A stretch of 64,000 nucleotides of DNA from an uncultured delta proteobacterium (lineage in GTDB: Bacteria > Desulfobacterota > Desulfobacteria > Desulfobacterales > CAVQMW01): NCBI GenBank assembly GCA_963713755.1, contig CAVQMW010000005.1:1588500-1652499 (forward strand). The letters are read 5' to 3'. Position numbers and translations under genes: made by a program. Each line of letters starts with the position of its first letter. The first letter of the stretch is position 1. The notes beneath the pieces were generated by a model. The model searched no databases and was not told where the DNA came from. It saw only the letters and a program-made list of their open reading frames with translations. Positions 1 through 64,000 of this stretch are shown in pieces.

Positions 1-1
1 T

Positions 2-1129
2 TCGCGCAAGGCGGCGCGACATTTTGTGACCCTCCTGGGGCTTTTGGGGATCGGGTTTGAGGAGCTGGGGGACAAAGAGGCCACACTGCCCAAGGCCCTA
101 GCCCCGGACCCGGAGCACCGGCCCGCCTGGCTCGATCTGCTGCTGGGCTACTGCCGGGAGGAGGGGCTTTCCGTCCCCGAGTCGGCGGATGCCGCCGGCT
201 TAATCGAAACCGCCCTGGCCAAGGGGTTTGTGGCGGGCAATTGCCTGCTGATCACCACCGATGTTGTGGACAAGCGGCGCACCTTATACAAATCCCTGGA
301 CGCTGCCGGACTCATTGTGGATTGCAGCGTGCCCAGCGGCGAGCGAATGGCCGACCGCAAGCTCCAACAGGCGGTGATGCGCCAGCAGATGCGCCTGACC
401 CTGGGAAAAAGCGGCAAGACCCTGACGCCGGGCACCTTTCAACTGCTCCAGGAGATGACCGGCTTTGAGCTGCGCACCTTTACCCAGGCCCTGGAAAAAT
501 TGATCGCCTATGCAGGGTCCCGGGATTCCATCACCCCCGCCGATGTGCGGCAGGTGCTGATCCGCACCAAAAAAGACCCCATTTTTGAATTTACCAACGC
601 CGTCAGTGAAAAGGATCTTGGCCAAGCCATGTTCTTTCTCGATTCCCTATTGGCGTCGGAATTTCACCCCCTGCAGCTTTTGGCGGCCCTGGCCAATCAA
701 TTGCGGCGCTTGCTGGTGATGAAGGATTTTGCCCAGAGCCAATGGGGGCAGGGGGTCTCTCCGCAACTCAGCTTTGCCCAGTTCAAAGCTGCCGCCCTGC
801 CGGCCATGGCGGCCTTTGACGACCACCACCAGGCTCTCAGCGACCAATTCGCCAAGGAGCTTGCGCAACCGGCTGAGGATGATGCCCAAAAGCCGCGCAA
901 ACGGTCTGCGCCCAAACCCAAGGCCCCGCCCGCTGAGTTGCGTCTGGCGGCCCGGCCGGCCAGTGCCTATCCTCTCTATCTGACCTTTAAAAAGCAGGCG
1001 CGCTTTACGGCCGGCGAGCTGTGTGCCGGGATGCTCGCCCTGAGCGAAACCGACCTGCTGTTGAAAACCGGCAATCGGCAACCCCGCTTGGTCATGGAGC
1101 GCCTGCTGATGAAGATCTGCCTGCAATGA
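2..1129 (+). CDS. holA: DNA polymerase III delta subunit (5'-partial, runs off window start)
   Basis: VDKRRTLYK, LEKLIAY, DPIFEFTNAV, HPLQLLAALANQLRRLL and TDLLLKTG...LVMERLL are HolA clamp-loader motifs; the frame is open from base 2. Confidence 0.85.
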   Translation, partial: SRKAARHFVTLLGLLGIGFEELGDKEATLPKALAPDPEHRPAWLDLLLGYCREEGLSVPESADAAGLIETALAKGFVAGNCLLITTDVVDKRRTLYKSLDAAGLIVDCSVPSGERMADRKLQQAVMRQQMRLTLGKSGKTLTPGTFQLLQEMTGFELRTFTQALEKLIAYAGSRDSITPADVRQVLIRTKKDPIFEFTNAVSEKDLGQAMFFLDSLLASEFHPLQLLAALANQLRRLLVMKDFAQSQWGQGVSPQLSFAQFKAAALPAMAAFDDHHQALSDQFAKELAQPAEDDAQKPRKRSAPKPKAPPAELRLAARPASAYPLYLTFKKQARFTAGELCAGMLALSETDLLLKTGNRQPRLVMERLLMKICLQ

Positions 1130-1216
1130 CCTTTGAACCCCAGAAATCTTGAACCCTTGAACACCCTTTCGGGTTGATGGTTGAATTCAAGGATCTCTGG
1201 GGCGGAAGGAGGAACC

Positions 1217-2623
1217 ATGCCGCGAACCAAAATTGTGGCCACCATCGGCCCGGCCAGCGCCGGCGAAGCGACCCTCCGGCGCCTGATCCAAAATGGAATG
1301 CGGGTGGCCCGGCTTAACTTCTCCCACGGCACCCATAAAGACCATGGCCGCTTATTTCGGCGAATCCGCAAGCTCTCGGCGGAGCTTGATCAGCCGGTGG
1401 CCATTCTCCAGGATTTGTGCGGCCCCAAAATCCGAGTGGGGCGGATTGAGGAGCCCGGGGTGCGCCTGGAGGCCGGTCAACGCCTGGTCCTAACCAACCG
1501 CGAGGTGCTGGGTTCGGCGGAGGCCATCAGCGTCAACTATCCGGAATTGCCCCGGGAGGTGACCCCCGGGGATCGATTGATGCTGGCCGACGGTATGCTG
1601 GAACTGGTGGTGGTGGCGACCGGTGAAAGCGATATCATCTGCAATGTGATCATCGGGGGGTTGCTCACCTCCCACAAAGGGATCAATCTGCCCACCGGGA
1701 CCCTGAACACCGAGCCCCTGACACCCAAGGATATCGAGGACCTTGCCTTCGGACTGAAGCTGGGCGTGGACTATGTGGCCCTCTCCTTTGTGCGCGCCGC
1801 GGCGGACATCGAGAGGATCAAGGCCTTGATCGCCGACCAGGGAGCGGACACCCCGGTGATCGCCAAAATCGAGAAGCACGAGGCCCTGGGCAATATTGAA
1901 TCGATTCTGGCGGTCGCCGACGGCATCATGGTGGCCCGGGGCGATCTGGGGGTGGAGATTCCCCTGGCCGCCATAACCGGGATACAGAAAGATCTCATCC
2001 GCCAGGCCAACCGCCGGGGCAAGCCGGTGATCATCGCAACCCAGATGCTGCGCAGCATGGTGGATGCGCCCCGCCCCACCCGGGCGGAAGCCACGGATGT
2101 GGCCAATGCGGTGCTGGACGGCGCCGATGCCCTGATGCTTTCCGAAGAGACCGCCTCCGGCAATTTTCCTGTGGAAGCCGTGAAGTTCATGACCGACATC
2201 ATCCGGGCTGCGGAAGAAAGCTACCCCCACGGCCGCCACATGAAGGACCGGCCCGGCAAGGAGGTTCCCGATTCCGTGGCCTATGTCTCCTGCCTATTGG
2301 CCGACCACCTGGAGGCCGCGGCCATCGTGGCCCCCACTTACTCGGGGTTTACCGCCCGACTCATCGCCCACTTTCGGCCCCGGGCGCCCATTGTGGCCCT
2401 CTCTCCCAATGGGGTCGTGGTGCGCCGGCTGACCCTGTTTTGGGGTGTGCTGCCCTTTCGATTCGACCGCGCCCAGGATACCGACGAGATGATCGCCCAG
2501 GCCGCCCAAAAGGTGGTGGCTCTGGGTCTGGCCGCCGCCGGTGATCGGGTGGTGATCACCGCGGGGCATCCGGTGTGGGAGCAGGGAACCACAAAGATGC
2601 TGAGGGTGAAAACCTTGAAATAA
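1217..2623 (+). CDS. pyk: pyruvate kinase
   Basis: RTKIVATIGP, RLNFSHG, IAKIEK, MVARGDLGVE, ATQMLRSM, PTRAEATDVANA; GGAGG RBS before ATG 1217. Confidence 0.97.
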   Translation: MPRTKIVATIGPASAGEATLRRLIQNGMRVARLNFSHGTHKDHGRLFRRIRKLSAELDQPVAILQDLCGPKIRVGRIEEPGVRLEAGQRLVLTNREVLGSAEAISVNYPELPREVTPGDRLMLADGMLELVVVATGESDIICNVIIGGLLTSHKGINLPTGTLNTEPLTPKDIEDLAFGLKLGVDYVALSFVRAAADIERIKALIADQGADTPVIAKIEKHEALGNIESILAVADGIMVARGDLGVEIPLAAITGIQKDLIRQANRRGKPVIIATQMLRSMVDAPRPTRAEATDVANAVLDGADALMLSEETASGNFPVEAVKFMTDIIRAAEESYPHGRHMKDRPGKEVPDSVAYVSCLLADHLEAAAIVAPTYSGFTARLIAHFRPRAPIVALSPNGVVVRRLTLFWGVLPFRFDRAQDTDEMIAQAAQKVVALGLAAAGDRVVITAGHPVWEQGTTKMLRVKTLK

Positions 2624-2676
2624 AAAGTCCGGGAGCCAGAAGACGGGTTTCCGAGAATGAAAGAGACGCAACGACC

Positions 2677-2886
2677 ATGGGCTTCATTCGCAACCAGGAA
2701 ATTCGCCTGGCGGCCGGGCTGTTGGCCCGCCAATACCAGAATCAAGGGCTACCGGTTCCCGTGGAGAGTGAGCTGAAGCGGCAGGCCGCGGTGGTGGTGG
2801 ATCAGGCCCACGCCATCGCCAAAGCCAGGGGACGCAACCTACTGGAAATATTAAAAGAACTGATTGCCGATATTCGCCGCCGCTGA
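2677..2886 (+). CDS. small hypothetical protein (69 aa)
   Basis: ATG at 2677; helical-looking ORF filling the pyk-livK gap. Confidence 0.6.
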   Translation: MGFIRNQEIRLAAGLLARQYQNQGLPVPVESELKRQAAVVVDQAHAIAKARGRNLLEILKELIADIRRR

Positions 2887-3031
2887 GCCTTTGGCCCCGG
2901 AAGATCCCCTCATTCCGTTTCGCGATGATGAATTGAAAAACCGCCAGGGGTATGGTAGAAGATCAAGTTTATCGGGAAGTGAATTTAGGCCCCCCAACCC
3001 ATTTAGTTTCCTATCAAAGGAGGAGTGCACA

Positions 3032-4198
3032 ATGAGAAAAGGATTATTTGTACTGGTTGCCGCCCTTGTTTTTTCCCTGATGATTGCGCCGGGTGTTTGG
3101 TCCGCGGATAAGGAGATCCGAATCGGATTCAATATCCCCCTGACCGGTGACAACCCCGATGTGGGCGCATCGTCCAAAAACGCCGCCGAGATGTATATGA
3201 AGAAAACCCCCTCCATCGAGGTGGGCGGCGAAACCTACGCCCTCAAGTTCGTTTACGAGGATAACGAATACAAGGCCGAATCCGCGGTCAAGGTCAACAC
3301 CAAGCTGATCACCGAAGAAGAAGTCCTGGGAATTGTCGGCCCCCAGTCCTCCAGCCAGGCCGTGCCGGCGGGCGAGGTGGCCAACAACTACGAAACCCCC
3401 ATGATCAGCCCCTGGTCCACCAACCCCAACACCACCCTGGACCGCCCCTTTGTCTTCAGGGGCTGCTTCCTCGATCCCTTCCAAGGCCCGGTGGCTGCCA
3501 ATTTCGCCACGGATGAACTGGGGGCCAAAAAGGCCGCCGTAATTTATGATATCGCCGCTGACTACCCCAAAGGTCTGGCGGAATTTTTCAAGAAGGCTTT
3601 TGAAGAGATCCACGGCGAGGGTTCCGTGGTGGCTTTTGAAACCTTTACCACCGGTGACAAGGACTTTTCGGCCCAGATGACCAACGTCGTCGCCTCCGAG
3701 GCCGATGTGCTTTTTGTGCCCCAGTACTACTCGGAAGTGCCGCTGATTATCCGCGCCGCCAAGGAGATGGGCTGGCAGAAAGCAATCCTGGGAGCCGATG
3801 CCTGGGCCGGCGGGGATTTGATGTCGCTTTGCGGGGACGACTGCAAGGGCTACTTTTTCTCCTCTCACTATGCCGCCGAAGGCGCCACGGGTGCGACCAA
3901 GGCTTTTATCGACGAATATGCCGCCGAGTTCGGCAAAACCCCCGATGACGTGGCCGCTCTGACCTGGGACTCCCTGGGGCTGATGATCCAGGCCATTCAG
4001 GACACAGGCGGGCTTTCCGGTGACATCAAGGCCGACCGGGTCAAGGTCAAGGATGCCATGGCCGCGGTGAAAGACTATCCCGGAATCACCGGCGCCATGA
4101 CCTTCAACCCCGATGGCGACCCGCAAAAGTGCGCCGTGGTGGTGAAGATTAGCGACGAGGGCAAGTTCACCTTTCACAAATCGGTATGCCCTAAATAG
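3032..4198 (+). CDS. livK: branched-chain amino acid ABC transporter substrate-binding protein
   Basis: Signal peptide, IGFNIPLTG, PMISPWSTNP, DFSAQ, GITGAMTF; AGGAG RBS; first gene of the liv-type operon. Confidence 0.9.
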   Translation: MRKGLFVLVAALVFSLMIAPGVWSADKEIRIGFNIPLTGDNPDVGASSKNAAEMYMKKTPSIEVGGETYALKFVYEDNEYKAESAVKVNTKLITEEEVLGIVGPQSSSQAVPAGEVANNYETPMISPWSTNPNTTLDRPFVFRGCFLDPFQGPVAANFATDELGAKKAAVIYDIAADYPKGLAEFFKKAFEEIHGEGSVVAFETFTTGDKDFSAQMTNVVASEADVLFVPQYYSEVPLIIRAAKEMGWQKAILGADAWAGGDLMSLCGDDCKGYFFSSHYAAEGATGATKAFIDEYAAEFGKTPDDVAALTWDSLGLMIQAIQDTGGLSGDIKADRVKVKDAMAAVKDYPGITGAMTFNPDGDPQKCAVVVKISDEGKFTFHKSVCPK

Positions 4199-4341
4199 TG
4201 CCCGAACGAAAAGGGTAGATTTTGGTTCCAGGCAAGGCCGCAGCATTTTTCCCACCGCAGGTGTAGCGCAGCTACTTTGAGGATTGGAAAAATGCGAGAA
4301 CGCAGCATGGGGCCGAAAGATGCTCTTTTCGGTCAGGTGCT
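4197..4341. mobile_element. MITE-like palindromic element at the livK stop codon
   Basis: Imperfect terminal IRs agtgcccgaacgaaaag / cttttcggtcaggtgct; ctaaatag occurs at both 4191-4198 and 4340-4347. Confidence 0.55.
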
Positions 4342-4379
4342 AAATAGGCGTCGCACTGATCCGTGATGCTTCCCGGCCG

Positions 4380-4407
4380 GTAGGGGCGGGTTTCAAACCG
4401 CCCCTAC
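4380..4407. repeat. GTAG-type REP palindrome
   Basis: gtaggggcgg-gtttcaaa-ccgcccctac hairpin starting with GTAG. Confidence 0.6.
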
Positions 4408-4674
4408 TCAAACGGGAAAAAGCAATCCCAGCAGCTGCGATTTGCAGGAGTTCGGCGCGCCTCGCCGGCCGAATGTCAGGTCGCACGAAGAGTGGCCATT
4501 GACGGCCTCCGGTGCGGTGGGCATCGATCCTGCCCCAATCACGAAAAGCGGTTGGCGCCCATGGGCGCGTTGCGTTTCAAGCCGGGCAGCGGGTTCGCCA
4601 CCAGATCGACTTACCCTCCAGGGCCCCTGATCATGATCATGGGCCTTGGATCTTTTTTATCAGGAGTATGCTGA

Positions 4675-5640
4675 ATGTCCTTCCAATTTCTAATGCAGAA
4701 TCTGGTCAATGCGCTCCAGTGGGGGAGTTTCTACGCACTTATCGCCCTGGGCTACTCCATGGTCTACAGCATCCTGATGCTATTTAACTTCGCCCACGGC
4801 GATATTTTCATGGTGGGCGCCTATATTGGGCTTTTTGTGGCCACGGGCCTGCTGGCGCTCTTCGGCACCGGAGCCGCGGCCATTTTACCCGGCTGGATGG
4901 TGTTGGTGCTGACCATCCTGGCGGCTATGTTCCTCACCGCTTTGGTGGGGGTCACCGTGGAGCGGGTGGGCTACCGCCCCCTGCGGGAAGCACCCAGGGC
5001 CTCGGCCGCCATTACCGGCCTGATGATCGGCATCATTCTGGAAACCTCCAACATCATCTTCCTGGGCGGCCAACGGCTGAAATTCCCCTCTCTGGTCCAG
5101 TCCGAGACTTACAATGTCGGCGGGGTTTTCATTACCAATATCAAGGTGATGATCGTGCTGGTCTCCCTGGGGCTGATGTTCGCCCTGCACCAATTCGTGA
5201 CCCGCACCAAATGGGGCATGGCCATGCGGGCCATGGCCTATGACTATGCGGTGGTTCCCCTGGTGGGGGTGCCGCTGAACACCATCGCCTCCATGACCTT
5301 TGCCATCGGTTCGGCACTGGCCGCGGCGGCCGGGATTCTCTTCGGCCTGGCCTATCCGGTGCTCGATCCCTACATGGGGGTCAGCCTGGGCTGGAAGGCT
5401 TTTGTGGCGGCCATCCTCGGGGGGCGGGGCTCCATCATGGGCGCCTGTATTGCCGGCTTCATGCTTGGCTTCATCGAGATCATGACCGTGCCGGCCATTC
5501 AAATCATCAACCGGCTGTTTTCATTGAATATCGGTTCTAACCTGCGGGACCTTATCGCTTACTCCATTGTCCTGGCAATATTGATATTCCGGCCCCACGG
5601 GCTATTTGGCGAGGCCTACAGCGCCAAACTGCGGCTCTGA
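4675..5640 (+). CDS. livH: branched-chain amino acid ABC transporter permease
   Basis: YALIALGYSMVYSIL, FNFAHGDIFM, KAFVAAILGG; multiple TM segments. Confidence 0.93.
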   Translation: MSFQFLMQNLVNALQWGSFYALIALGYSMVYSILMLFNFAHGDIFMVGAYIGLFVATGLLALFGTGAAAILPGWMVLVLTILAAMFLTALVGVTVERVGYRPLREAPRASAAITGLMIGIILETSNIIFLGGQRLKFPSLVQSETYNVGGVFITNIKVMIVLVSLGLMFALHQFVTRTKWGMAMRAMAYDYAVVPLVGVPLNTIASMTFAIGSALAAAAGILFGLAYPVLDPYMGVSLGWKAFVAAILGGRGSIMGACIAGFMLGFIEIMTVPAIQIINRLFSLNIGSNLRDLIAYSIVLAILIFRPHGLFGEAYSAKLRL

Positions 5641-5723
5641 GCCAGGTTCAACACCGGGGTTGCTTCTAAAGACTACGGTTCACGCTCGTTCATCCGACCT
5701 CCATCACAACAGGACTCTGCTCA

Positions 5724-7100
5724 ATGGCTTCCTCTTCATCTACTGCTGCCGCGCAAGGAAACTTTCTGGCGCGCTTCGTGGCGCCCATACCCCTTTTGGG
5801 GTTTCTGTTGGGCTTTTTAGTCTGCGTCTTACTGGAAACCGTGGCCGGGGAACCTCTGGCGGATATGCTGGGGCTGCCCAAGATGCCGGTACTTTTCGGC
5901 CTTCTGACCATTTTTAAAGTGATTGCCGGGGTGGTCGACCTGGTGCTCAAGGGCGCCGATTTTGAGCCGGCCACGCTGTTTCATATTCCCAGCTCCCTGT
6001 TCTATTTCAGTTTGATCTACCTGCTGCCGCTGCTGATTACCATCCGCGCCAGCGCGGGGCTGGCCAACCGGCTGGCCGACGGGTTGCAACGCACCTCATT
6101 GCTGCTCTCAGCGGTAATCCATCTGGGGCTGTTGTACGCCATCTTTCATATTTGGGGGGAGATGAGCGATTACCGGCTGATCACCCTGAAATTGATGCTC
6201 ATAGCCGTGCTGTTCACCCTCAGCCTGAATATCATCAACGGTTACATGGGGGAGTTTTCCTGCTCCCATCCCGGATTCATGGCCATCGGCGCCTATATGT
6301 CCTCGGTCTTTTCCGTGGGCCTCTTTGTGGACGACAAGGTGCTGGGAGCGGCCAAATTCACCTTTGACCTGGCCTACCTCAGCTTTCCCTTGGCGCTGAT
6401 CTTCGGCGGGGTCATGGCGGCCCTGGGGGCGCTCATCGTGGCCATTCCCTCATTTAAGACCCGGGGGGATTATCTGGCCATCATCAGTCTGGCCTTCCTC
6501 TTTATCATCAAGAGCTTCTTTGAGAACATGCAGGGATTGGGCGGTGCCCGGGGAATCTCCGGGCAGCCCGATTGGGCCACTCTGCCGGTGATCTTCATTG
6601 TGGTGGTGGTGGGCGTGTGGGCCATCAACAATTTTGTCACCTCCACCCTGGGCAAGGCTTTGAATGCGGTGCGGGACGACGAGGGCGCCGCCGAAGCCAT
6701 GACCGTCAACACCCGCCGCACCAAGATGGTGGCCTTTATGTTCGGGGCCTTTTGGGCCGGCATGGCCGGGGGGCTTCTGGCCCATGTGCTGCGCTATGTT
6801 AATCCGGCCATGTTTGGCATCCAGAAGCTGGCCGAGGTGCTGGCCATGGTCTATTTTGGCGGCCTCAACTCGGTGGTGGGCTCCATCGTGGGGGCGGTCT
6901 CCATCAGCCTGCTGGGTGAAGCCTTGCGGCCTCTGGAGATTTTCAAGTGGATCGTCATTCCTCTGCTGCTGATTCTGGTGATGATCTACCGGCCTACGGG
7001 GCTGATCGCCTTTCGGGAGTTCAATATCCGTAAAATTCTGCAACCCAAAAGTGGAACCGGAACCGTGAACCCCCAACCCATCAACGAGGAGGAGGTGTAG
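5724..7100 (+). CDS. livM: branched-chain amino acid ABC transporter permease with N-terminal TM extension
   Basis: SLNIINGYMGEFS, RGDYLAI, AVRDDEGAAEAM, GGLNSVVG. Confidence 0.9.
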   Translation: MASSSSTAAAQGNFLARFVAPIPLLGFLLGFLVCVLLETVAGEPLADMLGLPKMPVLFGLLTIFKVIAGVVDLVLKGADFEPATLFHIPSSLFYFSLIYLLPLLITIRASAGLANRLADGLQRTSLLLSAVIHLGLLYAIFHIWGEMSDYRLITLKLMLIAVLFTLSLNIINGYMGEFSCSHPGFMAIGAYMSSVFSVGLFVDDKVLGAAKFTFDLAYLSFPLALIFGGVMAALGALIVAIPSFKTRGDYLAIISLAFLFIIKSFFENMQGLGGARGISGQPDWATLPVIFIVVVVGVWAINNFVTSTLGKALNAVRDDEGAAEAMTVNTRRTKMVAFMFGAFWAGMAGGLLAHVLRYVNPAMFGIQKLAEVLAMVYFGGLNSVVGSIVGAVSISLLGEALRPLEIFKWIVIPLLLILVMIYRPTGLIAFREFNIRKILQPKSGTGTVNPQPINEEEV

Positions 7101-7101
7101 C

Positions 7102-7875
7102 ATGGCGCTATTGGAAGTCAGCCAGATGACCCACTTCTTCGGCGGGTTGCGGGCCGTGCACGATTTCAATCTGGCCGTGGAGCCGGGCCAGATTCGGGGT
7201 CTGATCGGACCCAACGGGGCCGGCAAGACCACCATCTTCAACCTGATCACCGGCATCTACCGGCCCAGCGAGGGCGAGATACGGTTCGAAGATCAATCCC
7301 TGCTGGGGCTTCCCCCCCATCAAATCGCCTCCCAGGGCATTGGCCGCACCTTTCAGGATTTACGGCTTTGGCGCCATATGAGCGTGCTGGATCATATTAA
7401 AATGGCCCGCTACGCCAAGCTCGACTACGGCCTGTGGGGGGCGTTTCTCGATACGGCTCGCCGGAGACGTTCCGAGGCGGCCAGTGAAAAAAAGGCCCTG
7501 GAACTGCTTGAGCTGTTGAATGTGCACCACCTGGCCGACCAACTGGTGGTCAACCTGCCCTATGGGATGCAGCGCCGGGTGGAGATGGCCCGGGCCCTGG
7601 CCGTGGAGCCCAAGTTGCTCTTTCTGGACGAGCCCACCGTGGGCATGACCTCGGAGGAGCTGACCCAGATCATGGAGATCATCCGCAATATTCACAGCCA
7701 CCTGGGATTGACCATCTTTCTCATCGAGCATCGGCTTAAATTCGTCATGGAACTGTGTGAGCAGATTCAATGCCTGGTCTTCGGCGAGGTGATCGCTGAG
7801 GGCACTCCCGCGGAAATTCAGAACAATCCCCAGGTGATCGAGGCCTATCTGGGGAAGGATACGGTGGAAACCTAA
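7102..7875 (+). CDS. livG: branched-chain amino acid ABC transporter ATPase
   Basis: GPNGAGKTT, LPYGMQRRVE, LFLDEP, VIEAYLG. Confidence 0.95.
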   Translation: MALLEVSQMTHFFGGLRAVHDFNLAVEPGQIRGLIGPNGAGKTTIFNLITGIYRPSEGEIRFEDQSLLGLPPHQIASQGIGRTFQDLRLWRHMSVLDHIKMARYAKLDYGLWGAFLDTARRRRSEAASEKKALELLELLNVHHLADQLVVNLPYGMQRRVEMARALAVEPKLLFLDEPTVGMTSEELTQIMEIIRNIHSHLGLTIFLIEHRLKFVMELCEQIQCLVFGEVIAEGTPAEIQNNPQVIEAYLGKDTVET

Positions 7876-8585
7876 TGCTGACCATCGAAAACTTGAGCGT
7901 CAATTACGGAAAAATTCGCGCCCTGCACGGGGTCGACCTGAAGGTGGATGAAGGGGAGATCGTCACCATCATCGGGGCCAACGGGGCCGGTAAAAGCACG
8001 ACCCTGCGCGCCATTTCGCGCATGGTACCGGTGTATAAAGAAACCCGCATGACTTTCATGGGCAAGGATCTGACCCAATTTCCGGCGGATAAGGTGGTGA
8101 GCGTCCTGGGGATCAGCCATGTACCCGAGGGCCGGCGCCTGTTCGGCAATCTGACCGTCCTGGAAAACCTGCAGCTGGCCTGCTTTGCCCGCAAAGACCG
8201 GGACAGCATTCCCCGGGACCGGGAGCGGGTCTTTACCATCTTTCCCCGGCTCAAGGAACGCAAGAACCAAAAGGCCGGCACTCTGAGCGGCGGCGAACAG
8301 CAGATGCTGGCCATCGGCCGGGCCTTCATGAGCGGCCGCAAAGTGATGCTGCTGGACGAACCCTCCATGGGGCTGGCGCCGCTACTGATGATGAGCGTGT
8401 TCGACGCCTTAAAGGAGATCAACAAAGAGGGCACCACCATTCTTCTGGTGGAGCAGAATGCCCGCCTGGCCCTGAAGTTCGCCCAGCGGGGCTATGTGCT
8501 GGAGAGCGGCAGTTTGGTTTTAGAGGGCAACAGCGCGGATCTGCTGAACGATCCGGAAGTGAAAAAGGCCTATCTGGGCGGATAG
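7875..8585 (+). CDS. livF: branched-chain amino acid ABC transporter ATPase
   Basis: GANGAGKST, VPEGRR, LSGGEQQM, LLDEPSMGLAP. Confidence 0.95.
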   Translation: MLTIENLSVNYGKIRALHGVDLKVDEGEIVTIIGANGAGKSTTLRAISRMVPVYKETRMTFMGKDLTQFPADKVVSVLGISHVPEGRRLFGNLTVLENLQLACFARKDRDSIPRDRERVFTIFPRLKERKNQKAGTLSGGEQQMLAIGRAFMSGRKVMLLDEPSMGLAPLLMMSVFDALKEINKEGTTILLVEQNARLALKFAQRGYVLESGSLVLEGNSADLLNDPEVKKAYLGG

Positions 8586-8605
8586 GCTCAGGGGTCCTAA
8601 AAAAC

Positions 8606-8635
8606 TTGACATACCGCAAAATCCAATAGTATGAA
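8606..8635 (+). promoter_or_regulatory. sigma70 -35 (TTGACA) overlapped by a CATAC-N14-GTATG dyad, candidate NikR-type operator
   Basis: ttgaca at 8606-8611; gacatac 8608-8614 and gtatgaa 8629-8635; lies upstream of His-rich and FmdE genes. Confidence 0.45.
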
Positions 8636-8717
8636 CTTATCCAAAATGAGCGGCAGAAGCCGCTAGAGCATTTCCCCTACCGCGCCATATCAGCGGTATT
8701 CAGACAACGCGCAGATT

Positions 8718-8773
8718 AAAAGGCCACGAAGGTCCGTTTTCCCAGGCGGGGAAAAGACAACGTGGCCTTTTTT
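8718..8773 (+). terminator. intrinsic terminator inside a 5' leader (attenuator-like)
   Basis: AAAAGGCCACG (8718-8728) pairs with CGTGGCCTTTT (8761-8771), followed by a T-run; it lies downstream of the promoter and upstream of the CDSs. Confidence 0.6.
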
Positions 8774-8811
8774 GTGGCCAAAAATGACGATTAATTCACT
8801 AACGGCACAGC

Positions 8812-9195
8812 GCCGAGGGTATCGAGGGCTTTTCCCATATTGTGGTTCTCTACTGGCCCCATCTCATCGATCCGAAACGCCGCACGCTCCGCAAGGTGCA
8901 CCCCATGGGACGCAAGGATTTACCCCGGCAGGGGATTTTCGCCATCCGAAGTCCCGCACGGCCCAATCCCATTCTGGTTTCCGAGGTGGCGCTGCTTGAA
9001 CGCCGGGAGAATGTGCTTAGGATAAAGAGTCTGGAGGCGGTGGACGGCAGTCCGGTCATTGATATCAAACGTTACTCCGGCGTCTATCATGCTGACGGCC
9101 AACCTACCGTTCCACCCTGGATGCTCCAGATCCACAGAGATTTGGGGATCGATCCGGGCGATGCCCAATCCAACCCCATGACAGGAGAAAACCCC
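8812..9195 (+). pseudogene. 5'-truncated TrmO/TsaA-like SAM-dependent methyltransferase remnant, in frame with the His-rich ORF
   Basis: EGIEGFSHIVVLYW, GIFAIRSPARPNPI and LEAVDGSPVIDIK motifs; in-frame TAA at 8800 and no start codon before the first motif. Confidence 0.7.
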
Positions 9196-9450
9196 ATGGC
9201 AGACGACCACAAACACCAACACCATCACGAACATACCCACCAGCATGAGCATGCCCACAGCCACGAGGATATTACCCACACCCATCCCCACGAACACCGG
9301 CACAGCCACGGGCACGACCATGTTCACAGCCACCCCCCCACCCATGATGGCAAGGCCGATACCCACAACCATGACCACAGCGGCGACCACGGCCCCCACG
9401 ACCACGGCCATGAGGGCCACGAAAACAAGCCCCACACTCATGATCACTAA
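9196..9450 (+). CDS. histidine-rich putative metal-binding protein (84 aa, 33 His)
   Basis: AGGAG RBS before ATG 9196; alternating HxHxH pattern. Confidence 0.75.
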   Translation: MADDHKHQHHHEHTHQHEHAHSHEDITHTHPHEHRHSHGHDHVHSHPPTHDGKADTHNHDHSGDHGPHDHGHEGHENKPHTHDH

Positions 9451-9497
9451 CCGGCTGTTTTAACTTGCCGGATAGGGAAGGGAGGATCAAAGCGCCC

Positions 9498-10097
9498 ATG
9501 AACGCCCAGGAAATTATGAATAGTGAGGATTTCAAACGCTGCACCACTTTCCACGGCCACGTCTGCCCGGGTCTCTCCATCGGGTTTCGGGCCGCCCAAA
9601 CCGCCATGGCGCATCTCAAGGAAAATCGGTCCGCGGATGAGGAGATCGTGGCCATCGTGGAAACCGACGCCTGTTCCGCCGATGCGGTGCAGGTACTCAC
9701 CGGTTGCACCTTTGGCAAAGGCAATTTCATTTGCAAGGATCACGGCAAGATGGCCCTGACCCTGCTGAGCCGGAACTCCGGCAAGGGGGTGCGGGTGGCC
9801 ATGAAAGTGGGGGCGTTCGCGCCCAGCGCGGAGCATGCCGCCCTGATTCAAAAGGTGATTGCCGGAGCGGCCACGGAAGAAGAGCGGAACCGGTTCGAGG
9901 CGCTGCACGCCCAACGGTCCCGGGATCTTTTGGAAGCCCCCACGGAAACGCTGTTTAACATTGCCGGTGTTGAGACCGAACTGCCGCCCAGGGCGCGCAT
10001 GGAACCCTCGGAGCCGTGCCCCGTGTGCGGTGAGCCCACCATGCCCGCCAAAATGGAGTTGGCGGACGGCCGGCGGGTGTGCCGAGGCTGTCTCTAA
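9498..10097 (+). CDS. fmdE: FmdE-family protein with C-terminal zinc finger
   Basis: FHGHVCPG, ETDACSADAVQVLTGCTFGKGN, CPVCGE...CRGC. Confidence 0.9.
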   Translation: MNAQEIMNSEDFKRCTTFHGHVCPGLSIGFRAAQTAMAHLKENRSADEEIVAIVETDACSADAVQVLTGCTFGKGNFICKDHGKMALTLLSRNSGKGVRVAMKVGAFAPSAEHAALIQKVIAGAATEEERNRFEALHAQRSRDLLEAPTETLFNIAGVETELPPRARMEPSEPCPVCGEPTMPAKMELADGRRVCRGCL

Positions 10098-10098
10098 G

Positions 10099-10186
10099 GG
10101 GACCCGTTCGTAAAAACGGTGACGTAATGAGGCCCTCAGCCCGGATGGATTGGCGGCCGAATGTCATCGTATTTGTGAATAGGACC
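10099..10186. repeat. imperfect inverted-repeat element
   Basis: ggacccgttcgtaaaaacggtgacgt resembles the reverse complement of atgtcatcgtatttgtgaataggacc. Confidence 0.4.
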
Positions 10187-10266
10187 ACCAAGCCGCTGGC
10201 CGAATGCGGATCGGGTAGTGTATTTGAAGGGGGTTTAATGCTAAAGTGAGCGCGGCCTTTATCAAT

Positions 10267-10320
10267 ATTTCCCTTCGGAGAAACGGCTTAATGATTTCCC
10301 TTCGGAGAAACGGCTTAATG
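10267..10320. repeat. perfect 27-bp tandem duplication upstream of asd
   Basis: atttcccttcggagaaacggcttaatg x2. Confidence 0.9.
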
Positions 10321-10372
10321 GATACCATTGCACGCAAGTGCTACCATGGAGAAAGACACGGGAGTTGGCATC

Positions 10373-11485
10373 ATGACGAAGGTAGGCTTAGTAGGCTGGC
10401 GGGGGATGGTCGGTTCGGTTCTGATGGATCGAATGCGGGCCGAGGATGATTTTCAGGGATTTGAACCTCTCTTTTTCTCCACTACCCAAAAAGGCCAGCC
10501 CGGACCGGATGTGGGGCTGGACGCACCGCCGGTGCAGGACGCCGCCGACACCGCCCTGCTGGCCGGAATGGATATCATTCTCTCCTGCCAGGGCGGGAGC
10601 TATACCGAAGCGTGCTACCCCAAGCTGCGCGCCGCCGGCTGGCGGGGCTACTGGATCGATGCCGCCTCCACCCTGCGCATGGAACCCGACAGCGTGATCA
10701 TCCTCGATCCGGTCAACCGTCAGGTGATCGATGAGGCTCTGGAAGGCGGGATCAAAACCTTCGTGGGGGGCAATTGCACGGTTTCCCTGATGCTGATGGC
10801 CCTTGGCGGACTCTTTGCCGAAGACCACATCGAGTGGATGACCTCCATGACCTATCAGGCCGCCTCCGGGGCTGGCGCCAACAATATGCGTGAGTTAGTG
10901 GCCCAGATGCAAACCATCGCTGAAGGAGCCGTGGCCCTGTTGGCCGATCCCGCCACGACGATCTTGGATATAGACCGGCAGGTGGCCGCCACCCTTCGGA
11001 ATGGCGCCTTTCCCATCGAATATTTTGGTGCTCCCCTGGCGGGAAGTCTGATTCCCTGGATCGACAGACCCATGCCCGGCGGCCAGACCCGGGAGGAGTG
11101 GAAGGGGATGGTGGAAACCAACAAGATTCTTGGCCGGCAGGATCGACCCATTCCCATCGACGGTCAATGTGTGCGCATCGGCGCCATGCGCAGCCACAGT
11201 CAAGCCTTTACCATCAGAATGCGCCGGGATATCCCCTTGGATGAAATTGAGAGCCTGCTGGCGGCGCATAACCCATGGGTTCGGGTAATTCCCAATGAAA
11301 AAGAGGTCACCCTAAAGGAGCTGACCCCGGCCAAGGTTTCGGGAACCTTGGAGGTTCCCGTGGGTCGCCTCCGCAAACTCAATTTAGGACCCAACTATCT
11401 GACTGCCTTCACCGCCGGGGATCAACTTCTCTGGGGAGCCGCCGAACCATTGCGCCGGATGTTGCAAATTTTGCTCAAGCGCTGA
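10373..11485 (+). CDS. asd: aspartate-semialdehyde dehydrogenase
   Basis: [43 protein letters not shown]. Confidence 0.97.
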
Positions 11486-11503
11486 TCTCGGTTCCGAGTC
11501 TGG

Positions 11504-12349
11504 ATGAATTCCATCATCATCAAAAATCTAGACGTGACCTGTCCGCCGGGCATGGTGCCGGCCACTACCGATTCTGGCGGCAGGTGCAGGTTAACCGCGG
11601 AGTTTTACCTGCAACCCGAACTTCAAGGGGAGCAATCCGCCGCCCCAATGGATTTTGCTCCCCTTTGCCGTGAGATTCGCGACGGTTTTTGCCAAATGCG
11701 GGCGCAATCCATGGAGGCCTGCCTGGAGGAGTTGACCCATCGGATCCTTCTGGCTTACGCCAGAGTGGACCATGTTTCCTTAACCCTGAAGCTCTGCGAG
11801 GGGCTTGCTGGTATTTATTTGGACTATGCGGGCGTGAGGGTGGAGCGCGGCTGGCACCGGGCGTTTTTGGGGGTGGGCTCCAACCTGGGAGATCGCCATG
11901 AGAACATCCAGACCGCGGCGGAACTGATCAATCAGAGCGGCTTGTCGCGAGTTGAATCGATCTCCAAGATTTACGAAACCGAGCCCCAAGGGTATCTGGA
12001 TCAGGGACGGTTTTTAAACTGCGCTTTTGAAATCAAGACCCTACTATCGCCTACCGATTTGATCCGCTTGCTGCTCGACATCGAGGAGCGCCTGAAACGG
12101 GAGCGCAAGATCCATCTGGGACCGCGCACCATCGATCTGGATCTGCTCTTTTATGACGATTTGATTTCCGACCATGAAACGGCGGTCATCCCCCATCCGC
12201 GCCTCCACCAGCGGCGGTTTGTCTTGACCCCCCTGTGTGACATCGCACCTTATGTTCTGCATCCTATTTTAAAAGAACGCTGTAATCGGATCGCCGAAAA
12301 GCTCGACACGGACGAGCCCGAGCCCAAACTCTGGCCGGGAAAGGCCTGA
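11504..12349 (+). CDS. folK: HPPK with N-terminal degenerate dihydroneopterin aldolase (FolB)-like domain
   Basis: LGVGSNLGDR, YETEP, FLN, GPRTIDLDLL, IPHPRLHQRRFVL. Confidence 0.9.
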   Translation: MNSIIIKNLDVTCPPGMVPATTDSGGRCRLTAEFYLQPELQGEQSAAPMDFAPLCREIRDGFCQMRAQSMEACLEELTHRILLAYARVDHVSLTLKLCEGLAGIYLDYAGVRVERGWHRAFLGVGSNLGDRHENIQTAAELINQSGLSRVESISKIYETEPQGYLDQGRFLNCAFEIKTLLSPTDLIRLLLDIEERLKRERKIHLGPRTIDLDLLFYDDLISDHETAVIPHPRLHQRRFVLTPLCDIAPYVLHPILKERCNRIAEKLDTDEPEPKLWPGKA

Positions 12350-12359
12350 AGCGACTGCG

Positions 12360-15300
12360 TTACCCACCCTGAGGTGTGTTGCCCAACACTTCCCGCAGTT
12401 TGCGGGAAAGCACGGTGAGGGAGAAGGGTTTTTGAATGAATCCGTTGCAGCCTCGGTCCATGATTTTGGAAGCCTGGCCGTTGATGGAATACCCGCTGGA
12501 GAGAATCACCGGCAGTCTGGGCAGCATTTCACGAATTCGGGTGAAGGTGTGTTCGCCATCCATCTCCGGCATGATCATATCCAGGATCACCAGATCAATT
12601 TGACTTCCCCTCTCCCGGAGCTCAGCGAGGGCGGCCTTACCGTCACGGGCGATAATGACCCGGTAGCCGATCTTTTCAAGCATGGCTTTGCCCACCTCAA
12701 TGATCATGGCCTCATCATCCACCAGAAGAATGGTTTCCGATCCTTTCCAAATCGCTTCTGTTGTCGTGGCTTTCTCTTCCGGGACCGTTTTGGCCGACAG
12801 GGGCAGATAGATGTTGAAGGTCGCCCCGTAGCCGGGCTCGCTGTAGACCGTAATGGCACCTCCATGGTTCTTGATGATGCCATAGGCCGAGGCCAGACCC
12901 AGTCCCGTGCCGCGCCCTTTCTCCTTGGTGGTGAAGAAAGGATCGAATATTCTCTGACGGGTAGCCTCATCCATGCCGATGCCCGTATCGGTGATGGTGA
13001 TGTGCGCGAATTGGCCGGGCTGGATCTGATGCAGGCTGCAGAAACTCTCCTCCATAGCCACGCCGCGGGTTTTCAGATATAGCTCGCCGCCGCTGGGCAT
13101 GGCCTGCCAGGCATTGATGAACATGTTGAGCAGCACCTGTTCGATTTGGCTGTTGTCCGCCTCCACCACCAGGGGGTCTGGATGAGTAGTGGTGCGGATC
13201 TGGATCTCTTTGCGGGTGCGGCTGAACATGGCCGCGCTTTTGACCAATAGGTCGTTCACATCAAGAGGCTTGACCACATACTTTCCGCTGCGCGCGAACC
13301 CGAGCAGCCGGCGGGTAAGGTCGCTTGCACTGCGGACACATTCTTCAATGGCTTTGAGATGCTCCTGCTGGGTGTGCGAGACGCCCAGTTCCAGGGCCAT
13401 CAGCGAGGCGTGGCCTTGAATTCCCATCATCAGGTTGTTGAAATCATGGGCGATCCCGCCGGCCAGGGTTCCAATGGCTTCAAACTTTTGGGCCTGCTGG
13501 AGCTGCTGCTCCATTTTCGATTGCTCGGTGATATCTTCGTAGATCACAAACTGATCCATATTCTCCATGGTCACCGGTAGAAAATAAATTTCTTTGCGTG
13601 ATCCATCCTTACAGGTCACCGTGAAGGTTCGCGGCCGGGTCCGTCCGATGGCGGTCTTCTTTTTATCCTCAATCCAACTCCGGACTACCTTTTGCCGATA
13701 ATCCCGGTCTGGGAAGGACTTTTTGAACCAAATCGCACCCGTGGGGATATCGTCAAGGGTGTAGCCGAAGATTTGGGTGAACTGGGGGTTGATATACTGA
13801 TAGCGACCATCGTTACGGATCAAAGATATGCCCAGGGGAGATTTTTCCACCAAGGTCCGGAACCTCTCCTCACTTTCCCGCAGGGCCGCCTCGGCGCGGA
13901 TACGATCGGTGATATCATAAAATATGACAATCCCGGCCTGGAGGACGCCTTTAGCATCCCGGATGGGGGCTGCGTTGGCCGAAACCCAGCGCTCCTCGCC
14001 GCTGTCGTGGCGAATCTTGACCTCCACATCTTTGGAAAATTCGCCCTTCAGAACCGCCCGGGAAAGTGGTAGGTCCCTGGGGTCATAGGGCGTGCTGTCG
14101 GGATAGAAGGTCTGCCAGCGGGCGGAATGCTGCTCCACTTCGATATCCGTGAGCAGCTCCGTTGGCCCGCCGCGAATGTGAAACGCGGCGGGGTTGGCAT
14201 AGCGAATCCTGACATGGGGCGCATCGGCAATCAGGATCCCCGAGGGCGATTGATTGATCGCGGTTTCCAGCAAGGCGCGGGTTTTCTGCAGCTCTATCTC
14301 ATATTTTTTGCGCGCCGTGATATCCCGCCCCACCCCGATGATGGCCTTCACCTGCTGATTTTCATCCAAGAGCGCCGTGTCCTGCCAGCCCAGCCAGCGC
14401 AAGCCGTCCGGGGTCATTGCCCGTTGTTCTACATAAGCGCAATGGGGCGGGGCGAAGAGTTTTTCCATCTCTCTGGCCGTGGCCTCCCGATCTTCTTCAT
14501 GTACCAAGGGCATGAATTTTTTTCCGATGAGTTCCCGTTCGCTTTTACCGAACATGTCGCAGTAGGATGAGCTGACAAAGAGCAGCCGGCCCTGGGGATC
14601 GATTTTCACGATCAAGTCGGATTGGTTTTCCACGAGCAAGCGATACTTTTCCTCACTTTGCCGGAGGGTCTCCTCCATTTTTTTTTTCTCCGCGGCCTCC
14701 CGGACAATGCCCCAAGCTCTCATACTGTAAAAGCTAAAGATGCCGCTGCCCACGACCAACAAGCCGACAACGACCATCAGCTTGTTTTTAAAGTCCACCA
14801 GGCTGGCCAATACTTCCGTCTCACTCGAGGCCACCACGATGGTCCAGAAGTTGTCCACCACTTTGATGGGCCGATAGACCGCATGTTTTTTGGTGGGCTC
14901 AACCTGCTGATCCCCAATTCTATCGAAGGTGTAGGTGGTCTCGCCCTGTTTTCCTTTTACCATCTCTTCGGCCATGGCCAGGATGGTGGGAAACGCCTTG
15001 CGATTGACGAAAACAGAGTTTCCCGTATATCCCGGAACGGGACAATAGAGTTCGATACCCGCTTGGCTGATCATCCAGGCATACCCGGTTTCACCCAAGC
15101 GGATTCCTTCCAGAAACCGTTTGGATATGGCCATGAAATCGATCAATACTGCCAGGGTTCCCCGAAACTCATTGCTCTCAAACACCGGAACGTGCAGTGC
15201 AACGGTACGAAAACCTTGAGCGGCGGTAAATACCTCGCTGGCGACTGGCGAATGGGTTTTCAATATTTTTTGGACATGAGCTAGGTCGCTGATATCCCTG

Positions 15301-15653
15301 CCAATGGATTGGGGATCAATTAAAGGCGTGGTATGGACGATTCGGCCATGGGCGTTCATTCGGGTAATCGCCTTGATCGACTCGGACTGGATCAATAGGG
15401 CAAAATCCAATTCCTGTTTGCCCTGTTCGTCCATATCCACGATATGTTTCGACAGTGAAAGCTGGGTGAGGAATTGAGTGATGGTGTTGAAATAGGATTC
15501 GATTCCGGTCTGGGCCTGGCGGGCGTGGATCATTTGCCGTTGATTCAGTTCGGCGATGGCCCGTTTTTTTGCGCCGCTGTAAATGAGGTGGAAAAAATAG
15601 AGACACAAGCATAGAACGACCAAAAGAAAAGAATATATCAGTTTATGTTTCAT
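12360..15653 (-). CDS. hybrid sensor histidine kinase (dCache, 3 PAS, HisKA, HATPase, receiver)
   Basis: Two TM segments around a periplasmic domain; LAGGIAHDFNN, DPFFTTK, GTGLGL; ILLVDDE, LDMIMP and KPF in the receiver. Confidence 0.93.
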   Translation of the reverse strand: MKHKLIYSFLLVVLCLCLYFFHLIYSGAKKRAIAELNQRQMIHARQAQTGIESYFNTITQFLTQLSLSKHIVDMDEQGKQELDFALLIQSESIKAITRMNAHGRIVHTTPLIDPQSIGRDISDLAHVQKILKTHSPVASEVFTAAQGFRTVALHVPVFESNEFRGTLAVLIDFMAISKRFLEGIRLGETGYAWMISQAGIELYCPVPGYTGNSVFVNRKAFPTILAMAEEMVKGKQGETTYTFDRIGDQQVEPTKKHAVYRPIKVVDNFWTIVVASSETEVLASLVDFKNKLMVVVGLLVVGSGIFSFYSMRAWGIVREAAEKKKMEETLRQSEEKYRLLVENQSDLIVKIDPQGRLLFVSSSYCDMFGKSERELIGKKFMPLVHEEDREATAREMEKLFAPPHCAYVEQRAMTPDGLRWLGWQDTALLDENQQVKAIIGVGRDITARKKYEIELQKTRALLETAINQSPSGILIADAPHVRIRYANPAAFHIRGGPTELLTDIEVEQHSARWQTFYPDSTPYDPRDLPLSRAVLKGEFSKDVEVKIRHDSGEERWVSANAAPIRDAKGVLQAGIVIFYDITDRIRAEAALRESEERFRTLVEKSPLGISLIRNDGRYQYINPQFTQIFGYTLDDIPTGAIWFKKSFPDRDYRQKVVRSWIEDKKKTAIGRTRPRTFTVTCKDGSRKEIYFLPVTMENMDQFVIYEDITEQSKMEQQLQQAQKFEAIGTLAGGIAHDFNNLMMGIQGHASLMALELGVSHTQQEHLKAIEECVRSASDLTRRLLGFARSGKYVVKPLDVNDLLVKSAAMFSRTRKEIQIRTTTHPDPLVVEADNSQIEQVLLNMFINAWQAMPSGGELYLKTRGVAMEESFCSLHQIQPGQFAHITITDTGIGMDEATRQRIFDPFFTTKEKGRGTGLGLASAYGIIKNHGGAITVYSEPGYGATFNIYLPLSAKTVPEEKATTTEAIWKGSETILLVDDEAMIIEVGKAMLEKIGYRVIIARDGKAALAELRERGSQIDLVILDMIMPEMDGEHTFTRIREMLPRLPVILSSGYSINGQASKIMDRGCNGFIQKPFSLTVLSRKLREVLGNTPQGG

Positions 15654-15775
15654 TTTTATCTCCCAAAGATGAAGACTTGGCGAGATCTTGAGATTCGATT
15701 TCTTCAGTATAGCCGATCAAGCATAGCTCACTTTCCAGATGATGGCAAAATTCGATCAGCCCGTACTCTTAAATG

Positions 15776-15917
15776 CGGTATCGTATTATTTTTTTCATAA
15801 TCACCGCAAAGACGCAGAGAGTTTGTTTTTTTCCTCGCTTAAAGAGCAAAAGAGCGATTATTTAATCTGCATTCTTTGCGACTCAAGCGAAGCGGGCCGT
15901 GAAATAATACGTCACCG
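15776..15917. repeat. MITE-like inverted-repeat element
   Basis: Terminal IR cggtatcgtattattt / aaataatacgtcaccg; internal cgcaaagacgcaga / tctgcattctttgcg. Confidence 0.5.
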
Positions 15918-16131
15918 AACCTACGAAATAGAGCACTAAGGGGATCAATGAAAAATTTACGGAAGGTTAGAGCGAGGTGTTAGGAGAGAGTAATGTTGCG
16001 AGTGCACAACGTTTTATATGAGCTGGGCTGGATGCAGGACCACTCAGACCGAGCCGGGGTGCGCTTGCCGCCGGCCCGCCGAGTGGTGGGGTGAATCAAA
16101 ATAAAGATAGTAGCAGAAGTTGAACCAACTT

Positions 16132-17199
16132 CTAAATGAATTTCTCGATCTTTGCGTCCTTTTTGAGGCCTTCCATAAAGGTATCAAAGGCTTGCTTGGA
16201 TTTTTGCTGGTTCAGATATTGATCGATTTTTTCCGAAGCCTCTTCATAAGGCTGAACAGAGGCTTCGCGGCGGTCGGTTACTTTGATCAAATGGTAGCCA
16301 AAGCGGGTTTGCACGATATCACTCACCTCGCCGGGTTGCATGGCGAATGCGGCATCTTCAAAGGGTTTGACCATCTGCCCCTTGCCGAAAAATCCTAAAT
16401 CTCCGCCTTTGGTGTTACTGGGGCCTTGGGAATGGGTTTTGGCCAGCTCAGTAAAATCCTCGCCCGCCTTGACCTTTTCCTGGACCATCTCGATGGCCTT
16501 GCGGGCCTCTTGCTGGGTCTGCTCGTCGGCATTTTCGTCCATTTTTATGAGGATATGACGGGCCTGAACTTGTTCGGGCTGTTTGAAAAAGCTGGGATTT
16601 TCTTCGTAGAAGGCCTTCTTCTCCTCCTCCTTTACCTCAATATTGGCGGTCACCTGGGTTTCAATGAGCGTTTCGATGACCAGGGAGCGTGTGATCATCT
16701 CCTGGATTCCGCTGTCCGTGAGGCCCATGGCTTTAATGGACTCCTCATACTTCGCCTCATCGCCGAAGCGCTGCTTCAGGGCGGCGTAGCGTTTGTCAAC
16801 TTGCGCCTGATCGGCGCTGATTTTCTGTTTAACCGACTCCTGATACAAAAGCTCGCGGTCGATGATGCTGTCCAGCGCCTTTTCGCGAAGGGCGTCGAGC
16901 TGTTCTCCGGGAACCGGCTGTCCCCCCTTGGCCATACGTTGGGTTGCGGCATTGACCTCGGTTTCCAGCTGCTCACGGGTGATGATGGTGTCATTCACCA
17001 ACGCCGCGCGGGTCTCCGTGGGTTCCGATTCAGGGGCTTTGTCTGTGGTCTGTGGGTTCTGGCTCTTTTCCTCGGCTGGGGCCGTTTGTGTCGGTTGATC
17101 CGGGGATGAATCGCTGGTTTGGGCCAAAAGCCCGGTGGGGGATAGAATCATTAAGATGGCCAGCAGGATTGCGCCGGCCCAATTGAGTCGTGGGGTCAT
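16132..17199 (-). CDS. SurA/PrsA-like parvulin peptidyl-prolyl isomerase
   Basis: Signal peptide, VQARHILIK, FTELAKTHS, GGDLGFF, MVKPFEDAAF, FGYHLIKV. Confidence 0.92.
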   Translation of the reverse strand: MTPRLNWAGAILLAILMILSPTGLLAQTSDSSPDQPTQTAPAEEKSQNPQTTDKAPESEPTETRAALVNDTIITREQLETEVNAATQRMAKGGQPVPGEQLDALREKALDSIIDRELLYQESVKQKISADQAQVDKRYAALKQRFGDEAKYEESIKAMGLTDSGIQEMITRSLVIETLIETQVTANIEVKEEEKKAFYEENPSFFKQPEQVQARHILIKMDENADEQTQQEARKAIEMVQEKVKAGEDFTELAKTHSQGPSNTKGGDLGFFGKGQMVKPFEDAAFAMQPGEVSDIVQTRFGYHLIKVTDRREASVQPYEEASEKIDQYLNQQKSKQAFDTFMEGLKKDAKIEKFI

Positions 17200-17414
17200 T
17201 GTTGCCTCCATAAATAGTGGCCGGGCCAATGGCAAAGCCCATGGCGGGGGAGGCTCTTAGCTTTGGTCCCCTGCCTGCCGGCCCGGAATCACCGTAAACG
17301 TGTTAGGATCTATATTGAAGCACTTTTAAACATTAATGGCAGCGGATGCAACCTATTTGGCGTTGCGCCGGGGTCGCGGTCCGCCGGGGGTAAGGGGTCC
17401 ATGGGCTGGCGGCA

Positions 17415-18620
17415 CTAGGGCCGCTTCAAGACGGTTTCCAGACGCTCCAAGGCCCATTGCACCTCTCTTTTGCCGATCACCAGGGGGGGTGCGATGCGGA
17501 TCGTGTGACCGTGGGTGTCCTTGCAGAGCATGCCCAGGGCCATCAGCTTTTCGCAGTAGGGGCGCGCCGGGCCGGCCTCGGGGGTCAGTTCAATACCGAT
17601 CATCAGGCCCCGGCCGCGGATCTCCTTGATCCGCGGGCTGCTGATACCCTTGAGCCCCTCCATGAATAGGGCCCCCATGGCGACGGAGTTTTCGGGCATC
17701 TTCTCTTCCACCAGCACCCGCAGCGCCCGTCGCGCCACGGCGCAGGCCAGGGGATTGCCGCCGAAGGTGCTGCCGTGCTCCCCGGGCCGAAGTACGCCGA
17801 GAACCTCGGAGTTGGAGAGCACCGCGGAGATGGGGTAAAATCCGCCGGAGAGGGCCTTGCCGATCAGGGTTACGTCGGGTTCGGCACCGGCTTCGTGCTG
17901 GTCGGCCAACAGCTTACCGGTACGTCCCAGGCCGGTTTGAATCTCATCGAAAATCAGAGTCACCTGATGGTGGCTGCAGATCTCCCGCACCGCCCGCAGA
18001 TATCCCCGGGGAGGGATGATTACCCCGGCTTCCCCTTGAATGGGTTCAACCAGAAATCCCACGGTGTGGGGCGTAATGGCCGCTTCCAGGGCATCGCTGT
18101 CCCCAAAAGGGATTACCTTGAACCCCGGGGTAAAGGGGCCGAACCCGCCGCGGGCGGCGGGGTCCGTGCTGAAGCTGACGATGGAAATCGTTCGGCCGTG
18201 AAAATTATTTTCACAGACAATGATTTCCGCTTTGTCCTGGGGCACGCCCTTGATTTCATAGCCCCACTTGCGAACGGCCTTGACCGCCGACTCCACAGCT
18301 TCGGCGCCGCTGTTCATGGGCAGGATCTTATGGTAGCGGATCAGTTCGCGAACATCTTCATACAGCAGAGCCAATTGATCATTGCGAAATGCCCGGGAGG
18401 TGAGGGTCAGTCGGCCCGCCTGCTCCACCAGGGCTTCCAGAATCTTCGGGTGGCAATGGCCCTGATTGACCGCCGAATAGGCCGCTAAGCAATCCAGATA
18501 TTTACGGCCCTCCACATCCCAAACCCACACGCCCTGACCGCGGGTGAGAATCACGTCCAGGGGGTGGTAGTTGTGGGCCCCCAGTTGATCCTCGATTTGA
18601 ATGTAATTTTTTTGATTCAA
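17415..18620 (-). CDS. rocD: ornithine--oxo-acid aminotransferase
   Basis: [57 protein letters not shown]; TTG start. Confidence 0.93.
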
Positions 18621-18970
18621 GGCGATTTCCTTTTTTCGAGCGACGGACTTTCCAGTAGTCCAATGTTTAAAATATGGGACAGTTTTTCATACCCCGACCC
18701 TCTGTGTCAATGCGCTTGGGGGCGCTGTCGCCTCAGGATCTGCCTTGACAATTTATGGCCCTTGGCATACGCTTCTAAAATTGTACTCAAAACAAAAAAA
18801 CGCCAATCAAGAGTTTTTACCAGGGGTGTTTTTTTCGGATTGCCAGGCTTCGTTCTGGTTTGACCAAACCGATTTCAGTTGGGTCTCGGACTGAGTTTCA
18901 GCTTGGGTAACCACCGGAAACATCCGTTTAAAACCCGGGTATCAGCCTAAAATTAAGGAGGAATGGAACC

Positions 18971-19171
18971 ATGGCCATTGGCCGTATCAAGTGGTATGAT
19001 GAAAAAAAGGGGTATGGATTCATTGAGTCCGATACCCACGGCGAGGTTTTTCTCCATCGTAAGGGAATCAAGGATTTCGGCTATTTTGGTATCCACAAGA
19101 ATGACGAGGTTTCTTTCGAGGTCAAGGAAACCCCCCGGGGAGTGCAGGCAGTTAATGTGAAGGTGCTTTGA
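18971..19171 (+). CDS. cold-shock domain protein
   Basis: KWYDEKKGYGFI, VFLH, GVQAVNV; AAGGAGG RBS. Confidence 0.93.
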   Translation: MAIGRIKWYDEKKGYGFIESDTHGEVFLHRKGIKDFGYFGIHKNDEVSFEVKETPRGVQAVNVKVL

Positions 19172-19363
19172 AATCCGCCGCGTTGACGATTTTCCCATGT
19201 TAACCGACAATACACGGGGCAGGACCGCAACTGGTGCTGTCCCGTTGCTGTTTTTACAAGAGATAATTCCTTGATGATCCCCTCCGGGCTTTCACCGGGT
19301 GGATCGATCCAATAAAATACTATTATAATGAGTTCAAAGAGTTCAAGAGTAAGGAGCGATGCG

Positions 19364-19720
19364 ATGCCGACGAATACCCCGGACCAAATCAATTTTACCG
19401 TCAATAAAGAGAATCTTTACCGGGAAGAGAGTATCACCGATCTCACCGCCGCCTCTATCCGCCAGTTGCTGCCCGTCAATGTGGACGGCACCCCGGATAA
19501 ATCGCGGACTACGGTCTTTGTGGGGTTTACCCAACTGATGTCCCCCCAGGGTCCCTTGCCGGTGCAGTGCCAATTGGCCGCCAACAACCTGGCCGAGGCC
19601 ATTGAGATGTATCCGGCGGCCATGGAAAAAGAGCTGGCCAAGCTCATCGCCCAGGTGGAGAAGATGCAGCGGGAACAAAAGACAGAGGATGACTCGCGGA
19701 TCATCGTTCCCGGACGCTAA
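19364..19720 (+). CDS. hypothetical protein
   Basis: AAGGAG RBS; LYREESITDL ... SRIIVPG. Confidence 0.7.
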   Translation: MPTNTPDQINFTVNKENLYREESITDLTAASIRQLLPVNVDGTPDKSRTTVFVGFTQLMSPQGPLPVQCQLAANNLAEAIEMYPAAMEKELAKLIAQVEKMQREQKTEDDSRIIVPGR

Positions 19721-19849
19721 TGCCCGTCATCCCCTTGGCGTATGATCTTACAGGCGCTGTTGGCGCCCCATCAATCTAACATTGAGCTTGATGCCCCAGG
19801 CCGCCGGCCCGGGGACCCCCAGGGTGAGACGAAAAACCAGGAGCCGCGC

Positions 19850-21043
19850 ATGACCCCCGATGAAGTCAAACAAGCCGAAAAACAATACCATTTGGGCGCC
19901 TACAAGCGGCCCGGATTTGTCCTGACCCATGGCGCGGGGGTGCATTTGTATGACGCTGCGGGCAAGGCCTATCTCGATTTTGTGGCCGGCATCGCCGTCA
20001 ATGCCCTGGGGTACGGCGATCCGGCACTGGCCCAGGCCGTCCGGGACCATGTGGATGGATTGTGGCACGTTTCCAACCTGTACTACACCGAACCCCAGGT
20101 GCAATTGGCCCGGCTGCTGGTGGAACATACCTTTGCCGACAAGGTTTTTTTCTGCAATTCCGGCACCGAGGCCATCGAGGGCGCCCTGAAAATCGCCCGT
20201 AAGTGGGGCCATGGTACTCAGGGGGCCGACTGCCACCGGGTGATTGCCATGGAGGGCTCCTTCCACGGACGCAGCTACGGCGCGCTTTCCGCCACCGGCC
20301 AGTCCAGCTTGAGGGAGGGCTTCGAGCCGATGCTGCCGGGGTTCGATTTTGCACGTTTCAACGATTTGCAGTCGGTGCGCGATCTTATTCAGCCGGAAAC
20401 CTGCGCCATTTTGCTGGAACCGGTTCAGGGCGAAGGCGGTATTTTTCCGGCTGAACCGGGCTTTTTACAAGGACTGCGTGAATTGTGCGATACCCGTAAC
20501 TGCCTGCTCATTTTGGATGAAATTCAGTGCGGTCTGGGCCGTACCGGTAAATTCTGCGCCCACCAGCATTACGGGATCACCCCGGATCTCATGGCCCTGG
20601 CCAAACCTCTGGCCGGGGGGCTGCCCATGGGGAGCATATTGATGACCGACGCCGTGGCGGAAGCCATTCAGCCCGGCAACCACGGTACCACCTTCGGCGG
20701 GGGGCCTTTGATCGCTTCCGTGGCCCATCATGTGGTGCAGCGTCTGCTCGACCCCGGCCTCCTGGCCCATGTGGCGCGCCAGGGCGCCTATCTCAAAGAC
20801 CGGTTGCAAAACTTAAAACATCACTCTTCCCAGATCGAGGAGGTGCGGGGGCTGGGTCTCATGGTCGGCGTGGCCTTGACCTGCGACCCGGCGGCGGTGA
20901 TTGAGGCCTGCGCGGCCAAAGGGCTGCTGATCTGCAAGACCGGGGGTAATGCCGTGCGTTTGCTGCCCCCGCTCATCGTTCAGCCCGAACATATTGATAA
21001 AGCCGTTGCGCTCCTGGCCCAGGTGCTGGCGGAGAGAACCTAA
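19850..21043 (+). CDS. argD: acetylornithine aminotransferase
   Basis: YLDFVAGIAVNALG, FFCNSGTEA, SFHGR, EPVQGEGG, LAKPLAGG, HGTTFGG. Confidence 0.9.
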   Translation: MTPDEVKQAEKQYHLGAYKRPGFVLTHGAGVHLYDAAGKAYLDFVAGIAVNALGYGDPALAQAVRDHVDGLWHVSNLYYTEPQVQLARLLVEHTFADKVFFCNSGTEAIEGALKIARKWGHGTQGADCHRVIAMEGSFHGRSYGALSATGQSSLREGFEPMLPGFDFARFNDLQSVRDLIQPETCAILLEPVQGEGGIFPAEPGFLQGLRELCDTRNCLLILDEIQCGLGRTGKFCAHQHYGITPDLMALAKPLAGGLPMGSILMTDAVAEAIQPGNHGTTFGGGPLIASVAHHVVQRLLDPGLLAHVARQGAYLKDRLQNLKHHSSQIEEVRGLGLMVGVALTCDPAAVIEACAAKGLLICKTGGNAVRLLPPLIVQPEHIDKAVALLAQVLAERT

Positions 21044-21390
21044 GTTATTTTTGAGCAAGCCCTAAGCATCACGTCATGCCGGAGCACCGGCAATGGAGGT
21101 TGTACTTCCACGAGATCCCCCAAAAATAAAGAATCAAACCGGATTGCCGTCTTTTGCCCGGAAGTATTCCAGTCCTATATGCTCTGCTCGTTTTTTTCAG
21201 TGTCAAATCAGCCATGGGAATCCTCCACTTGCGATCTTTCTCCCGGGTACCGGATCCTGATCTCTTCCCTTTACAGAATCCAGCCCTCCCCAAAAGAGTT
21301 GCATAATTAAGACCTTTTTGCCCCAAAAAGTAGCCTTATTGCGACTAATTAAAAGTTTCTACCATGCAACGGTCATAGCATTCTTTTTGA

Positions 21391-21445
21391 TATCAATGAG
21401 TTAAACATATTTTTCCCGCTTTTCGCTTTTGGCATGGGTGATGCT
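21391..21445 (+). promoter_or_regulatory. sigma54 promoter with upstream IHF site
   Basis: tGGcatgggtgatGCt (GG 21431-32, N10, GC 21443-44); TATCAAtgagTTA at 21391-21403 fits WATCAANNNNTTR. Confidence 0.65.
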
Positions 21446-21577
21446 CATTCATGATGGTGACGCTCGTTATTCGGGCAGCGTCAGTTCTTTTCCGGGCGGT
21501 TATCGACTCCCCGCGCTGTGGGGGTACGGTTCACCTAAATCCTGGCGAAACCCAAAGGAGCAAAAAAGGAGTGGACT

Positions 21578-22960
21578 ATGTACTTTAATCAAATCGCGGT
21601 TCCCGGGCTGGGGTGTCTTTCCTACGCGATTGGCTGTCCCCGCGCCAAAGCCATGGCGGTTGTGGATCCCAAGCGCGATGTCCAGGACTACCTGCTCATT
21701 GCCCGGGAAGAGGGGATGCGCATCACCCATGTTTTCAATACCCATGTGCATGCCGACCATGTCAGCGGCGACCAGGAACTGCGCCTGGCCACAGGTGCGG
21801 ACATCTACATTCACGAGAGCGCCCCGGTGGAATACCGGCACAAGGAGCTTTCCGAAGGGGACGTCTTTGAACTCGGTGCCGCCAAGATTGAAGTTCTGCA
21901 CACCCCCGGCCACACACCCAACTCCATTTCGCTGCTGATCACCGACAAGGCGCGCTCCCCGGAACCCGAGATGCTATTGACCGGAGACTTGCTTTTTGTG
22001 GGCGATATCGGCCGACCCGACCTGCCGGGTGCCGAGATTCTCGATGCCCAGGTGGAGAACCTCTATAACAGCCTCTATATCAGACTGGCGGACTACCCGG
22101 ATCACCTGGAGATATTTCCGGCCCATGGCGAAGGATCCCTCTGCGGCCGGGGCATGAGTGCCAAAAAAAGTTCCACCCTGGGCTATGAACGCCGGGCCAA
22201 TCCCATGCTGCGCTTTCCTTCCTTTGAGGCCTTCAAGGCCGAGGTGATGTCGGTATTTCCGGTGCGCCCGAAAAGCTTTTCCCACATCATACAAACCAAC
22301 CTCGAGGGGGCATCCACCCTGGATGCCTGTCCCATGGATAAGAATCTCACCCCCCAGCAGTTCGAGGAGATGGTCGCCGACGGCGCCGTGATTATCGATG
22401 CCCGCGATTCGGCGGCCTTTGGCGGCTTTCATATCCCGGGCAGCATCAACATCGGATTTGAAAAGCAATTGGCCAACTGGGTGGGCATGGTGGTGGACCC
22501 GACGGCTGAAATCGTTCTGGTGGTGGATGATCAGGCGGACTACGACCGCATGGTCACCGAGCTTCACCGCATCGGCTACGATCTCATTTTTGGATACCTT
22601 TCCGGCGGTATCATGGCCTGGCTGATGAGCGGCCGGGCGGTGGAACAGTTGGAACAAACCTCGCCCCAGCAGTTGGCCGCCCGCCTGGAAAACGGCAACC
22701 CTCGCATCATCGATGTGCGCACGCCGGCCGAATGGAACAGTGGCCGAATCAGATGGGCCGAGCATTTTCCCCTTTCCGATATTCTTGAAAATAAGATCCC
22801 CAAGGCGGAAAAAAACGAAGAATTGGTGCTGCAATGCGGCAGTGGATATCGCTCCAATATTGCCGCCAGCATTCTGAAACAGGCCGGTTACAGCCATGTC
22901 AAATCCCTGGCCGGGGGAATTTTCGCCTGGTCCAACGCCGGATACCTACTTACTTCATAA
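21578..22960 (+). CDS. MBL-fold persulfide dioxygenase-like protein fused to two rhodanese domains
   Basis: THVHADHVSG, HTPGHT, TGDLLFVGDIGRPDL, PAHGEGSLCG; HIPGS and CGSGYRS rhodanese motifs. Confidence 0.9.
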   Translation: MYFNQIAVPGLGCLSYAIGCPRAKAMAVVDPKRDVQDYLLIAREEGMRITHVFNTHVHADHVSGDQELRLATGADIYIHESAPVEYRHKELSEGDVFELGAAKIEVLHTPGHTPNSISLLITDKARSPEPEMLLTGDLLFVGDIGRPDLPGAEILDAQVENLYNSLYIRLADYPDHLEIFPAHGEGSLCGRGMSAKKSSTLGYERRANPMLRFPSFEAFKAEVMSVFPVRPKSFSHIIQTNLEGASTLDACPMDKNLTPQQFEEMVADGAVIIDARDSAAFGGFHIPGSINIGFEKQLANWVGMVVDPTAEIVLVVDDQADYDRMVTELHRIGYDLIFGYLSGGIMAWLMSGRAVEQLEQTSPQQLAARLENGNPRIIDVRTPAEWNSGRIRWAEHFPLSDILENKIPKAEKNEELVLQCGSGYRSNIAASILKQAGYSHVKSLAGGIFAWSNAGYLLTS

Positions 22961-22999
22961 GGCCGGGCCAATCTTGTGTCCGGTAAAAGAGGAGGTACC

Positions 23000-23611
23000 A
23001 TGAAAATCGCAATATCATCCACGGGACCCAACTTGGAGTCTCAAATCGATCCCCGTTTTGGGCGCTGTGCCTATTTTTTGATTGTGGATTCAGAAAGTGG
23101 CGCATTTGAAGTGATTCAAAACGAAGCGGCGGCCGCCAGCGGCGGGGCCGGAATTCAGGCGGCCCAGATGATCATCAATACCGGTGTGGATGCCGTGATC
23201 ACCGGCAACTTAGGCCCCAATGCCACCCAGGTCTTAAATTCATCCAATCTGAAGGTGTATCTGGGGGTATCCGGTACGGCCGGAGAGGCTGTCGCGCAGC
23301 TTTCCCAAGGGCAGCTTCAGGCGTCGTCCCCTGGGGGGGCGCAACCCACCTCTCCCGCCAAAGCCGGTACCGCCGGTACGATACCGGGAAGTGGCCCCTC
23401 AGGTGGAATGGGCCAGGGGGGCGGTCGCGGCATGGTCGGCGGCGGTCGCGGCATGGGTGGCGGCGGTGGTCGCGGCATGGGCGGCAGCCGTGGTATGGGC
23501 GGCGGCCGTGGTATGGGTGGCGGCCGCGGTATGGGCGGCGGCCGCGGTATGGGCGGCGGCCGCGGTATGGGTGGTGGCCGCGGCCGGAATCCCGGGGGTC
23601 GCGGGTTCTAA
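23000..23611 (+). CDS. NifB/NifX-family protein with Gly/Arg-rich repeat tail
   Basis: DPRFGRCAYF, GGAGIQAAQ, TGNLGPNA; C-terminal GGGRGM repeats. Confidence 0.88.
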   Translation: MKIAISSTGPNLESQIDPRFGRCAYFLIVDSESGAFEVIQNEAAAASGGAGIQAAQMIINTGVDAVITGNLGPNATQVLNSSNLKVYLGVSGTAGEAVAQLSQGQLQASSPGGAQPTSPAKAGTAGTIPGSGPSGGMGQGGGRGMVGGGRGMGGGGGRGMGGSRGMGGGRGMGGGRGMGGGRGMGGGRGMGGGRGRNPGGRGF

Positions 23612-23775
23612 GGGCTCGCGCAAAAACAACTTCCCATTGTAAGCGCCCATGCATCCCGCTCAACTACGTTGCAAAAATACACAATATGCTTGATATTCTT
23701 TAATTTTTGCGCCTTGTTGAACGGGCGCCTGAGCACTGACAATCTGCGAATTTATTTCTACGCGAACCCTAAATT

Positions 23776-24591
23776 TCAGGCGTTGTATCTTTCCAGAATC
23801 GCTTCCAAAACGGCGCCGCCCAGACCCCGAGCCTTGTCGGAAAGGGTGTTGCAATAGCGTCTGCGGCCCCGGGGATCGATATCGCCCACTTTCATGTTGG
23901 GGGTCAGCGGAGTGCCATCCCGGATCAGCCCCCGCAATACCCCGCTGATCTGGGCCAAAATGGGCTCATTGTTTACCGTTCCAATGGTTGCCCCAATATC
24001 GACGCTATCCCCCAATGAATAGTGGGCTTTAAAGAGACCGGCCGCCGGAGCGCGTAGCACCCGCTGGCTGGTATACCCGTTGATATTGCCCGGAACGCCC
24101 GTGTCCGTCGTCGCGGATCCATAAGGCAGTACCCGCCCAAAATCGTGGCCCCTCTGGGTTTCGATTACTCGCTGGACGTCCTGGCCGGCGCTAAACCCTG
24201 GCCCAAGCCCGATCACCAGGGGTGCTTCCTCCAGATGAGTCCCCAGGTTGCGTTTGGCCAGGATGGCATCGATGACCACATCAGCCGGCTGCTCACCCAG
24301 GGTGCGCCAGGTGGGGTCCACCCGCACCGCAATGCAGCCCTGGTCCCAGACTCGCGGCAGTTCACCCGCATCCTCGATCTTCACCGCGCACAGCCCCTCC
24401 ACGGTGTGCCGGCCCGCGTGAACCGCTTCACAAAAAGAGACAAGCCGCCTCACCGCCAGGGGGTGGGCCAGTTCCAGCATATAAATTTTCCGGATGCGGG
24501 CTTGATAGAGGCGCCAGGCCACCCCGCTGGCCAGATCTCCGGCCCCTTTGATGGCTACAATCAGTTCCTTGAGGGCTTTGGATGTTGGCAT
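23776..24591 (-). CDS. yqeB: selenium-dependent molybdenum hydroxylase system protein, YqeB family
   Basis: KGAGDLASG, AVRRLVSF, DAILAKRNLGT, GLGPGF, ETQRGH, KVGDIDPRG, SDKAR. Confidence 0.9.
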   Translation of the reverse strand: MPTSKALKELIVAIKGAGDLASGVAWRLYQARIRKIYMLELAHPLAVRRLVSFCEAVHAGRHTVEGLCAVKIEDAGELPRVWDQGCIAVRVDPTWRTLGEQPADVVIDAILAKRNLGTHLEEAPLVIGLGPGFSAGQDVQRVIETQRGHDFGRVLPYGSATTDTGVPGNINGYTSQRVLRAPAAGLFKAHYSLGDSVDIGATIGTVNNEPILAQISGVLRGLIRDGTPLTPNMKVGDIDPRGRRRYCNTLSDKARGLGGAVLEAILERYNA

Positions 24592-24595
24592 GGGG

Positions 24596-25690
24596 TCAGA
24601 TGGTGGGGATGCGTTGCCGGGTCTCCATGTCAAATAAGTGGATTTTTTCCGAGGGAACATTCAAATGGAGAGCTTGGTGCTTTTCAAAATGGCGGATATC
24701 GGCCAAACGCAAGGTCAGGGGCGGGGTCTCCCCGTTCAAGCTGCCGTGGACCAGGGTGTCGGCGCCCAGGGTTTCCACATGGTCCACCTCGATTCGAATG
24801 ATCGCCTCGTTTTTCGAAGCCAGCGCAAAATGTTCGGGGCGAATTCCCAGCATGACGGTTTTGCCGCTGTACCGCGGACACCCCTCACCCGGTAGGGGCA
24901 GGTGCATGGCATTGGGCAGATCCAGGCGTCGGCCGTCGCCGCTCAAGGCCACCGGCAGCAGATTCATGGCCGGCGAGCCGATGAACCCGGCCACAAACAT
25001 GGTGGCGGGCTTTTCGTATACCTCCAGGGGGGAGCCGATCTGTTCAGTGTAGCCGTTGTTGATCACCACCAGGCGGTCCCCCAGGGTCATGGCCTCCACT
25101 TGGTCGTGGGTGACGTAGATGCTGGTGACCTTGAGGGTCTCATGGAGGTTTCTAAGCTCCAGGCGCATCTGCACCCGCAGCTTGGCATCGAGGTTGCTCA
25201 GAGGCTCGTCGAATAAGAACACCTTGGGTTCCCGGACGATACAGCGCCCCATGGCCACCCGCTGTCGCTGGCCACCGGAAAGCTGGCGCGGCTTGCGGTT
25301 GAGAAATTCGGTCAATTCCAGAATCTCGGCGGCCTTTTGCACCCGTTTTTGGATCTCCCCTTTGGGCATACGGCGGATTTTCAAGCCATAGGCCATGTTT
25401 TTGTAAACGCTCATATGGGGATAGAGGGCGTAGTTCTGAAATACCATGGCGATATCCCGTTCAGCGGGCTCCCGGTTGTTGACCGGCTCTTGGCCAATAA
25501 AGATCTCTCCGCGAGTTACGGTTTCCAGGCCGGCGATCATCCGCAGCACGGTTGATTTACCACACCCCGAGGGACCCAGCAGAACGATGAATTCGCCATC
25601 GGCGATGTCGCAGCTGACGCCGTGGATCACCTCGCTCTTACCAAATGATTTGCAGACATTTTGCAGGCTTACTTGGGCCATATTCAGCAT
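24596..25690 (-). CDS. ugpC: sn-glycerol-3-phosphate ABC transporter ATPase
   Basis: GPSGCGKST, VFQNYALYPH, LSGGQRQRVAMGR, DEPLSNLDAKLR. Confidence 0.92.
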   Translation of the reverse strand: MLNMAQVSLQNVCKSFGKSEVIHGVSCDIADGEFIVLLGPSGCGKSTVLRMIAGLETVTRGEIFIGQEPVNNREPAERDIAMVFQNYALYPHMSVYKNMAYGLKIRRMPKGEIQKRVQKAAEILELTEFLNRKPRQLSGGQRQRVAMGRCIVREPKVFLFDEPLSNLDAKLRVQMRLELRNLHETLKVTSIYVTHDQVEAMTLGDRLVVINNGYTEQIGSPLEVYEKPATMFVAGFIGSPAMNLLPVALSGDGRRLDLPNAMHLPLPGEGCPRYSGKTVMLGIRPEHFALASKNEAIIRIEVDHVETLGADTLVHGSLNGETPPLTLRLADIRHFEKHQALHLNVPSEKIHLFDMETRQRIPTI

Positions 25691-25693
25691 GTC

Positions 25694-26536
25694 CTATTTT
25701 TCGGTCTCGGTCATCCCGCGCACAAACTGCTTCTGCATGAAAATCACCACCAGCACCGGGGGGATCATGGCCAGAATGGTGGAGGCCATGATGATCTGCC
25801 ATTCGGCCTGGCCCTCGCCGACGTCGAGCATGCGCTTAATGCCGATGAGCAGGGTATAGTAACTCTCGTCAGTGGTGACCAGCAGGGGCCAAAGATACTG
25901 ATTCCAGCCGTAAATAAAGAGGATAACGAACAGGGCGGCGATGGAGGTGCGGGACATGGGCAGCAGGATATCGATAAAAAAGCGGATGGGGCCTGCGCCG
26001 TCGATGCGCGCCGCCTCGCAGAGCTCATCGGGGACGGTCATGAAAAATTGGCGGAATAAAAAGGTGGCGGTGGCCGAGGCGATGAGGGGAAAGATCAGCC
26101 CCGCGTAGGAGTTGAGCATGCGCAGATCGGCCACAACCTTGTAGGTGGGGAGAATCCGCACCTCCACCGGTAGCATCAGGGTGATGAAAATCAGCCAGAA
26201 AAAGAACATCCGCAAGGGGAACCGGAAGTAGACGATGGCATAGGCGGCCAGCAGGGAGATGAAAATCTTGCCCGCGGTGATGCCCAGGGCCATGATGAAG
26301 CTGTTGAGCATCATGGTGCCAACGCTGGCGCCCACATCCCGGGGTCCCAGAGTCAGGGCTCGCGTATAGTTTTCCAGCAGATCGCCCCCCGGCAGGAGCG
26401 GAAAATAGGAGGTGATCGCATCCAGGCTGTGGGTGGAGGCCACAAAGGTGACATAGATGGGAAACGCCAGCACCACTACTCCCAGGATCAGGCTGAGATG
26501 GGTTACGAAGGTCAACCAAGGGCGGTGTTCGACCAC
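25694..26536 (-). CDS. ugpE: sn-glycerol-3-phosphate ABC transporter permease
   Basis: ITLMLPVEVRI, ASATATFLFRQFF, EAARIDG, WNQYLWPL. Confidence 0.92.
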   Translation of the reverse strand: MVEHRPWLTFVTHLSLILGVVVLAFPIYVTFVASTHSLDAITSYFPLLPGGDLLENYTRALTLGPRDVGASVGTMMLNSFIMALGITAGKIFISLLAAYAIVYFRFPLRMFFFWLIFITLMLPVEVRILPTYKVVADLRMLNSYAGLIFPLIASATATFLFRQFFMTVPDELCEAARIDGAGPIRFFIDILLPMSRTSIAALFVILFIYGWNQYLWPLLVTTDESYYTLLIGIKRMLDVGEGQAEWQIIMASTILAMIPPVLVVIFMQKQFVRGMTETEK

Positions 26537-27417
26537 TAGTAGTGCACCTTTCGTTCGATGTAGCGAAACTGGATCACTGTCAGGGAGATCACCACGGCCA
26601 TCAAAACCACCGACTGGGCGGCCGAACTGCCCAAATCGAGGCTGAGGAACCCGTCATGATACACCTTGAACACCATGATGTCGGTGGCATGATTGGGACC
26701 GCCGTCGGTGATGGTGTGAATCACGCCGAAGGTATCGAAAAAGGCGTAGACAATATTGACCACGATCAGAAAAAAGGCGGTGGGCGACAGCAGGGGAAAG
26801 ACAATGGTCCAAAAGCGCTTGCCCGGCCGGGCTCCGTCGATGGCCGCCGCCTCGATAAGAGATTTGGGGATGGCCTGCATCCCGGCCAGAAAAAAAAGGA
26901 AGTTGTAGGAAATTTGCCGCCAGGCCGCAGCGATGATCACCAGCAGCATGGCCTGTTTGCCGTTGAGGGTGTGGTTCCAATCCACCCCCGCCAACTCGAT
27001 GTAAAAGGTGATGATGCCCACGGTGGGGTTGAACAGGAAGAACCACAGCACCCCGGCCACGGCCGGCGCTACGGCATAGGGCCAGATGATCAGGGTCTTG
27101 TAGGTGGTGGCCGCTTTAATGGCCCGGTCGGCCATGGCCGCCAGGAAAAGCGCGCCGGACATGGCGATCAGGGCCACCGAGAAACTGAACACCGCGGTCA
27201 CCCCGATGGAGTTGAGGTAAAACCGGTCGGTGAAGATATAGATGAAATTGTCCAGACCTACAAAGGTGGTGGATAGGCCGAAAGCATCCTCCTGCAGCAC
27301 CGATTGATACAGGGCCTGGGACGCCGGCCAGATGAAAAAGACCAGGGTGATGATGATCTGAGGGGTAACCAGGACGTAAGGCAGAATTTTGTGGCTGAAG
27401 ACGACGCGTTTTTCCAT
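26536..27417 (-). CDS. ugpA: sn-glycerol-3-phosphate ABC transporter permease
   Basis: [37 protein letters not shown]. Confidence 0.92.
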
Positions 27418-27626
27418 GGCCAACCCAATGATGCCTGCAACAATGGAGTTAAGGACCAGGCGGTTGCGGTCCTTTAGTCTCAAAGGCCGAAGCCGCGGTC
27501 GGTACTGCATTTTCGGCGCTGAGTCTCCGCTATCCCTCCGGACTGAGACCCGTTTTGGCTTCCGGAAGCGCCGGGTCAGGGCAGGGATCCGGAAGCCGGG
27601 ATTTGCGCCGCTATTTCCGCTCTGAA

Positions 27627-28946
27627 TTACTTGTTGGCGGCCTCGAATTTGCGCAGCAGTTTGTTGCCGGCGCTCACTACGTCATCCAGCCCCTGTTGGG
27701 CGGTTTTCTGGCCCGCGAAAATCGCCTCTAGTTCGCCGTAAATGATGTCCCGCACCTGCACGTAATTGCCAAAGCGCAGGCCTTTGGAATTTTCCGTGGG
27801 GTCATTGAGGGTCATCTGCTTGAGTGCCGTCTCCATGTCAGGTTTTTCTTTGTAGAGGCCCTGGGATTTGGCCAGCTCGTAGGCGGCCGTGGTGATGGGC
27901 AGGTACCCGGTGAACTGATGCCAGTCGGCCTGAACCTCCGGAGAAGAGATATAGTTAAAGAAGGCGGCCACTCCTTTGTACTCTTCGGCCTGGTGGCCCT
28001 CCATGACCCACAGGCTGGCCCCGCCGATGATGGTGTTCTGGGGGGCGCCGTCGACATCCGGCCAATAGGGCAGCATGCTGGTGCCGAAATCGAATTTACA
28101 GGTATCGGCAAACCCGGCGTAGCCCGCCGAGGATTCGGTGTACATGGCCACCTCCTCGGATGAGAACTTGGCGTTGCCCAGGTTGCGCCGCCCGCCGTAG
28201 ACAAAAATATTCTCTTTTTGCCAGTCGGCCAGCTGCTGGATGTGTTTCACATGCAAGGGGCTGTTGTAGAGAAATTCGGTGTCCAATCCGGCGAACCCAT
28301 TGTCCTTGGTTCCGGCGGGCACATTGTGCCAGGCACTGAAGTTTTCCAGCTGGATCCAGGAGATCCACGCCGTGGAGAACCCTCCGGGATATCCCGCGGC
28401 CACCAGCTTTTTGGCGTATTCGGCCACCTCGGGCCAGGTTTTGGGCGGTGTATTGGGGTCGAGCCCGGCTTTTTTAAAGGCATCCTTGTTGTAATACAGC
28501 ACCGGTGTCGAGCTGTTGAAGGGCATGGAGAGCATCTTGCCGTCGGTGGTGGTGTAATATCCGGTCACCGTGGGCAGATAGGCCTTGGCATCAAAGGGCA
28601 GGCCCGATTCGGCCATCACCTCATAAACCGGCTTGATGGCGCCTTCGGCCGCCATCATGCTGGCGGTTCCCACTTCAAATACCTGAAGAATGTGGGGTGG
28701 ATTCTTCGAGCGGAAGGCCGCGATCCCGGCGGTCATGGTGTCGGCATAATTGCCTTTGTAAGTCGCCACCACCTGGTAATCGCCTTGGGATTTGTTGAAA
28801 TCCTCGGCAATGGCGGTGACCTTTTCTCCCAGCCGTCCCCCGTGGGCGTGCCACCAGTTGATGGTGATAGGTTCGGCCAGCAGGGTCAATGGAAAAAGAA
28901 TCATGGTGATTAGGCCGGTGAAATAGATAATGGCTCTCGATTTCAT
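27627..28946 (-). CDS. ugpB: sn-glycerol-3-phosphate ABC transporter substrate-binding protein
   Basis: [41 protein letters not shown]. Confidence 0.92.
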
Positions 28947-29270
28947 ACCCTTTTCCCTCCTTTTCCGATCGGTGATTGGATTACGGAATTTCTCCTCGGT
29001 TATGATGCGCAGGCCTCCTTTCGTTGATATCTGTGCAATGATTGACAGGATGACCCATCGGGGATGAGCATTGGGATGCATGGTCCCCCCGAAAGCAAGT
29101 TGGGCTGGGTTAGAACAAGGTGGGTGCGCCACCGCGGCCAAAGCGCGGACCGGCAATTTGAATCTATAAGCTATTGCCAGACGAGTCAAGCCAGCGCGGG
29201 AATATTTCATGGGTCACGCCCGAGGCTTTTTCTGTTTTACCCCACGGACATCCATGCTAAAGCAACGGAT

Positions 29271-30287
29271 ATGGGATGCTTTGAAATTCGCCGCTTCGGT
29301 CTCCGAAACACGCTCGGCTTTTCTTTGGTTCTGGTGGGGATGCTATGGCTTTGGGGAATCAGCGAGGTTCAATCGGGTCAGGATGGTGACATGGAATCGA
29401 AACAAAATCCACTGGCGATCGGACATCGCGGGGCCGCCGGGTTGGCCCCGGAAAACACCCTGGCGGCGTTTCGCCGGGCCATCGAATTGGACGTCGATGC
29501 GGTTGAGTTGGATGTGCATCTATCGGCCGATGGAGAGCTGGTGGTTCACCATGACCCGGCCCTGAAGCCGGAAGCCACCCGGGGAGCGGATGGCAAATGG
29601 CTCACCGGCGGCGATTCAGCGCCTATCAAGCGCCTCACCCTCGGTCAGCTGAAAACCTATGATGTGGGACGGCTCAGACCCAACACGGCCTATGGGCGCC
29701 GCTACCCGGATCAACGTCCCGCGGACGGGTCCCGGATTCCCACCCTGGGCGAGGTGATCGACCTGCTCAAGGAGATCGCCGCTCCCCGGGTGGGCTTGTG
29801 GATCGAAATCAAGACCTCCCCGGAAACACCTGAGCTCACCGCTGCACCTTCTGAGATGGCCGATGCGGTGGTGAAACTTTTAAGATCGGAGCAGTTTGTG
29901 GGCCGAAGCCGAATCCTCTCTTTTGACTGGCGTTGCTTGGCCCGGGCTCAGCAAATTGCACCCGAGATCCCCACCGTCTATTTGACCTCGAAGTACAAGC
30001 CCATCAAACCGTTCGATAAGGAAACGACCATGTTGTGGTCAGCCGGTCTGGATCCCGAAACCTACCAGGGGTCCTTAATTAAAATGATTCAGGCTGCCGG
30101 CGGGCGGATCTGGGGCGCCAAATACAGTGAAATTTCGGAAGATGAGATTCAAGCGGCCCATGGGGCCGGCCTGGAGGTTTACGTCTGGACCGTGGATACG
30201 CCAGATGAGATGATTCGACTCATTGGTCAGGGTGTGGACGGGATCATCAGCAATCGTCCGGATTTGCTCCGATCGGTCCTCAAGTGA
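29271..30287 (+). CDS. glycerophosphodiester phosphodiesterase (start uncertain, alternative 29391)
   Basis: GHRGAAGLAPENT, ELDVH, HHD, IEIK, SFD, WTVD, GIISNRP; divergent from ugp. Confidence 0.9.
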   Translation: MGCFEIRRFGLRNTLGFSLVLVGMLWLWGISEVQSGQDGDMESKQNPLAIGHRGAAGLAPENTLAAFRRAIELDVDAVELDVHLSADGELVVHHDPALKPEATRGADGKWLTGGDSAPIKRLTLGQLKTYDVGRLRPNTAYGRRYPDQRPADGSRIPTLGEVIDLLKEIAAPRVGLWIEIKTSPETPELTAAPSEMADAVVKLLRSEQFVGRSRILSFDWRCLARAQQIAPEIPTVYLTSKYKPIKPFDKETTMLWSAGLDPETYQGSLIKMIQAAGGRIWGAKYSEISEDEIQAAHGAGLEVYVWTVDTPDEMIRLIGQGVDGIISNRPDLLRSVLK

Positions 30288-30468
30288 CGGGGTCGAAGGT
30301 GCGGAACACAATTTTGCAGCAGCCAAAAGCTGGGGATCTTATTTCATCTTTTTCCTTTCACGCCTTGAGGATGAGCGTGGCCTTCGGACCCAATTCACCT
30401 CCAAACCCACTCCCGCAAGATGGGGTCAATTAAAGAAGGCAGCGCGGCCCCTGGTTGCCCATCCCGGC

Positions 30469-30780
30469 TTACAATTCCCAATACCCGTCATGGAAATTGC
30501 TATACTTTTTCCTACGCTTAAAAGAGATGGCAAACCCGTCACTGGTAAGACGGGTTACGGTTCCATGCAAGGAAATGTAGCGATTTGAGTTTGGAAAGGG
30601 TAGGGTAAGTAAAAGTTCGGTGCCGATGGTGATGTTGGGCTCAGCGCTGACAAGGGCCCCTCCCCGGCTGATATTCTGAATCAAGCCCTTCCCGATATTA
30701 TAATCACTGCCATAGCTGAGCTCTGCTGTATAACGATAACGGTAGTCTGCGCGTTGATCGATCGGTTTCCCCCTTGTCAT
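30469..30780 (-). CDS. single-domain PilZ protein
   Basis: RxxxR (RADYR) and NxSxxG (NISRGG) c-di-GMP motifs; GGAGG RBS; AT-richer than flanks. Confidence 0.8.
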   Translation of the reverse strand: MTRGKPIDQRADYRYRYTAELSYGSDYNIGKGLIQNISRGGALVSAEPNITIGTELLLTLPFPNSNRYISLHGTVTRLTSDGFAISFKRRKKYSNFHDGYWEL

Positions 30781-31063
30781 CCTCCATCCCCTGTCTTGTT
30801 TTGCTGATGCAAATGAAAACGGATTATCAATCCATAACTGCGCCCAAATATTCAATAATTATGCCAGAAAACCATTGCGGCCCAAACTCTATACATTCCA
30901 TAAGTTTATGGTTTCCCATGAAAAATATTCCACTTCATGGATCTAAACTATTTATGTAATTGATTTCACATTATGAAGGGGTTTACATACCTGCAACGCC
31001 CAACCCATCCGCCGTTTGCAAGTGTTACTTTCACCGAAGGCCTTCTCCGCCCGATCAACCGCA

Positions 31064-31100
31064 CCAAAAATGGGGTGGTTAAACGACACCCCATTTTTGG
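31064..31100. repeat. perfect 14-bp inverted repeat
   Basis: ccaaaaatggggtg-N9-caccccatttttgg. Confidence 0.8.
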
Positions 31101-31248
31101 GGGAGTCCGCTCGCCGCAATTTTAGGGTGAGTGAATGCCGGTTCCTTCGGGGCTCGGTTTTTTTGTTTGACTAAATTAGGCCATTGCAGTCTATTAGAAT
31201 GGTGGCAAGTACAGTTGGAATAATTAAACCTCAGGAAAAGGAGACACT

Positions 31249-31818
31249 ATGGTTAATCTAACTTTAACGCATCGGCAAAGAATAGTTTCTATCTATCTGC
31301 TGGCAATCGCCTTGGGGGTGCTCGTGGGAGTTGTCAGTAATCCCGCCTGGGCGGGCGGCTACCATAACATACCGGGCACCGCCTGTGCCGCCTATAATAA
31401 TTACCAGGCCAATGCCTTAGAACGCAGCCATGTGCGCATTTATAACCCCCCAACCAATGGCCAGAGCATATGGGTCATCTGTCCTGTGCAGCGCGTTGAA
31501 GAGGATGTTGTTTCGACCACCAACCACCTTCATGGCTATATCAATGTCTTTTTTAGTTCCCAGTCTGCTAGCAGCGCTGAGGTCGTATGCATCTACCGCG
31601 AATTTGATTATAATACTACCCACGAGCCTGGGGGAGCCCTAACTGGTGTAAATGATTCGGTGACTGTTACCGCGACACGACCAATTACAGTCCCCGGGGT
31701 TGATGACGTTGCTTTTCTTCTTACGAATGACCAAAATTATGCTTATTCTTACTGGACCGCCACCTGCAAGTTGGCACCCGGCACGGGTATCAACTCTATA
31801 GATGCTGATCAAGAGTAG
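31249..31818 (+). CDS. secreted hypothetical protein with four Cys
   Basis: AAGGAG RBS; signal peptide ending AWA; lower GC than flanks. Confidence 0.7.
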   Translation: MVNLTLTHRQRIVSIYLLAIALGVLVGVVSNPAWAGGYHNIPGTACAAYNNYQANALERSHVRIYNPPTNGQSIWVICPVQRVEEDVVSTTNHLHGYINVFFSSQSASSAEVVCIYREFDYNTTHEPGGALTGVNDSVTVTATRPITVPGVDDVAFLLTNDQNYAYSYWTATCKLAPGTGINSIDADQE

Positions 31819-32139
31819 TATCTCGCAACCAATCTGAGTTGAACGGAATCGACGTGGGCGGGTCCTGGAAACGGGGCTGGTCTTTCTATTTGATGGCCTG
31901 GCCGCTATATGAAATCATAATATTGGAAGTCCTGGCCCGACTTCCACCTTCTGAAGCCCTGCCGGGACGCACCACCCGGCGCGGCTTTTTGTTTGACCGG
32001 GGCGCGATGGTGGTTTAATTCTGGTGAACCTTCATTTTTATTCCTGAGTGTCTTTGAAAACCCTTTTGAAGGTGGGGAATTAAATAATAACCCACGAAAA
32101 AAGGGGTTGCCAATTTCGGCTAACCCCTAGAATTCTTTG

Positions 32140-32215
32140 TGGTACGCCCGGCAGGATTCGAACCTGCGATCTTCAGCTCCGGAGGCTGACGCCCTATCCC
32201 CTGGGCTACGGGCGC
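32140..32215 (-). tRNA. tRNA-Arg(CCG)
   Basis: Minus strand gcgcccgtagcccaggggatagggcgtcagcctCCGgagctgaagatcgcaggttcgaatcctgccgggcgtacca: 76 nt, T-loop GTTCGAATC, encoded CCA. Confidence 0.97.
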
Positions 32216-32387
32216 GTAAGTTGGGTCTAGATAGGGGAAACCCAAGGCGAAGTCAAGGCTCAAAAGCGGGCCGGGAGGCGGGACTTTGCATTGGAAATGG
32301 GGGAGCGGAGAGCATCAATATTTGCCACGATTCCAGACATCGTAGGCGGTCATGGGTGTCGCGCCGAGCCTTTTTTGCTTTGCGAAA

Positions 32388-33689
32388 CTATGCGGATAGG
32401 CTGATGCCGTCCCAGCGGGAGAGTTCATCCCGGGCTTCGCCCACCACGTAGAGGGAGCCTGCAATGCAGATTGCATCCTGGGGCGCGCTGGTTTGGTAGG
32501 CGCGGCGCACCGCGGCAGCCACGCTGGGGATGATTTCGATCTGGGATGGATATTCCTCGGCTACGCTGGCCAGGGTTTCCGGGGGCAGGGCGCGGTCGAT
32601 TACCGGCCGGGTCACGATAACCCGGCCGCAGAGCGGCAGCCATTGGGAAAGCATGTAGCGGTAAGGTTTGTCGTCCAGGATTCCCACCACCAAGGTGATC
32701 TTGCGGCCGCTGAGTTGCGTTTTAAGGTATTGGCCCAATTGCCGGGCGGCGGCCCGGTTGTGGGCGCCATCTAAGATGACCAGAGGGGTGTCGCACACCT
32801 TTTCCAGGCGCCCCGGCCAGACATGGTGGGCCAGGCCCTCACGGATCACCTGGGGCTTCAACCGGCAGCCGCTTCCCATCAGGCTCTCACAGGTGGCAGC
32901 TACCAGGGCGGCATTTTGCACCTGATGGGGACCATCGAGGGCGGTTCTAAGGCCGGGCCAGCGATGGGCGATTCCGTAGTAGTTGAAGCTCCCGTCGGTT
33001 CGGCGGCGAACCCGAAAATCTTTGCCGTACTGATAGAGGGGGGCCTTTTGCCGGGCGGCGGTTTCATGGATCACCTTGCGGGCCTGGGGTTGGGCCACAC
33101 CGGTGATCAGGGGAACATTGGACTTGATGATGCCCGCCTTTTCATAGGCGATGGCGCTCAAGGTGCGGCCCAAATAGGCCTGATGCTCCAGGGAGATGTT
33201 TGTGATGATGGTGGCGGCCGGGGAGAGAACATTGGTGGCGTCCATGCGCCCGCCCATACCGGTTTCCACCACAGCCCAATCCACCTCTTGGCGTGCGAAC
33301 TCGCTGAAGGCCATGGCGGTGGTGTATTCAAAAAAGGTGGGCTCCCGCTCACCCTCGGCCACCTTTTTGACCCGCTGATAGGCGGCCACCACCGCGCTAT
33401 CCTCGATGGGGCTGCCGTTGATCTGAATCCGCTCGTTGAAGCGCACCAGGTGGGGCGAGGTATACAGCCCCACCCGATAGCCGGCCCGCTCCAGAATCGC
33501 GGCCAGGGCCGAGGCAATGGAGCCCTTGCCGTTGGTCCCGGCCACATGGAGGGCGGTGAACCGATCCTGGGGGTTGCCCAGGGCGGCCAGGATCCGGCGG
33601 GTGGTGTCCAGGCCCAGGATGATGCCGAAGCGGCACAGGCCGAACATCTCGTCGAGGATTTCTTGATAAAGGGGTTTCATGGCGTCCAT
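32388..33689 (-). CDS. folC: folylpolyglutamate synthase/dihydrofolate synthase
   Basis: HVAGTNGKGS, YTSPHL, ETGMGGRMDATN, EKAGIIK, WPGR, LDGAHN, GSLY. Confidence 0.96.
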   Translation of the reverse strand: MDAMKPLYQEILDEMFGLCRFGIILGLDTTRRILAALGNPQDRFTALHVAGTNGKGSIASALAAILERAGYRVGLYTSPHLVRFNERIQINGSPIEDSAVVAAYQRVKKVAEGEREPTFFEYTTAMAFSEFARQEVDWAVVETGMGGRMDATNVLSPAATIITNISLEHQAYLGRTLSAIAYEKAGIIKSNVPLITGVAQPQARKVIHETAARQKAPLYQYGKDFRVRRRTDGSFNYYGIAHRWPGLRTALDGPHQVQNAALVAATCESLMGSGCRLKPQVIREGLAHHVWPGRLEKVCDTPLVILDGAHNRAAARQLGQYLKTQLSGRKITLVVGILDDKPYRYMLSQWLPLCGRVIVTRPVIDRALPPETLASVAEEYPSQIEIIPSVAAAVRRAYQTSAPQDAICIAGSLYVVGEARDELSRWDGISLSA

Positions 33690-33695
33690 ATAGAA

Positions 33696-33736
33696 ATAGC
33701 CCGGCGGAAATGGGGCTTCTGCCGGGCTATCTTTTT
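33696..33736. terminator. hairpin terminator downstream of rpsU
   Basis: atagcccggcggaa...ttctgccgggctat stem. Confidence 0.55.
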
Positions 33737-33759
33737 CCTTGGATTGTCGGAAAGATCGT

Positions 33760-33972
33760 TTAGTAGCGTCGCCGCGCGCGGGCCTTGGCCGCGGCGATCC
33801 GCTGCCGGCGCAGGGCTTCACGTTGCTTGCGCCGACGGTATTCGCTGGGCTTCTCATAGCTTTTTTTGAGCTTGAGCCGCTTGAAAAGGCCGTCGTTTTG
33901 GATTTTTTTCTTTAAAACCCGCATTGCCTTTTCAAGATCGTTGTCGATCACTTTCACTTCGATCTGCTTCAA
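33760..33972 (-). CDS. rpsU: 30S ribosomal protein S21
   Basis: DLEKAMRVLKKK, YEKPSEYRRRK. Confidence 0.95.
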   Translation of the reverse strand: MKQIEVKVIDNDLEKAMRVLKKKIQNDGLFKRLKLKKSYEKPSEYRRRKQREALRRQRIAAAKARARRRY

Positions 33973-34090
33973 ATTCCTCGCCCCCTCTCAACTTGGATAT
34001 TTTGGGATGACCGAAAAAATCAGATTCATGCTCTCCGGGCATCGCAACAAACAAATATACTCGTGGGCTTGGGAAAAGGCAAGCTAATTT

Positions 34091-35518
34091 TTAGGGAGGC
34101 GACCGTGGATCCGACTCGTCCGTTGGTTTTGAGATCAGGCCGGCGGCCAATTGCAGGGCCTCCTGCCGAGTTTGAATTTCCCCGCTGAGCCGCGCTTCTT
34201 CCACGCGGCTTAGAATCCACTTGAATTGAGGGCCGGGCGTCAGGTTCAGCGCGCCGATCAGGTCCCGGCCGCTGAGCAAAGGAGTGTGCGCCCGCTTAAC
34301 CAGAAAGTCATTCTCGTAGCGGCGGCGCAGCCCCATGGCAAATTCCGCGAAATCCGGCGGGTCCATGGGCTGCGTTGCTGTTTTGCCTTGCTGGTCTGCC
34401 AGGGCGTGCATCAGCAATTCCCGCACCCAAGGATGGTTGCGGGTAAAAAAACGGGTGATGCCCCGCGGAGATAGTGTGCCCTGTTGGCGGGCCTGACAGA
34501 GGTGCAGGGGATCTAAATGGCGGCTGATCAGATGGCGGATGAAGCCCGTCCGGGCCTTGGAGAGCCGCAGTCGACAACAGATGTCGCGGGCCATTTGCGC
34601 GCCCCGCCCTGCATGGCCGTAAAAGTGAATCTCCCCGTTGCCTCCCGCTGCCCGGTTGCCCGGTTTCCCTACATCGTGGAGCAAGAGGGCCAGCTTCAGC
34701 AGAGGCGGGTCCGGCTTCCAGTCCTGGCTAGGGAGTTCCCGGGCGTCTTTCGTGGTCTCAATCCAGGGGGATTCCCCCAGTAACGCCTCCAAATGCTTGA
34801 AGGCGGCCAGGGTGTGATCCCACACATTCCAGGCGTGGTGTTTCCCCTGGTTGCATCCCCGGGTAGCCGCGAGTTCCGGGAAAACCTGAAAGAGCAGGCC
34901 GTCTTCGGCCATGGCCGCGACCCAGGGCCGGCTAACAGGCAGGACTAGCAGCTTGAAGATCTCCTCTTGCTGGCGCTCCCCGGCGCTCTCGCTGATTCTG
35001 AAGGCCTCGTTGCGAATCTGGTCCCGGGTGGTTGGTGCAATAGAAAATTGGAGCTGACCGGCCAGGCGGTAGGCGCGAAGCAGGCGCAGGGGATCCTTGC
35101 GGAACCCCTGGGGGGTAACCCGGCGGACCACCGCGGCCTCAAGATCGGTCAGACCTTTGAAGGGGTCTCTGAGCTGGTTTTGGGCCGGATCCCAGGCCAT
35201 GGCATTGATGGTAAAGTCCCGCCGCCGCAGGTCCTCGTTCAAATTGGCGCCCTCCAGGGGGGTCAGGTCCAGGGTGATCCGGGGGGCGATGAGCCGCACC
35301 AGGGAATGCCCTGGCCTGCCCAGGGGAATCCGATGGGCATTGAGTTTCCGGGCCAGTTGCCGGGCCAGGAGATCCAGATCGCCGGAGGAGGCCAAATCCC
35401 AGTCCGCAGGAGAGCGACCCAAAAGCATATCCCGCACGGCACCGCCCACGATATAGGTTTCAGGGGGCAGGGCCTGGAAGATGGGAAAATGATTCGACAT
35501 GATCTCTTTAAGGTTCAT
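34091..35518 (-). CDS. class II tRNA nucleotidyltransferase with HD domain (probably CC-adding)
   Basis: VGGAVRDMLLG..DWD, EDLRRRDFTINAMA, DPLRLLRAYR, LLHDVGK. Confidence 0.88.
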   Translation of the reverse strand: MNLKEIMSNHFPIFQALPPETYIVGGAVRDMLLGRSPADWDLASSGDLDLLARQLARKLNAHRIPLGRPGHSLVRLIAPRITLDLTPLEGANLNEDLRRRDFTINAMAWDPAQNQLRDPFKGLTDLEAAVVRRVTPQGFRKDPLRLLRAYRLAGQLQFSIAPTTRDQIRNEAFRISESAGERQQEEIFKLLVLPVSRPWVAAMAEDGLLFQVFPELAATRGCNQGKHHAWNVWDHTLAAFKHLEALLGESPWIETTKDARELPSQDWKPDPPLLKLALLLHDVGKPGNRAAGGNGEIHFYGHAGRGAQMARDICCRLRLSKARTGFIRHLISRHLDPLHLCQARQQGTLSPRGITRFFTRNHPWVRELLMHALADQQGKTATQPMDPPDFAEFAMGLRRRYENDFLVKRAHTPLLSGRDLIGALNLTPGPQFKWILSRVEEARLSGEIQTRQEALQLAAGLISKPTDESDPRSPP

Positions 35519-35692
35519 GATTCGTCCGGCAAGGCGGGCTATTCGGCCCGAGGGCGCGCTCTGTTTCTGCTTGAACTTCATTTCTGTTTTTACTATTAGC
35601 CCAGAGGAGTAGACATTTTCCACCCCCATTTTCCAGGAGCGCTGCAATCCGCAGTCAAGCAATGATCATACCCCATCTACAGGAGATCGACC

Positions 35693-36418
35693 ATGGCCAA
35701 CCCGGATCCCCATAGCCCCTTTCGCATCGAAGATCCCCAGCCCATCGAGGATGATAATTATGACGGTCCGGATTACACCGGACTGGGGGCTGAGGGCATG
35801 GGCGCTGCCGCTTCTGGAATTTTGAGGCGCTATGGCCTGCTCATCGGGCTGGTGATCCTGGGAATCTGCGTGCTGTTGGTGCTCCTGGTGGCTTTTCCCA
35901 AAAAACCGCCCCTGGACACCACCCGCCTGGAGGCCCTGCAAGCGCGCATCGATCAACTCCAGGAGCGCCTTATCCAACTGGAGGCCGGCTATACGGAACT
36001 GGTGCAGTTCAAGACCCAGGGCGAACGGGCCGAGCAGCTTTTAGGGCGCATGGATCAATTGGAGAGCACCACGGCCCAGCGCATGGAGGAGCTCAGCGAA
36101 AAACTGATCGCCGTGGAAAAATTGGCCCAAACACCCCCGGCGCCCAAGGCCGCGCCTCCTGCTACCCAGAGCCCGCCGCCCAAGAAAAAAGCGGCCCAGA
36201 CGCCGCCCAAGAAAGCCGCCCAACCCGCTGCTGCCGCGCCAGAGCCGAAAAAGCCGCCTGCAACCGAAACCCAGATTCAATACCACACCGTGCAGGCCGG
36301 CGAGACCCTCTACCGCATCAGCCGCAAATACGGAATTTCCGTGGAGACGCTGACCCGCCTCAACAAGATTTCCGGCACCGACATCCAACCCGGGCAGCGC
36401 CTGCGGGTCAGCCCCTAA
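35693..36418 (+). CDS. membrane-anchored coiled-coil LysM protein
   Basis: One TM helix, coiled coil, Pro/Lys linker, HTVQAGETLYRISRKYG...PGQRL. Confidence 0.88.
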   Translation: MANPDPHSPFRIEDPQPIEDDNYDGPDYTGLGAEGMGAAASGILRRYGLLIGLVILGICVLLVLLVAFPKKPPLDTTRLEALQARIDQLQERLIQLEAGYTELVQFKTQGERAEQLLGRMDQLESTTAQRMEELSEKLIAVEKLAQTPPAPKAAPPATQSPPPKKKAAQTPPKKAAQPAAAAPEPKKPPATETQIQYHTVQAGETLYRISRKYGISVETLTRLNKISGTDIQPGQRLRVSP

Positions 36419-36421
36419 ATA

Positions 36422-36481
36422 GTGGCCGAACGGAAACCTACTTCCGCTCCCTTGATGGGGGAGGGCTGGGGTGGGGGTGAA
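36422..36481. repeat. dispersed G-rich repeat, second copy at 44024-44086
   Basis: gaacggaaacct...cccttgatgggggagggctggggtgggggtga is shared by both loci. Confidence 0.8.
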
Positions 36482-36520
36482 GAATTCCAAGGTGTTACCC
36501 CCCCTCCCGCCAGGGGAACC

Positions 36521-36635
36521 GTAGGGGCAGGCCCTGTGCCTGCCCTGACCCGGGCACCCACAAGGGGTGCCCCTACACCTGCCCTGACCCGGGCACCCCC
36601 AAGGGGTGCCCTACACCTGTCTTGACCCGGGCACC
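36521..36635. repeat. GTAG REP doublet with local tandem duplication
   Basis: gtaggggcaggccctgtgcctgccc followed by gggcacccacaaggggtgcccctac; the cctgccctgacccgggcacc...ctaca unit repeats ~2.5 times. Confidence 0.75.
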
Positions 36636-36718
36636 AGCGATTGCTGCCTCTATTCCTATGCCTATGGGTGCACCCGGGGGGGTGGAGGCCTATACAAGCC
36701 CCCCATCGCCGCGTGTTT

Positions 36719-38884
36719 CTATAGCTCCGCCAGGCGATCTTCCATGAAGTTGCCGATCACCCGATAGACCTTTTCCGAGCCGGGACCGTTGATGATCCCG
36801 TGGCGCTCGAAGTTAAAGAGCATGTAGCGTTTGTCCTCGGCGCCCACCAGGTTGAAGATTTCCTGGGAGCCCTTTTCATTGACCACCGGGTCCCGGGCGG
36901 ACTGCAGAATCAGGGCCGGGGCCGTGATGGCCGACAGCCGGGGTTCCAGGTCGTCCATCAGACGCTCCAACTCCCGCACCCCGCTCACCGGGTTGCGACT
37001 GTAGTTGATATGGGCATTTTCGGGCCGGTTCTCTACGAACTCTTTCTTGGCATCCGTCAAACGGATGCGGTCCATGATCCGGTTCCAGACATTGACCGCC
37101 GGGGCCAGCTTGCTGGTCAAATATTGCAGCCGCAGGGGGGTTGATACGGCAAATACGCCCGCCAGGGGCACCTTGCGGCTGGCCAGCTCCAGGGCCAGGC
37201 CCGCGCCGGTGGAAAATCCGCCGGCCACGACCTGGCGGCAGACCGCGCGCATCAGGGCATAGCCGTTTTCCGCCGACGCGATCCACTCCTGATAGCTGCG
37301 CTGGGCCAAATCCTCGGGGGCCGTGCCATGGCCTTTGAGCCGGGGGGCGTAGACCCAGTAGCCTAAACGGCCCAAATACTGGGCCAGGGCCAGCACCTCC
37401 AGGGGGGCGGCCATGTAGCCGTGGAGCAGCACCACCCCCAGCTGGCGCCCCCGGCCCTTGACCAGAAAGGGCCGGCCCACCTTGCGCGGTTTGCTCTCGG
37501 CCTGGCTGTAAAAGGCTCGATAATCCCGCTCAAAGTCCTGGTCGGCCTGGTCCATGAGATGATGGGCAATGCGCCGGCGGATCCACCAGCGGGGAGCGAT
37601 TGCCGCCCGCCAGGCGCGGTTTTGGAGCGCCTTGAGGGGTTTGACCTCGTTGACCATGACCGCGGCGGGGTTCTCGATCCGCACCCGGTGGAAATCCCAT
37701 TCGCTCTCCGGGCTCAAGCCGCGCTTGGTCAGGCGCTCGCCATCCACCTGCAGCACACCGGTATCCCGGGCCAGTTCCACAAATTGGGACAGCCACTCCC
37801 GGCGGTCATCGCCGATCAGCCCCAGGGCCTCCGCGGCCAGCCGGTCATGGAGGTGAATGGCGGTCTCCTCCTTGAGCCGCACGGTCAGGTCAAAGGCCCG
37901 CTCCCCCAATTCCTGGACGGTGAGCTGCTTAAAGGGCCTTTTATAGAGCAACGTGGCCAGCAGATGGTCGGGGTTGACCGTGGTCAGGTCGTAGATCGCC
38001 TGCATGTAGGTCTGGGTCAGGGCCTGGGCGCGCTTGCGCATTTGGGGCCGGGCGGGAAGGTCCTCGCCGAAGGTGATCCGCCGGGAAGCGGTGATATCCC
38101 GCTGAATGTCCATACACTCCAGACAGGGCTCCACTGCGATGGGTGCGCCGATGCGCATGGTGACGTCCGCCCCGGCAAACAGATAGGTGCCCTCGGTGAG
38201 CAGTTCTTCCATGGCCCGCTCGGAAATGTCCTCCTTCAGGCGCTGGGCCAAACGGCTGGCGATGTTGGCCTGGGCTTTCAAAGGGAAATAGGTGAGATTC
38301 ACGGGAATGATTACTGTTTTGCCCGCCAGGACCGGGGCTGTGTCACCAATGCCGAACTTCTGACACAGGTGCTCGGCCTCCCGGGGATCGGACGATTGCA
38401 GGTGGCGCAGGCGCAAGCGGTAAAATTCCGTGCGCAGAGCCAGGGCCGCGGCGCCGGTGTGGGGCCGGCCCACGCCGTCGGGATGGCCCACCACAAAGCG
38501 GCCCTTTTCAAAGATCTGTTTGCTTTTGACCATGCGGCCTTCAGGGAAAATGATCCAGGCCGCTTCACCGGTGAGCAGGGATTTGACGATCAGCCGGTCC
38601 CGGTCGGGGTTCTTGTTGGAAAGTCCCCCCACGCTTTCCAGGAAGGCGCCCAGGCCGCCTTTGAACAGCTCATGGCTGGCCAGGGACCAAACCGGAACCT
38701 TGACCATTTGAAAAATTTTGTAGGGCAACAGGAAGGTTTCGAAGCGCGTAAAGTGGTTGACCACGAAGATTTTGGAACCCTGGGCGGGAATATTGGCCCG
38801 GCCTTCAATGTGAATATTGGTCCGGGTCAGCGCCGAAAAGGTCTTGATGGCCAGGCCGGTGGTCCGGTATGCGTAGCGATTCAT
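36719..38884 (-). CDS. PlsC-like acyltransferase fused to an alpha/beta carboxylesterase
   Basis: NHFTRFE and FPEG at the N-terminus; LLHG, GHGT, GFSTG, DPVV and HGI at the C-terminus. Confidence 0.85.
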   Translation of the reverse strand: MNRYAYRTTGLAIKTFSALTRTNIHIEGRANIPAQGSKIFVVNHFTRFETFLLPYKIFQMVKVPVWSLASHELFKGGLGAFLESVGGLSNKNPDRDRLIVKSLLTGEAAWIIFPEGRMVKSKQIFEKGRFVVGHPDGVGRPHTGAAALALRTEFYRLRLRHLQSSDPREAEHLCQKFGIGDTAPVLAGKTVIIPVNLTYFPLKAQANIASRLAQRLKEDISERAMEELLTEGTYLFAGADVTMRIGAPIAVEPCLECMDIQRDITASRRITFGEDLPARPQMRKRAQALTQTYMQAIYDLTTVNPDHLLATLLYKRPFKQLTVQELGERAFDLTVRLKEETAIHLHDRLAAEALGLIGDDRREWLSQFVELARDTGVLQVDGERLTKRGLSPESEWDFHRVRIENPAAVMVNEVKPLKALQNRAWRAAIAPRWWIRRRIAHHLMDQADQDFERDYRAFYSQAESKPRKVGRPFLVKGRGRQLGVVLLHGYMAAPLEVLALAQYLGRLGYWVYAPRLKGHGTAPEDLAQRSYQEWIASAENGYALMRAVCRQVVAGGFSTGAGLALELASRKVPLAGVFAVSTPLRLQYLTSKLAPAVNVWNRIMDRIRLTDAKKEFVENRPENAHINYSRNPVSGVRELERLMDDLEPRLSAITAPALILQSARDPVVNEKGSQEIFNLVGAEDKRYMLFNFERHGIINGPGSEKVYRVIGNFMEDRLAEL

Positions 38885-39042
38885 GGCGTCAGCGCAGTGC
38901 GGCGCAGGGTCAGGGAGCGTTTCCCGGAGAGTATGGCCGGAGAGTATGGATTGAACGGCGCTCTGTGTTGACAGGGTTTGCTATTCCCTCTAAATTATTA
39001 TTCTTTTGTCCCTAAAAATAAAGGTTTTTCTGGAGGCCATGC

Positions 39043-39474
39043 GTGTATTCCAAGATTCTCATCCTGCGCTTTCCCCAAACCCAGGCCCAAGAACCCATCA
39101 CCTGCAATCTGGTGAAAAATTACGATCTCACCTTCAATATCCTGCACGCCAAGATTTTTCCGCGCCGGGAAGGGCTCATGGTTCTGGAGCTTTCCGGCAG
39201 TAAAAAAGATTTCAAGGAAGGCGTCAAGTACCTCAAATCCCACGGCGTGAGTGTTCAGAACGCCTCCCAGGAGGTGGAACGCGATGAAGTGCGCTGTACC
39301 CACTGCGGGGCTTGCACCGCGGTCTGCCCCACGGCGGCCCTGCACATCCGCCGGCCGGAGATGTGGGTGGTGTTTGATCAGAAAAAGTGCAGTGTCTGCG
39401 AACTTTGCGTTCCGGCCTGTCCCACCCGGGCCATGGCCGTTCGGCCTCTTAATCAGAACTTCTTTGAACCATGA
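39043..39474 (+). CDS. NIL domain + 2x[4Fe-4S] ferredoxin protein
   Basis: FNILHA..EGLMVLELSG; CTHCGACTAVCP and CSVCELCVPACP. Confidence 0.9.
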   Translation: MYSKILILRFPQTQAQEPITCNLVKNYDLTFNILHAKIFPRREGLMVLELSGSKKDFKEGVKYLKSHGVSVQNASQEVERDEVRCTHCGACTAVCPTAALHIRRPEMWVVFDQKKCSVCELCVPACPTRAMAVRPLNQNFFEP

Positions 39475-40598
39475 CCCTCACGGCCATCGCCCTGAGCGGC
39501 GGCGTGGACTCCCTGACCGCAGCCTATGTGCTGAAGCAGGCCGGTGAGCGGCTGCTGGGGATCCATTTCTTGACCGGCTACGAAACCCCGCCTGCTCCAG
39601 CTCCGGCGGCGGTCCGTCCCTCTGCCGATTCCGCGACCCAGCTTACGGCCCAGGCCCGCCGGCGCCTGGAACCCCTGGCGCAAGCGTTGGAGATTCCCCT
39701 GGAGATTGTGGATTGCCGGGCCGCCTTCGGCCGCGAGGTGATCGATTACTTCAACACCGCCTACCAGGCCGGGCGCACCCCCAATCCTTGCGTGGTCTGC
39801 AATCCCAAGATCAAGTTCGGTTTTTTGCTGGAGCTGGCCCGCCAACGGGGTGCCCAACGGCTGGCCAGCGGCCATTACGCCAGGACCCGGCAGGATGCCC
39901 AGGGTGCAGTTCATCTGCTCAAGGGGAGTGATGGGGCCAAGGACCAATCCTACTTTCTGGCCCGGCTGACGCCCCTTCAGCTGGCCGCGGCCAGCTTTCC
40001 TCTGGGCGGTATGACCAAGGCAGAGGTCAAACAGCTGGCCGCCCGGCAAGGCCTGCATCCGGTGGCCCGCAAGGAGAGTCAGGATATCTGCTTTATCCGC
40101 CAGCGCAGCTACGGCGAGTTTCTTCAGGACCAGCTGGGCCTAACGCCCCGCCCCGGCCCTATTGTGGATCTGGCCGGCAGACGGATCGGGGAGCATCCGG
40201 GACTGCACCGCTTTACCATCGGCCAGCGGCGGGGAATCAACTGTCCGGCCGCGGAACCCTACTACGTGGTGCGCCTGGAACCGAAAGAGAACCGACTAGT
40301 GGTGGGGGTAAAAACGGATCTGCTGCGCGAGGATTGTGTGCTGGAGGAGATGAACTGGATCCAGCCCCCGGCGGCGCCCTCATTTGCGGCCCACATCCGC
40401 ATTCGCTATCGCCAGCGGGCCGTACCGGCCCAAATTTTCCCCCAGGAAAAAACCGAAGCGCGGGTGGTGTTCCGAAAACCTCAGGCCGCGGTGACTCCGG
40501 GCCAGGCCGGGGTGCTCTACCAGGGGGACGAGGTGTGGGGAAGCGGCTGGATTGCCGGAGATACCAGCGCTGACGCTCCCCGCCCGCCAAGCCAATGA
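39471..40598 (+). CDS. mnmA: tRNA 2-thiouridylase
   Basis: ALSGGVDS, TPNPCVVCN, GHYA, KDQSYFL, ESQDICF, TIGQRRG, TPGQ. Confidence 0.96.
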   Translation: MTLTAIALSGGVDSLTAAYVLKQAGERLLGIHFLTGYETPPAPAPAAVRPSADSATQLTAQARRRLEPLAQALEIPLEIVDCRAAFGREVIDYFNTAYQAGRTPNPCVVCNPKIKFGFLLELARQRGAQRLASGHYARTRQDAQGAVHLLKGSDGAKDQSYFLARLTPLQLAAASFPLGGMTKAEVKQLAARQGLHPVARKESQDICFIRQRSYGEFLQDQLGLTPRPGPIVDLAGRRIGEHPGLHRFTIGQRRGINCPAAEPYYVVRLEPKENRLVVGVKTDLLREDCVLEEMNWIQPPAAPSFAAHIRIRYRQRAVPAQIFPQEKTEARVVFRKPQAAVTPGQAGVLYQGDEVWGSGWIAGDTSADAPRPPSQ

Positions 40599-40626
40599 AA
40601 GCATAAAACGGGAAGAACAACCATTG

Positions 40627-41997
40627 ATGCCGTTGTTTTACATCACTACCCTGGGCTGCAAGGTCAACCAGTGCGAGTCCCAGGCCTTGGCCCAGGAGCT
40701 GATTCAGGCCGGATACCGGCCCACCGCAGATCCGCGCCAGGCGGAGGTCATGATCGTCAACACCTGCACGGTGACCTCCCGGGCGGCCATGCAGTCCCGC
40801 CAGACCGTGCGGCGGTTGCTGCGGGCGCAGCCCCGGGCCAAAGTGGCGGTGACCGGTTGCAGCGTGCAGACCGATCCCGACCGGTTCCGGACGATTCCCG
40901 GGGTGACCCATCTCGCGGGCAATGCCGACAAAGGCTCCCTGCCGCGGATCCTCGAGGGGAGCCAGCCGCCGGCGGCCATCGGGGAATTTCCCCGGGCGCT
41001 CCCGGGCTTCTCACCCAAGCCCCTGGCCGGGCCCGCCGCTGCCTTGAGCACGGGTTCCCCTGGCCGCACCCGGGCCTTTTTTAAAATTCAGGACGGCTGC
41101 AATGCCTTCTGCACCTACTGCATCGTCCCCCACGCCCGGGGCCCCAGCCGCAGCCTGCGCCTTGAAGATGTCATGGTCGGGTTGCAACGCTATGGTCAGG
41201 CGGGTTTCAAGGAAGTGGTGCTCACCGGGATTCATCTGGGGCAATGGGGCCGGGATTTGGCGCCGCCCCAGGAGATCGAGGCGCTGCTGGACGCCGTCCG
41301 GCAGGCCCGGCCTGTGGCGCGGGTGCGCCTGAGCTCCATGGAACCCAACGAAGTGAGCGACGGCCTGATCCGTCGGGTGGCGGCCTGGCCCGGATTTGCT
41401 CCCCATTTTCATATCCCGCTGCAAAGCGGCGCTGACGGGGTGCTCCGACGCATGGGGCGTCCCTACACCCGGGATCAGTTTGCGCGGCGCATTGAAGCTG
41501 TTCATCACGCCCTGCCCGAGGCCGGTATCGGCGTGGATGTGATGGTGGGCTTTCCCGGGGAGGACGACCACGCCTTTCAGCAGAGCTATGACCTGATTCT
41601 GGTTTTGCCCATCACCTACCTGCACGTCTTTCCCTTCTCGCCCCGCCCCGGCACCCCGGCCCATGGCTTTAAAGATCAGGTGCCGGCCCAGGTGAGCAAA
41701 GCGCGCGCGGCCCGGCTGCGCCGCCTGGGCCGGGCCAAACAGCGGGATTTTTTAAAGACCTTTCTGGACCGGACCGTGGAAGTGCTGGTCACCGGCCCCA
41801 GCGGCCCCAGCAATGGGATCCTGGAAGGGCTCAGCGCCAATTACGCCAAGATCCGTTTCCCGGGGCATAGCCGGCTGCGTAATCAGTTTCTTGAAGTCAA
41901 GGTTCGGGAATTGGATGCCGAGGGCCGGCTGAGGGGCGAGATCGTCTCTAAGGTATCATCTCAAAACGATTGTGAGACCGGTTTTTGCGGGTCTTGA
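40627..41997 (+). CDS. mtaB: t6A37 methylthiotransferase (radical SAM)
   Basis: TLGCKVNQ, NTCTVT, KIQDGCNAFCTYC, HVFPFSPRPGT. Confidence 0.93.
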   Translation: MPLFYITTLGCKVNQCESQALAQELIQAGYRPTADPRQAEVMIVNTCTVTSRAAMQSRQTVRRLLRAQPRAKVAVTGCSVQTDPDRFRTIPGVTHLAGNADKGSLPRILEGSQPPAAIGEFPRALPGFSPKPLAGPAAALSTGSPGRTRAFFKIQDGCNAFCTYCIVPHARGPSRSLRLEDVMVGLQRYGQAGFKEVVLTGIHLGQWGRDLAPPQEIEALLDAVRQARPVARVRLSSMEPNEVSDGLIRRVAAWPGFAPHFHIPLQSGADGVLRRMGRPYTRDQFARRIEAVHHALPEAGIGVDVMVGFPGEDDHAFQQSYDLILVLPITYLHVFPFSPRPGTPAHGFKDQVPAQVSKARAARLRRLGRAKQRDFLKTFLDRTVEVLVTGPSGPSNGILEGLSANYAKIRFPGHSRLRNQFLEVKVRELDAEGRLRGEIVSKVSSQNDCETGFCGS

Positions 41998-42433
41998 GAG
42001 GATCGAAAAGCCTGCCGTTCATGGCGATGTAGACCCCGGGGGGCTGGAGCTGAACCGCCATCAGCGCGCAGCCGATGTTGAAAATGGCATCGGTGATCTT
42101 GAAGCGCGCCGGCTGCATGGCCCCGGTGAGCACCATCACCTTGTCCGGGATGGCCTGCAGCACTTTGGCGGTTTCGATCATGGTATCGGTGCCGTGGGTG
42201 ATGACGATCCGCCGGCAGGGATCGGCCCGCACGGTCTCGAAGATCAGCCGGCGGTCGTCGTCAGTGAGGTCCAGGCTGTCCTTGCGCAGGATGGAGTGCA
42301 CCGCGTAATCGAAGCTCACCTGGGCCCCTTTGAGCACCTCGCCCACCTGGGGCTCGCCCACCTTGAAATCGCTCAACTCGTCAAAGTAGATCTTGTCGAT
42401 GGTGCCGCCGGTGGCGAAGATTTTGATCTGCAT
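41948..42433 (-). CDS. short (N-terminal domain only) asparaginase-family protein
   Basis: TGGTIDK, KDS, THGTDTM, LTGAMQP. Confidence 0.88.
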   Translation of the reverse strand: MQIKIFATGGTIDKIYFDELSDFKVGEPQVGEVLKGAQVSFDYAVHSILRKDSLDLTDDDRRLIFETVRADPCRRIVITHGTDTMIETAKVLQAIPDKVMVLTGAMQPARFKITDAIFNIGCALMAVQLQPPGVYIAMNGRLFDPLKTRKNRSHNRFEMIP

Positions 42434-42434
42434 T

Positions 42435-43193
42435 TTACTTTTCGCCGCGCTGGGCCATGATGGTTTCGTAGGCGCTTTGAATCTCCTGGAACTTCTCCGA
42501 GGCAAAGCGGGTAAATTCGTCGGGCAGCCCCTTGGAGGCGATGGTGTCGGGGTGAAACTCGCGCACCAGCTGGCGGTAGCTCTTTTTGATCTCCTCCACA
42601 CTGGCTTCGGGGGTCAGCTTCAAGGCGGCGTAGTGCTGGTCCAGGTCGTTGACATAGCGCGAGCGCAGGGCTGCATAGCGCTGGGGCCCCATCTGGAAGA
42701 TGCCCACCGCGGTTTGGATCAGCCGCTCCTCGTTGGCGCCCATGCCGCCGTCGCTGGAGGCCACCCGCAGCAGGATATCCACCATCAGCTCCAGGAGCTG
42801 GGGCTGGTGCTGGAAGCGGGCGTGGAACTGGCGGGCGAAACTCTCGAAACTCTCCCTGGAGTCGGCGGCGGTGTGAAAGATATTGATGGCCACCCGGCGG
42901 CTCTGGGGGTCCAGGTTGAGATCGTGGAGCATAAAGTTTTCGATGGAGTCCACCTCGGCCTGGGTGATGCGGCCGTCCATCCGGGCCAGTTTGGCCAGCA
43001 TGGAAAAGGCGCCCAAAAAGAAGGTGAACTGGGCCTCTTCGCTGGCCGAAGCCGGACTGCCCTGGGGGATCTGGCGCATGCCCCCATCCGGTGCATCAAA
43101 GGCGTGGCCAAACACGGCGCCGGCCACGGCCCCTAAAGGACCGCCCAGGGCGAAGCCCAGGGTGCCGCCGATCACTTTGCCGATAATTCCCAT
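42435..43193 (-). CDS. djlA: DjlA-like co-chaperone (TerB + DnaJ)
   Basis: Gly-rich N-terminal TM, KLARMDG, FHPD J-domain motif. Confidence 0.9.
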   Translation of the reverse strand: MGIIGKVIGGTLGFALGGPLGAVAGAVFGHAFDAPDGGMRQIPQGSPASASEEAQFTFFLGAFSMLAKLARMDGRITQAEVDSIENFMLHDLNLDPQSRRVAINIFHTAADSRESFESFARQFHARFQHQPQLLELMVDILLRVASSDGGMGANEERLIQTAVGIFQMGPQRYAALRSRYVNDLDQHYAALKLTPEASVEEIKKSYRQLVREFHPDTIASKGLPDEFTRFASEKFQEIQSAYETIMAQRGEK

Positions 43194-43262
43194 GGTACCA
43201 CTCCTCCAGGTATGGATTTGGGCGCCTATTGTGCCAAAAATCATTCATTTGCGCCAGCCCAA

Positions 43263-43313
43263 ATAATTTCAACCCACACTCCCGGAATCACCGGGAGTGT
43301 GGGTTGAAATTAT
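43263..43313. repeat. perfect 23-bp inverted repeat with 5-nt loop
   Basis: ataatttcaacccacactcccgg-aatca-ccgggagtgtgggttgaaattat. Confidence 0.95.
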
Positions 43314-43317
43314 ATGT

Positions 43318-43495
43318 AACTTGAGAGTCAAGAGTTCTCCGTCATGCCGGATTCGATCCGGCATCCATAAATCCCAAGGTACTGGAATTTATCTGAATTC
43401 CCGCCCCCGGCTTACAGCCTGCCGGGGCAGGCTCCGCGAGGATGACAGGACTAACAATCGAACCTAATGATTTCAGTGGGTTAGAAGAACTATAT
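43318..43495 (+). mobile_element. REP-containing MITE-like element, copy 1
   Basis: aacttgagagtcaagagttctccgtcatgccgg...gaattcccgcc...cgcgaggatgac...ttagaagaactat; homologous to the inverted copy at 47286-47348 + 49070-49178. Confidence 0.75.
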
Positions 43496-43686
43496 ACTGG
43501 TCAGATAACAGGTTTTCCCATCATTATTTTTGGGTTTGAGATGATAATCTCGTTCATCTCAAACGCCTTGCCGCTTTGGCAATGAGGAATATTGCGGGTG
43601 GAATCCTCCTGTGGTCCTCTGCTAGTGGGGGCATGCTGCCCGGGATTGAGAGCGCCCGGGGTCAGTAGACCGATGATGAACTCCCT

Positions 43687-43890
43687 GGATCCCCGCTTTC
43701 GCGAGGATGACGGCCTTCGCGGGGATGACGGGGGGTGTTTGTCCCGGCCGACAGCCGGGCAGGGGATATTGCCCCGGCAGGCAGGCGGGCAGGGCCTGTA
43801 CCCGCGCCCAATAGGCAGGGGGCAAATAATCCTGAGGCTCTGAATGTTTCCAGATTACTCAACCGTGGGTCATCTCCGTGGAGACGGGGA
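43687..43890. repeat. further REP-like GGATTCCCGC-N-GCGGGAATGAC family units
   Basis: ggatccccgctttcgcgaggatgac at 43687, ttcgcggggatgac at ~43716, gtcatctccgtggagacggggaaccag at ~43869. Confidence 0.6.
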
Positions 43891-44203
43891 ACCAGAATCG
43901 AGCTGCGGCGATGAACATTTTCGGGCCAGCCCATACCCGGCTGTGAAGCGGGGGGCCATGGTTCGCCTCAGGGAAAGAGAGAGTCGGGTTTTCGCTCGGA
44001 GACGATGCGGCACCTGATCGATCGTGGTTGAACGGAAACCTTCTTCTCCCTCCCCCTTGATGGGGGAGGGCTGGGGTGGGGGTGAATGATTTCCTGGTGC
44101 TATCCCCCCTTCCGCCCGGGGAGGGGAGTTTTTGGTCAGGCATTAGATGGCGAGGCGGTGACTTTTTGCGAAATCAAAGCGGATATGGTAAGGCGGGGGC
44201 CAT

Positions 44204-45769
44204 ATGTCCAAGCAACGCGCCATTCAGCCCCGGAACCGCCTCTGGAGCGCAATCCCGGTGAGGTTCATCCTGCCGGTGCTGCTCACGGTGATCCTCTTCA
44301 TCCTGACGATCTTCCTGCTGCTGCTGCCCCTGATCGAGGAGAAGCTGATGGACGCCAAGCGGGAGATGATCCGGGAGCTCACCGAGTCGGCCTGGAGTAT
44401 CCTCGCGGCCCATGACCGGAAAGCCCACGCCGGGGAGCTCAGCGGCCCTGCGGCCCGCGCGGCGGCCGTGGAGAGTCTGCGCCATCTGCGCTACGGCCCG
44501 GAACTCAAGGACTACTTTTGGGTCAACGACATGCAGCCCCGGATCATCATGCATCCCTACCGGCCCGATCTGGAGGGCCAGGAGATCTCCGATTATACCG
44601 ATCCCAAGGGCAAGCATCTCTTTGTGGAGTTCGTCAAGGTGGTGGCGGCCCGGGGCGAGGGCTACGTGGATTACGAATGGCAGTGGAAGGACGACCCCCA
44701 GCGCATCGTGCCCAAGATTTCCTATGTGAAGGGGTTCGCGCCCTGGGGCTGGATCGTGGGCACCGGCATTTACGTGGAGGATGTGCGGACCGAAATCGCC
44801 GCCCTCACCCGCAAGCTGACCCTGGCCTGCCTGGGAATCCTGGCCGTGATCGTGCTGCTCTCGGTCTATGTGGTGCGCCGGGGAATGATTGTCGAACAGG
44901 AGCGGTCCCGGGCCGAGGCCAAGGCCCGGATGCGCCAGGAGCAGCTCTTCAGGGCGGCCAAAATGGTCTCCCTGGGAACCCTGGTCTCCGGGGTGGCCCA
45001 TGAGATCAACAATCCGGTCACCTCGGCCCTGCTCAACACCCAGACCCTGCGCAAGGTGTGGCAAGGGGTGCTGCCCATTCTGGATGCCCAGTCCCGGGAG
45101 CAGGGGGACTTCAGGGTGGGGGGCATGACCTACAATCAGATCCGGGAGCGGATGCCCGATCTGCTGGCCCACATCGAGGAGGGGACCCGGCGGGTGCGCG
45201 ATATCGTCACCGATCTCAAGGATTTCGCCCGGGAGACCCCGGCCGAGCGCACCGACGACATCGACCTGAACCAGGTGGTTCCCAAGGCTCTGGGACTGGT
45301 CTCCAACCTGATCAAAAAGTCCACCCAGGCCTTTTCAGTGGACTACGCCCCCGGTCTGCCGCGCTTCAAAGGCAGTGCCCAGCGCATCGAGCAGGTGGTG
45401 ATCAACCTGGTGATGAACGCCTGCCAGGCCCTGGCCGACAGCGCGGGAGCGGTAAGGGTGCGCACCGGGGCGGCGCCTGATGGCGGCGGAGTGTTTGTGG
45501 AGGTGCGGGATGAAGGCCAAGGGATGAGCGCCGAAGCGCTGCAGCGGGCCAAGGATCCTTTTTTCACCACCAAAAGGGATGGCGGCGGCACCGGCCTGGG
45601 TCTGGCCATCTCGGACCGCATCGTCCGCGACCATGAGGGCCGGATGACCTTCGTTTCCGAGCCTGGTAAGGGCACCACGGTGCGGGTCACCTTCCCCTGC
45701 CCGCTGCCCGACGATCCGCAAACGAGATCGGGCGCGGGCGAAATCAGAGCGGGAGTTCCCCATGCATGA
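44204..45769 (+). CDS. single-Cache (sCache_2-like) sensor histidine kinase
   Basis: TM, then LRYG..DYFWVND..IMHP..DPKGK.LF..EGYVDYEW..PKISYVK..WGWIVGTGIY, then TM; GVAHEINNP, DPFFTTK, GTGLGL. Confidence 0.93.
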   Translation: MSKQRAIQPRNRLWSAIPVRFILPVLLTVILFILTIFLLLLPLIEEKLMDAKREMIRELTESAWSILAAHDRKAHAGELSGPAARAAAVESLRHLRYGPELKDYFWVNDMQPRIIMHPYRPDLEGQEISDYTDPKGKHLFVEFVKVVAARGEGYVDYEWQWKDDPQRIVPKISYVKGFAPWGWIVGTGIYVEDVRTEIAALTRKLTLACLGILAVIVLLSVYVVRRGMIVEQERSRAEAKARMRQEQLFRAAKMVSLGTLVSGVAHEINNPVTSALLNTQTLRKVWQGVLPILDAQSREQGDFRVGGMTYNQIRERMPDLLAHIEEGTRRVRDIVTDLKDFARETPAERTDDIDLNQVVPKALGLVSNLIKKSTQAFSVDYAPGLPRFKGSAQRIEQVVINLVMNACQALADSAGAVRVRTGAAPDGGGVFVEVRDEGQGMSAEALQRAKDPFFTTKRDGGGTGLGLAISDRIVRDHEGRMTFVSEPGKGTTVRVTFPCPLPDDPQTRSGAGEIRAGVPHA

Positions 45770-47210
45770 GCGCGACAGATCTCCAGAGCCCCGGATTCCG
45801 CGGCGGCCCATTCTGATCGTGGACGACGAGGCGCCCATTCTGCTGGCCATTGACACCACCCTGCGCATGGCCGGCATGAACAACCTCATCACCTGCGCGG
45901 ACAGCCGCAAGGTCGAGGCCTTGCTGGCCGAGCAGCCCATCGAGGTGATGCTCCTCGACCTGAACATGCCCCACGTCACCGGCGAGCGGCTGCTGGACAT
46001 GGTCAGCCGGGACCATCCCGATATACCGGTGATCATCGTCACCGGCGCCGTGGACGTGGAGACCGCGGTGCGCTGCATCAAGGTGGGGGCCTTTGACTAC
46101 GTGGTCAAGCCGGTTGAGGAGGAGCGGCTGATCACCGCGGTGAACCGCGCCATCTCCTTTCAGGAGCTGAAGCGGGAGAACCTGGCCCTCAAGCAGCACA
46201 TCCTGGCCGACACCCTGGAGCAGCCCGAGGCCTTCGGCGAGATCGTCACCAACAACCAGAAGATGCTGCTGATTTTTCAGTACATCGAGTCCATCGCGCG
46301 GACCAACCAGCCGGTGCTAATCCGGGGCGAAACCGGCGTGGGTAAGGAACTTATTGCGCGTACCCTACACACCCTGAGCGGCCTTTCGGGCAATTTCGTG
46401 GCCGTGAATGCGGCCGGTCTGGATGACAATGTCTTTTCCGACACCTTGTTTGGGCACGTGCGGGGCGCCTACACCGGCGCGGACCGCACCCGCAGCGGAC
46501 TCATCGAGCAGGCCGCCGGTGGGACCCTCTTTCTGGACGAGATCGGCGACCTCAATCACGCCTCCCAGGTGAAGCTGCTGCGCCTGCTCCAGGAGGGGGA
46601 GTACTTTCCCCTGGGGCGGGACGAACCGCGAAAGTCCGACGCCCGCATGGTGGCCGCCACCAACCGCAATCTCTCCCGGCTGCTGGAAACCGGTGAATTC
46701 CGCAAGGACCTCAACTACCGGCTGCGCACCCACCGGATCTATATTCCGCCGCTGCGGGAGCGTCTGGACGACATTCCCCTGTTGGTGGACCATTTTTTGG
46801 AAGAAACCGCCCAAAGCCTGGGCAAGCCCAAACCGACGCCCCCCGCAGAGTTGTACACGTTGCTGAAGACCTATGCCTTTCCCGGGAATATCCGGGAACT
46901 GCAATCCCTGATCATCGACGCTCTGAGCCGGCACAAATCCGGGGTGCTCTCCCTGGAGGCCTTCCGGGTTCACATCGGCCGCGGGCGGCCGGCGGACGCC
47001 GCGCAGGCAGTCCATCCGCCGGACGGGGTTCCGGATGCCCCCCGGCTGGACTTCCCCGGGCCGGAACTGCCCACCCTTAAACAGGCCACGGAGCTGCTGG
47101 TGCGCGAGGCTTTGCAGCGCGCCGAGGGCAATCAATCGATTGCCGCCGGAATGCTGGGAATCTCCCAGCAGGCCCTCAGCAAGCGGCTAAAAAAGGCGGC
47201 CGCGGAATAG
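45762..47210 (+). CDS. sigma54-dependent response regulator (NtrC family)
   Basis: IVDDE/LDLNMP receiver, GETGVGKE, GAYTGA, LFLDEIG, FPGNIREL, Fis-type HTH. Confidence 0.95.
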   Translation: MHERDRSPEPRIPRRPILIVDDEAPILLAIDTTLRMAGMNNLITCADSRKVEALLAEQPIEVMLLDLNMPHVTGERLLDMVSRDHPDIPVIIVTGAVDVETAVRCIKVGAFDYVVKPVEEERLITAVNRAISFQELKRENLALKQHILADTLEQPEAFGEIVTNNQKMLLIFQYIESIARTNQPVLIRGETGVGKELIARTLHTLSGLSGNFVAVNAAGLDDNVFSDTLFGHVRGAYTGADRTRSGLIEQAAGGTLFLDEIGDLNHASQVKLLRLLQEGEYFPLGRDEPRKSDARMVAATNRNLSRLLETGEFRKDLNYRLRTHRIYIPPLRERLDDIPLLVDHFLEETAQSLGKPKPTPPAELYTLLKTYAFPGNIRELQSLIIDALSRHKSGVLSLEAFRVHIGRGRPADAAQAVHPPDGVPDAPRLDFPGPELPTLKQATELLVREALQRAEGNQSIAAGMLGISQQALSKRLKKAAAE

Positions 47211-47411
47211 GCGCCGTATCGCGCCCGCAGCCCGCGGGTTCCCCATCCCACAAATCACCTCCCTGTGTTCCCAGCTGGTCAGTCCATAGTTCTTCTAAAG
47301 CACTGAGATTATTAGGATCGGTGGGTTAGGCTCGTCATTCCCGCGTAGTTAATCAGGGGAAAGTCAACACAATTTTTTCATGATTCATGTTCTTTGAAAA
47401 TTCGGTAAAGC

Positions 47412-48812
47412 CTACAATTTTGGCAAAATCTCTGCTAAGATATCGCCTAATGGAACGGGGGCTGTGATCCCGGACTTAGTGTCATCGACGCTATGGGACC
47501 GCTTCCGTTCCAGCCTCTTTTTACGCTGGCGTTTGGTAACCGGCGCTTTGGTATCATATTGTTGAAAGCGCCGCGTCGTTAATCCCACCTTGCCTTTGTT
47601 TCCACTCTTTTTGTTTCTCTGCTGATTAGCGATATCGATGTTTGGGTCAAACGGTTTGCTATGTTTCAACATTCCGTAGATGATCCGCAGAATCTTATGC
47701 ATGCAGATACCCATGGCCGCCATGTTGTGTTTACCCCGTTGCTGATGCTTTTCATAAACCTGTTTGATCAGCGGGTTGCTCTTTATCGCCGATAAGGTGA
47801 CCATATACAGAATCTGTCGGGGTGCCTGGCGGCCTTGTTTACTCATCTTCACGGCGCCGACGCCATCCCCACTGATCTTATAGACCGGATGCAGCCCAAA
47901 GAATGAAGCCAGTTTTTTCGCAGTGGCAAAACGCTCGACGGTTTGAATTTCGATCAAAAGTCCGATGGCAGACCAATCACTGATACCAATGAAGCTTTTG
48001 AGCAACTGAACTTCGGGCATCTGACAGTGTTTGGCCATGCGTTCTTTTTGAGTCGCGATGGTTTTTTTCAAATGAAGGATCTGCCGGGCAGTGTCTTTGA
48101 TCAATTGCTGGGTTATCGGGTCTGCGGCTGATGCCACGGAGCGCTTGGCCCCGGCGATGAGCTTCCGGGCACGTTCAATCGTCACCCGGGGAATCCTGGC
48201 CACACTCTTGGCACGGGCTTTCTTCAATTTGGCCGCACCGGGATATTTCACCGAAAGTCTCAGGACCCAATCCGGTACGCCATCCTGGCAGTAGTGTAGC
48301 CATTCGGGACTGGCGGAATATAGCAGGGCATTGAGTTCGTTAAGAAACTGGGTGCACTGTTTGGTCAGCATTTTGATAAAGCCCCACTGCCTTCTCAGTC
48401 CGGCCAGTTGATCGTCTTGCTGATAGGTCACCTTCTCCGGATGGGCCACCAGGTACTCGGCAACGTTTCGGGCGCTGATCTTGTCGGTGGTATTCTTCTT
48501 CAAGTCGGCTTTGCTGTTGTGCACGACGCCAAACGGATTGAGCCGGGCGGTTTGGATATCCAAAGAGCCCTGAAACCGTCGTAATGCATTGTACCAGTTG
48601 TTTTCATAGCCACCGGTACTTTCCATTGCTGCAAACAGGGTTGAATCCGGATGATCGGCCATAAAATCATTGAGCACATCGTAGAGGCTGTTATGACCCT
48701 CAAAGGTATCATCCAATTGAAAGCCCTTAACCACCGGCTGTTTTCGGCTATCGATAATCATGAAGTCAGCATAGCCTTTACTGACGTCAAGACCCAAATA
48801 AAACGGTTGCAT
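47412..48812 (-). CDS. IS110-family recombinase/transposase
   Basis: LGLDVSK, MESTGGY, TTDKISA, FIGI, FGLHPVYKISG, HKILRIIYGMLK; AAGGAGG RBS. Confidence 0.95.
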   Translation of the reverse strand: MQPFYLGLDVSKGYADFMIIDSRKQPVVKGFQLDDTFEGHNSLYDVLNDFMADHPDSTLFAAMESTGGYENNWYNALRRFQGSLDIQTARLNPFGVVHNSKADLKKNTTDKISARNVAEYLVAHPEKVTYQQDDQLAGLRRQWGFIKMLTKQCTQFLNELNALLYSASPEWLHYCQDGVPDWVLRLSVKYPGAAKLKKARAKSVARIPRVTIERARKLIAGAKRSVASAADPITQQLIKDTARQILHLKKTIATQKERMAKHCQMPEVQLLKSFIGISDWSAIGLLIEIQTVERFATAKKLASFFGLHPVYKISGDGVGAVKMSKQGRQAPRQILYMVTLSAIKSNPLIKQVYEKHQQRGKHNMAAMGICMHKILRIIYGMLKHSKPFDPNIDIANQQRNKKSGNKGKVGLTTRRFQQYDTKAPVTKRQRKKRLERKRSHSVDDTKSGITAPVPLGDILAEILPKL

Positions 48813-48838
48813 GACAAACCTCCTTTCGGGGTTTAGAG

Positions 48839-49040
48839 TGCCAGGTATCATCAGCCTTGTTAACATCCGGTGTCATGCACCAAGTTAATCACCGACTTTT
48901 ACCTGGCGGAAGGAAGACACTACGCGACGGGCTCGAAGCCCACGGCGGGATCCTTCTCTTCCACCATTTTATACGGCTTGACCGAATTGAAAAATTTAAA
49001 TTGCGTTTTGGGGGGCCTTGCCCCCCAAACCCCCCGCTTT
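48839..49040 (-). ncRNA. predicted IS110 bridge RNA (5' hairpin, target-binding loop, donor-binding loop); ends approximate
   Basis: Stem-flanked internal loops carry segments matching the target (tcccgcc, cgcgtag) and the donor junction (tgattaacttg, acaag). Confidence 0.8.
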
Positions 49041-49189
49041 TTTTTAATTATTTGTTTTTTAACCATACAAGGCGGTAATCCAGATAGATTCCAATACATT
49101 AGAATCTCTGGATGCCGGATCCGTCATCACGGGCTCGATCCGGGACCGGCATGACGGAGAACTTTGGACTCTCAAGTTTCCAGCAACCC

Positions 49190-49292
49190 CTACAACCTTT
49201 ATTGTGGCTACAACCTAAGTTGTAGCCCCGCCATTTCCCCTTTTTTTAGCCTGGAAGGCCGGGTTTGGGTGCTTCCACAACTTCGGTTGTAG
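49190..49292. promoter_or_regulatory. three palindromic ACAAC-N4-GTTGT boxes, candidate enhancer sites for a sigma54 activator
   Basis: ctacaacctttattgtgg (49190), ggctacaac-ctaa-gttgtagcc (49206-49227), ccacaacttcggttgtag (49275). Confidence 0.7.
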
Positions 49293-49369
49293 GCCTTCAG
49301 TCTGCTTCAATGTGAATTAATAATAAAATAATTAATTAATTTCAGTATCTTATCTTATTTATTCGATTC

Positions 49370-49384
49370 TGGCACACCGCTTGC
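49370..49384 (+). promoter_or_regulatory. sigma54 promoter
   Basis: TGGCAC-accgc-TTGC is a perfect -24/-12 consensus, preceded by an AT-rich tract. Confidence 0.88.
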
Positions 49385-49490
49385 GTTATACTCCTAAGAT
49401 ATTGGCCCAATCCAATAAACTGAATCAAATTCATAAAGCCCCGGTAACGGAACGCAGACCTGAATATCCAAGCACAAGGAGCAAGGCACC

Positions 49491-51086
49491 ATGGCAGGGG
49501 ATGGATTCACCCAGGTGATCAACGATTTGCGAACACCCCTGACCTCGGTACGCTCGCTCTCCGAGATTCTCCATGATTATCCCGATATCACTGGACAGAA
49601 ACGACGGGAATTTCTGGATATCATCCTCCAGGAGACCGAAAAAATGACCGGCATCATCACCCGCGCTGAAGCGCCCGCCGATTCGATATCCGAATCGAAA
49701 GCGGCGCGCGAGGCCCAAACCGGCAACCTAATCACCCGAAAGAAAGGGGCATCGTTCATGAACGAGATCAAAAACAGAGGCTGGAGCGTCACCATGGCCG
49801 GGCTGGGCATCAATCTGGCCCTGGGAATTCTTTACACCTGGAGTATTTTCAAACAGGCGATCAAAGAATCCATTCTCGCCGGGGACGGCCGCTTCACCTG
49901 GGATATCGCCTCGCTCAACGACCCCTTTGCCGTCTGCTGTCTGATGTTCACCATCGCCATGGTCTTTGCCGGCCGGATTCAGGACAAACTCAGCCCGCGC
50001 ATCACCGCGGTGATCGGCGGTATCCTCACCGGCGCCGGATTGATCGTGATCTCTCAATCCAACGCCCTGACCGTTTGGATTCTGGGATTCGGTGTTCTGA
50101 CCGGCCTGGGTCTCGGATTCGGTTATGCGTCGGCCACGCCCCCGGCCATCAAATGGTTTCCGTCTTCCAAGACCGGCATGATCGCCGGAATCGTGGTGGC
50201 CGGCTTCGGTCTGGCCTCGGTCTACATTGCGCCCCTCTCCAATTTTCTGATTGCCAAGTTCGGGCTGAGCCAGGCCATGCTGATTTTCGGTGTGGCCTTT
50301 ATGGGCGTGGTCTGCTTTCTGGCCAAATTCCTGGTCAACCCGCCGGAAGGTTACAGCCCCGCCAGCGTCAAGCCGGCGCCGGGCAAGGCCGCGGCACCCA
50401 AGAGCAGGGACTTTTCTCCCGGGCAAATGCTGCGAACCGGATCGTTCTGGAAATTGTGGTTCATGTATTTTGTGGGTGCCGGGGCGGCCCTGATCATCAT
50501 CGGCGGTGTGGCCGGGATGGCCAAAAAGAGCATGGGCGAGTTGGCCTGGATCGTGGTGGCCTTGATGGCCGTGGGCAATGCCGGGGGGCGGATCGTGGCC
50601 GGGGTGGTGTCCGACAAGATCGGACGTACCGTGACGCTGCTGATCATGATGAGCTTCCAGGCCCTGGTGATCTTCTCCCTGCTCTTCATCGGCGAGACCC
50701 AGGCTTTGCTGCTGGTGGTCGCCGCCACGCTGATCGGCTTTAATTACGGGACCAACCTCTCCCTGTTCCCCTCGGCCACCAAGGACTACTTCGGGTTGAA
50801 AAACTTCGGCATGAACTACGGGCTGGTCTTTTCGGCCTGGGGTGTGGGCGGGTTTGTCTTTCCCCGGGTCTCCCAGATGATCGTGGCCCAAACCGGGTCT
50901 CCCCAAACGGCCTACATCCTGTGCGGGATTCTGTTGATGGCCAGTTCTCTGATGGCCCTCATGACCCGTGCGCCCCAGGAGATCCCCGAAGGTCAGACCA
51001 TCCCCGTGCTGGGCAGATTTCAGGCCAAATTGGCTTTCGCCCGCCAGCAGCCGGTGGACGTCTATTTAGGCGCGCGTCACATTTAA
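49491..51086 (+). CDS. OFA-family (oxalate/formate antiporter-like) MFS transporter with in-frame N-terminal HisKA-like segment; second start at 49758
   Basis: GILYTWSIF, GRIQDK, KWFP..TGM.AG..VAGFG, YFGLKNFGMNYG; N-terminal NDLRTPLTSVRSLSEIL. Confidence 0.88.
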   Translation: MAGDGFTQVINDLRTPLTSVRSLSEILHDYPDITGQKRREFLDIILQETEKMTGIITRAEAPADSISESKAAREAQTGNLITRKKGASFMNEIKNRGWSVTMAGLGINLALGILYTWSIFKQAIKESILAGDGRFTWDIASLNDPFAVCCLMFTIAMVFAGRIQDKLSPRITAVIGGILTGAGLIVISQSNALTVWILGFGVLTGLGLGFGYASATPPAIKWFPSSKTGMIAGIVVAGFGLASVYIAPLSNFLIAKFGLSQAMLIFGVAFMGVVCFLAKFLVNPPEGYSPASVKPAPGKAAAPKSRDFSPGQMLRTGSFWKLWFMYFVGAGAALIIIGGVAGMAKKSMGELAWIVVALMAVGNAGGRIVAGVVSDKIGRTVTLLIMMSFQALVIFSLLFIGETQALLLVVAATLIGFNYGTNLSLFPSATKDYFGLKNFGMNYGLVFSAWGVGGFVFPRVSQMIVAQTGSPQTAYILCGILLMASSLMALMTRAPQEIPEGQTIPVLGRFQAKLAFARQQPVDVYLGARHI

Positions 51087-51122
51087 CCAGAGGTCTCAAA
51101 CAACCCATCTCAAGGGATATTC

Positions 51123-51161
51123 ACCCGCCGATACCGATTCCGGTTTCGGCGGGTTTTTTTT
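51123..51161 (+). terminator. intrinsic terminator of the MFS gene
   Basis: acccgccga...tcggcgggt followed by a T-run. Confidence 0.8.
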
Positions 51162-51286
51162 GTGTTTGCCCAGGGTTGGCGGGTGATATACAATCCAATT
51201 TAGACCTCAGCATGGGTCGTTCCCAAGGCGTCGCTTCGAGGTGAGTCGCTGACTCTGCGACATAGCAGACGGGGCCATAACCATAA

Positions 51287-51653
51287 GAAAACCGGCCGGG
51301 GAGCTAATCCCGGGCCGGTTTTTGGTTTTTTGGGTCGGGCGCAGGTGGCGGATTAGGCCACTTTGGCCACCTTCACCGCGCAGACCTTGAATTCGGGGAT
51401 GCCGCGGATGGGGTCCAGGGCGGCGTTGGTCAGGGTGTGGGCGGCGGCGGCAAAATGGAAGGGGATGAAGATAGTGCCGTTGACCGCTTTGGATGAAATT
51501 TGGGCCACGGCTTCGATTTCGCCCCGCCGGGAGCTGACCTTGATCCGCTCGCCGTGGGCCAATTCCATCAGTTGGGCCTCCTGGGGCGCGATCTCCACGA
51601 AACACTCCGGCGCGCGCTCGTTGAGATCAGCGCTTATCTTGGTCATGGTACCG
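51287..51653 (-). pseudogene. displaced duplicate of the fdh 3' end plus terminator (direct repeat of ~61787-62152)
   Basis: Encodes DLNERAPECFVE...IPEFKVCAVKVAKVA nearly identical to the Fdh C-terminus; same aaaaccggccggggagctaatcccgg hairpin. Confidence 0.9.
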
Positions 51654-52400
51654 GCTCACCATCGGGATCCCTTCGAGATGCACACCCATCCACGCTTTGA
51701 GGGTCAACGCCCGGGTGGCCGGTGAATTCATCACCCGGGAAAGCGCGCCCACCTGAAAATCGCCGGCCGACAGCTTGACCCTGTCCAGGTCCAGTTTTCC
51801 CCGGATGGTGAAATAGCGCATGGGCACCAGATAGCCCAAGTCCTCGAGGTCCGGACGGGAAATTTCGAATGCGGTGCGGCCGAAAACCTCCAGGGCGGAC
51901 TTGCCGTCCGTCCGTTGAGGGGTGGCCGTCATCCCGAGCAGCAGGGTGTTTCGATCAGCTTGGCTGTGAAAGTAGTCGATCACCTCCCCCCAGCTCGGCG
52001 CCAGGGCCCGGTGGCATTCATCGCAAATGATCAGGACGTACGCCTTGGGATCGTATTTCTCCTTGCGCCGCACCAGCGTTTGAACCGATGCCAGGACGAT
52101 TGCGCCACTTCCGCGGGCGGTGCGCGCGCCCTGCTCGATCTGTACATTAAGCCCCGGCAGAATTCGCCGAATGGTACGGGCGGTCTGGTTGATAATCTCC
52201 CGGCGATGGGCCACGAAGAGCACCTTGCCGAATCCTTTCGTGTTTCTCAACGCCTTGATGATATGAGACGCGATCACTGTTTTTCCGGCCACGGTGGGAA
52301 GATAGAGCAGCATGCGCCGCTGGTGCTTCTCTAGGTAACGTGAAACGACCGCGCTCACAGCCTTTTTTTGATAGGGTCGGAGTCGAAAGGGCTTATTCAT
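51627..52400 (-). pseudogene. 3'-truncated SF2 (ResIII-like DExH) helicase
   Basis: LRPYQ, LPTVAGKT, AHRREI, DECH, GMTATP, GYLVP; ends before the second RecA-domain motifs, at the repeat junction. Confidence 0.8.
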
Positions 52401-52410
52401 GAGTATGAGG

Positions 52411-53481
52411 TTATCCCAATACGGCCACAATGTCCCCGGCGGTCAGCCCTTCCTGGGGCCAGCGCAGGCGGTCGGCGGTTTCCAGGTATATTCTTGCCAG
52501 GTCCTGGCCGAGCCAGCGCCGCGCCAATGCCGGGTCGTGATCGTTTTTTTGGGAGCGGGCGTAGGGAACCGGTCGGTTTTTCTCCAGCAGGGCCCGGTAG
52601 AGAGGTTGCTCCGCGACAAGAGGAGACATCTGCTTTTGCCCTCGGTAGCGGTTGATACGGCAGGGGATGGCGATGCCGGTGGGGTCCAGGTCTCCGAAGT
52701 AGCGGATGCCGGCGGCGGCCACCTGGCGTTCGATCTCGAAAAGGCCGTCGCTGGCGCGTTCGGCGGCGCAGGCCGCAAACCCCTGGCCGTAGACGATGGC
52801 GGCGAACTGCTGAAGGGTTTCGTTGGCCCGGCAGCAACTCCAGTAGGTGTTGGAATTTTCCACGACCAGCAGGGGTTTTCCCGCGGTTTGATTCGAATCC
52901 AGGGAGAAGGGTCGAAAGGGAAGCGGCTCGGGACAGTAAAAACAGTCCAGGTCATCCAGGGTGATCCGGCCGCCGAAAAGCCCAGCGCGCACGTTGCGAT
53001 CCAGGACCTTTTCGTCACCGAATATTTCAAGCGCACGTTCCCGGTGGGGCAGCCGCAGCGGCTGCGGCGGACGGTTGAGCAGGTACTGGTTCACCTGAAT
53101 GGCCCGTTCCAGTTCCGCCCGCGTGCGCAGGGTATGGGCAAAGGCCACCATGCGCGTGGGCTCCCAGGCCGTTTCGTTGCGCAGCGCGGCCAGGCTCTGC
53201 CGATGGGCCTGTTGCTGTTCATCTTGGTCGGCGCGAAGGGCCGTGACGTAGCGGGGCAGGCCGGTCCGGCGATTCCAGATGTGGCGGGCCTTGGGCAGGC
53301 GCAGGCGTCCCTCTGCCGCCAATGCCTTCAGGGTTTCCAGCAGCCGCTCCTGGAATTCAAAGTCGGACAGCTGCCCGGCGGTCAGGCGGCGGAGGGCCGC
53401 CGCGATCTTCTCCACCGCCACCTGCCGGCGCCGGCTGGTGCCGAGCACGGCCAGCACGGCCTCACGCCAGGAGGGGCGCAT
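52411..53481 (-). CDS. JetD/MksG-like TOPRIM nuclease
   Basis: ERALEIFGDEK, LVVEN, VYGQG, YFGDLDPTGIAI, PQE; overlaps the end of the SMC gene. Confidence 0.85.
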   Translation of the reverse strand: MRPSWREAVLAVLGTSRRRQVAVEKIAAALRRLTAGQLSDFEFQERLLETLKALAAEGRLRLPKARHIWNRRTGLPRYVTALRADQDEQQQAHRQSLAALRNETAWEPTRMVAFAHTLRTRAELERAIQVNQYLLNRPPQPLRLPHRERALEIFGDEKVLDRNVRAGLFGGRITLDDLDCFYCPEPLPFRPFSLDSNQTAGKPLLVVENSNTYWSCCRANETLQQFAAIVYGQGFAACAAERASDGLFEIERQVAAAGIRYFGDLDPTGIAIPCRINRYRGQKQMSPLVAEQPLYRALLEKNRPVPYARSQKNDHDPALARRWLGQDLARIYLETADRLRWPQEGLTAGDIVAVLG

Positions 53482-56400
53482 TGGTTTTCTCCACATGCAG
53501 TTCGGCGATCTCCAGCAGGTCGTAGGCCGTGTGGTCGATCTCGACCTTTTTATCCCCTTTGCGGATGGCCACCCGCAATTCGAACAGGTCCAGGGACTCG
53601 CGATCATTGATACCGGTCAGGTAGACACACTGAATGCCCATGGCCCGGGCCACCTTCAACTGGGCGTCGAGAAAATCCGACCGGTTGCAGACTCCCAAGG
53701 GGTTGTCCAGCACGAGAAACGCGGGGATGCGGCCATCGGGATGGCTGTGGCGCTTTTTGCGCATGGAGATCAGCAGGGTGTAGAGCAGCACCGCCGTGGT
53801 CAGCGCCTCTCCGCCCGATCCCAGGTCCTTGCCCACCGGTTCGTAGTTGCGGCCGGTGTCGTCGCACTTGAGCAGGCGGATGCCGAAGGTCTTCTTTCCC
53901 GTGGAGGCCCCCAGCAGCTGGTAGAGCAGCTCTCCTCCCAGACAGTTTCCCGCGCGCGGGTTGACTTCGGGTAGACGGTCCTGCTGGATCAGCTCGTGGA
54001 GCCAATTCTCCACGGACCGCCGGAAATCTTCGCCGTAGCGGGAGAAATCGAGCCGCGTGCCCGTACGCAGGATGCTTTGTCCGCCGTAGACGTAAACCTC
54101 CGCGGGCAGGCTCTGCTGGGCCGCGGTCTGCAGCTTCTGATGGTACTCCTTGGCGCGCGAGAGCAGCATGTCCACCAGGTTGTCCATGATCTGCTGGGAA
54201 ATCGCCAGGTCACTCTCGATATTTTGGGCGATCTCTTCACAGCGCCGGATCAGCTCCTCGGCCTGGGCGCCGAGAGACTCGGTGTCGTGATGTCTGAGCT
54301 GGTCGATCACCGCGGGCAGGTGGCTGCGGAAACGCTCGTTCTGGAGGTCGGCCTGGAAGCGTTCGAAGCCGCTGCCCATCCGGCGCCGGGCCGCCTCTAC
54401 GACCTTGCGCTGCTCGGCGCAGGCGGCCATCCGTTCGCGCATCCGGGTTTTCAAGGCGCGCACCGCCGCGATGGTCGCCTCCACGCTGGACACGTCGAAG
54501 ATGTCCGGCCAGTTTGCACGGGGGGAATCTTTGTCCCACAGCGCTGGGTAGGTCTGTGTCTCGGCCAGGCCGAGCTCGGTCTCGCGACGCCACCGCTCGT
54601 GGGCTTTGAGCTCAGCCTGCAGTTCCCGGCAGCGCAGATTCAGGCGCTCGTGGGTCTTTTCGTGGCGTGCCGCCTCGCGCTGGAGGCGGTGGATCATGCT
54701 CTCCAGGTCCTGGCCCACGAGGTCATCCTCGAGGATATCCGGCCGGATGCCCTTGCCGGCCCGTTCGGAGAGCGCCTCGTTCAGCCGTTTGATGTCTCCC
54801 TTGCGGTGCGCAATGCTCGACCGCAGGCTGCCGACCGTGCCGCTGCGCGCCGCGATGGCGTCGCTGAGCGCCACCCGGCGTTCCTCGCGCTCGACCGCGC
54901 TCTGGGCGGCCCAGCGGCCGGCCAGGGTTTCGTCATGGAAATGCTCCCGGCGCAGGGTTTCGAGCCGGGCTTCCCGCTGGCCGATGGTGGCCTGAAGCGT
55001 GTCCAACTCCTTTTGCAGGGTATCGATGCCCAGCTCGTCGGCCTTGCGGCGCTGGCGCTCGCGGGCCTCTTCGTACAACGTTTTCAAGGTCCGCAAGTCC
55101 ATGGTCAGGGCCGCGTCGCGTTCCTCGTCGCAGAGGGCGCTCTCTTCGGGCTTGGGGACATCGCCGGCGCGTTCGTCCAGTCCTTTGAGCAGGACGCGCC
55201 GTTCCCGGATGTCGCCCTGCAGGCCGGATTTTTCCTCGAGAATCCGCTGAAGGTCTTCGTTCCCGGACGCTATCCGGACCGCCAGGGCTTCCTTCCCGGC
55301 GATCATCTGCTCCGCGTCCTGCTTCCACGTTTCGAGTGGCGCGTACTGCCGCAGCCATGTCTCCACCTGGTTGCGGCGCTCGGCCAGGACGGCCAGGTCG
55401 GCCGCCAGGGCCTGGAGGGACTGCTCCTGTTCGGCCCTGCCTTCCCGCAGGGTCTCGGAGCGCGCCTCCGTGTCGATGATCTCCGCAGCCAGGGTGGCCA
55501 AGGTGCGCTCCAGTTCCCGCACCTGTTGGGCCAGGGCGGTCACCGTGGCCGCGTCCGGGAATTTCTCGCGATAGGCGTGCAGGGCTTGGCTGTCGGCCTC
55601 CATCTCCCGCAGCTCTCCGCGCCGCGCGTCGAGATCTTCCCCGATGGCGTTGAGCCGGTCGCGGAGTCGCTCGCGGGTTTTTTCCAGGTGATGTTTGGAA
55701 TAGATCCGCGGGTCATTGGGGCAGATCACCGCCTGTTCAATCGCATTCACTGCCTCGGGCGGGCAGGGCGTGGAGACAACCACGGGCCGCTGGAGCCACT
55801 TGGGCACCGGCAGGTCCTGCACGGCCTCGACCACCGCCTCGCTGGCGGCCATGATTCCGGTGAATCGCCCGGGATCGCTCTCGATGAAGCGGGCGATCTC
55901 CGCGGGCGATGGGTAGAGGCCGGCCAGATAGTCGGGAAACGCTTTCAATTCGCCGGGCGAGATGCCCTGGGTGCAGAAGTGGGCGATCAGCCTGCGGGTC
56001 TGCTCATCGGCGGTCAGGGTTTCAATGCCGGTCAGCCGTTCCAGCTCCATCACCAGGTCCAAGCGGCGTCGCTCTTTTTTCTCCAGTTGATTCCGGCTGC
56101 GGGCGATGGTGTCGTCGAAGCGGGACACCAGTTCGGCGGAGGTGGGCGCGAAGGTCGGGGCGCCGGCAACGCGCTGCAGGTGAGCAGACGCCAGCAGCCT
56201 TTTCCGTTGCTGGGCCTCGTCGCCCTGGCGCTCGCCGGCCTGGTCCCGGTGCAGCTCCATCCCGGACCGCTTATTCTGCAGCATGCGCCACTGGCTGTCG
56301 CCGGCGCGCAGCTCCTCGTCAAGGGCCGCCCGGCGGCCCCGGGCGGCAGTGCTGCGCTCCTCCATGGCACGAATCGCTTCCTTCAGGCGCTCCAAAGTAT

Positions 56401-57865
56401 CCTCGGGCCGGTCCCCCGGCTGCAAAGGCAGGGCATCACGGCGTTCCTCGGCCGCCCGGATGCGGGCGCTGCTACCGAGTATTTTCTCCTCGAGTTCCTT
56501 GCTTTTCGTGACGAGGGCTTTCCCGCGCTGCTCGGCGGCCTTGGCGGCGGATTCCAGGTCCGCTATACGCGCGTCCCGCTCCCCGATCTCATCCAGCAGG
56601 CGCCCTCGGTCTTCGTCGAGGCGGGCGTGGTACTGAAGGGCCAGGTTATCGATGCGCTGCAGCAAGGGTGAAAGCGTCTCGTCCGCCTGGAGCAGGGCAT
56701 CGCGCTTGATCTCCGCCGCGGCCCGCTTGCGGCGGATCTCGGCGATCAGATCGGCAGCTTTGAGGGCGTTTTCTTCACCCTTGAACGCCTGGATCTCATT
56801 TTCAGCCTCTTCGGCCTCCTGTTCGGCCTGGGCGATCTGCTGCCGAACTAGGAAACGCTGAACAGCCGAGGCGTTGGCCCGGGCGACTTCCTGTTTGGAA
56901 AAGGCATCGCGGCGCTGCCCCTCGGCCTTTTCCATGGCGGGGGTGAGAAGCGTCAGCTTCCGTCCGGCCGCGTCGTCGGCCTGCTTCATCAGGTGGGCGG
57001 CCTCCCCGATAACGGCCTGGGAAGACTCGACCGCGACCCGGGCCTCGCGCCACTTACGCGCCATGGCGTCGAACTCCACGATCCGCTCCTTGAGCTCCCG
57101 CGCAACACCGAGTTGGGCGATCTTTCGGGGGCGTTCTTCCATTTTTCTCAAGGATTTGCCGATGGTGTCGCGCAGGGTGACGGCCGCCTCCATGTCGGCC
57201 ACACATCCCAGGAAGAAATTCAAGAACTCCGCTTCGGAGCGGAACCTGAATGCATCCTTGATCCCGCCTTCACTGCGGGCGAAGTCGATCTGGCGGTCAA
57301 TCAGCCAGGGATCCAGACCCAGCCGGTCAAGGGAGTCGCTCCACTCCTTCTGACTGGTGGTATGCTGGACATGGAGCGTCGTGAAATCCCGCACGGCCCG
57401 CCAGGGCTGTTCCTGGGCCAGGAGGCTGTTCCAGCCCTCCCGCAGCTGGTCGAAAAAATCCGGGGAGTGGGCGATGAAGAAAACGCGGTCCACCTTGTCC
57501 GCCGCACTGCGGTGGCGGTAAAGGAGCTGGCCGAGGACCAGGTGTGCCTCGGGGGCGGCCTCAAACAAGGTGGGCTGCTCCAAGCTGGCCAGATCCAGGA
57601 GCACCACGGCGGGGCGGCCCGGGATCAGGTACTGCTCCAGGGTCTTGTCCCCGGTGGATTGAAGGTGCTGGACGAACCGCCGCTGGTCCGGGGAGAAGAC
57701 GTTGAGGATGAACGACAACACGGTGGTCTTGCAGGTGCCGTTGGCGGCGAAGAGTACGCCGTGATCCGCGTGGCCGCTCTCGCGCATGATCGGCACATAG
57801 GCGTTGCGCAGCAGGTTCTCCCCGGCGGTGATGTCGCTGATGAAAAATCTACAGATTCGATACAT
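53462..57865 (-). CDS. JetC/MksB-like SMC ATPase (1467 aa)
   Basis: N-terminal Walker A AANGTCKTT, long coiled coils, signature GSGGE, Walker B/D-loop LVLDNPLG. Confidence 0.88.
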   Translation of the reverse strand: MYRICRFFISDITAGENLLRNAYVPIMRESGHADHGVLFAANGTCKTTVLSFILNVFSPDQRRFVQHLQSTGDKTLEQYLIPGRPAVVLLDLASLEQPTLFEAAPEAHLVLGQLLYRHRSAADKVDRVFFIAHSPDFFDQLREGWNSLLAQEQPWRAVRDFTTLHVQHTTSQKEWSDSLDRLGLDPWLIDRQIDFARSEGGIKDAFRFRSEAEFLNFFLGCVADMEAAVTLRDTIGKSLRKMEERPRKIAQLGVARELKERIVEFDAMARKWREARVAVESSQAVIGEAAHLMKQADDAAGRKLTLLTPAMEKAEGQRRDAFSKQEVARANASAVQRFLVRQQIAQAEQEAEEAENEIQAFKGEENALKAADLIAEIRRKRAAAEIKRDALLQADETLSPLLQRIDNLALQYHARLDEDRGRLLDEIGERDARIADLESAAKAAEQRGKALVTKSKELEEKILGSSARIRAAEERRDALPLQPGDRPEDTLERLKEAIRAMEERSTAARGRRAALDEELRAGDSQWRMLQNKRSGMELHRDQAGERQGDEAQQRKRLLASAHLQRVAGAPTFAPTSAELVSRFDDTIARSRNQLEKKERRRLDLVMELERLTGIETLTADEQTRRLIAHFCTQGISPGELKAFPDYLAGLYPSPAEIARFIESDPGRFTGIMAASEAVVEAVQDLPVPKWLQRPVVVSTPCPPEAVNAIEQAVICPNDPRIYSKHHLEKTRERLRDRLNAIGEDLDARRGELREMEADSQALHAYREKFPDAATVTALAQQVRELERTLATLAAEIIDTEARSETLREGRAEQEQSLQALAADLAVLAERRNQVETWLRQYAPLETWKQDAEQMIAGKEALAVRIASGNEDLQRILEEKSGLQGDIRERRVLLKGLDERAGDVPKPEESALCDEERDAALTMDLRTLKTLYEEARERQRRKADELGIDTLQKELDTLQATIGQREARLETLRREHFHDETLAGRWAAQSAVEREERRVALSDAIAARSGTVGSLRSSIAHRKGDIKRLNEALSERAGKGIRPDILEDDLVGQDLESMIHRLQREAARHEKTHERLNLRCRELQAELKAHERWRRETELGLAETQTYPALWDKDSPRANWPDIFDVSSVEATIAAVRALKTRMRERMAACAEQRKVVEAARRRMGSGFERFQADLQNERFRSHLPAVIDQLRHHDTESLGAQAEELIRRCEEIAQNIESDLAISQQIMDNLVDMLLSRAKEYHQKLQTAAQQSLPAEVYVYGGQSILRTGTRLDFSRYGEDFRRSVENWLHELIQQDRLPEVNPRAGNCLGGELLYQLLGASTGKKTFGIRLLKCDDTGRNYEPVGKDLGSGGEALTTAVLLYTLLISMRKKRHSHPDGRIPAFLVLDNPLGVCNRSDFLDAQLKVARAMGIQCVYLTGINDRESLDLFELRVAIRKGDKKVEIDHTAYDLLEIAELHVEKTNAPLLA

Positions 57866-58637
57866 CGTCCCTCTCTCCCGGTTCATCCGTCGATTCGGTT
57901 TCCTCATAGGCGGCCAGAATATCCCGGAAGGCATGGAAGGAGTAAACGATCCCCTCCCGCAGGGAGGTCTGGTAGGCCGGCGTGGGACGGTACTCCGGGT
58001 CGCCGGGAGTCTCCTCGAAACGGAGCAGGTAGCCGGTCTCCAGGAGGTGCTCCAGGACCCGTTCGACTAAGTCCACCCAAGAGTTGCCGGCGCCGGCCCG
58101 CAGGCGGTCCGGATTGTCCTCGGGCAGTTCACGCAGGCGCCGGGCCACGCTGCGCACCTGGGGGTGCAAGCGGTCTTCTTCTTCTTCGGGCATGGCGGCT
58201 TCGGCATGGGCAAACCGGCGCAGGATGGCAATCACGTCTTCCAGGGCGATGGCGCCCAGGTCCTCCACCGGCATGTCCAGGTCCGCCTCGCTGGGGAAGA
58301 GGGCGGTTGCGATGGCACAGTGCACCGGCAACATATCCGCGGCCTTGAGGTCGCTGCGGGCCAGCAGCCGGCCGTAGTCGGTCAGGGTTGCGGCGAAAAA
58401 ACCGTCGGCGTTGCGGGCCGCCAGGCGCAGGCCCCCTTCCTCCAGGGCCAGCAGCCGCAGCTCCATGGCCCGCAATCCCGCATCCACCGTCATCCGGAAG
58501 GGCTCTTCGGCCTGGAAGCGTTGCAGCAGTTCGGTCATCTCGGCGCTGTTCTGGGTGACGATGCGTTTTTTTGCGCTGCTGTAGGCCAGGCTCAGGTAGA
58601 TGAGCCGGCCCGCTTCGTAGATCGACTCGACGTTCAT
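57849..58637 (-). CDS. JetB/MksE-like subunit (262 aa)
   Basis: Position and overlap between the jetA-like and SMC genes; C-terminal LLETGYL...YRPT winged-helix-like pattern. Confidence 0.65.
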   Translation of the reverse strand: MNVESIYEAGRLIYLSLAYSSAKKRIVTQNSAEMTELLQRFQAEEPFRMTVDAGLRAMELRLLALEEGGLRLAARNADGFFAATLTDYGRLLARSDLKAADMLPVHCAIATALFPSEADLDMPVEDLGAIALEDVIAILRRFAHAEAAMPEEEEDRLHPQVRSVARRLRELPEDNPDRLRAGAGNSWVDLVERVLEHLLETGYLLRFEETPGDPEYRPTPAYQTSLREGIVYSFHAFRDILAAYEETESTDEPGERDDVSNL

Positions 58638-60247
58638 GGAGAATCCTCCGGCGTCTGCAAGGCGCCCTGCTGGATCAACCGGATTTCGTGGCCCCGGTAG
58701 CGGCGGCCGGTGCAAAGATCGACCATCACCCGCTGATCGGGATCGGGCAGCTCCACCCGGATGCGATGCCTGATGGCCAGACGCCGCTCCACGGTGCACT
58801 GGAATACGGCCATGGCCACGGCCACCGGCAGCAGCCCGCCGGCATCCGAGCCGTCAGAGCGCTGCGCCGCCGCTTTAAGCAATCGGCTGAGCAGGATCCC
58901 GCCCTCGGAGCCTACCTGATCGTGCAACAGTTCAAAGGCGGCGTGCATCTGCCGCTCGTCCAGTTCGGGGATGAAGCGCTGGATCGGGGTGCCGTCGAAC
59001 TCGTAGACCGGCTGGCGTCTGTCACCGGGCACATTCCGGCGTTCCAGGGCCCGGTCACAGGCCTCGATCAGCGACGCCGGATCGAACAGGGTGCGTTGGG
59101 CCGGCGGGTCGATGCGGGCGATGAACTCCCTGCCCACCCGTGCCGCGTCGTCCTCACCCAGACGGCACAGGCGTCGCATCACCTCCTCCATGGGGGGAAA
59201 GGCCCCCAGGCTGCGCCGCCGGAAGAGCTTGAAACTGTGGTAGTCGTAGTCATCGGGAAGCTGCTGCAGCTCGGTGGTGAGATTCATCAACTGGTTGTTG
59301 AGGCGCTCGAGCATCTCAGCCAAGCGGTGTAGCTTGGCCTCGTGCCGGCCGTTGGCGGAAGCGGTCAGACTCTCGACGACCATGTTGTGCAGCCGCCGCC
59401 CCTCCTTCTGAATTGTGGTGGCCTGGTTGACGCCCTCTTCCGCCAGGGCCGCCACCTGCTCGAAGGCCACGGCGTGGATGTTGCGCCGGATCTGGCGGCG
59501 GGTGTTGCGAACCTCCAGGGCCTTGCGGGCGCACTGTTTGCGGTTGCCGTCGGCCACGGAGATGGCGTCGTCCACGTTGCCCCGGTCGATCAGCAGCTTG
59601 ATCCGAAGGTTGCCGATGGCCGTGGCGTCCAGGGCACCGGTCTCGTGGAGCCCGAAATAGGCGCTGTAGCCTTCGTCGCTGAGCGTGAACAGGGCCTCGC
59701 GCCCCTCTCCGGTGTAGATGGTCTTGATCAGCCAGAACCGGCGCTGCCGATATCGGCCGGCGCTGCCGTCGAACCAGGTGTATTGAAACGGCAGATAGCG
59801 GTTGTAGCGGTTGACGAGATGATCGAACACTTTGTTAAGTACGTCGCGCAACCCCTCACGGCTGGCCTCGATTCCGCAGGCTGCTACCTGCTTATGGACC
59901 AGGGGAAAAATCTTTTCCAGGATTTCAGACCGCGTGGCGCCGGACTGGTACTCGCTCAGCTCCGAAATGACATCCAGAATTGCAAAGGCGATCCACAATA
60001 GGTCCACCCCATCCCAGATTTTGCTGATGTCGTCGCTATCGCCCTGCGGAAACCGGCGGGCCTCCAGATCGAAGATGGGCCGCATAATTAATGCGGAATA
60101 AACTGCCCGATTCACATCCGATTGGAAACCGGGATCCGAAGGGCCCACCGGCGGGGGAGCGTGTATCGGATCCGGCGGGGTTGAGTCGGATCGATCCGTT
60201 TTCTGGTAACGCTTGACGAAATCAATCAGGTCGAGTTGGATCGGCAT
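58634..60247 (-). CDS. JetA/MksF-like kleisin candidate (537 aa)
   Basis: First gene of the coupled four-gene SMC operon (ATGA overlap); helical; size is typical for this position. Confidence 0.65.
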   Translation of the reverse strand: MPIQLDLIDFVKRYQKTDRSDSTPPDPIHAPPPVGPSDPGFQSDVNRAVYSALIMRPIFDLEARRFPQGDSDDISKIWDGVDLLWIAFAILDVISELSEYQSGATRSEILEKIFPLVHKQVAACGIEASREGLRDVLNKVFDHLVNRYNRYLPFQYTWFDGSAGRYRQRRFWLIKTIYTGEGREALFTLSDEGYSAYFGLHETGALDATAIGNLRIKLLIDRGNVDDAISVADGNRKQCARKALEVRNTRRQIRRNIHAVAFEQVAALAEEGVNQATTIQKEGRRLHNMVVESLTASANGRHEAKLHRLAEMLERLNNQLMNLTTELQQLPDDYDYHSFKLFRRRSLGAFPPMEEVMRRLCRLGEDDAARVGREFIARIDPPAQRTLFDPASLIEACDRALERRNVPGDRRQPVYEFDGTPIQRFIPELDERQMHAAFELLHDQVGSEGGILLSRLLKAAAQRSDGSDAGGLLPVAVAMAVFQCTVERRLAIRHRIRVELPDPDQRVMVDLCTGRRYRGHEIRLIQQGALQTPEDSP

Positions 60248-60584
60248 TTTCGTTGAAGGCCCTTTTTTACGTGCGAATCTCACGGAACGGTATAGACCAA
60301 GGCTGGTTTGATTTCAATCGCAAGAGGGAGTCATTGCCTGCGGTTTCATTTCGGTTTCTGCACCCTGTTACATCCAAGAGTCAACAAAATGCACCGTGCT
60401 ATCAGTCGATCAAATGGTGAAGGTTTCTTACCCCTTGAGAGGACGGGATGAGGAGGATGTGCCGCCTGAAAAGGCATGCGGCTAGTGACGTGAAGGGTTC
60501 AGAAGGGCGGATTAACTTTGAGACCGGATGCACAGGATTTGCAGGATTAAAAGCTGCGCCTGCTTCAAACAATGGGATTATTTT

Positions 60585-60944
60585 TCACTTAAAGCTCAAT
60601 TCAAGTTGATCAGCCGCAGACCTCAACCTCTTATCTGCTGTCCACAGCCGTATACCTGTCAGCTGAGCAGACGCTAAAAGCTGGACATCGACAAAACCAA
60701 TGCCTTTTCCCATTAACAGATGTTTATCGATGAAAAATAGGTATTCCTCAAATTCAATGGTCGCAGCCATGGGAAGAGATTGAAGCAAAGAGATGATTTC
60801 AATCCGGTTTTTCAGATTTTCACAGGCAAGTTCACCAATGATAAACGAATGGCACATAACTTCAGCATCCATTAGCAGCATTTGCAGTTGCCGGCTGCCC
60901 TGACGGAGGTGGGTAATCCAAATTGAAGTATCAACAAGAACCAT
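60585..60944 (-). CDS. vapC: VapC PIN-domain toxin
   Basis: LVDTSIWI, IGEL, IGFVD, LWTADKRL. Confidence 0.9.
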   Translation of the reverse strand: MVLVDTSIWITHLRQGSRQLQMLLMDAEVMCHSFIIGELACENLKNRIEIISLLQSLPMAATIEFEEYLFFIDKHLLMGKGIGFVDVQLLASAQLTGIRLWTADKRLRSAADQLELSFK

Positions 60945-60952
60945 GGTTGGTT

Positions 60953-61144
60953 TCAGGCGGATCTTCGTCTGGGAATGGAACGCAGATCATCCTCGGTTCC
61001 GCCGAGTTTAGCCAGACGCTTGCTGCTTTCCATGGCAATTAAAGCTTCTAACCCCAATCGCACTAAGGAGGTTTTCTCCTTAATACCGGTCAACCGCGAC
61101 GCCTTTTCCAATATTTTATCATCTATGTTGAGTGTTGTTCTCAT
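60953..61144 (-). CDS. vapB: VapB-family antitoxin
   Basis: MRTTLNIDD...KTSLVR.GLEAL; immediately upstream of vapC. Confidence 0.88.
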   Translation of the reverse strand: MRTTLNIDDKILEKASRLTGIKEKTSLVRLGLEALIAMESSKRLAKLGGTEDDLRSIPRRRSA

Positions 61145-61201
61145 ATGTATCCATATGGCACACTTGTCATCACCAACTGGAGAACGTCGTCGATTTCGCT
61201 A

Positions 61202-61540
61202 TTACGCCCATCTGCTGCCTAGGCAGTCGGAGAGCGAGTTGTAGATGGATATGACGGCTTGGATATCTACTATCATCATGTCGTCGGCTGCCTGAGGCCT
61301 TGCCTGGAAGAAGGGGACTGTATGCTCTTCATGCCAAATCTTGTACTGTGCCGCCCAAGCTCGATACGCGAGTACTGCTTGTTTGTGGTCGCCCGTCTTG
61401 TGCAACTCGTGTGCGCGGTCCCTAATCCCGGCATGGATGAAGAGCCGGCAGCACTTCTTGTACTTCATCCCACTGCCGCAAGGACATGAGGCGTTTGGAC
61501 CGATTTTGTATTTCCGAGGAGGCATGTGTATCGCGCTCAT
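61202..61540 (-). CDS. SEC-C motif protein, possibly truncated
   Basis: IGPNASCPCGSGMKYKKCC followed by a short helical region. Confidence 0.6.
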   Translation of the reverse strand: MSAIHMPPRKYKIGPNASCPCGSGMKYKKCCRLFIHAGIRDRAHELHKTGDHKQAVLAYRAWAAQYKIWHEEHTVPFFQARPQAADDMMIVDIQAVISIYNSLSDCLGSRWA

Positions 61541-61786
61541 GGTAAAGCGATCCGAAGACTAGTGCAAATTGGCTGTCGTATGAGGCTGTCTAACGCCGCG
61601 GTTGGAGCGAAGCATAGCTCACGGTCCGTTTATCAGTGTTGATAGATGGAAAACTTTCCGTATATCACCCTTATAGCATGGAAATTTTTCCATCTAAATT
61701 CATATTAATTTCTCTCATCAGCCTGCCTACTGGTGGCAGAGTAAGTTGAGTTTGTCAAATTTTTTAATGTGTTGCCGGGACGAATG

Positions 61787-61824
61787 AAAAACCGGCCGGG
61801 GAGCTAATCCCGGCCCGGTTTTTT
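61787..61824. terminator. hairpin terminator after fdh
   Basis: aaaaaccggccggg-N-cccggcccggttttt. Confidence 0.75.
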
Positions 61825-61847
61825 GTATTTCAGGAGGGTTCTGAGGC

Positions 61848-64000
61848 TCAGGCCACTTTGGCCACCTTCACCGCGCAGACTTTGAATTCCGGGATGCCGC
61901 AGATAGGGTCCAGGGCGGCGTTGGTCAGGGTGTTGGCGGCGGCGGCGGCAAAGTGGAAGGGGATGAAGACGGTGCCGTTGACCGCTTTGGGTGAGATTTG
62001 GGCCACGGCTTCGATTTCGCCCCGCCGGGAGCTGACCTTGATCCGCTCGCCGTGGGCCAGCTCCATCAGCTGGGCGTCCTGGGGCGCGATCTCCACGAAG
62101 CACTCCGGCGCGCGCTCGTTGAGATCGTCGCTTTTCATGGTCATGGTGCCGGTGTGGTAGTGGTAGAGGATGCGCCCGGTGGTGAGGGCCAGGGGGTATT
62201 CGGTGTCCACGGTTTCATCCGGCGCGATCCAGTCGATGCCGTGAAACACGCCCTTGCCGGAAGCGAAGCGCTCCACATGCAGGATGGGGGTACCGGGATG
62301 CTCCGGGGTGGGGCAGGGCCAAGGGATACCGTCGGCGGCAATGCGATCATAGCTGAGTCCGGTGTAAGAGGGCGTTACCTTGCAAAGTTCGGCAAAGATC
62401 TCCTCGGCGGAGTTGTAGGACATGGGGTAGCCCATGCGGCCGGCCACATCGCAGATGATCTGCCAATCTTCCCGGGCTTCGCCGGGGGGCTCCACCGCCT
62501 TGCGCACCCGCTGCACTTTACGTTCGGTGTTGGAAAAGGTGCCCTCTTTCTCGGCGAAACAGTAGGCGGGCAGGACTACATCCGCTTTCTGAGCGGTTTC
62601 GTTGAGAAAAATATCCTGAACCACCAAAAGCTCCAGCTTATCGATGCTGGCTTTCGCGTGATTCAGATCGGGATCGGAGACCAGGGGATTTTCCCCCACG
62701 ATATAGAGCGCCTTGAGCTTGCCCTCATGGGCCGCGGGAATCATCTGGGTAGCCTTCATACCCGGTTTGTCCGGCAGATTGGGGACATTCCAGGCGTTGG
62801 CCATCTTTTCCCGGGCCGCCGGGTCGATCACCTTTTGGTAGCCGCTGTAGACATCAGGCAGGCCGCCCATGTCACAGGCGCCCTGGACATTGTTCTGGCC
62901 CCGCAAAGGATTCACACCGCCGCCCGCGATGCCCAGATTGCCGCAAAGCATGGCCAGGTTGGCCAGGGATTTGACGTTGTCTACGCCCGAGGTGTGTTGC
63001 GTGATGCCCATGCAGTAGAGGATGCTGGCCTTTTCCGCTTGGGCATAGAGCCGGGCGCTGTCGATGAGATCCTGGGCCGGGATGCCGGTGATCTCCTCTA
63101 CATACTCGGGGGTGTAGGTGGCCGTGATGCGCCGCACCTCGTCGAAACCTACGGTGCGTTCTTCCACATACGCTTTGGCGTAGAGCTCTTCCTTGATGAT
63201 GACATGGATCAGACCGTTGATCCAGGCCACGTCGGTGCCCAGATTGGGGCGCAGGTAATAATCGGCGAAACTGGCCAGTTTGATGCGCCGGGGATCCACC
63301 ACGATCAATTTCTTGCCCAGATAGGCAGCAGCCCGCTTGACATGGGCGGAGATCACCGGGTGGTTTTCGGTGGTGTTGGATCCGGTCACCAGGAGCAGAT
63401 CGGCTTTTTCGATGCAGGAAATGGGATTGGTCATCGCGCCACTTCCGAAAGCTGCGGCCAGACCGGCCACGGTGGAGCTGTGTCAGAGCCGGGCGCAATG
63501 GTCTACGTTGTTGGTTTTGACCACCGCCCGGGCCAGTTTCTGCACCAGGTAGTTCTCCTCGTTGGAGACCCGCGCGCTGCTCAGAAAGCCGATGCTGTCG
63601 GCGCCGTGGCGGTTGCGGATCTGGCTCAATTGGTCTCCCACCAGATCCAGGGCTTCATCCCAGGTGGCCTGCTCCAGTTCGCCGTTCTTGCGGATCAGGG
63701 GGTGGGTGAGTCGCTCCGGGGAGCTGATGAAGTGGTAGCCGAAGCGGCCCTTGACGCACAGCTTGCCATGGTTGGGGGCGACGTCCAGTCCGGTCACCTT
63801 CACCACGCGATTGTCCTTGACATGCAGCGCAATTTGGCAGCCCACTCCGCAATAGGTGCAGGTGGTGCGCACTTTTTTAGTTTCCCAGGGGCGGACCCGA
63901 TAGCGCACGTCCTTTTCCACCAGGGCGCCCACCGGGCAGACCTGCACGCACTCTCCGCAGAACACGCAGTCCGAATCCTTGAGGGGCCGGTCTCCGGCGG
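61848..64000 (-). CDS. fdhF: selenocysteine-containing formate dehydrogenase alpha subunit (5'-partial; in-frame UGA at 63483-63485)
   Basis: CVFCGECVQVCP, TCTYCGVGC, LCVKGRFG, DHCARL-UGA-HSSTVAGL, LRGQNNVQG, IPEFKVCAV; the two ORFs are in the same frame. Confidence 0.95.
63450..63482 (-). promoter_or_regulatory. bacterial SECIS element
   Basis: mRNA UGA-CAC-AGCU-CCACC-GUGGCC-GGUCU-GGCCGC-AGCU forms a hairpin with a GGUCU loop directly 3' of the UGA. Confidence 0.88.

What the first reader, a model, noticed from the sequence alone, without database searches (positions are those of the whole stretch)
48839..48965. IS110 bridge RNA whose target and donor guides can be read directly from the sequence
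Seen, on the transposase (minus) strand: a stem ugguggaag/cuuccgcca encloses UCCCGCC (48944-50), a gggc-uucga-gccc hairpin and CGCGUAG (48920-26). These match the left side and complement the right side of the reconstituted insertion site ggattaccgcCTacgcg. There is one mismatch on the left here and a perfect left match to the sister repeat at 43399-43405. A second stem gccaggua/uaccuggc encloses UGAUUAACUUG (48881-91) and ACAAG (48856-60). These match the circle junction ctgattaaCTtgtat (11-nt identity) and complement its right side. The two outer stems share a few bases (~48905-08). Established: this is the two-loop architecture of IS110/IS621 bridge RNAs. Inference: this is a natural programmable recombinase aimed at a host repeat family, and a candidate new ortholog for genome engineering.
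Basis: partly seen in the sequence, partly recalled or inferred. Interest (0 to 1): 0.88.

Follow-up and report, generated by a model that had tools for sequence, protein, structure and literature searches.

The report
IS110 insertion sequence with bridge RNA
This is a working-looking copy of an IS110-family jumping gene whose own small RNA carries short stretches matching both its landing site and its own joined ends; the kind is well known since 2024, so this is a new example and not a new mechanism.

Summary
On the minus strand, 49069-47347 is a 1,723-bp IS110-family insertion sequence set at a CT dinucleotide inside a palindromic host repeat. Its 257-nt left end (49069-48813) folds into two stem/internal-loop modules. 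The loop strands match the left target flank and complement the right target flank. They do the same for the joined right-end/left-end donor.

- The right target guide predicts the right flank at 94-97% per position, against 26-31% for non-cognate pairs.
- The left target guide, left donor guide, right donor guide and the two handshake dinucleotides also co-vary with their DNA partners.
- 21 of 27 stem pairs show compensatory changes.
- Empty copies of the host repeat fix both boundaries.

The protein passes both Pfam IS110 domains and NCBIfam's 'IS110 family RNA-guided transposase' model. Its nearest solved structures are IS621 and ISCro4.

It is therefore a bridge RNA of the IS621 type: a new member of a known kind, about 20% identical to IS621. 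No usable RNA data exist and no activity has been shown.

Three clade-specific oddities are worth noting: no Asp at the fourth DEDD position, a conserved 75-residue C-terminal tail, and co-varying internal inverted repeats.

The parts
47347..49069 (-). Whole IS110-family element, 1,723 bp counting one copy of the CT core (47348-47347).
   Evidence: Empty host-repeat copies abut with a 2-nt overlap. Four copies share these ends.
49070..49077 (-). Left target: TACCGC (49077-49072) plus core CT (49071-49070). There is one mismatch to the left target guide at 49076.
   Evidence: Copies B and D have TCCCGC, a perfect match.
47342..47348 (-). Core CT (47348-47347) plus right target ACGCG (47346-47342).
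   Evidence: It is a perfect complement of the right target guide. Copies B and C have G at the first position, giving a G-U pair.
49062..49067 (-). -10-like hexamer TATGGT at the start of the left end.
   Evidence: Read. With TTGACT at 47367-47362 it forms a 17-nt-spaced promoter only when the ends are joined. The start motif TGTAT/CGTAT was found in 69 of 81 elements.
47362..47367 (-). -35-like hexamer TTGACT in the right end.
   Evidence: A TTGAC-type hexamer at the same distance from the tip occurs in 59 of 81 elements. The right tip was located with this motif, so its conservation is partly by construction.
49008..49028 (-). 5' G/C hairpin (optional 5' stem-loop).
   Evidence: fold. It is present only in the closer relatives in alignment A2.
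48975..48988 (-). Left copy of the internal inverted repeat (AATTCGGTCAAGCC).
47399..47412 (-). Right copy of the internal inverted repeat. It starts at the last base of the stop codon.
48904..48966 (-). Target-binding loop module: outer stem, internal loop and hairpin 48942-48928.
   Evidence: For helix 1, 8 of 9 pairs show changes on both sides. For helix 2, 4 of 5 do.
48944..48950 (-). Left target guide UCCCGCC (six flank bases plus the first core base). The next base, G 48943, does not match core T.
48920..48926 (-). Right target guide CGCGUAG (five flank bases plus the CT core).
   Evidence: 94-97% cognate match over 31 guide types.
48918..48919 (-). Handshake dinucleotide of the target loop (UG). 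U 48919 can pair with donor position 7 (A).
   Evidence: 47 of 48 orthologues pair here.
48840..48907 (-). Donor-binding loop module: outer stem, inner helix and hairpin 48882-48868.
   Evidence: helices 3-5.
48881..48891 (-). Left donor guide UGAUUAA plus CU core plus UG.
   Evidence: the 7-nt guide equals the right-end tip in 42 of 48 elements.
48856..48860 (-). Right donor guide ACAAG (complement of CT+TGT).
   Evidence: the variable base agrees with the first base of the left end in 66 of 66.
48854..48855 (-). Handshake dinucleotide of the donor loop (GC), complementary to target positions 6-7 (GC).
   Evidence: position 215 pairs with target position 7 in 37 of 64, against a shuffle mean of 22.8.
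47412..48812 (-). Transposase gene, 466 aa, ATG 48812-48810, ribosome-binding site AAAGGAGG 48826-48819.

Best explanation
This is an IS110-type (IS621-like) insertion sequence.

Inferred from the IS621 precedent:
- When the element leaves the chromosome as a circle, its right and left tips join at the CT core.
- The join places a -35 box (right end) 17 nt from a -10 box (left end).
- Transcription from that promoter then runs through the left end and yields a bridge RNA of roughly 220 nt, followed by the transposase message.

The first module of the RNA holds the target. [quoted passage not shown] The second module holds the joined ends of the element in the same way. Two dinucleotides just 3' of the right guides can pair with the other DNA after strand exchange.

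The transposase has a RuvC-like domain, a long coiled coil and a Tnp domain with Ser314. It would cut next to the CT and exchange strands, inserting the element into a 13-bp site. That site lies in the loop and arms of an 8-bp palindrome carried by a host repeat.

Shown here:
- the anatomy and the boundaries;
- family membership of the protein;
- covariation of all four guides and both handshake positions with their DNA partners;
- covariation of the stems.

Inferred only: transcription, circle formation, catalysis and reprogrammability.
For: Boundaries and copies:
- Searches show 3 full copies at 98-100% identity and one 671-nt stump.
- The left-end RNA region is identical in all four except for the length of an A run.

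Protein:
- Pfam PF01548 scores 55.6 bits and PF02371 63.3 bits, both above their cut-offs.
- NCBIfam NF033542 'IS110 family RNA-guided transposase' scores 150.2 bits against a cut-off of 140.
- The only solved relatives by sequence are IS621 and ISCro4.
- The ten best Foldseek hits are chains of those two (E 5e-12 to 2e-9, but TM only 0.46-0.49 on a model of mean pLDDT 63.8).
- Ser314 aligns with the catalytic serine of IS621 and is invariant in 20 of 20 aligned homologues.

Guides:
- Right target guide: 31 distinct guide types gave cognate matches of 0.97/0.94/0.94/0.97/0.94 at the five flank positions, against 0.26-0.31 for non-cognate pairs, with 0 of 20,000 shuffles as high.
- Left target guide: 54 types averaged 6.22 of 9 against 4.05, with 0 of 20,000 shuffles as high.
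- Left donor guide: it equals the right-end tip in 42 of 48 elements.
- Right donor guide: its variable base agrees with the left end in 66 of 66.
- Handshake positions: 47 of 48 and 37 of 64 pair with the non-cognate DNA; 6 of 64 and 0 of 48 pair with the cognate DNA.

Structure:
- 94.3% of cells are paired, against 35-54% when the partner is slid.
- 21 of 27 pairs changed on both sides.
- 0 of 500 shuffles reached any measure.

The strand rules match the published model (PMC11208160 passages; PMC11208158 passages).
Against: - No RNA evidence. The single metatranscriptome run held only short contigs, mostly of relatives.
- No circle-junction sequence was seen.
- No Rfam family matched the region.
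- The left target guide is the weakest guide. 10 of 54 orthologues match their left flank at only 3-4 of 9 positions, and the window's own site has one mismatch.
- The base after the left guide does not match the second core base.
- The fourth DEDD residue, essential in IS621 (PMC11208158 passage), is Ser here.
- The right tip was located with a motif that includes the -35 box. Its conservation is therefore not independent, although the right-flank/guide match validates the tip.
- Four right-flank outliers exist: L041 2 of 7, L074 3 of 7, L053 and L081 4 of 7.
Confidence: 0.93

Rival explanations
1. The left end is only a structured leader or attenuator of the transposase message. On this view the matches to target and donor are coincidence, or are by-products of the element sitting in a repeat.
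For: The RNA abuts the ribosome-binding site with no terminator between them. The 5-nt right donor guide alone is expected by chance in about 30% of shuffles.
Against: The loop sequences change together with flanks and tips across 31-54 independent guide types. A leader has no reason to do this. Both target 7-mers together appeared in 8 of 200,000 shuffles.
Confidence: 0.02
2. The element is a bridge-RNA insertion sequence but is no longer active in this genome. On this view the clade's loss of the fourth catalytic Asp marks a crippled enzyme.
For: Ser (or Ala) stands in place of IS621 D105. One copy carries a 25-nt duplication that breaks the frame at codons 9-17, and one is a stump. There are only 3.5 copies although 24 perfect sites exist.
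Against: Copies are 98-100% identical and sit at different sites. The frame is open in two copies. The Ser/Ala state is shared by 79 of 79 readable clade members spread over several phyla, with guides that keep tracking new targets. That pattern requires continued transposition.
Confidence: 0.1
3. The element moves mainly by a route that needs only the target-binding module: the short seekRNA or 'TBL-only' direct-transfer pathway reported for other IS110 elements. On this view the full two-loop RNA is secondary.
For: Such RNAs and pathways are reported for IS110-type elements (PMC11187229 passages; bioRxiv 10.1101/2025.10.25.684509 passages). A weak promoter-like site lies just 5' of the target module (48993-48966, 9 of 12 matches).
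Against: The donor module is as conserved as the target module and co-varies with the tips. Sequence alone cannot say which RNA species exist.
Confidence: 0.15

Closest known systems
IS621 of Escherichia coli and its bridge RNA (also ISCro4)
   Same: - The non-coding RNA lies 5' of the transposase.
- The module order is the same: target loop first, donor loop second.
- The strand rules are the same: the 5' loop strand equals the top strand on the left, and the 3' loop strand complements the top strand on the right, core included.
- Both have a CT core.
- Handshake dinucleotides lie 3' of the right guides.
- The -35/-10 pair is split between right and left ends.
- The target lies in a palindromic host repeat.
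- Both have RuvC-like and Tnp domains with a catalytic Ser.

Sources: for IS621; for this element.
   Different: - The protein is 466 aa against 326. It is about 20% identical in the fold alignment and has a longer middle region (one search shows helices 135-262).
- It carries a conserved basic tail beyond residue ~390.
- The right target guide covers core+5 here, against core+2 in wild-type IS621 (PMC11208160 passage).
- The fourth DEDD residue is Ser.
- Internal inverted repeats are present.
IS110-type seekRNA elements (Siddiquee et al. 2024)
   Same: This is the same entity under another name: an upstream non-coding region gives an RNA with short matches to both strands of the target (PMC11187229 passages).
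   Different: [quoted passage not shown] This clade has inverted repeats, but they are internal (82-95 nt from the left tip and 53-66 nt from the right tip here), not the IS1111 kind at 7 and 3 bp from the tips.
ISPpu9 / ISPpu10 of Pseudomonas putida
   Same: These are IS110 elements that insert into repetitive palindromic or stem-loop host sequences (abstracts only).
   Different: No sequence comparison was made. In ISPpu10 the stem-loop is a 5' extension of the target. Here the core lies in the loop of the palindrome itself.
CazIS110-1 of Caloranaerobacter azorensis
   Same: It is a characterised long-form IS110 transposase whose catalytic residues are given as E60 and S312 (bioRxiv 10.1101/2025.10.25.684509 passage). 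These are close to E64 and S314 here.

Membership tests
IS110 family transposase | N-terminal RuvC-like domain (Pfam PF01548) | tested here: met
   55.6 bits against a cut-off of 29, residues 6-168.
IS110 family transposase | C-terminal Tnp domain (Pfam PF02371) with the conserved serine | tested here: met
   63.3 bits against a cut-off of 21.3. Ser314-Gly315 aligns with the IS621 catalytic Ser-Gly and is invariant in A1 and A3.
IS110 family transposase | Complete DEDD motif (IS621 D11, E60, D102, D105) | tested here: not met
   D9, E64 and D110 align, but the fourth position is Ser113. Of 79 readable clade members, 76 have Ser, 3 have Ala and 0 have Asp. The N-terminal alignment to IS621 is weak overall (6-7 bits), but the TDxx[D/S]A block aligns cleanly. 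Membership by the curated whole-protein model is still met (next row), so I file this as a variant inside the family.
IS110 family transposase | Curated whole-protein model | tested here: met
   NCBIfam NF033542 'IS110 family RNA-guided transposase' scores 150.2 bits against a cut-off of 140.
IS110-type element (as against IS1111-type) | Long non-coding region upstream of the transposase gene | tested here: met
   257 nt lie upstream and 65 nt downstream of the gene. The rule is from PMC11187229.
IS110-type element (as against IS1111-type) | No terminal inverted repeats, and no target duplication beyond the core | tested here: met
   The tips are not inverted copies of each other. Empty sites overlap by the CT only. 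Internal inverted repeats exist but lie far from the tips.
Bridge RNA (IS621 type) | Two stem/internal-loop/hairpin modules supported by covariation | tested here: met
   27 pairs, 94.3% paired, 21 with compensatory change, 0 of 500 shuffles as high. RNAalifold independently finds 18 pairs, 13 of them compensatory. It did not find the outer stem of the target module.
Bridge RNA (IS621 type) | Target-loop strands match the left flank (same sense) and the right flank (complement), core included, and co-vary with them | tested here: met
   The left guide is weaker than the right, and the second core base is not matched by the left guide in the window.
Bridge RNA (IS621 type) | Donor-loop strands match the right tip and complement the left tip, and co-vary with them | tested here: met
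   42 of 48 exact for the left donor guide, and 66 of 66 at the variable right-donor position.
Bridge RNA (IS621 type) | Handshake guides pair with the non-cognate DNA and not the cognate one | tested here: met
   In the window 3 of the 4 handshake bases fit; G 48918 does not.
Bridge RNA (IS621 type) | The RNA is made and binds the transposase; recombination depends on it | not testable with these tools
   The only RNA run was uninformative.
Bridge RNA (IS621 type) | Promoter assembled at the joined ends | tested here: inconclusive
   TTGACT, a 17-nt spacer and TATGGT appear only across the joint (read). In the integrated copy no such site was found at the left tip. No circle was observed.

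The most novel reading that the evidence does not exclude
This deep clade spans Desulfobacterota, Bacteroidota, Ignavibacteriota and other metagenome bins at 44-80% protein identity. It may be a distinct sub-type of bridge recombinase with three linked departures from IS621:
- an active site that works without the fourth DEDD aspartate;
- a conserved basic C-terminal tail of about 75 residues;
- a pair of internal inverted repeats, one just 5' of the target module and one at the stop codon, that evolve together.

The boldest reading is that the repeats add a layer that IS621 lacks. They could be a second, protein-read end-recognition signal, with the tail as reader. Or they could be a 5'-3' RNA duplex that closes the bridge-RNA/transposase transcript and sets RNA processing or dosage.
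Probability: 0.2. Interest if true: 0.55.

Novelty: new member of a known kind. Interest (0 to 1): 0.3.

Why it matters
For biology, this is a clean natural example of a bridge-RNA element homing to a palindromic host repeat. Its 80 relatives form a ready-made covariation set that reproduces the IS621 rules, handshake guides included, in a lineage only about 20% identical to IS621. That generality is useful but expected.

For engineering, it is one more candidate orthologue. It has a naturally long right target guide (core+5), giving a 13-bp site, and a divergent protein. Its value depends on activity that has not been tested.

The clade-specific features (no fourth Asp, C-terminal tail, co-varying internal repeats) are the only parts a specialist might not predict.

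Tried and rejected
- Rfam scan of 47000-49500 at E up to 1. It gave only two sub-threshold chance-level hits (Clostridiales-2 at 22.6 bits against 58.6; blv_FSE). No bridge-RNA family matched. I cannot say whether Rfam 15 holds one.

- RNA evidence. One sediment metatranscriptome run held 16% of the sampled words. Laid on the element, it gave six short contigs at 85-99% likeness. One of them spans an empty host repeat (joint 47345 to 49070). One 58-nt piece lies over 48839-48896 with 8 differences and then runs on into unlike sequence. This shows neither transcription of this element nor its absence.

- Fixed-register comparison of the left target guide understated the match, because some orthologues carry the guide shifted by 1-2 nt. 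I repeated it with the same register freedom for cognate and shuffled pairs.

- RNAalifold did not predict the outer stem of the target module. I tested it explicitly (helix 1). It is 85.4% paired, the weakest helix, with 8 of 9 pairs showing double changes.

- Structure prediction was mediocre: mean pLDDT 63.8, and below 50 for residues 78-110, which include the third and fourth DEDD positions. It cannot show whether another acidic residue fills the active site. The fold search supports the family only.

- I looked for other IS110-family genes in the same genome for an internal comparison. Only the four copies of this element were found.

- The plasmid collection gave nothing closer than 27% identity.

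- I considered that the sister repeat at 43318-43504 was a second target. It carries the left half only.

- Rows dropped. L035, L050 and L051 were left out of alignment A2 as near-duplicates of L034 and L049. 12 of 81 elements had no recognisable left tip and 22 of 81 no recognisable right tip, mostly at contig ends. L075 and L105 have broken frames.

- Supplementary files of the papers were not seen. Durrant et al.'s supplementary orthologue lists may already contain this clade.

Full report
**What is there**

Reading the minus strand, the region 49069-47347 is a compact mobile element. It has three parts:
- a 257-nt non-coding left end (49069-48813);
- a 466-codon gene (ATG 48812, stop 47414-47412) preceded by AAAGGAGG;
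- a 65-nt right end.

The gene product matches both Pfam domains of IS110 transposases above their cut-offs (PF01548 at 55.6 bits, PF02371 at 63.3 bits). It also matches NCBIfam NF033542, 'IS110 family RNA-guided transposase', at 150.2 bits against a cut-off of 140. The only solved structures found by sequence are the IS621 and ISCro4 recombinases. A predicted model (mean pLDDT 63.8) has those two as its ten best Foldseek hits, followed by Nop5 and TIGR-Tas proteins.

**Boundaries**

The window's genome holds three full copies (100, 99 and 98% identical) and a 671-nt stump. It also holds about sixty short matches to the 50 bases on either side of the element. Those short matches belong to a host repeat. 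In at least 12 uninterrupted copies the left-flank match and the right-flank match overlap by exactly two bases, the CT core. The element is therefore 1,723 bp counting one CT, and it creates no other duplication.

The four copies sit at these sites:
- ...ATTACCGC-CT-ACGCGGG (the window);
- ...ATTCCCGC-CT-GCGCGGG;
- ...TGCCCCGC-CT-GCGCGGG;
- ...ATTCCCGC-CT (the stump).

**The observation**

Every string and coordinate in the finding is right. In 200,000 shuffles of the left end, the two target 7-mers occurred together 8 times and the 11-nt donor identity 8 times. The 5-nt right donor guide alone is not significant.

**Testing the interpretation**

The protein has more than 2,600 relatives in the large protein collection. 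The best 120 are 70-81% identical and mostly from metagenomes. Two of them are named IS110 family transposase of Desulfobacterales.

A scan of one genome per species returned 224 relatives, of which 80 loci at 44-75% identity were kept. I located left tips by the conserved start of the element in 69 of 81 elements, window included. I located right tips by a conserved right-end motif in 59 of 81, and both tips in 51. I aligned 66 left ends.

The published rule is as follows (PMC11208160, passages). The 5' strand of each loop pairs with the bottom strand on the left. The 3' strand pairs with the top strand on the right. The core is included in both. The results against that rule:

- **Right target guide.** In 31 distinct guide types, the reverse complement equals the five bases after the core at 0.97, 0.94, 0.94, 0.97 and 0.94. 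Non-cognate pairs give 0.26-0.31. Agreement drops to 0.06 beyond the fifth base. 0 of 20,000 shuffles reached the observed sum. The exceptions are L041, L074, L053 and L081.
- **Left target guide.** With equal register freedom, 54 types match 6.22 of 9 bases against 4.05 for non-cognate pairs, with 0 of 20,000 shuffles as high. 26 of 54 match at 7 or more positions, and 10 of 54 at 4 or fewer.
- **Left donor guide.** It is identical to the last seven bases before the core in 42 of 48 elements, across seven different tip sequences.
- **Right donor guide.** Its one variable base follows the first base of the left end in 66 of 66.
- **Handshake guides** (defined in PMC11208158, passages).
  - The base after the right target guide pairs with donor position 7 in 47 of 48, and with its own target in 6 of 64.
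  - The base after the right donor guide pairs with target position 7 in 37 of 64 (shuffle mean 22.8; 0 of 20,000 as high), and with its own donor in 0 of 48.
  - In the window, three of the four handshake bases fit.

**Structure**

RNAalifold on the 66 sequences finds both hairpins and the donor-module stems: 18 pairs, 13 of them compensatory. My fuller structure, which adds the outer stem of the target module, has 27 pairs with 94.3% of cells paired. Sliding the partner gives 35-54%. 21 pairs changed on both sides, and 0 of 500 shuffles reached any measure.

**Target**

The 13-bp site occurs 24 times in the genome where about 0.3 would be expected (my estimate from genome size). With one exception among the 28 relaxed hits listed, the sites lie in repeats, mostly a repeat of roughly 190 nt.

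The site is the centre of an 8-bp perfect palindrome. The CT lies at the start of its 4-nt loop. 21 of the 24 sites have G after the core, which forms a G-U pair with the guide. 3 have A, which forms a Watson-Crick pair, as at the window's site. The nearby sister repeat keeps only the left half.

**Promoter**

TTGACT (47367-47362) and TATGGT (49067-49062) are 17 nt apart only if the tips are joined. The integrated left tip has no -35 partner. This is the arrangement reported for IS621 (PMC11208160 passage). It is inferred here, not observed.

**Departures from IS621**

1. The fourth DEDD position (IS621 D105, essential there; PMC11208158 passage) is Ser113. Two ordinary plasmid IS110 transposases have Asp in that column. 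Of 79 readable clade members, 76 have Ser, 3 have Ala and none has Asp.
2. The protein is 140 residues longer than IS621. It has a longer helical middle and a basic tail after about residue 390. The tail is conserved in the clade and absent from the two plasmid proteins.
3. The left and right ends carry an inverted repeat well inside the tips. 33 of 51 elements score 10 or more, against 2 of 51 for the same-strand control. Cognate pairs average 11.22 against 8.61 for non-cognate pairs, with 0 of 5,000 shuffles as high. Siddiquee et al. state that subterminal inverted repeats are absent from the IS110 type and lie 7 and 3 bp from the tips in IS1111 (PMC11187229 passages). These repeats are therefore something else. 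The few mismatches seen are not enriched for G-U in the sense strand (read by eye), so I cannot say whether RNA or protein reads them.
4. The left target guide does not match the second core base in the window. The left donor guide matches it in only 30 of 66 orthologues.

**Verdict**

The thing belongs to a kind described in 2024 and now annotated automatically, so it is a new member of a known kind with modest interest. Expression and activity remain untested. The only RNA data set was uninformative.

**Papers**

I saw passages of PMC11208160, PMC11208158, PMC11187229 and bioRxiv 10.1101/2025.10.25.684509. I saw abstracts and outlines of PMC13626964 and bioRxiv 10.64898/2026.03.19.712850. 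All others I saw only in the search listings. In those three searches I found no paper that describes this clade. None held 'Desulfobacterales' together with the other two terms.

Noticed in passing
window 48975-48988 and 47399-47412 (minus strand); same feature in L032-L104: Internal inverted repeats lie in the left and right ends and change together across orthologues. In some distant relatives (L084, L095) they reach 22-23 perfect bases. The right copy begins at the stop codon and the left copy lies just 5' of the target-binding module.
   Followed up: partly
window 48476-48474 (codon 113 of the transposase): The fourth residue of the DEDD motif is Ser. It is Ser or Ala, never Asp, in every readable member of the clade.
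   Followed up: partly
window 47412-47640 (last ~75 codons): A conserved, strongly basic C-terminal extension has no counterpart in IS621 or in two plasmid IS110 transposases. It is predicted with low confidence.
   Followed up: no
L004:2172-3395 (own genome, contig C7): The stump copy of the element is cut off after 671 nt. Next to it lies a 367-aa ORF with a Y1_Tnp (IS200-like) domain and a weak DnaA-type helix-turn-helix. It scores 70.9 bits against NCBIfam's REP-associated tyrosine transposase model (cut-off 80). It could be linked to the palindromic repeats that the element targets.
   Followed up: partly
L003 / own genome C7:483276-485042: Copy C carries a 25-nt tandem duplication at codons 9-17 that breaks the frame. 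It sits in a different repeat context, sharing only the bases nearest the core. Copy B has a 23-nt tandem duplication of its right flank.
   Followed up: partly
window 43318-43504 and flanks 47275-47346 / 49070-49178: A host repeat of roughly 190 nt is present in dozens of copies in the genome. Its centre is an 8-bp palindrome. The sister copy in the window has about 30 nt of other sequence in place of the palindrome's loop and right arm.
   Followed up: partly
L033, L047, L049, L050, L054, L090, L096 (flanks of orthologues): In many orthologues the left flank resembles core plus right flank, so the empty site is a short tandem repeat of 7-8 nt. The left and right target guides of those RNAs are then complementary to each other and could close the target loop in the free RNA.
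   Followed up: no
window 48993-48966 (minus strand): A weak promoter-like site (TTTTCA, 16-nt spacer, TAAAAT; 9 of 12 matches) overlaps the left internal repeat and would start an RNA inside the 5' stem of the target module. Four such sites were found in the region, against a mean of 2.5 in shuffles.
   Followed up: no
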